Source of the DNA: an uncultured Phycisphaerales bacterium
GTDB taxonomy: Bacteria > Planctomycetota > B15-G4 > CAYZWU01
Assembly (NCBI GenBank): GCA_964633825.1
Contig: CAZWHE010000126.1
Coordinates: 1 to 12,406 of the forward strand
Direction of reading: 5' to 3'
DNA: 12,406 bases
Made by a program: the position numbers and the translations under genes. Of the stretch, positions 1 through 12,406 are shown piece by piece (the stretch's first letter is position 1; each line of letters begins with the position of its first letter). The notes below the pieces were generated by a model. That model ran no database searches. It was not told the origin of the DNA and worked only from the letters and a program-made list of their open reading frames with translations.

Positions 1-416
1 TAGTCGGCCCTGTTTCCCGCGAAGATGTTGATCGTGATGGTCGGGGTGGAGGAATATATACAGAGGATCCCGCCGCCATTGGAAGCAACACCGTTTGTTA
101 TTGTGAATCCCTCCAGCTTCGAGTTCAGCCCTTCTTGATTATTAAACATTACAACAGGAAGAACCTGACCCCCATCAATGGTAGTGACATCCGGCCCCGA
201 ATCGCTTATTACGGTAATCGCCTTTCCTAGAAAGGTGATGTTCTCGACATAGGTTCCTGACCGAACGATGATCTCGTCGCCGTTAACAACAGTAGGACTT
301 GAGATCGCCGCCTGAATGCCTGCTGGAAAATCGTCAGGGACATACCAGACGGTTCCGAGGGCGATTCCTGTTGTGAGTAGAAAACTGACAAAAATGAAAA
401 TGATTCCCTTGACCAT
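1..416 (-). CDS. Secreted right-handed parallel beta-helix (pectate-lyase fold) repeat protein, N-terminal 138 aa only; 3' end runs off the window start
   Basis: Reverse complement of 414-416 is ATG, preceded by GGAGGGAG with a 5-nt spacer. Translation is MVKGIIFIFVSFLLTTGIALGTVWYVPDDFPAGIQAAISSPTVVNGDEIIVRSGTYVENITFLGKAITVISDSGPDVTTIDGG... The N-terminal hydrophobic signal-like segment is followed by typical PbH1 beta-helix repeat signatures (NGDEIIV.SGTY.ENITF..K.ITV). Absent from the supplied ORF track only because there is no stop inside the window. Confidence 0.6.
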   Translation of the reverse strand, partial: MVKGIIFIFVSFLLTTGIALGTVWYVPDDFPAGIQAAISSPTVVNGDEIIVRSGTYVENITFLGKAITVISDSGPDVTTIDGGQVLPVVMFNNQEGLNSKLEGFTITNGVASNGGGILCIYSSTPTITINIFAGNRAD

Positions 417-475
417 GAGTCTCCCTCCTATAAAGGGCTGTGCTGAATAATGCGGCTGAATTCCTCAGGTAGGGG

Positions 476-503
476 ATTATACATAAAAGAGGAAGGATGT
501 CAC
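476..503 (-). promoter_or_regulatory. Candidate sigma70-type promoter for the beta-helix gene (-35 GTGACA, 16-nt spacer, -10 TATAAT preceded by TG)
   Basis: Minus-strand reading gives ...cctGTGACAtccttcctcttttatgTATAATcccc, about 55 nt upstream of the ATG at 416. Called by eye only. Confidence 0.35.
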
Positions 504-589
504 AGGACAAACCCTGCAAAATAAGGTGATGTGAGTCGCTATGTGATGTGGTTGACTGCGGCGTGCTGGTTCTTGGAAGCGACCGGCGG

Positions 590-624
590 GGAAAAAGAAC
601 GGGGCAGGGCTTGCGCCCTGCCCC
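590..624 (-). terminator. Rho-independent terminator of the 647-1705 gene: perfect 10-bp GC stem, 4-nt loop, then a T-run on the minus strand
   Basis: GGGGCAGGGC (601-610), loop TTGC, GCCCTGCCCC (615-624). On the minus-strand transcript the hairpin is followed by GUUCUUUUUCC (complement of gaaaaagaac, 591-600). It lies 23 nt downstream of the stop at 647-649. Confidence 0.65.
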
Positions 625-646
625 GGCGAGGATGAAAATCGGTTTG

Positions 647-1705
647 TTACATGACCGCTGTGGCCACGACGTTCGAGGCCATTCCCATCTGGCAAGCCTG
701 GAGCCAGGCGGGACCGGCATAACCGGTGGGGCAGGTAACGCTCCATACCGTTGTTCCGGAACCGTCCGAGTTCTTGTTGAAACCGAGCTGGGGATTGGCG
801 ATTCCGAGTGTGATGCCGAGCTGGGGAACGTTAACGCTTCCCGTACCGGTCGTGCTGTAGACCAGGTAGGTCATGGTCGTGGCTGTACCGTTGGTCACGG
901 TGAAAGTAACGTTCTGTCCGCCGACGATCGGGTCGGGGGAGACGGCCAGGGTGTAAGCCGTACCGCCGCCATCCACTTCCCAGTTGTCGTAGGATCCCAT
1001 GGCCCAGGCGCCGATGCCGAATTCCGTACCCGTGATTCCGAGAGCCAGGGCGCCGGTGTTATCGTGATGCTGGTCCACGGTTCCGTTGAAGTCATTGTCG
1101 ATGTCCACATTCAGAGTGTCACCGCCGTTGGACATGTACATGGTGACTTGCGCGGTCTGGACGGGGGTCGTGAGATCCTGATAATACTGGGTTCCCCAGC
1201 CGCCGCCGTTGCCGGAACTGTAGAAGAAGATCCGGTCATAGTACCCGTCGTCATTATTGTCCTGGATCTTGGTGTAGAGCCACGTCGTGCTTCCGGAGGT
1301 GGCGCCCATGATGAGGGCGACATGAGGGCCGGACGAGCCTGACGGAGCCACAAGATCGATCTTCATGGTGGCGTCCGTGTGCGCCATGGAAGCGGAGTTG
1401 TGGAGCATGTAGCTCCATCCCGAGGACAGGTTGCCCATCCCGTGATTGCTGGAGATAGCCATGTCTCCAGTCCACTCGGTCCAGTCGGCTCCCATGTTCG
1501 TTCCGCTGGCACGGTTGAAATCGTCCGACCAGGTGGCACGCCCCGGATTCAGGCCGGCCTGCTGGGCGGCCATACCGGGAAAGGGAGCCGAAAATGAGGG
1601 TGGGTTGGCATCCACGGGCAGGTCGCTGTTGGCTGCGGTTTGAGCGTAAGCTCCGACTGCGAGTATTCCGATGAAACAGAGGATTAAGAATAATTGTTTG
1701 TGCAT
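647..1705 (-). CDS. Secreted hypothetical protein, 352 aa, with signal peptide; Gly/Thr/Asn-rich, probably beta-rich
   Basis: ATG at 1703-1705 preceded by GGGAGA on the minus strand. N-terminus MHKQLFLILCFIGILAVGAYAQ is a classic signal peptide. The long ORF is in the same direction as its terminator hairpin. No family could be assigned from sequence alone. Confidence 0.7.
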   Translation of the reverse strand: MHKQLFLILCFIGILAVGAYAQTAANSDLPVDANPPSFSAPFPGMAAQQAGLNPGRATWSDDFNRASGTNMGADWTEWTGDMAISSNHGMGNLSSGWSYMLHNSASMAHTDATMKIDLVAPSGSSGPHVALIMGATSGSTTWLYTKIQDNNDDGYYDRIFFYSSGNGGGWGTQYYQDLTTPVQTAQVTMYMSNGGDTLNVDIDNDFNGTVDQHHDNTGALALGITGTEFGIGAWAMGSYDNWEVDGGGTAYTLAVSPDPIVGGQNVTFTVTNGTATTMTYLVYSTTGTGSVNVPQLGITLGIANPQLGFNKNSDGSGTTVWSVTCPTGYAGPAWLQACQMGMASNVVATAVM

Positions 1706-2108
1706 TGTTTTTCTCCCAATCTGTTTTTCAAAAAAGTATCCAAGATAAAAAACCCGATTTCATATCATCAGCCAAAGTCGTAGGAAAGGACCTTATAAGG
1801 AGGTCGTTCCCTTTGCTTTGGATGCCTATGAATTCTCCATGTTTTCGAGTTCTCGAATTCTTTATGAGCGGAGTTTTGTTGGAAATCTTAAAATGGCTTG
1901 GTTTCGGTAACTGGATAGCATCGGGACTGGGAAACAAAAGGATATTCTTGAGACAATCCTTCTTCATATGATTCTTCTTTATGATTATAGGATCGATCCC
2001 GATAAGTCCTGTTTGAGAGTTCCCTGGTTTTATGATCAGGAAAATCCTCTTTCAGGCTTGAACGTCAATATATCTGATGAGATTTGAATGTCCAAGTATT
2101 AATATTCT
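1706..2108 (-). promoter_or_regulatory. 400-bp AT-rich intergenic island between two minus-strand genes. Contains a perfect TATAAT (minus strand, + coords 1984-1989), so it is either a long (~270 nt) 5' leader of the 647-1705 gene or a small untranslated transcript
   Basis: Marked AT-richness against the GC-rich coding context. Minus-strand cctTATAATc. Palindromes CCTTATAAGG (about 1790-1800) and TTCGAG-TT-CTCGAA (1844-1857). Only short overlapping ORFs of doubtful coding character (88 and 79 aa). Confidence 0.3.
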
Positions 2109-2897
2109 TCATCGTAAACGCTGCATCAAGTAAAAGACGTAACCATAGCAGCTCGAGTATTTGCGGTAATGATCGATCTCTATCTGGACAGACTCGATCA
2201 CTTCGAGCTTCTCCGGATCCGTTGCGTATTTCTCTCGGAATGATCGGAGTCGATTCTCGAGCGGCAGGTAGTATGGATCCCACCATGCCGACTCGGGCAG
2301 AGTAAAATGCCCCAGAATTTTATACCCGCATGCCTTGATTGCGGCCAGGTTGGACTCTATATCGGCCATGGCGGGATATTCGGCGGCGAAGTATTGCCGA
2401 CATTCCTCCGGTGGATCGGACCGCAGCCATGAAAGCTCGGTCACGGCAAAACATCCTTTTTCCGCCAACACGGAGCGATAGGCTTTCAGCCCGTCGCGAA
2501 AACCGATGATATAGAGTGCTCCTTCCGACCAGATCATGTCATAGGATCCCTCAATCAGTCCAAGGTCCGCCATGTCTCCGAGGCGTATTTGTATCCTGTC
2601 GAGAACACCCTCGGTATCGGCTCGACGCTTCAACTCGTCCAAAAACGGCTGGTGGTTGTCGACAGCCAAGACCGTGCCGGCCGTGTGCTTTGCCAACTGA
2701 ATGGTTTGTGCTCCGTTGCCGCAGCCGAGGTCCAGAATTCTGAGTTTGGCCGCTCTTGGTGAATTATCTCCACGGGACATCTCAGAGACCAACATGTCCA
2801 GCGCCTTTCTTGTCGAGGCGTCATCCCCGGGGCCGAGCCGGGGCAGAGAGGGATCGAAAATTTCGAAAAAGAGCTCCATTTGTGCCTGTTGGTCCAT
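2109..2897 (-). CDS. Class I SAM-dependent methyltransferase (262 aa)
   Basis: Motif I ILDLGCGNG and the usual downstream acidic/hydrophobic motifs (VLAVDNHQPFLDELK..., DMIWSEGALY) of Rossmann-fold methyltransferases. Start codon is uncertain: no clear SD before the ATG at 2895-2897, and an internal Met 7 is possible. Confidence 0.8.
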   Translation of the reverse strand: MDQQAQMELFFEIFDPSLPRLGPGDDASTRKALDMLVSEMSRGDNSPRAAKLRILDLGCGNGAQTIQLAKHTAGTVLAVDNHQPFLDELKRRADTEGVLDRIQIRLGDMADLGLIEGSYDMIWSEGALYIIGFRDGLKAYRSVLAEKGCFAVTELSWLRSDPPEECRQYFAAEYPAMADIESNLAAIKACGYKILGHFTLPESAWWDPYYLPLENRLRSFREKYATDPEKLEVIESVQIEIDHYRKYSSCYGYVFYLMQRLR

Positions 2898-3009
2898 ATG
2901 AGGTTCGAGTGATGCGCTCTGCAGGAAATTGAATGAATTTGAAATAGAAAAGGATCATAGCATTTGATGGCATCGAATTGAAGTCATGGAAAGTCTTTCA
3001 CGCGAAACC

Positions 3010-3037
3010 GTATTATACAGTTGGAATCGTATGATAC
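3010..3037. promoter_or_regulatory. Two copies of a 9-bp palindrome GTAT-N-ATAC (GTATTATAC at 3010-3018, GTATGATAC at 3029-3037), 19 bp centre-to-centre, in the divergent promoter region between the methyltransferase and the plus-strand operon
   Basis: Seen directly. The GT-N-AC core is the kind of half-site pattern used by GntR-family and other dimeric HTH regulators. No binding data. Confidence 0.3.
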
Positions 3038-3173
3038 GGGAGGGCTTGCGATTCGGGTGAATTGATGTACCTTATAGGTCGGCTTGAATCTTTATGAAGA
3101 CCTGATAGGCACAACAGCTATCGCGCGGCTTTGATCGTGTTTCCCATATTTAACGAGTTCAAGGAGGGATATC

Positions 3174-3359
3174 ATGGCCAATGTTGTGAAAGGGCTGATC
3201 GTTCTGTCAGGGTTGGGTTTCCTTTTAGCCATTGTTGTGGCTGTTGTGACGGGTTCCATTTTTGGAATCACTGCAGAGGGATTTTCTCGAGCGTGTACGA
3301 ATCTCGCGTTGATCGCCATTGCATTGGCGGTGATTCCCAAGGAGAAGCCGCCGGCCTGA
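3174..3359 (+). CDS. Small hydrophobic membrane peptide (61 aa, two predicted TM helices)
   Basis: Strong SD AAGGAGGG with a 7-nt spacer before the ATG at 3174. Product MANVVKGLIVLSGLGFLLAIVVAVVTGSIFGITAEGFSRACTNLALIAIALAVIPKEKPPA is almost entirely hydrophobic. An alternative overlapping TTG-start Cys-rich ORF (3131-3460) is judged less likely. Confidence 0.5.
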   Translation: MANVVKGLIVLSGLGFLLAIVVAVVTGSIFGITAEGFSRACTNLALIAIALAVIPKEKPPA

Positions 3360-3427
3360 CGGCCGAAGCCGTCGGCCTGACGTCCGAAATCGCCGGCCTA
3401 GCGTCCGAAATCGCCGGCCTAGCGGCT
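3344..3427. repeat. Four tandem copies of a 21-nt unit (GAAGCCGCCGGCCTGACGGCC / GAAGCCGTCGGCCTGACGTCC / GAAATCGCCGGCCTAGCGTCC / GAAATCGCCGGCCTAGCGGCT). Spans the stop of the 61-aa ORF and the spacer to the next gene
   Basis: Direct reading: the last two units are identical for 20 of 21 nt and the first two differ at 3 positions. Contains an internal perfect hairpin GACGGC-CGAA-GCCGTC (3358-3373). Confidence 0.8.
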
Positions 3428-3467
3428 TCCCGCATGCCGTCCATCGAATCGACAGGATGAAGAGATC

Positions 3468-4250
3468 ATGAAAGTGCTCAAGAATTTCTGGGTCATCGTC
3501 GATCTCCATACACTGGTCGTGACATTGCTCGCCGTGGCCGCCACCTATCTCTGCGGCAGGCTTGGTCTGGCGGCCAACATTCCGACCGGCTTGATCGGCA
3601 TTGCCATCATCTTTCCCATCGTCTTCTCGATCAACGCCGCCTACCGCAGGCGCGAGGAGGCGCTCAAGAGCTTCGCCGCGTTGAAGTCCCATGCCGTGGC
3701 CATCTTCTACGCGCACCGCGACTGGGCGGGCGGCGGCAGCGACAAGGACCGTGCAACCCGGGCGCGCCGGGCGGTGCTCGATCTCCTGGAGGGTGTGCGG
3801 GATTATTTCAACGGGAGCCCGGCGCCGGGCCGGTTTGATCCGGGACTCGCCGGGGTCTACGGCCGGTTTTCGGACTTTTCGCACTCCATCGAGAGCCTGC
3901 GCATCGATGGTGTGGCCAGCGGGGAGATCAGCCGAGCCAACCAGTACGTGCGCTCCATGATGATCGAGTTCGAGCGCATGCGCAACATCCTGGCCTACCG
4001 CACGCCGCTCACGCTGCGCGCTTACAGCCAGGTCTTCCTCAATATCTTTCCCATTCTTTTCGGGCCCTACTTCGCCTACCTCGGGCAGGAATACTACACG
4101 GGCGTGGGGTACGCCGTGGCCGTTCTCTACAGCATGGTTCTCGTCAGCCTGGACAACATCCAGGAGAACCTGGAGAACCCATTCGACAGGGTGGGCCGGG
4201 ATGACCTGCAGCTCGACGTGGCTTCCCTGTACGAGCCGGTCCTGAAGTGA
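3468..4250 (+). CDS. Bestrophin/UPF0187 (YneE-like) family putative anion channel, 260 aa
   Basis: N-terminal TM helices plus the C-terminal signature ...NIQENLENPFDRVGRDDLQLDV, which matches the bestrophin neck/Ca-clasp region (compare human BEST1 ...EQLINPFGEDDDDFE...). The overlapping minus-strand 350-aa ORF is a GC-shadow ORF. Confidence 0.65.
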   Translation: MKVLKNFWVIVDLHTLVVTLLAVAATYLCGRLGLAANIPTGLIGIAIIFPIVFSINAAYRRREEALKSFAALKSHAVAIFYAHRDWAGGGSDKDRATRARRAVLDLLEGVRDYFNGSPAPGRFDPGLAGVYGRFSDFSHSIESLRIDGVASGEISRANQYVRSMMIEFERMRNILAYRTPLTLRAYSQVFLNIFPILFGPYFAYLGQEYYTGVGYAVAVLYSMVLVSLDNIQENLENPFDRVGRDDLQLDVASLYEPVLK

Positions 4251-4370
4251 GCTTGCCTCGGGGGTTTGATCCGACATCGGATAGGGCGGTTACAAAAGGA
4301 TGATCAGGGCGCTATTACTCGTGATCGGCACCGGTTCATTCTCACATGAAATGGAAATTGGAGAATCACC

Positions 4371-5447
4371 ATGGCGACAACACGGGATCGAATAGCGTTT
4401 CTCCTCTGGGTCCTGATCGTTATCCCGGGCTTTACTTCCTTGTCGAGCGCCAAGGATTCGGGGCCGGCCGTCGGATCGGTCGCGCCCGAAATCGGACCAT
4501 GCCAGTGGCTTCAGAAAGAAAAGGATCGCTCCACCAAGATCGCTGAGCTTCGGGGGATGGTCGTCCTGATCCACACCTTTGCAGTGGGTTGCTTTCCGTG
4601 AGAAAGCAAGGGCATTCCGCTGGTAGCGGAAACGGTGAATGCCAACGGCGACAGGGGGATCACGGCGATCTCGCTCACGGCCAACAACCCCGAGCTGAAG
4701 TCGATTGTTAAGAAAAACAATGTGAAGCACGCCATTGCCCTGATGTCAGCGATTACGAAAACGTGCCCCTATGTGGATGTCGGCAAGAACGGGTTCACCT
4801 ACGTATTCGTTGTCGGGCGGGACGGAAGAATCTTTTGGAGAGGAAACCAAACGGTCAAGGAGAAGGATTTCCTCAAGGCGGTCGGAAAAGCGCTGGAAAC
4901 GAAAACGATCCCGGCGTTCGAGAGGACTCTCGATCCCGTCCTTGATGATGCTGTCTCCATGTACAATGATTTCAGGTTCAGCGAAAGCCGCAAGGCCGGG
5001 CAAAAAATCTTTGACAAACATTCGCGGAGATCCGGCGGGGACTCCGCCGGGATTGCCGAGGATGCGGCCTTTCTCATCGAACAAATCGACGATTTTTCAG
5101 AAAAGCTTTTCCTTCGCATGGAGCTGGCCGTGGAGACCAAGGCCGGAATCCCTTTTGTCGAGTCACTGGACATGCTCACCACCGGTTTCGCAAAAAGCGA
5201 TGCAGCCGAGAAGGCGCGGGAGCTGACGCGGAAGGCCGGCGAAGACAGCCGGTTCGCATCGGAGATCAAGGCCGCAAGGGCCTGGCTCGACCTGGTCAAG
5301 AAACGGCCCGTCATCTTTTCCGAGAGCGGGAACAGGGCCTCCAGAGCGTTCGCCAAGAAACTCAGGAAGTTCATAAAGAGCTATGGGGGATTGACGGCGG
5401 CCGTTGAGGCCGAAAAACTCCTGAAACGTGCCGGCGGCCGAGGCTGA
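4371..5447 (+). CDS. Thioredoxin-fold (TlpA/ResA/redoxin-like) thiol-disulfide oxidoreductase. Candidate selenoprotein with Sec encoded by the in-frame TGA at 4599-4601 (active-site motif C-F-P-U) and a ~170-aa helical C-terminal extension. The track splits it into 4371-4601 and 4635-5447
   Basis: Both track ORFs are in the same frame (4371 and 4635 both ≡ 0 mod 3) with no other stop between them. The N-terminal part has a signal/anchor (IAFLLWVLIVIPGFTSLSSA) then G.VAPE...L..LRGMVVLIHTFAVGCFP-TGA. The read-through continues ESKGIPLVAETVNANGDRGITAISLTANNPELKSIVKKNNVKHAIALMSA...YVDVGKNGFTYVFVVGRDGRIFWRG, which is the remainder of a TlpA-type thioredoxin fold. A fold split exactly at the CxxC position is only sensible if TGA encodes Sec. 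SD GGAGA lies 6 nt before the ATG at 4371. Confidence 0.6.
4611..4643 (+). promoter_or_regulatory. Putative bacterial SECIS stem-loop downstream of the in-frame UGA of the thioredoxin-like gene
   Basis: The outer 7-bp stem GGCATTC/GAATGCC starts 9 nt after the UGA. Inside it, an apical hairpin UUCCGC-UGGUA-GCGGAA (4615-4631) starts 13 nt after the UGA, with G and U in the loop as in known bSECIS elements. Structure is inferred by eye; no energy calculation was done. Confidence 0.45.
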
Positions 5448-6781
5448 TGGGGGAGAAGCGGATAATCAACCGCTCGCCGAGAGAGGGCCGGCGTGAATGC
5501 GGCGTTTGGGGGATTTGTCTTGTTCTGTTGGCGGCCGTAACAGCCGCTCCCGCGCCTGTCGAATGGCTCCTGGTCAAGTCCCGGTGGACCGGTCCGCGCG
5601 CTCCCCATGTGGACGGGGTCTGCGAGATCGCCCTTCCCGATGACGAGCGGTTCATGCCTTCCTTTGTGGGGGACGCGGGTTACAAATCTCTTCGGTTGAA
5701 GTTTCGGGATCACGACGAAGGCCCGCGCACTTTCATCGTGAAGTGGACGCCCGGCGAGACGGGCGTGGAATCATTCTCCCTTCTCCTCGACGGCCGCGAG
5801 GTGGGAAGATCCCGGACCCTCGACGCCGCCGGCCTGGTGATGAGCGACTTCGTCGATGTTTTTCGCTTCAGTGTTTCGCCGAAAGGGGACCACGTTCTCG
5901 AGATCAGGCACGAGAGCGGGAACGGCCTCAACTTTCGAAGCTTTCTCTACAGCGACGAAGAGCGGCCTCTTCCTCCCGGGGCCGTTCGGTCGAAAAAGGA
6001 GTATGAAAAAGCACTGGGAGGCCGGGGAATCCGTCTGGAGACGCAGAACCTCGTGTTGTATGCGCCCTCCAAGCACGCGGGTTATGCGCGAAAGCTTGTC
6101 AAAGCCCTCGACGAAGCCTCTCTCCTGCTCAACGAGATCCACGGCGGAAAGCCGCCATACAGGATTTCCGTCGAGCATTTTCCCAAAGAGAGCCCGCGCG
6201 GTTTCGGAGGGGTCTCTACGGACGGCGTCGTTTCCTATCCCATTGACAACCTGAACGACCGGAGCGCGGAGTTCCTTCGCCACAAGACGCCGCGCATCCT
6301 GGGATACGTGGAGGAGATGTGCCACATCTACAACAAAGGGGATTTTTACTGCAGGGGGACCTACGAAGCATTGGGGATGTGCGTTTCCCGGCACACGGTG
6401 GAACGCGCGGCATCTTGTCCCCCTTTCCGGGCGAAGCTCGAGAGGTGGAGGCGTCAAGAGAAAGAGACATTTGAAGACTACGTTTCGTTCCGGTTCAAGA
6501 ATCCGGGCCAATACGAGTGGGGGATCTTCTACACCCGCATTCTCGTTCACCTTTTAGAGGGATATGCGGATTCCTATCAAGGCGATTTTTGGAAGGACTT
6601 CTTCAGCGAGCTTCGCAAGCGGAATTTTCCCCTGCAAAAGGCTCATAAAAAAGATCGCCTCGATGTGTACGCCCGGATCATGGGCGCTCTTCTCGATCGA
6701 GATATTCAAAAGGAATGGCGCGAGCTCGGCATCCGCCATGACGGCGATAAACCGTGGGGATGGAAGACATACGACCGATGA
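5447..6781 (+). CDS. Secreted hypothetical protein (444 aa), translationally coupled to the upstream thioredoxin-like gene (TGATG overlap)
   Basis: Stop TGA at 5445-5447 overlaps the ATG at 5447-5449. The basic N-terminus then hydrophobic VWGICLVLLAAVTAAPAP suggests a signal peptide. Long ORF with several conserved Cys/His (CHIYNKGDFYCRG). No family recognised. The minus-strand 259-aa overlap is judged a shadow ORF. Confidence 0.6.
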   Translation: MGEKRIINRSPREGRRECGVWGICLVLLAAVTAAPAPVEWLLVKSRWTGPRAPHVDGVCEIALPDDERFMPSFVGDAGYKSLRLKFRDHDEGPRTFIVKWTPGETGVESFSLLLDGREVGRSRTLDAAGLVMSDFVDVFRFSVSPKGDHVLEIRHESGNGLNFRSFLYSDEERPLPPGAVRSKKEYEKALGGRGIRLETQNLVLYAPSKHAGYARKLVKALDEASLLLNEIHGGKPPYRISVEHFPKESPRGFGGVSTDGVVSYPIDNLNDRSAEFLRHKTPRILGYVEEMCHIYNKGDFYCRGTYEALGMCVSRHTVERAASCPPFRAKLERWRRQEKETFEDYVSFRFKNPGQYEWGIFYTRILVHLLEGYADSYQGDFWKDFFSELRKRNFPLQKAHKKDRLDVYARIMGALLDRDIQKEWRELGIRHDGDKPWGWKTYDR

Positions 6782-6800
6782 GACGAATAATGATATCTTT

Positions 6801-6835
6801 TTGGTAGGAATACACTTACAAATATGATATCATAT
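6801..6835 (+). promoter_or_regulatory. Candidate promoter of the FG-GAP gene: -35 TTGGTA (6801-6806), 16-nt spacer, -10 TATGAT (6823-6828). The -10 sits inside a perfect 14-bp palindrome ATATGATATCATAT (6822-6835)
   Basis: AT-rich island directly upstream of the SD and start at 6901. Palindrome read directly. An ATGATATC octamer recurs at 6790-6797. Confidence 0.4.
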
Positions 6836-6900
6836 TCATTTCATTCGGAAGCGACGCCTATTCTATCGTTTGTCTCGTTAATATTCGAATGGAGGAAGAC

Positions 6901-8241
6901 ATGAAAAAAACAGCGGCGGCAACAGCGGTGGTGTTTCTCTTTTTATGCGCGGGCGGGCTTCGAGCCGACGTTCCCGATCTCGAAGCCGGGGTCTTGATCC
7001 AAGACGGCACCGAGCCCCTTGAAGTGAACCTTCACTCGTCCTGCACCGTCGTGGACTGGAACAACGACGGCAAGAAAGACCTTGTGGTCGGCCAGTTCTA
7101 CTACGGAAACATCTGGCTCTTCCTCAATCAAGGAACGGACGCCAATCCCGTTTTCAACGGGGGCTCTCTCATTCAATCGAACGGATCTCCCATTACCACC
7201 ACCTACGGGTGATGTATCGGCGCGAGTCCGCGAGTAGTGGACTGGAACAATGACGGCAAGAAAGACCTCATCACGGGCGAGTACAACGGCAACGTCAGGA
7301 TCTACCTCAACACCGGCACCGATGCCGATCCGGTCTTCAGCGGGCACAACCTGCTGCAGGTGAACGGTTCGACTTTCGATGCGGGCTATTACTCCATGCC
7401 TTACATCGTCGATTGGAACGAAGACGGAAAGAAGGACGTCATCTGCGGGGAAAACGCCGGCGACATCCAGCTTCTGATCAACACGGGGACGGATGCCAGC
7501 CCGGTTTTCACAAGCATCGTCCGCGTCCAGGACGGGGGGAGCAATCTCGACGTGGGCAGCCGCTCCAGCCCGGTATCGGCGGACTGGAATGATGACGGCA
7601 AAAAGGACCTGCTCGTGGGCGAGACCTACGGCAGCATCAAATACTATGAGAACACGGGCACCAACGCCAATCCCGCTTTTAACGGCTCTGTCAGCTTGAC
7701 CGCCGGAGGTTCGCCCATCGACGTGGGATACTACCCGCGCTTCGAGGTGGCCGACTGGGACAACGACGGCACGCCCGACCTCCTTTCCGGTTTCTACGAT
7801 TATTACAACGATCCCAAAGCGGGCGTCTATTATTTCCACGCCGCCGGGGGGGTTGACTCGCTCACGACGGACGTGAACACGATCTCTCAAGCATTCGGAG
7901 GGGACGTTATTTTCTACATGGACGCGGGACTCGCTTACGGGGGGCGGGAATACTTCCTCCTGGGAACGGCCTCGGGCACATCGCCGGGAACGGCCCTGCC
8001 GGGCGGGGCGGTCCTGCCGCTCAACCGCGATGCGGTCATGAACTATATCATCGCCCACTACAACACGCCCGAGCTCTATGAATTCCGGGGAACGATGTAC
8101 AACACAGGCGTGGCCAAGGCCATGCTCTCCGTATCGGGAAGCATTCCGCTGCCCGTGGGCACGGTTTTGAACTTCGCTTTTACTACGGAGAACCCTTACG
8201 ATTTCCAGTCGAACGCCGTGTCGGTTGAAATCGTTAATTGA
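6901..8241 (+). CDS. Secreted FG-GAP/VCBS-like repeat protein with an in-frame TGA at 7210-7212. Candidate selenocysteine read-through (446 aa) or a gene disrupted by a nonsense mutation. The track splits it into 6889-7212 and 7237-8241
   Basis: SD GGAGG 5 nt before the ATG at 6901. Signal peptide MKKTAAATAVVFLFLCAGGLRA. At least five ~62-aa repeats with the FG-GAP calcium-binding signature DWN(N/D/E)DGKKDL...G......N.GT(D/N)A.P.F. Both track ORFs share one frame (≡ 1 mod 3) and the stretch between TGA and the annotated GTG (CIGASPRVV) is open and continues repeat 2 exactly. The upstream fragment alone would be a 103-aa protein with 1.5 repeats. The downstream piece has no SD. Confidence 0.5.
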
Positions 8242-8269
8242 CGCATCAGGTCCGCTGAAAGAAATTGTT

Positions 8270-8312
8270 AAGAGGCCGTTGAAAAGTCGATCCGGCTTTT
8301 TCAACGGCCTCT
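8270..8312. terminator. Bidirectional intrinsic terminator between convergent genes: perfect 17-bp stem AAGAGGCCGTTGAAAAG / CTTTTCAACGGCCTCTT with a 9-nt loop
   Basis: Read directly (8270-8286 pairs with 8296-8312). Flanked by T on the plus side (cTTTgat) and by an A/T-rich tract on the other. Lies between the stop at 8239-8241 (plus gene) and the stop at 8320-8322 (minus gene). Confidence 0.7.
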
Positions 8313-8319
8313 TTGATGA

Positions 8320-10176
8320 TTATTGCTGGCGCACCTCGATGAAGAAAGTGAAGCGGCCGTCCTCGTCGAGCACTGTTGAGCCCGTGGCCCGGTCGAAACT
8401 CGACAGGATGCCGAACAGCGCCCGCCCCAGCCGGCTCAGTCTTTCCATGTCGGGATCGAGGGCCGAGAGGAGCTCGCCGTCAAGGAAAAAGAGGCCGCAC
8501 CCCGACAGGGCGATCTTGCCGCACTTGTCCCATTCTCTCTCCCATGAATCGAGGTTCAGATGGACGAGCTCCACGGCGCGGGATTGAATCGGGCCCGCAT
8601 CGGAAACGGTCTCGTAAGAGAGCGCGCGCCCGTTGCCGTGAACGGCCGTGATCGTTTCCGTCACGCCGGAGCGGACGGAGGATGCGATGAGGAAGTCGCC
8701 CGCCAGGGCGAAGGTCGGCGAGGGCAGGGGAAGGCTGATCACGCTGTCGAGGTCGACCCCCATGAGCTCAACGTTTTCGTGGCGGTCGGATATCGCCATG
8801 CCGCTGATCACTCCCCCTGTAAAGGGCGCCCACGCGCCGGCATCCCATTCAACAAAGCGGGAGATGAAGGTTTTCACTTTTTCCTTGTCCGTGACGCGCG
8901 CCAGGACCACTGTTCTCGGAAAAGGCCAGCTTGAGCCTTCGTCCTCTGCCGGAAGCCAGGCTGCGGCCAGGGAACGGCCCAGATGGGGAAAGAGATCGAC
9001 GGCCGGATCGAGCCCGGTTGCCCCGCTGAAATCCTGCGCGAGGCTCTCCATCTTCCGGCCGCACCGCGGAGCCGCCGTTTTCAGCAAGAATCCCATCGAA
9101 TCGAGAATCATCTCCGGAGGCGCGCCCGCTTCATAGGTGAGGAGTGCGTTTTCGGGGAACCATAGGGACAAGGGCCCTTCGATCGGCGAGAGGGATTCGA
9201 GAAGCCCGGGAACGGCCTCTTCCACCTCGTCTTCGAGGATCTGGCCGGTCATCCAGGTTCGAATGCCCTTCCGCCCCACGTCGCGCGTGATCCCGACGGC
9301 GCCCATCCAGCCGAGACAGGTCTTGGCCAGGCGTTTTCCCGTGGCTGAAAGCATGCCGCACGATTCGATCTCTTTTGCGAGACGGGGGCAGTTCATGTAA
9401 ACGCGCACGCCGGTGAAAGGGGGGAAAGAGGACATGACTTTCTGAAAGCCCTCGCGTTCGGCCAGGGACTCCGGCAACGGCCTATTGTCGAACACGGACG
9501 CCGCGGCATTTAGTGCGTCGATTCCGGAAGGCGGGCTGAGAATGAGCCACCCTTCGGCTTCGCAGCCCGTGAACAATATCTTTCCATCCCAGCTCCGGAT
9601 CGAGAACAACTCTTCATCATGGCCCGGCTCAGATTCGCTCAAAAAGGCGCCGTCAAAGCGGCTGACAATCCAGGCCAGCGAAGGGACAGGATTGGCGGGA
9701 GCGTCTCCCTTGGTTCCCTTAAAGGCGAAAACCGGCACGGTCCCGCCCGGTCCCGGGACCAATCCGACCACCATGCGCTCGCCGGCAAAAGCCTGCAGGC
9801 CGCTTCTGAGCTCCGACCCTTCATCCCATGTCTCGAGGGCGTGGGAAAGAAAGGGGCATGAGCCGTCTCTGCCGCACATAAAATCGGATATTCCGTCCGA
9901 AAGGGAGACGGCCTGCGGCCAGAAACTCATCCGGCTGAGCCTGTCCAGAGTATGGACGGGCCGAAAGAGCTCCAGATAAAACAGGGTATCGGCCGGAAAG
10001 GCCTTCGCCGGGTCGATGACGGCGCCGTCCGCGGCCCCGTTGCCGGCGCCGTCGATTAAAGTCCGGGTCTCCTCTGCGATTGCCGGGGCTGCAGGTCCGA
10101 TAAGGGCATACAGCAGGGCGCACCCGATCAACACAGCCGCCGAAAGGTTTCCTATTTCTTTTCTTCTATTGTTCAT
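8320..10176 (-). CDS. Large secreted/periplasmic hypothetical protein (618 aa) with signal peptide; last gene of the GntR-SPFH operon
   Basis: ATG at 10174-10176 preceded by AAGGAGAAGG. N-terminus MNNRRKEIGNLSAAVLIGCALLYALIGPAAPAIA. One long uninterrupted ORF. The opposite-strand ORFs inside it are short. Only a 24-nt gap to the upstream SPFH gene. Confidence 0.75.
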   Translation of the reverse strand: MNNRRKEIGNLSAAVLIGCALLYALIGPAAPAIAEETRTLIDGAGNGAADGAVIDPAKAFPADTLFYLELFRPVHTLDRLSRMSFWPQAVSLSDGISDFMCGRDGSCPFLSHALETWDEGSELRSGLQAFAGERMVVGLVPGPGGTVPVFAFKGTKGDAPANPVPSLAWIVSRFDGAFLSESEPGHDEELFSIRSWDGKILFTGCEAEGWLILSPPSGIDALNAAASVFDNRPLPESLAEREGFQKVMSSFPPFTGVRVYMNCPRLAKEIESCGMLSATGKRLAKTCLGWMGAVGITRDVGRKGIRTWMTGQILEDEVEEAVPGLLESLSPIEGPLSLWFPENALLTYEAGAPPEMILDSMGFLLKTAAPRCGRKMESLAQDFSGATGLDPAVDLFPHLGRSLAAAWLPAEDEGSSWPFPRTVVLARVTDKEKVKTFISRFVEWDAGAWAPFTGGVISGMAISDRHENVELMGVDLDSVISLPLPSPTFALAGDFLIASSVRSGVTETITAVHGNGRALSYETVSDAGPIQSRAVELVHLNLDSWEREWDKCGKIALSGCGLFFLDGELLSALDPDMERLSRLGRALFGILSSFDRATGSTVLDEDGRFTFFIEVRQQ

Positions 10177-10200
10177 TGTCCTTCTCCTTAATGATGCGGA

Positions 10201-11316
10201 TCACTCCGCTTTGTCCTCGGGCTTTGCTTCGCCCTTCTCGTCTTCCTCTTGATTCTGTTTCATGATCCTGTCGAAGGCGGTGAGGCCGCCCATGGCGCCC
10301 AGCCCCATGGTCTCCACGGCCGTGCTGGGGACGATGATCATCGAACCCTTCTGCTTGAGCCCTTCGAAGACCATGTTCATCGCCCTCAGATGGAGCGCGG
10401 CGGGGTTGTTTTTGTAGTGTTCGGAGGCGTCGGCGAACTTCTCGGCGATCTCGGTCTCGGCGTTGCTCAAGATGATGCGCGACTGGCGCTCCCGCTCGGC
10501 CTGGGCCTTGCGACTCATGGCGTCTTCGAGCGCTTTGGGGATGATGATGTCCTTGATTTCCACCGACTGCACCGTGATGCCCCAGGCGCTCGTCTTGGCG
10601 TCGAGAACCTGCTGGATCTCTTTTCCCAGCCTCTCACGCTGGGAGAGCAGCTCGGCCAGCTCACTCTTTCCGATGGCGTCCCTGAGAGCGGTCTGGGCCG
10701 AAAAGCTCACGGCGTTGGCATAGTCTTCCACCTCGAGCACGCTCTTCTCGGGATCCCAGACCATCCAGAAGGCGATGGCGTCCACGTTCACCGGCACCGT
10801 GTCGCGCGTGAGCGTGGTTTCGGCCCTGAAATCGGTGACGCGGATCCTCTGATCCACATAGTTGGCCACCTTGTCGATCACGGGAAAGAGGAGAAAGATC
10901 CCCGACCCGCGCAATCCCTTGAACTTTCCAAAGCGGAGCAGCACGGCTTTTTCCCACTGGTAGGCCATCTGGATGGAGGGGGAGATCAATCCGGCAACAA
11001 CGATCGACGTGACAAGAATCGAGCTATCGGGGCGGTGACGCAGGTAAGCGCCCAGAGCCGCCACGGTGGTCAGAAAGAGAACGGCTTCCCATATCTGCGA
11101 AATGCGAAAAAGCAGCGCCATGGCCAGAGCTGCGCCCACCATGGTGATCACGACCTCCAAGTGAAAGGAAAAGAGAGCCAGGTGTACGGCGAGTCCGATG
11201 AGGCAGACGGCGACGAGGAGCGCCACGTTCAGCGGCCCGAAGCGAAAGTCGGCTTGGAAGCTGATCGCAAAACGCTCCAAGTCTTTGAGTTTGAAGGTTT
11301 TTGAAAACTTGGTCAT
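10201..11316 (-). CDS. SPFH/Band-7 (stomatin/prohibitin-like) membrane protein, 371 aa, with an unusually long N-terminal region predicted to hold 3-4 TM helices
   Basis: SD GAAAGGAGAA before the ATG at 11314-11316. SPFH core: AVLLRFGKF.GLRGSGIFLLFPVIDKV..VDQRIRVTDFRAETTLTRDTVPVNVDAIAFWMVWDPEKSV, followed by the coiled-coil region ...EDAMSRKAQAERERQSRIILSNAETEIAEKF and an acidic C-terminal tail. About 110 hydrophobic residues precede the SPFH domain. Confidence 0.85.
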   Translation of the reverse strand: MTKFSKTFKLKDLERFAISFQADFRFGPLNVALLVAVCLIGLAVHLALFSFHLEVVITMVGAALAMALLFRISQIWEAVLFLTTVAALGAYLRHRPDSSILVTSIVVAGLISPSIQMAYQWEKAVLLRFGKFKGLRGSGIFLLFPVIDKVANYVDQRIRVTDFRAETTLTRDTVPVNVDAIAFWMVWDPEKSVLEVEDYANAVSFSAQTALRDAIGKSELAELLSQRERLGKEIQQVLDAKTSAWGITVQSVEIKDIIIPKALEDAMSRKAQAERERQSRIILSNAETEIAEKFADASEHYKNNPAALHLRAMNMVFEGLKQKGSMIIVPSTAVETMGLGAMGGLTAFDRIMKQNQEEDEKGEAKPEDKAE

Positions 11317-11364
11317 TTTATTCTCCTTTCATTCCATTGCCGCCGAAGCGGGAACGCCGACCAC

Positions 11365-11739
11365 TCATCGGCTCTTGCGCTGCTCGAGGTTTTCCAGAAT
11401 ATCGTTGAGGCTCAATCCGTATGAAGATGCTTTGGACAGGAACTCCTGGCAGAGCTGATCGAGCAGACGCCGCTGCTCCAGTTCGTCCTTGGAGACCTGT
11501 TTGTGGCTGACGAATGTTCCCGATCCCAGCTGGGTCTCCACGAGTCCCGTCAATTCCAGTTCCGTGTAGGCTCGGCTGACAGTGTTCGGATTGATAGAGA
11601 GGTTCACGGCGAGCTGGCGCACAGTGGGGAGGCGGTCCCCGGGATCGAGCAGACCGGCGGCCATGCCGCCCTTCACTTGATCGATGATCTGCCTGTAAAA
11701 GGGAACGCCGCTCTTCAAGTCGATCTGGAAGTGAATCAT
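11365..11739 (-). CDS. GntR-family transcriptional regulator, YtrA-like short subfamily (124 aa)
   Basis: N-terminal winged-HTH signature FYRQIIDQVKGGMAAGLLDPGDRLPTVRQLAVNLSINPNTVSRAYTELELTGLVETQLGSGTFV with a short C-terminal helical dimerisation tail. SD GAGGG before the ATG at 11737-11739. First gene of the operon with the SPFH gene. Confidence 0.85.
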   Translation of the reverse strand: MIHFQIDLKSGVPFYRQIIDQVKGGMAAGLLDPGDRLPTVRQLAVNLSINPNTVSRAYTELELTGLVETQLGSGTFVSHKQVSKDELEQRRLLDQLCQEFLSKASSYGLSLNDILENLEQRKSR

Positions 11740-11776
11740 CTATCCCTCGCAAAACTCATAATTGTCCTAATACAAC

Positions 11777-11816
11777 ATTGTATTAACACAATAGTACAAT
11801 ATCGCCGTAAAGTCAA
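11777..11816 (-). promoter_or_regulatory. Putative autoregulated promoter of the GntR gene: -35 TTGACT (+ coords 11811-11816), 17-nt spacer, -10 TATTGT (11788-11793). The inverted repeat ATTGT-N6-ACAAT (11777-11792) overlaps the -10
   Basis: Read directly on the minus strand. GT/AC-cored palindromes are the usual GntR/YtrA operator type. Several further TACAAT/ATTGTA copies lie nearby (11771-11800). Confidence 0.4.
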
Positions 11817-11974
11817 CATAATTTTAAAAAAAATATAACAGCCCGATAAAGAGCCATTCCAAGGGCTGTTGGGAAAAGCCCTTCCGCGGAATTCCATGAG
11901 CCCTTGGACTCCTTCTGATCATTCTCTACAATAAATCACTACCCTGTAACTTTGACTCTGAAGGAGGATCGGAC

Positions 11975-12406
11975 ATGATTTTCTTCGGCAAGAAAGAAAA
12001 AGAGGTCGAGGATCAGATCATCAAGTACATCAGGCTGATCAAACAGACTTTGCTCAAGTTTTCGGGCTTTATCGATGATTACCTGAGGAGGGACAAGCAG
12101 TTCAAGGAAGAGGCGATGAAAATCCACACCCTCGAGCACGAGGCGGACGAGATCCGGCGGGATGTGGCGCTCAAGCTGACGCGGGGCGCGTTTCTGCCCA
12201 TATACAGGGAAGACTATATCGTCCTCCTCGAGTTGATCGACAAGATCGCGAACAAGGCCGAGTCGACGAGCGACTTCATCGTTCTCACCAGGCCCCATGT
12301 CCCTGATTTCCTTCTCGACGGAATCAAGCAGATGGTCCGGGCCACGGCCGAGTGCTTCGAGCCGATGGAGAACATGTACGAGATGTTTCTGAAGGATCTC
12401 GACGTG
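11975..12406 (+). CDS. DUF47/TIGR00153 (PhoU-like, Pit-associated) family protein, N-terminal 144 aa; 3' end beyond the window
   Basis: SD AAGGAGG 7 nt before the ATG at 11975. Product MIFFGKKEKEVEDQIIKYIRL...HTLEHEADEIRRDVALKLTRGAFLPIYREDYIVLLELIDKIANKAE carries the DUF47 hallmark (HxxEhEADxIrR...FitPxdREDI). Not in the ORF track because it has no stop in the window. The minus-strand 119-aa ORF 11939-12298 is its shadow. Confidence 0.7.
   Translation, partial: MIFFGKKEKEVEDQIIKYIRLIKQTLLKFSGFIDDYLRRDKQFKEEAMKIHTLEHEADEIRRDVALKLTRGAFLPIYREDYIVLLELIDKIANKAESTSDFIVLTRPHVPDFLLDGIKQMVRATAECFEPMENMYEMFLKDLDV

Follow-up and report, generated by a model that had tools for sequence, protein, structure and literature searches.

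The in-frame UGA at positions 4599-4601 is very probably recoded as selenocysteine (Sec) in a secreted, TlpA-like Cys-x-x-Sec oxidoreductase, encoded by the gene at 4371-5447 of a 12,406-nt contig from an uncultured Phycisphaerales bacterium (the whole contig is hereafter called the window). In this 358-codon gene, the TGA stands fourth in a C-F-P-x redox motif, is kept among diverged orthologues, aligns with Cys in full-length homologues and is followed by a conserved hairpin that resembles a bacterial SECIS element. A second gene of the window, encoding FG-GAP repeats, carries a further in-frame TGA with a near-identical hairpin at the same distance.

An in-frame TGA at the redox motif

Two ORFs, 4371-4601 (76 aa) and 4635-5447 (270 aa), shared one frame and were separated by the TGA at 4599-4601 as the sole stop, just as the first-pass annotation, made from the letters alone, had described them. 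The upstream piece ended ...LRGMVVLIHTFAVGCFP at the TGA, and the read-through then ran ESKGIPLVAETVNANGDRGITAISLTANNPELK...YVFVVGRDGRIFWRG. That annotation had also expected standard gene callers to report two fragments, and the source NCBI record indeed lists the gene as two unnamed products of 76 and 270 aa. The features of the two genes are collected in Table 1.

Table 1. Coordinates of the predicted features in the window
Feature	Positions	Strand	Remarks
Predicted selenoprotein coding sequence, complete	4371..5447	+	358 codons including Sec77; own stop TGA 5445-5447; homology to the full-length Cys forms P0002 and P0004 unbroken across the TGA
Probable signal peptide, residues 1-27, MATTRDRIAFLLWVLIVIPGFTSLSSA then KD	4371..4451	+	By inspection
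TlpA/ResA/DipZ-C-like thioredoxin-fold domain, ~residues 30-175	4458..4895	+	AF2 model of P0002, Foldseek, family profile
Redox motif Cys74-Phe-Pro-Sec77 (TGC TTT CCG TGA)	4590..4601	+	Aligns with CxxC of homologues
In-frame TGA, predicted to be read as Sec77	4599..4601	+	TGA or Cys codon at the equivalent position in orthologues
Candidate bacterial SECIS hairpin UUCCGC-UGGUA-GCGGAA	4615..4631	+	Stem from 13 nt past the UGA; loop 19-20 nt past the UGA; -8.9 kcal/mol
C-terminal all-helical TPR-like domain, ~residues 176-358	4896..5444	+	The window's own C-terminal domain modelled
FG-GAP repeat gene with second in-frame TGA (7210-7212), motif G-U-C	6889..8241	+	Pfam FG-GAP_3, 1.7e-22, on the downstream piece
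Hairpin AGUCCGC-GAGUA-GUGGACU	7225..7243	+	-12.1 kcal/mol; z -3.6

A sequencing error that created the TGA was one way in which the Sec reading could have failed. The same split was present in independent assemblies, namely L010 and L011 (JGI) and an ENA contig, and the TGA was identical in the JGI, ENA, Logan and NCBI assemblies of the gene and its orthologues. Thus a sequencing error was excluded. In a window of 56% GC, moreover, five or more of the neighbouring genes had TGA as their stop codon, as did the gene itself, so that TGA is not reassigned across the genome. At this GC content a TGA between open stretches is not rare, since 23 places in the window have a TGA flanked by at least 60 open codons on each side; only two of the 23, at 4599 and 7210, belonged to genuine coding frames in which a domain continued past the stop.

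Conservation of the codon among orthologues

At the codon equivalent to Sec77, TGA was found in L001-L008, L010, L011, L013 (a Phycisphaerales MAG), L019, L020, L021, L022 and L025, and TGT or TGC in L009, L012, L014, L018 and L023. No fewer than eight distinct orthologues kept the TGA; they came from two separate clades and many independent assemblies and diverged to 50% amino-acid identity, yet both halves of the protein were conserved. A Cys form was nested within each of the two Sec clades. Full-length homologues carried Cys in alignment with the TGA (GCVPC in P0002, NCASC in P0004, NCGTC in L018 and FCDAC in P0164), the very observation that the first-pass annotation had named as decisive for its proposal of a CxxU selenoprotein. 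Together with the TGA-bearing orthologues and the conserved candidate hairpin described below, this alignment supports that proposal.

An independently initiated downstream gene, which would speak for termination at the TGA, was not borne out by the orthologues: gene callers placed the restart at different codons in different orthologues, and protein conservation was unbroken from the TGA to any possible restart (for example, ESKGIPLVAET in the window and ERKGVPLVAEA in P0002). Four clusters of N-terminal fragments ended exactly at ...C-x-P and 15 C-terminal fragments started at most 13 residues past the TGA position, which shows that gene callers split many members of the family there. No conserved gene neighbourhood was found for clade 1.

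Domain organization and fold

The N-terminus has the features of a signal peptide: its n-region is basic, the hydrophobic core is 14 residues long, and the putative cleavage site, S-S-A|K, is A-x-A-like. The junction A|K(E/D)(S/T/A)GP was conserved in L003, L013 and P0002. Judged from these sequence features, the protein is probably exported to the periplasm.

The thioredoxin fold proposed at first pass, with the insertions of the TlpA-like type (cd02966), was recovered by both structure prediction and profile search. The AF2 model of the Cys orthologue P0002 (54% identical), which stood for the window protein, gave DipZ-C, ResA and TlpA-like structures as its top Foldseek matches (E 6e-7 to 1e-5), and the family profile matched DipZ at 5e-10 among PDB sequences. 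The CxxC of P0002 (residues 76-79) was modelled at the N-terminus of a helix spanning residues 77-97. The position is that of W-C-x-x-C, but the window motif is G-C-F-P-U, with Gly for Trp (in clade 1) and Sec for the second Cys. As a single sequence, the protein scored below the curated cut-off of Pfam Redoxin (18.3 vs 26.6 bits; E 2e-3), and this match being weak, it is the profile search and the structural comparison that carry the assignment of the fold. The NCBIfam cut-offs for ResA (25.3 vs 170) and TlpA (12.8 vs 230) were likewise missed. The protein is a divergent relative outside the named ResA/TlpA/DsbE equivalogs.

A candidate SECIS hairpin

Bacterial SECIS elements have been described by the following constraints: a loop of 3-9 nt, a stem of 4-16 bp, a G in the first two loop positions, a distance of 16-37 nt from the UGA and a minimum free energy of at most -7.5 kcal/mol (PMC13188914). 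The hairpin at 4615-4631 lies within all of these limits, with a stem of 6-7 bp, a spacing of 19-20 nt and a folding energy of -8.9 kcal/mol; its loop is UGGUA, or GGU if the U-A pair closes. Like the SECIS of the E. coli fdhF type, it is a small hairpin within the coding region, just past the UGA and with a GGU apical loop ~20 nt from that codon; unlike it, it has a different stem sequence, and it is put forward as a candidate only. In L003, L013 and L019 a G-C pair and one unpaired U lie below the stem, an arrangement shared with fdhF.

Conservation of the hairpin was evident at the nucleotide level. Among the four Sec orthologues of clade 1 (58-72% DNA identity), positions 4615-4630 formed the longest invariant nucleotide run, 16 nt as against 7 nt for the next longest (permutation P ~0.001), and the hairpin includes the rare Val codon GTA, which accounted for only 4 of the 155 Val codons in the other genes of the window. 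When synonymous codons were randomised, the signal was modest in clade 1 (P 0.02-0.07), and clade 2 showed none. The nearest Cys forms to clade 1 (L009, L012, L014 and L018) lacked the hairpin; they encode the same region in other codons and fold more weakly there (-2.5 to -4.8 kcal/mol, vs -7.9 to -8.9 kcal/mol for the hairpin of the Sec forms).

The two Sec clades use different hairpin registers. The clade-2 hairpin, CGGC-GGUC-GUCG, was kept also in the clade-2 Cys form L023 (-7.5 kcal/mol); it therefore does not discriminate Sec from Cys forms in that clade and is not claimed as evidence. In the RNA folding past the TGA, which the first-pass annotation had proposed as a check, the local hairpin was present and conserved in clade 1. 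The 81 nt around the TGA folded as a whole no better than shuffled sequences (z -0.6); only the local hairpin of 17-22 nt stood out. An Rfam search over the whole window (E≤1) returned nothing at the hairpin and a single match elsewhere, a sub-threshold sRNA at 592-647. A copy of the hairpin with three mismatches at 462-476 is intergenic and lacks an in-frame TGA, and was put down to chance.

Another in-frame TGA, within the FG-GAP repeat gene

The FG-GAP gene with the TGA at 7210-7212 lies 2.6 kb away, and its repeat pattern continues past this TGA. The hairpin that follows is nearly the same (UCCGC-GAGUA-GUGGA), and its UGA-N14-UCCGC spacing is identical to that of the thioredoxin-fold gene. 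We regard this TGA and its hairpin as supporting evidence for Sec decoding in this organism.

Alternative explanations

The protein could be a selenoprotein of another kind, i.e. a thiol/selenol peroxidase (peroxiredoxin-like) with Sec77 as the peroxidatic and Cys74 as the resolving residue, which we consider unlikely. In the Prx motif T-x-x-C the peroxidatic Cys is the fourth residue, and Sec77 stands at the equivalent place; moreover, the catalogued Prx selenoproteins are of the TxxU and CxxU (Prx-SUH) types, the representatives with a single Cys retain it six times as xxxC (e.g., S-E-P-C in L014/P0017) and once as Cxxx, and Bcp and GPx structures occur lower in the Foldseek list. On the other hand, the PxxxT/SxxC signature is not present (residue -7 is Phe70, and a Cys stands at -3), no match to AhpC-TSA (PF00578) was found at E≤0.01, and the best matches in both sequence and structure were TlpA, ResA and DipZ-C rather than Prx.

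Termination at the TGA would leave either a pseudogene or a secreted peptide of 76 aa next to a separately initiated protein of 270 aa. This is how public records and gene callers present the gene, and start codons are at hand (a GTG 12 codons past the TGA and, in L019, an ATG directly after it); yet it is highly improbable, as the TGA persists in at least eight genes in which both halves are conserved at a divergence down to 50% amino-acid identity, conservation extends over the residues that lie between the TGA and the nearest start codon, restart positions are inconsistent, the Cys forms are uninterrupted, and a stop here would cut the thioredoxin fold at beta1/alpha1 with the loss of half the active site. 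We attach equally little probability to a UGA that is read through without Sec, by near-cognate insertion of Trp or Cys or by a lineage-wide reassignment of TGA. The loci examined carry no Sec machinery, which would agree with such decoding, but five or more neighbouring genes, like the gene itself, terminate at TGA, the codon aligns specifically with a redox Cys beside a partner Cys in two different genes, and a SECIS-type hairpin stands at the canonical distance in both. An error of sequencing or assembly is scarcely credible as the source of the TGA, the codon being identical across the JGI, ENA, Logan and NCBI assemblies of the gene and its orthologues.

Proposed mechanism

With the UGA read as Sec, the hairpin that starts 13 nt downstream (GGU in the loop, at 19-20 nt) would act as a bacterial SECIS and recruit SelB-GTP-Sec-tRNA(Sec), so that Sec would be inserted and termination avoided. 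After export and cleavage of the signal peptide, the Cys74/Sec77 pair would be located at the N-terminus of helix alpha1, where it would cycle between the thiol/selenolate and the selenenylsulfide states and exchange reducing equivalents with substrates in the cell envelope. The TPR-like C-terminal domain would provide binding of a partner or substrate. None of selA, selB, selC and selD was present on the 12.4-kb contig or the orthologue loci examined, and ARAGORN returned no tRNA or tRNA-Sec in the window and 12 loci. Several Planctomycetes are reported to possess full selA/B/C/D sets together with split candidates annotated as 'thiol-disulfide isomerase-like thioredoxin' (PMC4807772).

Relation to known families and significance

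The catalogued TlpA-like selenoproteins comprise only UxxC or UGC forms, with Sec at the first (N-terminal, nucleophilic) position. The window protein has the TlpA/ResA-type thioredoxin fold in common with them, as well as the logic of prediction (in-frame UGA, Cys homologues and SECIS), and would be like them in its extracytoplasmic location and in the presence of Sec in the redox motif, but its predicted Sec is at the fourth position, C-x-x-U; a review of selenoproteins treats a different place of Sec as grounds for a separate subfamily. P0004 matched NF041054 weakly, its score being far below the curated cut-off (21.7 vs 300 bits). The chances seem to us evenly balanced that the genes described here represent an uncatalogued C-x-x-U subfamily of secreted TlpA-like proteins in Planctomycetota, in which Sec took the place of Cys in two or more independent events, at what is usually regarded as the 'resolving' position, plus, on the same contig, a second secreted selenoprotein of a non-redox fold (FG-GAP repeat/beta-propeller, with a G-U-C motif), with UGA-N14-UCCGC-xxGUA-GYGGA as their shared SECIS signature. 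If so, the two would point to a lineage-specific extracytoplasmic selenoproteome and a SECIS motif that could be mined for more members.

Public records cut the gene at 4371-5447 and at least 12 related clusters into two fragments each, and a whole subfamily of redox enzymes is thereby invisible to annotation. Read as a selenoprotein, the gene would add a C-x-x-U form to the TlpA-like selenoproteins and provide evidence for Sec use in exported proteins of Phycisphaerae-type Planctomycetes. The natural Sec/Cys pairs in the two clades offer a way to test the contribution of Sec at this fourth motif position. Moreover, a compact SECIS signature in two unrelated genes may aid the finding of selenoproteins in poorly cultured bacteria.

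Among the non-Sec relatives, the periplasmic disulfide reductases ResA, TlpA, CcmG (DsbE) and DipZ-C, which are Cys-based, gave the best structural and profile matches; they carry their CxxC-type motif at the start of alpha1 and are exported, as is predicted for the window protein, but they have W-C-x-x-C with two cysteines and lack the TPR-like C-terminal domain. SelW-like/Rdx, Trx7/PDZ (NF041199) and Prx-SUH have Sec at the C-terminal CxxU position of a thioredoxin-type fold, as predicted for the window protein, but differ in sub-fold and domain architecture, and the window protein matched none of their NCBIfam models at E≤1. Any relatedness to the CnoX/YbbN type would be one of architectural analogy only.

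The first-pass annotation had called the architecture of the protein, with its helical C-terminal extension, unusual for TlpA-like proteins. This did not hold up: a thioredoxin fold followed by ~180 aa of helices was common to a large family of 179 cluster representatives (E≤1e-10), and the C-terminal half was homologous to that of a curated selenoprotein family, VPGUxxT type 1 (NF041382; 'OS_HP5'), so that the architecture is not unique. That family is of similar length (a 349-position model) and has the same two-part architecture, but carries VPGUxxT (Sec first, Thr fourth) in place of VGCFPU. The whole window protein scored 16.3 bits against a cut-off of 350, the match being limited to the C-terminal half (residues 171-352 on model positions 179-348) with the N-terminal domains unaligned; more distant members of the superfamily matched this half at 1e-21 to 1e-25.

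An in-frame TGA splits a thioredoxin-fold gene

The thioredoxin-fold gene (4371-5447, +) is annotated in the source NCBI record as unnamed 76-aa and 270-aa products, one of the outcomes (two fragments or a pseudogene) that the first-pass annotation had expected of gene callers, and ORFs and translation confirmed its reading of same-frame ORFs parted only by the TGA at 4599-4601. The read-through product has 358 residues with the motif ...VVLIHTFAVGCFP*ESKGIPLVAE... (* marks the TGA, candidate Sec77). The split and its TGA recurred in independent JGI assemblies (L010 and L011), and the 270-aa product was also found on an ENA contig; thus sequencing error is out as the origin of the TGA. TGA-separated same-frame open stretches are common in the window (23, at 56% GC); among them, only those at 4599-4601 and 7210 sit within real coding frames.

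Features of the window and of clade-2 loci
Feature	Position	Strand	Remarks
Upstream ORF	4371-4601	+	76 aa, same frame as downstream ORF
Downstream ORF	4635-5447	+	270 aa
Putative signal peptide	residues 1-27		basic start, hydrophobic core, SSA|KD; by inspection only
FG-GAP repeat gene, second candidate selenoprotein, predicted secreted	6889-8241	+	in-frame TGA 7210-7212, motif G-U-C
Hairpin after second TGA	7225-7243	+	extended 7-bp stem, -12.1 kcal/mol, z -3.6
ECF sigma factor region, clade 2	L020 9006-9569; L023 629-1195	- (both)	PF07638

Candidate selenocysteine and cysteine forms

Cysteine aligned with the TGA codon in orthologues, which the first-pass annotation had held to be decisive, was found in the first protein search: two full-length relatives, P0002 (363 aa, 51-54% identical, GCVPC) and P0004 (357 aa, NCASC), carry Cys exactly at this position. 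A truncated match (P0003) was at the DNA level a TGA-interrupted orthologue (L003, FAVGCAP*ETKGVPLVAD), the TGA of this group being present in 8 of 8 contigs fetched. Scans of species-representative genomes turned up the third Sec form, L013 (FAVGCAP*ESKGVPLVAD), from an uncultured Phycisphaerales MAG, and a Planctomycetaceae MAG gene retaining the fourth-position Cys alone (L014, DSEPC), while a metagenome scan added a Cys form (L018, NCGTC); a further TGA form reads FAYGCDP*MRKGVPLVAD (L019). The clade-1 Sec genes (the window gene, L003, L013 and L019) have a divergent counterpart: L020, L021, L022 and L025 make up another Sec clade (WVWFCDS*VKxGVPAVVD), with its own Cys sister, P0164/L023 (FCDAC). 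In a neighbour-joining tree the two Sec clades were apart, with many CxxC lineages between, and one Cys form was nested within each, which argues that Sec/Cys exchange probably occurred several times in the family.

Two other readings of the codon were rejected. Genome-wide recoding of TGA is contradicted by its use as terminator of the thioredoxin-fold gene itself and of at least four other window genes (a methyltransferase, a bestrophin-like gene, a 444-aa ORF and an HflK-like gene). A true stop at 4599-4601 conflicts with conservation of the stretch from the TGA to the first possible restart (ESKGIPLVAET in the window, ETKGVPLVADT in L003 and ERKGVPLVAEA in P0002) and with gene-caller restarts that vary by orthologue (GTG +12 codons in the window, ATG +48 in L003 and ATG +1 in L019).

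An exhaustive profile search returned 179 cluster representatives at E<=1e-10, of which 66 also passed E<=1e-30. Four N-terminal fragments terminate exactly at ...GCVP, ...GCDP, ...GCDP and ...HCDP, and fifteen C-terminal fragments start no more than 13 residues past the TGA position; judged from sequence, these ends are probably the footprint of gene callers halting at a Sec codon. The best 72 representatives include 26 with CxxC, 26 with neither cysteine and 4 with the fourth-position Cys alone; a first-position-only Cys occurs in none of the 72 and in one of 153 in all, apparently frameshifted. About one third of the closest representatives have lost both redox cysteines (e.g., DWEDSEA), and single-Cys representatives almost always keep the fourth position, Sec in the window (6 vs 1), the reverse of the pattern that classical CxxC reductases would lead one to expect; examples in the family alignment are P0026-P0028 and P0017/L014 10139.

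A conserved hairpin follows the UGA

After the UGA, the four clade-1 Sec genes share the sequence GGN-(A/G)UU-CCG-CUG-GUA-GCG-GA(A/C), giving a hairpin, (U)UCCGC-UGGUA-GCGGA(A), with its stem from 13 nt and its loop from 19-20 nt past the UGA. These genes are 58-72% identical in DNA, with 39% of alignment columns invariant; even so, 16 consecutive nt, TTCCGCTGGTAGCGGA (window 4615-4630), are unchanged, more than in any other stretch of the gene (next longest 7 nt; codon-column permutation, P about 0.001). They include the Val codon GTA, which the other window genes use at 4 of 155 Val positions. Cys forms (L009, L012, L018 and L014) have other codons for the same residues; folding energy at the site is -2.5 to -4.8 kcal/mol in Cys forms vs -7.9 to -8.9 kcal/mol in clade-1 Sec genes. 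The hairpin agrees with every constraint of the bacterial SECIS consensus: a loop of 3-9 nt on a stem of 4-16 bp, G in the first two loop positions, spacing of 16-37 nt and MFE <= -7.5 (as quoted in a 2026 review, PMC13188914). RNA folding, proposed as a check in the first-pass annotation, brought out the local hairpin; the wider region was not unusually stable. Synonymous randomisation gave modest values (P 0.02-0.07 per clade-1 sequence), and Rfam had no family matching this hairpin.

The clade-2 hairpin is different (CGGC-GGUC-GUCG) and is not counted as evidence, because it had no significance in synonymous randomisation and its sequence also occurs in the Cys form L023 (1607 onward, GUGCCGGCGGUCGUCGA). 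The L023 copy may be a SECIS left behind when TGA recently became TGT, or it may simply reflect codon bias.

A second in-frame TGA carries a matching hairpin

In the FG-GAP repeat gene the repeat pattern runs on across the in-frame TGA (...SPITTTYG*CIGASPRVVDWNNDGKKD..., also written ...TTTYG*CIGASPRVVDW...). Its RNA, UGA-N14-UCCGC-GAGUA-GUGGA, shares with that of the thioredoxin-fold gene, UGA-N14-UCCGC-UGGUA-GCGGA, the spacing, the 5' arm and the loop GUA, and the one substitution in the stem, C to U, leaves a G-U pair. As the expected number of matches to the 15-mer hairpin with <=3 mismatches is 0.41 over the two strands of the entire window, a chance match at precisely this distance from another in-frame TGA is very unlikely. 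The TGA and hairpin of this gene supply independent in-window support for Sec decoding. Four Planctomycetes with complete selA/B/C/D sets have been described, with split selenoprotein candidates including "thiol-disulfide isomerase-like thioredoxin" and "ASPIC/UnbV, FG-GAP repeat" proteins (Kim et al. 2016, PMC4807772); FG-GAP/ASPIC proteins are absent from the 2026 selenoprotein catalogue (PMC13188914).

Fold, predicted function and place among known selenoproteins

The signal-peptide junction is conserved among orthologues. In the structure model of the Cys orthologue P0002, standing in for the window protein (pLDDT 77.6; >90 in the C-terminal half), the CxxC (residues 76-79) sits where helix 77-97 begins, and strands and helices follow one another as in a TlpA-like thioredoxin fold; Foldseek ranked the C-terminal domain of DipZ, ResA and further TlpA-like proteins highest, and a four-member family profile matched DipZ at 5e-10 among PDB sequences. 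These results support the thioredoxin fold first assigned, single-sequence matches to curated models all being under cut-off (Redoxin 18 vs 26.6 bits; ResA 25 vs 170). The C-terminal half weakly resembles that of NCBIfam NF041382 ("VPGUxxT family thioredoxin-like (seleno)protein, type 1"), which more distant superfamily members match at 1e-21 to 1e-25; therefore the architecture, initially called unusual, is a shared one. Two further cysteines are conserved in clade 1, Cys44 (4500-4502, GPCxW) and Cys132 (4764-4766, TKxCPYVD), at the same positions in L003, L013, L019 and P0002. Other clades do not have this pair; a structural disulfide between the two is possible.

Most likely the gene encodes a predicted exported oxidoreductase of the TlpA-like type, in which Cys74 and Sec77 would form a selenenylsulfide redox centre; the downstream hairpin would drive UGA recoding through SelB, and the helical domain may serve partner binding. 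A serious functional rival is a mechanism of the peroxidase type, in which Sec77 would be the peroxidatic residue: the fourth motif position, which corresponds to the Prx peroxidatic Cys, is the one retained in the family. However, the window protein has neither the Prx signature nor matches to Prx families.

The 2026 catalogue comprises 119 prokaryotic selenoprotein families and subfamilies, whose TlpA-like and redoxin entries carry Sec in UxxC or UGC only, whereas the window protein has C-x-x-U; its CxxU entries have other folds or architectures (PMC13188914). No NCBIfam selenoprotein model reached cut-off for the window protein. Since the review treats a differing Sec position as a distinct subfamily (PMC13188914), the gene would represent a subfamily that the 2026 catalogue does not contain, within a kind that is well known.

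Neighbouring features

The 444-aa ORF (5447-6781, +) has no Pfam or NCBIfam match and was not found beside thioredoxin-fold orthologues in other loci; its ATG overlaps the selenoprotein gene stop (TGATG), which suggests possible translational coupling. An ECF sigma factor gene, absent from the window, divergently adjoins both clade-2 forms, Sec (L020) and Cys (L023), followed in L020 by a Ser/Thr kinase with TPR repeats, and hints at envelope-stress regulation in that clade. A sub-threshold Rfam match to the sRNA BjrC68 (window 592-647, -; 22.6 bits vs gathering score 39) overlaps a G+C-rich inverted repeat (~601-624); this repeat, close behind the end of the minus-strand gene 647-1705, is most likely the terminator of that gene.

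Follow-up and report, generated by a model that had tools for sequence, protein, structure and literature searches.

A Putative Bacterial SECIS Element Downstream of an In-Frame UGA Codon in a Predicted Thiol-Disulfide Oxidoreductase Gene of an Uncultured Phycisphaerales Bacterium

Results and Discussion

The hairpin at positions 4615-4631 of the DNA analyzed here (12,406 nt in its full length, hereafter the window) is very probably, on comparative sequence evidence, a bacterial SECIS element for the in-frame UGA at 4599-4601, which would be read as selenocysteine (Sec). Several observations support this directly: the UGA stands in frame at a position that is Cys in homologs, nucleotide conservation at the hairpin is found in the Sec forms of the gene only, the hairpin fits the published consensus for bacterial SECIS elements (bSECIS), and the element recurs after another UGA. 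From these we infer that SelB binds the hairpin, that Sec is indeed inserted, and that the genome carries selA, selB, selC, and selD. The same evidence favors the proposal of an earlier, sequence-only reading of this DNA, in which a SECIS-like stem-loop after the UGA would recruit SelB. SelB-dependent recoding of UGA by means of a downstream hairpin is textbook knowledge; the new part is the protein family, which is an uncatalogued one from the Planctomycetota.

One Gene Interrupted by a UGA Codon

Two open reading frames on the plus strand, 4371..4601 and 4635..5447, share a reading frame in which one TGA is the only interruption, and read through this codon they form a predicted selenoprotein gene of 358 aa (4371..5447). 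Gene callers cut it into products of 76 and 270 aa, and it is annotated everywhere as two fragments; on our reading, it is really one exported CxxU selenoenzyme. The proposed Sec codon (4599..4601) closes the putative active-site motif C-F-P-U (TGC TTT CCG TGA, 4590..4601), which was recognized by alignment with the CxxC of homologs. At its N-terminus, the predicted protein has a hydrophobic segment resembling a signal sequence; a thioredoxin-fold domain of the ResA/TlpA-like type follows, and the C-terminal domain, of ∼170 aa, is all-helical. Full-length Cys homologs (350-370 aa) cover both halves of this product, and both halves of the split gene are still under protein-level conservation. 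Judged from its sequence, the product is most likely an exported enzyme, a ResA/TlpA-like thiol-disulfide oxidoreductase whose active site reads C-F-P-U.

In four homologs (P0002, P0004, L014, and P0007), including one with a CVPC motif that is 54% identical to the window protein (P0002), the alignment column of the UGA holds the second Cys of the CxxC motif, and each of the 18 full-length representatives read from an exhaustive search likewise has Cys there. Counterparts of C-F-P-U in homologs are CVPC, CASC, CGTC, CSPC, CSSC, CPPC, and others. Database fragments also meet at this column: two N-terminal fragments end exactly at ...GCVP and ...GCDP, and ∼10 C-terminal fragments begin just past it; such fragments are candidates for further Sec forms. 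The in-frame TGA is retained at this one column in three diverged orthologs, namely the window gene, L002 (with copies from at least five samples), and L015, from a Phycisphaerales MAG.

The 358-aa protein reaches no Pfam or NCBIfam threshold, and neither database has a model for its family, which comprises 71 representative clusters at E ≤ 1e-30. A Pfam Redoxin match spans the UGA (E = 0.002) at 18.3 bits against a cut-off of 26.6, and the ResA model NF002854 scores 25.3 bits against 170; by sequence, the protein is a distant relative of these curated models that falls outside their membership. The fold was read from an AF2 model of the Cys homolog P0002 of moderate confidence (pLDDT 69), in which a strand (residues 66-70) precedes a helix (77-93) that opens at C76-V-P-C79, the modeled CxxC thus standing at the N-terminus of helix 1 as in thioredoxin folds. 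The top Foldseek matches of this model are ResA, DsbE, CcmG, and DipZ, at E values of about 1e-5. By this model, the UGA at 4599-4601 accordingly falls where helix 1 of a ResA/TlpA-like thioredoxin fold opens.

The Hairpin and the bSECIS Consensus

The SECIS core (UUCCGC-UGGUA-GCGGAA, 4615..4631, plus strand) was delimited by a conserved nucleotide run, the RNAalifold consensus, and the bSECIS consensus. Its stem pairs 4615-4620 with 4626-4631 around a loop at 4621-4625, and a U4621-A4625 pair, if formed, would leave a GGU triloop on a 7-bp stem. At the DNA level, the arms TTCCGC...GCGGAA are a perfect inverted repeat. The hairpin is separated from the UGA by 13 nt, G4623-U4624 in its loop is invariant in 10 of 10 related elements, and Val is encoded in the loop by GUA, its least used codon here (5%).

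The bSECIS consensus (the bSECISearch model of Zhang and Gladyshev, summarized in PMC13188914, Fig. 2A) describes a loop of the form N1-G-[G|U]-N-N2, in which N1 and N2 pair, with a loop of 3-9 nt, an upper stem of 4-16 bp, a minimum free energy (MFE) of -7.5 kcal/mol or lower, and a spacing of 16-37 nt from UGA to apical loop (PMC13188914). The hairpin at 4615-4631 agrees with all four published criteria; the sequence-only reading had taken its spacing and shape to be those of bacterial SECIS elements. It lies directly 3' of an in-frame UGA in an ORF that continues to 5447, with 19 nt (pentaloop) or 20 nt (triloop) from UGA to loop; its stem counts 6 bp below a 5-nt loop, or 7 bp below one of 3 nt; U-G-G-U-A fits the loop formula, its U and A being able to pair; and its energy is -8.0 to -8.9 kcal/mol alone and -13.1 kcal/mol with a lower stem, the competing fold at -14.2 kcal/mol being the MFE. 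Perfect-stem hairpins that pass the consensus follow 21 of the 410 TGA triplets in the window (5.1%).

The possible lower stem, with a 5' arm GGCA (4611..4614) and a 3' arm UGCC (4640..4643), belongs to the constrained fold at -13.1 kcal/mol; only GGC/GCC of this stem is conserved, and these pairs also appear in the structure that RNAalifold gives for the three Sec forms. Together with the 7-bp apical hairpin and its GGU triloop, this 4-bp stem makes up the alternative to the RNAfold MFE of the 47-nt sequence (-14.2 kcal/mol), which is composed of an outer stem, an inner helix GCUG/CGGU, and a 10-nt loop. The ensemble probability of the apical hairpin in the window sequence is 1-24%, varying with the flanks used, and the folding energy is within chance (z between -1.3 and -1.9, with 11-20 out of 200 shuffled sequences folding equally well). 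On stepwise trimming of the 5' end, as a mimic of ribosome occlusion, the apical hairpin never became dominant, and long-range pairing with GGGGGAU (4654-4660) prevailed. Given the weak z-scores and the 5.1% of TGA triplets followed by a passing hairpin, the significance of the element rests on conservation and position, not on thermodynamics.

In L002 and L015, the apical hairpin is the MFE structure, with pair probabilities of 0.95-1.0, compared with 0.0 in the Cys-form ortholog L007, and the RNAalifold consensus of the three Sec forms is again the apical hairpin. The expectation of the sequence-only reading that RNAfold would return this hairpin therefore holds in these two orthologs and fails for the window itself; because the hairpin is the MFE in L002 and L015, its absence from the window MFE is not counted as a refutation. 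The L002 and L015 hairpins fold with a bulged C33.

That reading had also drawn a 7-bp outer stem enclosing the 6-bp apical hairpin. All of the sequences it named are present (GGCATTC at 4611-4617, complementary to GAATGCC at 4637-4643; TTCCGC-TGGTA-GCGGAA at 4615-4631; TGA at 4599-4601), but the two helices cannot coexist as drawn, since both use the bases UUC at 4615-4617. The 3' arm of the outer stem (GAAUGCC, 4637..4643, pairing with 4611-4617) occurs in the MFE and is specific to the window sequence; in L002 and L015, only five of the seven positions are pairable, with pair probabilities of 0-0.02, and the outer stem is thus not conserved. The apical hairpin is the conserved unit, and the 7-bp outer stem is window-specific and competes with it.

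Conservation in Sec Forms and Cys Forms

The comparison among Sec forms comprises three independent sequences only (the window, L002, and L015, with 53-55% amino acid identity to the window protein). Nowhere else in the 1-kb gene do the three sequences stay identical over as many nucleotides as at positions 4615-4630 (16 nt; the runner-up has 10 nt), and CCG CUG GUA GCG GA is unchanged across all three, as is the segment ACGGU. Synonymous differences in the hairpin codons number 0/6, 0/6, and 0/8 among the Sec forms, against gene-wide rates of 0.43-0.51, and third-position identity at the hairpin is 7/8, against a mean of 0.27. The Cys-form L007, an equally close ortholog, encodes the same PLVAE residues with 4-5 of 6 synonymous differences in the hairpin codons, and three synonymous changes destroy the hairpin. 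The structure is thus conserved in the three Sec forms and dispensable in this Cys form; it is present in every Sec-form homolog recovered, which is the outcome that the sequence-only reading had anticipated in asking whether the hairpin, rather than the codons, is kept in homologs. Across 10 elements, essentially one pair varies (A-U, G-U, or G-C, in two gene families), and covariation support for the helix is not significant, with 109 of 500 shuffles reaching the observed score.

A Sister Element in an FG-GAP Repeat Gene

The FG-GAP repeat gene 6889..8241 likewise contains an in-frame UGA (7210-7212), which precedes a UGU Cys codon, and it has the hairpin AGUCCGC-GAGUA-GUGGACU at 7225-7243; the register of hairpin to UGA in this sister element (7210..7243, plus strand) is identical to that at 4599-4601. 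The pattern TCCGCNNGTAGYGGA occurs in the window solely at 4616 and 7227, and both sites lie exactly 17 nt past the T of a TGA that interrupts an ORF. Beyond the window, the motif recurs in seven homologous genes, comprising six FG-GAP homolog loci and one paralog found with a covariance model. What the FG-GAP sister elements have in common with the element at 4599-4643 is the apical hairpin only. A pattern built solely on the FG-GAP genes finds 4616-4630 at one mismatch, against an expectation of 0.05 matches per window. A covariance model of the seven FG-GAP hairpins only (R1), which is dominated by FG-specific sequence, places 4616-4630 at rank 14, which is not significant (6.8 bits, E = 3.3). 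The model of all 10 elements (R2), run over 148 kb of loci, added the FG-GAP paralog (L020, 1-21, minus strand) and no further selenoprotein genes. An R2 match at window positions 459-479 (E = 0.053) is treated as chance and rejected as a SECIS, since it is intergenic and antisense and the nearest TGA is one base off register. The Cys-form FG-GAP control (P0058, L025) is partly informative: it keeps a 5-bp stem remnant because this is encoded by conserved Ser/Pro...Val-Asp residues. Members of the FG-GAP/VCBS family would carry a G-U-C motif, and their database entries almost all end at the UGA.

We see an even chance that UCCRC-NNGUM-GYGGA, beginning exactly 17 nt after the U of UGA, is a lineage-specific, almost sequence-defined SECIS class of the Planctomycetota and relatives that marks at least two uncatalogued selenoprotein families: CxxU ResA/TlpA-like exported oxidoreductases with a helical C-terminal domain, and a large G-U-C FG-GAP/VCBS beta-propeller family. 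Neither family is in current selenoprotein catalogues or in NCBIfam. Sequence is otherwise a notoriously poor guide to bacterial SECIS elements, and the consensus for this lineage is tight and positionally fixed; it led to the much larger, systematically mis-annotated FG-GAP family, which lies outside the usual thioredoxin-fold repertoire of selenoproteins. If the class is real, searching for this simple motif could bring to light a large part of the phylum's hidden selenoproteome.

Sec Machinery and Alternative Explanations

No SECIS-like match was found in Rfam 15, for the whole window at the gathering threshold or for 4500-4760 at E ≤ 10; this null is uninformative, since to our knowledge Rfam has no bacterial SECIS model. 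The matches returned were just two chance snoRNA/miRNA fragments. Neither in the 12.4-kb window nor in any of 15 loci did ARAGORN detect a tRNA or tRNA-Sec, and selA, selB, selD, and tRNA-Sec are absent from the window and from the fetched loci. Complete Sec gene sets have been reported for some Planctomycetes (PMC4807772).

The lack of Sec machinery within 12 kb would agree with a UGA that is read through without Sec, either as near-cognate read-through stimulated by the hairpin or as a UGA reassigned to sense. Downstream hairpins are able to stimulate read-through in some systems. We nevertheless hold this to be highly improbable: TGA is the ordinary stop for 6 of the 10 window genes, Pfam-supported ones included, the recoded site is specifically a redox Cys (CxxC to CxxU), and the hairpin has SelB-type consensus features at the canonical spacing. 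The UGA could also be a true stop, left by a split gene, a pseudogene, or a sequencing error, with the hairpin an incidental coding structure, as the two products of the gene callers and the 5% of window TGAs followed by such hairpins would allow. The TGA, however, recurs in independent assemblies, many samples, and three lineages with ∼50% synonymous divergence, and a stop there would cut the predicted thioredoxin fold within its active-site helix; with protein-level conservation persisting in both halves and the nucleotide conservation peak exactly on the hairpin, a true stop is very unlikely.

A SECIS may be real and yet function through another fold, that of the outer stem (4611-4617 with 4637-4643), GCUG/CGGU, and the 10-nt loop GUAGCGGAAA. 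This fold is the MFE, with pair probabilities of 0.74-0.96 in a 48-nt context; its loop begins with GU, and it includes the ACGGU that is invariant in the three Sec forms. It is, however, barely formed in L002 and L015, its loop is beyond the 3-9 nt of the bSECIS range (PMC13188914), and the FG-GAP sister elements share only the apical hairpin, all of which makes it an unlikely choice. The perfect inverted repeat would also suit a DNA-level operator, a conserved palindrome of 16-17 nt within the coding sequence, and this we consider close to negligible: it leaves unexplained why the element stands at a constant 17 nt from a TGA in two unrelated genes and why it is limited to Sec forms, and it is pairing, through A-U, G-U, and G-C changes, rather than sequence that is kept.

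If the apical hairpin is indeed the SECIS, it would lie just outside the mRNA entrance, 13 nt downstream, when UGA 4599-4601 is in the ribosomal A site. The C-terminal winged-helix domains of SelB would bind it there, mainly via the loop G-U (4623-4624), and SelB-GTP would bring Sec-tRNA(Sec), such that the UGA would be decoded as selenocysteine and not as a stop. The ribosome would then melt the hairpin and translate it as I-P-L-V-A-E.

Comparison With Known Systems

Thioredoxin-fold selenoproteins already listed (PMC13188914) include a thiol-disulfide isomerase-like group (cd02966, UxxC), a UGC-containing TlpA family, and a Redoxin family (PF08534, UxxC). The 358-aa protein shares with the TlpA and redoxin selenoproteins of that list a predicted ResA/TlpA-like thioredoxin fold and a Sec in a CxxC-type motif, but this Sec would be C-terminal in the motif (CxxU) and not N-terminal; it further differs in its helical C-terminal domain and in reaching no NCBIfam or Pfam cut-off. 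The VPGUxxT family type 1 (NCBIfam NF041382) is of similar length (349 profile positions) and weakly resembles the 358-aa protein in its helical C-terminal half, where residues 171-352 align with profile positions 179-348 at E = 0.0046. At 16 bits, this match stays far under the cut-off of 350 bits and leaves out the thioredoxin half, and the two have Sec at different positions and in different motifs.

In the SECIS elements of E. coli fdhF and fdnG, studied by Bock, Huttenhofer, and colleagues, a minimal upper stem-loop of ∼17 nt lies ∼11 nt past the UGA, and SelB contacts the loop bases G23-U24. The window hairpin is similar in its length of 17 nt, its position 13 nt past the UGA, and its invariant G25-U26, and differs in stem sequence, in a spacer longer by 2 nt, and in having no bulged U. 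With the bSECIS consensus, it has in common the position within the ORF right after the UGA, the stem size, the distance, and the energy. It departs from that consensus in that the hairpin is not the predicted MFE here, and in that the element appears to be a much tighter, sequence-defined variant of its lineage, UCCRC-NNGUM-GYGGA, at a fixed +18.

Putative Sec Codon in a Thioredoxin-Like Gene

The ORFs at 4371..4601 and 4635..5447 (+) share one frame, and reading through the UGA at 4599-4601 gives a single product of 358 aa containing ...HTFAVGC-F-P-U-ESKGIPLVAE.... Full-length homologues carry Cys at the UGA column, including P0002 (CVPC; 54% identical), P0004 (CASC), L014 (CGTC), and P0007, and P0006/L016 has SEPC at the active-site motif. 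When 1.84 billion representatives were searched exhaustively with a profile, 71 relatives were returned at E ≤ 1e-30, and Cys occupies the column in all 18 full-length representatives read (e.g., CSPC, CSSC, CPPC, CDSC, CGPC). The same search recovered two N-terminal fragments of 78-79 aa, P0252 and P0253, which end exactly at ...GCVP and ...GCDP, and about ten C-terminal fragments of 275-290 aa, which begin no more than about 10 residues past the U column (P0146, P0158, P0160, P0161, P0167, P0173, P0176, P0177, and P0187 among them). Such fragment ends are what further UGA-split genes would leave, and they suggest many more unannotated Sec forms.

A Pfam Redoxin match (residues 35-164; E = 0.002, below threshold) spans the UGA. 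In the AlphaFold model of P0002 (pLDDT 69), a strand (66-70) is followed by a helix (77-93) that opens at C76-V-P-C79, and Foldseek matches are to the thioredoxin-fold oxidoreductases ResA, DsbE, CcmG, and DipZ (E ~1e-5). The C-terminal 170 residues of the thioredoxin-like protein are all-helical. Residues 171-352 (about 4881-5426) bear a faint likeness (E = 0.0046, 16 bits) to an NCBIfam family, NF041382 (VPGUxxT family thioredoxin-like (seleno)protein type 1), in its C-terminal half; this likeness, confined to the helical half, is a hint of a helical accessory domain common to two distinct families of thioredoxin-like selenoproteins.

The gene's stop TGA and the ATG of an ORF at 5447-6781 (+) overlap as TGATG (5445-5449), an arrangement that suggests translational coupling. 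This ORF encodes 444 aa and has no Pfam or NCBIfam match. The two genes are also adjacent in the near-identical contig L009, while contig L010 ends 107 residues into the downstream ORF, and the orthologue at locus L002 has another downstream neighbor.

Structure of the Downstream Hairpin

The sequence around the UGA reads TGC TTT CCG TGA GAA AGC AAG GGC ATT CCG CTG GTA GCG GAA ACG GTG AAT GCC, with the TGA at 4599-4601. Two complementarities proposed by the sequence-only reading are present in it: GGCATTC (4611-4617) with GAATGCC (4637-4643), as a 7-bp outer stem, and TTCCGC-TGGTA-GCGGAA (4615-4631), as an enclosed apical hairpin. Their joint formation, also proposed, is impossible in full because 4615-4617 are common to both. 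RNAfold divides the proposal: the minimum free energy (MFE) structure (-14.2 kcal/mol for 4599-4645; -16.5 kcal/mol for 4599-4660) retains the outer stem and lacks the apical hairpin, in place of which an alternative inner helix of GCUG and CGGU closes a 10-nt loop. In the best fold with the apical hairpin (-13.1 kcal/mol), GGCA pairs with UGCC as a lower stem, a bulge of 8 nt lies on the 3' side, and the hairpin itself has 7 bp capped by a GGU triloop. In the ensemble, the apical hairpin has a probability of 24% when the context is 48 nt long, and of 1-17% for other contexts.

The bacterial SECIS (bSECIS) consensus has four requirements (PMC13188914), and the hairpin at 4615-4631 lies within all of them: an apical loop of 5 nt, or of 3 nt if read as a triloop (consensus 3-9 nt), an upper stem of 6-7 bp (4-16 bp), a UGA-to-loop distance of 19-20 nt (16-37 nt), and an energy, for the hairpin alone, of -8.0 to -8.9 kcal/mol (≤ -7.5 kcal/mol). 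In our own calibration, the window has 410 TGA triplets, of which 21 (5.1%) precede a perfect-stem hairpin within this consensus, and the folding z-scores of the region are -1.3 and -1.9; the hairpin, although real, is therefore no proof by itself. An Rfam search gave no match to the hairpin, a result that says little because Rfam, to our knowledge, has no bacterial SECIS model.

Conservation in Sec Forms and Loss in a Cys Form

Three Sec forms, with UGA at the redox column, were compared: that of the window, which L009 and L010 carry in identical copies; that of L002 and its copies (at least five samples); and that of L015, a locus in an uncultured Phycisphaerales MAG. Protein identity to the window form is 55% for L002 and 53% for L015. 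Synonymous differences among the three genes affect 43-51% of codons with an unchanged amino acid; across G-(I/V)-P-L-V-A-(E/D)-T there are none (0/6, 0/6, and 0/8). The equally close Cys form, L007, differs synonymously from the Sec forms at 4-5 of 6 hairpin codons, and in its CCG CUC GUC GCU GAA three synonymous changes affect two loop bases and one stem pair. It is the hairpin rather than the codons that is conserved, the nucleotides of its core being identical in the Sec forms and synonymously changed in the Cys form.

The 16 nt at 4615-4630 are the longest three-way identical run in the whole gene (the runner-up has 10 nt), and in the eight codons from 4611 the third position is identical at 7/8, the mean for the gene being 0.27. 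L002 and L015 have the apical hairpin as their MFE structure (pair probabilities 0.95-1.0), and in L007 its probability is 0; RNAalifold of the three Sec forms gives the apical hairpin plus GGC/GCC. Only 5 of the 7 outer-stem pairs remain in L002 and L015, where their probability is 0-0.02.

A Second Candidate Selenoprotein Gene

An FG-GAP/VCBS repeat gene at 6889-8241 (+), encoding 450 aa with a signal peptide, is a candidate second selenoprotein gene and an unlooked-for internal control for the first. Its ORFs, 6889..7212 and 7237..8241 (FG-GAP repeats), lie in one frame, split by a TGA (7210-7212) that is followed by TGT (...TTTYG-U-C-IGASPRVVDW..., motif G-U-C). The hairpin at 7225-7243, AGUCCGC-GAGUA-GUGGACU, has a 7-bp stem and a 5-nt loop. 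With +1 set at the U of each UGA, the loops of both window hairpins occupy +23 to +27, and from +18 both read UCCGC-NNGUA-GYGGA, a pattern found in the window only at 4616 and 7227 (0.02 matches expected). Both loops (4621-4625 and 7232-7236) contain GUA, the rarest Val codon in the window genes (11/228, 5%), which fits RNA-level selection overriding codon preference.

The FG-GAP protein has 2524 database matches at E ≤ 1e-10, and about 106 of the best 120 of these are 319-340 aa long, covering exactly the post-UGA part; the U column holds Cys in one homologue of full length, P0058. All six FG-GAP genes fetched from other metagenomes have TGA-TGY at the same place and, in the same register, (G/U)UCCAC-NNGU(A/C)-GUGGA(C/U). 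G25-U26 is invariant in all ten elements. At pair 21-29 the thioredoxin-like genes have G-C, the window FG-GAP gene G-U, and the six other FG-GAP genes A-U. The pattern derived from FG-GAP genes alone, TCCRCNNGTMGTGGA, matches 4616-4630 with one mismatch, a compensating C (0.05 matches per window expected).

With a covariance model trained on FG-GAP elements only, the hairpin of the thioredoxin-like gene scores just 6.8 bits (E = 3.3), and covariation across the ten elements is no better than in shuffles. The model from all ten, scanned over 148 kb, added a single instance, which belongs to a second FG-GAP paralogue on the same metagenome contig, at the edge of L020 (1-356, -): a 107-aa ORF, a 24-nt gap, and an FG-GAP ORF, with the hairpin just after the interrupting stop (25 bits, E = 7e-4, though outside the training set). 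A match at 459-479 (+), AUUCCUC-AGGUA-GGGGAUU (17.9 bits, E = 0.053), is intergenic and antisense to flanking minus-strand genes; it was rejected as probably due to chance, because the nearest TGA (444-446) is one base off register.

Recoding Mechanism and Comparison With Known Systems

Standard SelB-dependent recoding of the UGA at 4599-4601 through the hairpin at 4615-4631 is very probably the correct reading. That the MFE structure with the outer stem is itself the functional SECIS is unlikely, this structure occurring neither in the orthologues nor in the sister elements. A true stop at the UGA, or a pseudogene, we consider quite improbable: the TGA is kept across lineages and samples, and a stop would cut the fold at the active site. 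That UGA is reassigned, or read through without Sec, is just as improbable, given the Cys-specific position and the fact that TGA serves as a normal stop; it terminates 6 of the 10 window genes, and UGA is therefore not generally reassigned. That the palindrome is a DNA operator is hardly credible, since this would leave the fixed UGA distance and the maintained pairing unexplained.

Under SelB-dependent recoding, the hairpin would begin 13 nt downstream of the UGA in the A site, at the mRNA entrance, where SelB would contact the loop G-U and upper stem and bring Sec-tRNA(Sec); the ribosome would then melt the hairpin, translating it as I-P-L-V-A-E. That SelB binds, that Sec is inserted, and that the genome has sel genes we infer; no sel gene lies within the window or fetched loci, and complete Sec gene sets are reported in some Planctomycetes (PMC4807772).

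A recent prokaryotic selenoprotein catalogue includes TlpA/redoxin-type families with UxxC or UGC motifs, and no FG-GAP, repeat, or propeller family (2026 review, PMC13188914). NCBIfam release 20 has no model at threshold for either protein, and our literature search found no link between FG-GAP or VCBS and selenoproteins. The recoding mechanism is already known; the element is modestly interesting in itself, and somewhat more so for its tight lineage consensus and for the second family it exposed. In E. coli fdhF, a stem-loop of 17 nt placed 11 nt past the UGA is the minimal element and is contacted at G23-U24; the window element is likewise 17 nt, lies 13 nt after its UGA, and presents G25-U26.

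Follow-up and report, generated by a model that had tools for sequence, protein, structure and literature searches.

An In-Frame TGA in an FG-GAP Repeat Gene

The stretch of DNA analysed, hereafter the window, is a 12,406 bp metagenome-assembled contig from an uncultured Phycisphaerales bacterium (GCA_964633825.1, CAZWHE010000126.1:1-12406). On the + strand, positions 6901-8241 corresponded to a single reading frame of 446 codons followed by a terminal TGA stop at 8239-8241, and interrupted only by one internal TGA at 7210-7212 (SPITTTYG*CIGASPRVVDWNNDGKKDL). A Shine-Dalgarno-like GGAGGA (6891-6896, + strand) was located 4 nt upstream of the ATG at 6901, which favours this start over the ATG at 6889. 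The part upstream of the internal TGA was 103 aa long. Its N-terminus (6901-6966, + strand; MKKTAAATAVVFLFLCAGGLRA, likely cleaved before DVPD) showed a Lys-Lys n-region, a hydrophobic core and an A-x-A-like end, from which a Sec-type signal peptide was inferred. The downstream ORF, 7237-8241 (334 aa), started at a GTG inside the conserved VVDW strand.

The read-through protein matched Pfam FG-GAP_3 (PF13517) in four stretches with an E-value of 6e-25 (88.1 bits against a gathering cut-off of 26.9), and FG-GAP with 29.3 bits against 22.1. Five FG-GAP/VCBS repeats (7030-7836, + strand) carried DWNxDGxxD calcium-loop motifs starting at residues 52, 114, 171, 228 and 285, corresponding to spacings of 62, 57, 57 and 57 residues. 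The repeat array therefore runs across the stop, and the U-C-I-G stretch is a 4-5 residue insertion specific to the junction of repeats 1 and 2. The TGA at 7210-7212 (+ strand) corresponds to residue 104 in the motif Y-G-U-C-I-G, and is directly followed by a Cys codon (TGT, 7213-7215, + strand). The sequence-only reading had proposed either a novel selenoprotein or a fresh pseudogene at this site, and its observation of an in-frame TGA inside a continuous repeat array was confirmed. It had also pointed to a Cys (SSC) at the equivalent junction of repeat 1, but this Cys was not conserved in relatives.

TGA is a normal stop in the window, as it terminated seven of the ten confident genes, including this one. 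The only other internal TGA was found at 4599-4601 in a thioredoxin-like gene (4371-5447), in the motif GCFP-TGA-ES. This TGA occupies the position of the second Cys of CxxC in relatives: two full-length related proteins (P0122 and P0124) have CVPC and CASC, respectively.

Conservation of the TGA and Cys-Containing Relatives

A search with the read-through protein returned over 2000 relatives (related proteins are numbered P below). About 100 of the best 120 were 320-340 aa long and covered exactly the last 75% of the query, indicating that they were all called from the same point as the downstream ORF of the window. We fetched 80 related loci (numbered L below) from species-representative genomes and mapped the TGA column of the window onto each of them. 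Fifty-eight loci carried an in-frame stop in this same loop, which was always TGA and never TAA or TAG. Forty-seven had TGA at the same column, in the motif (Y)G-U-C-[ILMQVT]-G-[AS]-x-P-[RQH]-V-V-D-W, and eleven more had it one position away. Of these eleven, four had C-U-G, including a literal G-C-U-G in L015 and L020 and D-C-U-G in L021, and seven had a single U (G-U-[LQ]-G, Y-U-M-G). In loci L001-L007, the tblastn matches to query residues 1-445 ran across the TGA. The protein sequence was conserved on both sides of the stop, at 36-57% identity, with equivalent signal peptides upstream. In addition, 117 metagenome loci carried the same motif with an open upstream frame.

The genome loci came from at least 12 phylum-level lineages, and included Phycisphaerales and other Planctomycetota (among them a Kuenenia MAG), Victivallales, Verrucomicrobiota, KSB1, Calditrichaceae, Nitrospirota, WOR-3, Fermentibacteria, Stahlbacteria, Sumerlaeia, Desulfobacteraceae, Ignavibacteriaceae and others. 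One Phycisphaerales MAG had at least seven loci, whereas L029 carried three and L034 two tandem copies, each with its own TGA.

Other relatives had Cys in this loop within uninterrupted ORFs. P0051 (434 aa) had S-C-N-L-G, with Cys at the U column, and P0117 and eleven loci had G-G-C-[LM]-G or similar. Counting back from the Asp of the D-W motif, the single Cys and the single Sec of the one-chalcogen forms both lie at -9, the position of the Cys in U-C, whose TGY codon was invariant in the two alignments examined. The U of U-C, at -10, is an added second chalcogen. The family therefore contains Cys-only, Sec-only, Sec-Cys and Cys-Sec versions of one loop, which is the pattern expected for a functional Sec/Cys site.

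A Hairpin Downstream of the TGA

The segment 7225-7243 (+ strand), inside the coding sequence, folded into a hairpin. The coordinates given by the sequence-only reading were right, but the structure is better drawn as a 7 bp stem (AGUCCGC/GUGGACU, with one G.U) closed by a 5 nt loop GAGUA, with 19 nt between the UGA and the apical loop. Its free energy was -13.2 kcal/mol (z = -4.2), and none of 200 shuffles folded as well, although the 46 nt stretch starting from the UGA folded no better than shuffles (z = -1.55). The published bSECIS model asks for a loop of 3-9 nt, a stem of 4-16 bp, a G in the first two loop positions, 16-37 nt between the UGA and the loop, and a minimum free energy of -7.5 kcal/mol or less (PMC13188914), and the hairpin satisfied all four criteria. 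The hairpin of the thioredoxin-like gene started 9 nt after its UGA and not 13 nt, as had been claimed in the sequence-only reading, but both genes can place 19 nt between the UGA and an apical loop. A scan of the window against Rfam at gathering thresholds gave nothing, and no model for this element appears to be in that library. No terminator was found by a scan after the gene, although a long inverted repeat is visible there.

The hairpin recurred at the same place in relatives, with compensatory changes. On 41 distinct sequences, the five core pairs (alignment columns 18-32 to 22-28) formed in 38-41. One pair switched between AU (31), GC (7) and GU (3), and another between GC (15) and AU (9), with Fisher p-values of 5e-6 and 2e-5, respectively, although the sequences are not independent. 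Overall, 86.6% of the pair cells formed a standard pair, compared to 23-44% when the 3' partners were slid, and none of 500 shuffles reached the observed covariation score. Synonymous sites were also constrained: the wobble base of the Pro codon was A or G and never C or U, and the preceding variable codon ended in U in 38 of 41 sequences. The residue after Pro was only R, Q, H or L, and all of those codons start with C. Part of the conservation of the hairpin is at the protein level, as the stem overlaps strongly conserved codons (P-R/Q-V-V-D-W). RNAalifold gave no consensus structure on a first alignment of 46 sequences, in which five sequences (the AVAVCDW type) carried the hairpin with the 5' arm shifted by 2 nt and two had a 3 nt insertion, and it supported only a 4 bp core on a cleaner set of 42 sequences. 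We consequently relied on counting named pairs. By our reading of the latter alignment, about 34 of 42 relatives had the loop G in positions 1-2 and about 8 lacked it.

The Nitrospirota single-U form had a different hairpin (UUCAGUC-GUG-GACUGGA), and the C-U-G form had the standard hairpin about 27 nt downstream. Seven Cys-only relatives (FPRVV[YHQD]W) could not form the hairpin and used Pro codons ending in U, A, C, C, G, G and A. One Cys-only relative, L059, kept a hairpin.

Association with the Sec Machinery

In about ten related loci the gene was located beside tRNA-Sec, selD, selA or selB. ARAGORN detected tRNA-Sec within the 6 kb flanks of 7 of the 80 genome loci and in 3 metagenome loci. 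With one selC per genome of a few Mb, we estimate that about 0.2 would be expected in the roughly 0.8 Mb examined. In L019 the order was SelA (Pfam E-value 3e-153), SelB, SelD, tRNA-Sec and then this gene, starting about 30 nt later. In L013 the gene was followed by tRNA-Sec, SelA, SelD and SelB, and in L024, L063, L029, L084 and L091, SelD and tRNA-Sec were upstream. The SelD genes in L019, L024, L029 and L063 are themselves Sec-containing, with the motif VKCAG-U-ASKL. The window itself held no sel gene and no tRNA-Sec, so that the Sec competence of this organism rests on the second TGA gene and on relatives. The neighbouring genes were not conserved: a tblastn search of all other window proteins against the 80 loci found nothing, the neighbours in L081-L083 were unrelated, and no metal-resistance or transport genes were found nearby. 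The neighbours of the gene in the window therefore give no clue to its function.

Predicted Structure of the Read-Through Protein

AlphaFold2 on a 76-sequence alignment gave a confident model (pLDDT 90.7, pTM 0.77), with low confidence only at the signal peptide (below 50 for residues 1-20) and at residues 103-105, where the Sec was entered as X. The model showed five four-stranded FG-GAP units, predicted as beta-propeller blades (residues 46-74, 106-135, 166-192, 223-249 and 276-312), and a C-terminal Ig-like beta-sandwich (7837-8238, + strand; residues 313-446). The U-C pair was located immediately before strand 106-113. Foldseek matched integrin alpha, BBSome, the fungal PVL lectin and other propellers with a probability of 1.0, but a TM-score of only about 0.3. 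The C-terminal domain modelled alone (pLDDT 95.0) had no Pfam match and showed only weak, generic Ig-like beta-sandwich matches in the PDB (E > 1e-3). The fold searches suggested no enzyme, and other family members carried different C-terminal regions.

Discussion

We propose that positions 6901-8241 are one gene for a secreted selenoprotein, in which the UGA at 7210-7212 is read as selenocysteine. In this model, the hairpin 7225-7243 would recruit SelB carrying Sec-tRNA(Sec), as in other bacterial selenoprotein genes. We hold this recoding step with high confidence, although it is so far supported by computation only and both the actual Sec insertion and the export are inferred. The product would be a 446-residue precursor which, after export through the Sec pathway, would be a calcium-type FG-GAP/VCBS beta-propeller of five repeats followed by an Ig-like domain, with a vicinal Sec-Cys pair (G-U-C-I-G) in the loop just before the first strand of blade 2. 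The role of this pair is speculative. Adjacent Cys-Sec dyads are probably redox-active in thioredoxin reductase, and those listed in the 2026 catalogue of prokaryotic selenoproteins occur mostly in metal-handling bacterial proteins (PMC13188914). For an exported propeller without a redox partner nearby, our best guess is a reactive selenenylsulfide/selenolate centre on an extracytoplasmic binding protein, acting either in redox chemistry or in binding a soft metal or chalcogen. The linkage to sel genes could reflect simple co-inheritance of the trait with a main client. It is also possible, although unlikely, that the family takes part in selenium handling, the Sec-Cys (or single Sec or Cys) centre capturing or reducing an external selenium, chalcogen or soft-metal species. 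This role would explain why the gene follows selD-tRNA(Sec) directly, often in tandem copies, in several unrelated lineages, and why some Planctomycetota keep seven or more paralogues.

Among the alternatives, a programmed read-through of the UGA by a standard tRNA (Trp, Cys or Arg), or another non-Sec recoding stimulated by the hairpin, appears very unlikely. Downstream structures can stimulate read-through in general, and there is no direct evidence of Se incorporation. However, relatives substitute Cys, the hallmark of Sec sites, the hairpin matches the bSECIS model in spacing and loop, the gene lies directly after tRNA-Sec, selD, selA or selB in several lineages, and a CxxU thioredoxin-fold gene sits in the same window. 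Still less likely are two real genes, with a 103 aa secreted stub and a restart at GTG 7237 giving a 334 aa cytoplasmic protein, as shown by public gene calls, which produce 103 aa and about 330 aa products in relatives. There is no Shine-Dalgarno sequence before GTG 7237, the nine codons between the stop and the GTG (C-I-G-x-x-P-R/Q-V) are conserved as protein in all relatives, and many relatives have no start codon at a fixed place. In addition, the Cys-form relatives are single uninterrupted ORFs, the downstream piece would lack a signal peptide and one propeller blade, and the model is confident only as one chain. A fresh pseudogene, or a sequencing or assembly error, could have been suspected from a single stop in an otherwise intact frame of a metagenome-assembled contig. 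This is excluded by the presence of TGA at the same codon in 47 independent genome loci and 117 metagenome loci from many lineages and assemblies, with purifying selection on both sides and a conserved hairpin following the stop, and the 36-57% identities exclude copies of one contaminating sequence. Finally, a genetic code in which UGA is a sense codon (code 4 or 25), which two in-frame TGAs in 12 kb might suggest, is refuted by the stop-codon usage in the window, and the G+C content of 50-63% is unlike that of known UGA-reassigned lineages.

The suggestion of the sequence-only reading that the family is undescribed holds as far as we could check. None of the 119 families/subfamilies in Table 1 of the 2026 catalogue has PF13517, PF01839, FG-GAP or VCBS, and these words do not occur in its text (PMC13188914). 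The deep-Sep paper does not mention them either, full-text searches for selenoprotein or selenocysteine together with FG-GAP, VCBS or beta-propeller found nothing relevant, and NCBIfam release 20 gave only sub-threshold, unrelated hits. Public records name the truncated products "VCBS repeat-containing protein" or "FG-GAP repeat domain-containing protein" and systematically miscall the gene as a 103 aa stub plus a protein of about 330 aa. The selenoproteome sizes of Planctomycetota (Phycisphaerae), Lentisphaerota, Verrucomicrobiota, KSB1, Calditrichota, WOR-3, Nitrospirota and others are therefore underestimated. The recurring selD-tRNA(Sec)-gene arrangement makes the gene a candidate main user of the Sec trait in these organisms and gives a testable lead for function, and the conserved motif and hairpin provide a simple DNA signature for annotation pipelines.

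The decoding mechanism proposed here is the standard bacterial one. As in bacterial selenoprotein genes such as those of FdhA and the Sec-containing SelD, a UGA lies inside the ORF and a stem-loop lies in the coding sequence, here with 19 nt from the UGA to a small apical loop that starts with G, Cys-containing homologues exist, and the genes are near selA, selB, selC or selD in some genomes. Most known prokaryotic selenoproteins are thioredoxin-fold or other redox enzymes, whereas the present protein is predicted to be an exported FG-GAP/VCBS beta-propeller, with many paralogues in some genomes. The pair resembles the C-terminal Gly-Cys-Sec-Gly redox centre that mammalian thioredoxin reductase appears to carry, with adjacent Cys and Sec flanked by Gly, and it could form a vicinal selenenylsulfide. 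This is a resemblance only, as the order is U-C in the window, the motif is internal (residues 103-107) in a propeller loop and not on a flexible C-terminal tail, no flavoprotein or oxidoreductase domain or evident electron donor is present, the inferred location is extracytoplasmic, and relatives with a single Cys or a single Sec exist. An adjacent Cys-Sec dyad is shared with the bacterial selenoproteins listed as metal-handling (CopZ-family GxUC and CU forms, MbdU, HgcA, MerB-like SaoL and SaoC; PMC13188914), but without sequence or fold relationship. With FG-GAP/VCBS beta-propeller proteins such as the integrin alpha head, the fungal PVL lectin and bacterial VCBS proteins, none of which we found reported to contain Sec, the protein shares the PF13517/PF01839 repeats with DxNxDGxxD calcium loops, the predicted propeller fold, and a following Ig-like domain as in the integrin alpha "thigh". 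It differs from them by having five repeats rather than seven, and by the 4-5 residue insertion carrying Sec-Cys at the junction of blades 1 and 2.

Organization of the region surrounding the FG-GAP gene

Three large ORFs of the window, at positions 647-1705 (-), 5447-6781 (+) and 8320-10176 (-), encoding 352, 444 and 618 aa, respectively, showed no Pfam match; two of them have signal-peptide-like N-termini. In the segment from position 1601-2200, the G+C content dropped to 40%, as compared to 50-63% elsewhere. At position 5444-5450, the TGA stop (5445-5447) of the thioredoxin-like gene shares base 5447 with the ATG (5447-5449) of the next gene, the 444 aa ORF 5447-6781. This 1-nt overlap suggests that the two genes belong to one operon. 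The FG-GAP gene follows after a gap of 119 nt in which two promoter-like sites were found. Downstream, a near-perfect inverted repeat of 16-17 bp (AAGAGGCCGTTGAAAAG ... CTTTTTCAACGGCCTCTT) was visible at position 8270-8314, between the convergent genes 6901-8241 (+) and 8320-10176 (-). It is probably a bidirectional terminator, which was missed by the consensus terminator scan, probably because its loop is about 10 nt.

Organization of the related loci

In four of the related loci, L029 (2407-7500), L034 (2-7623), L084 and L091, selD(Sec) and tRNA-Sec were followed directly by tandem arrays of two or three FG-GAP selenoprotein genes, each with its own TGA and hairpin. The SelD homologues located next to tRNA-Sec in a Victivallales MAG (locus L013, 5958-7145) and in a Planctomycetota MAG (locus L023, 9997-11592) carry an N-terminal Cys-rich extension (…LGHC[VI]C[ED][PV]R[KQ]PCPCD…) ahead of the AIRS domains. 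In L023, the neighbouring FG-GAP protein, with a size of 838 aa, has neither Sec nor Cys in the loop.

The Nitrospirota relatives (loci L032, L037, L052 and L074, and also L031 and L027) showed a single Sec, in the motif G-U-[LQ]-G-A-Y-P-S-V-V-D-W, and a different hairpin, UUCAGUC-GUG-GACUGGA. The Cys-containing relative at locus L059 (A-C-Q-G) keeps that hairpin. It is possible that this reflects a recent Sec-to-Cys change, or alternatively a stem that the S-V-V-D-W-N codons favour by themselves.

In loci L081-L083, which are relatives of the protein P0012, the public gene calls split the homologue into a 103-aa and a 330-aa gene, and the NCBI names for the truncated products are "VCBS repeat-containing protein" or "FG-GAP repeat domain-containing protein". 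This looks like a systematic annotation error across databases.

A second likely selenoprotein gene

The gene at position 4371-5447 (+), with a TGA at 4599-4601, likely encodes a second selenoprotein, an exported thioredoxin/redoxin-fold protein with the motif G-C-F-P-U-E-S (CxxU). Only four relatives were found. The full-length relatives P0122 and P0124 have CVPC and CASC, respectively, at the same place. The TGA is followed by a hairpin, GGCAUUC...GAAUGCC, the inner stem of which, CCGC/GCGG, can place a UGGUA loop 19 nt after the UGA. In comparison with the NCBIfam models, weak hits were observed to ResA and, in the C-terminal half of the protein, to the VPGUxxT thioredoxin-like selenoprotein family.
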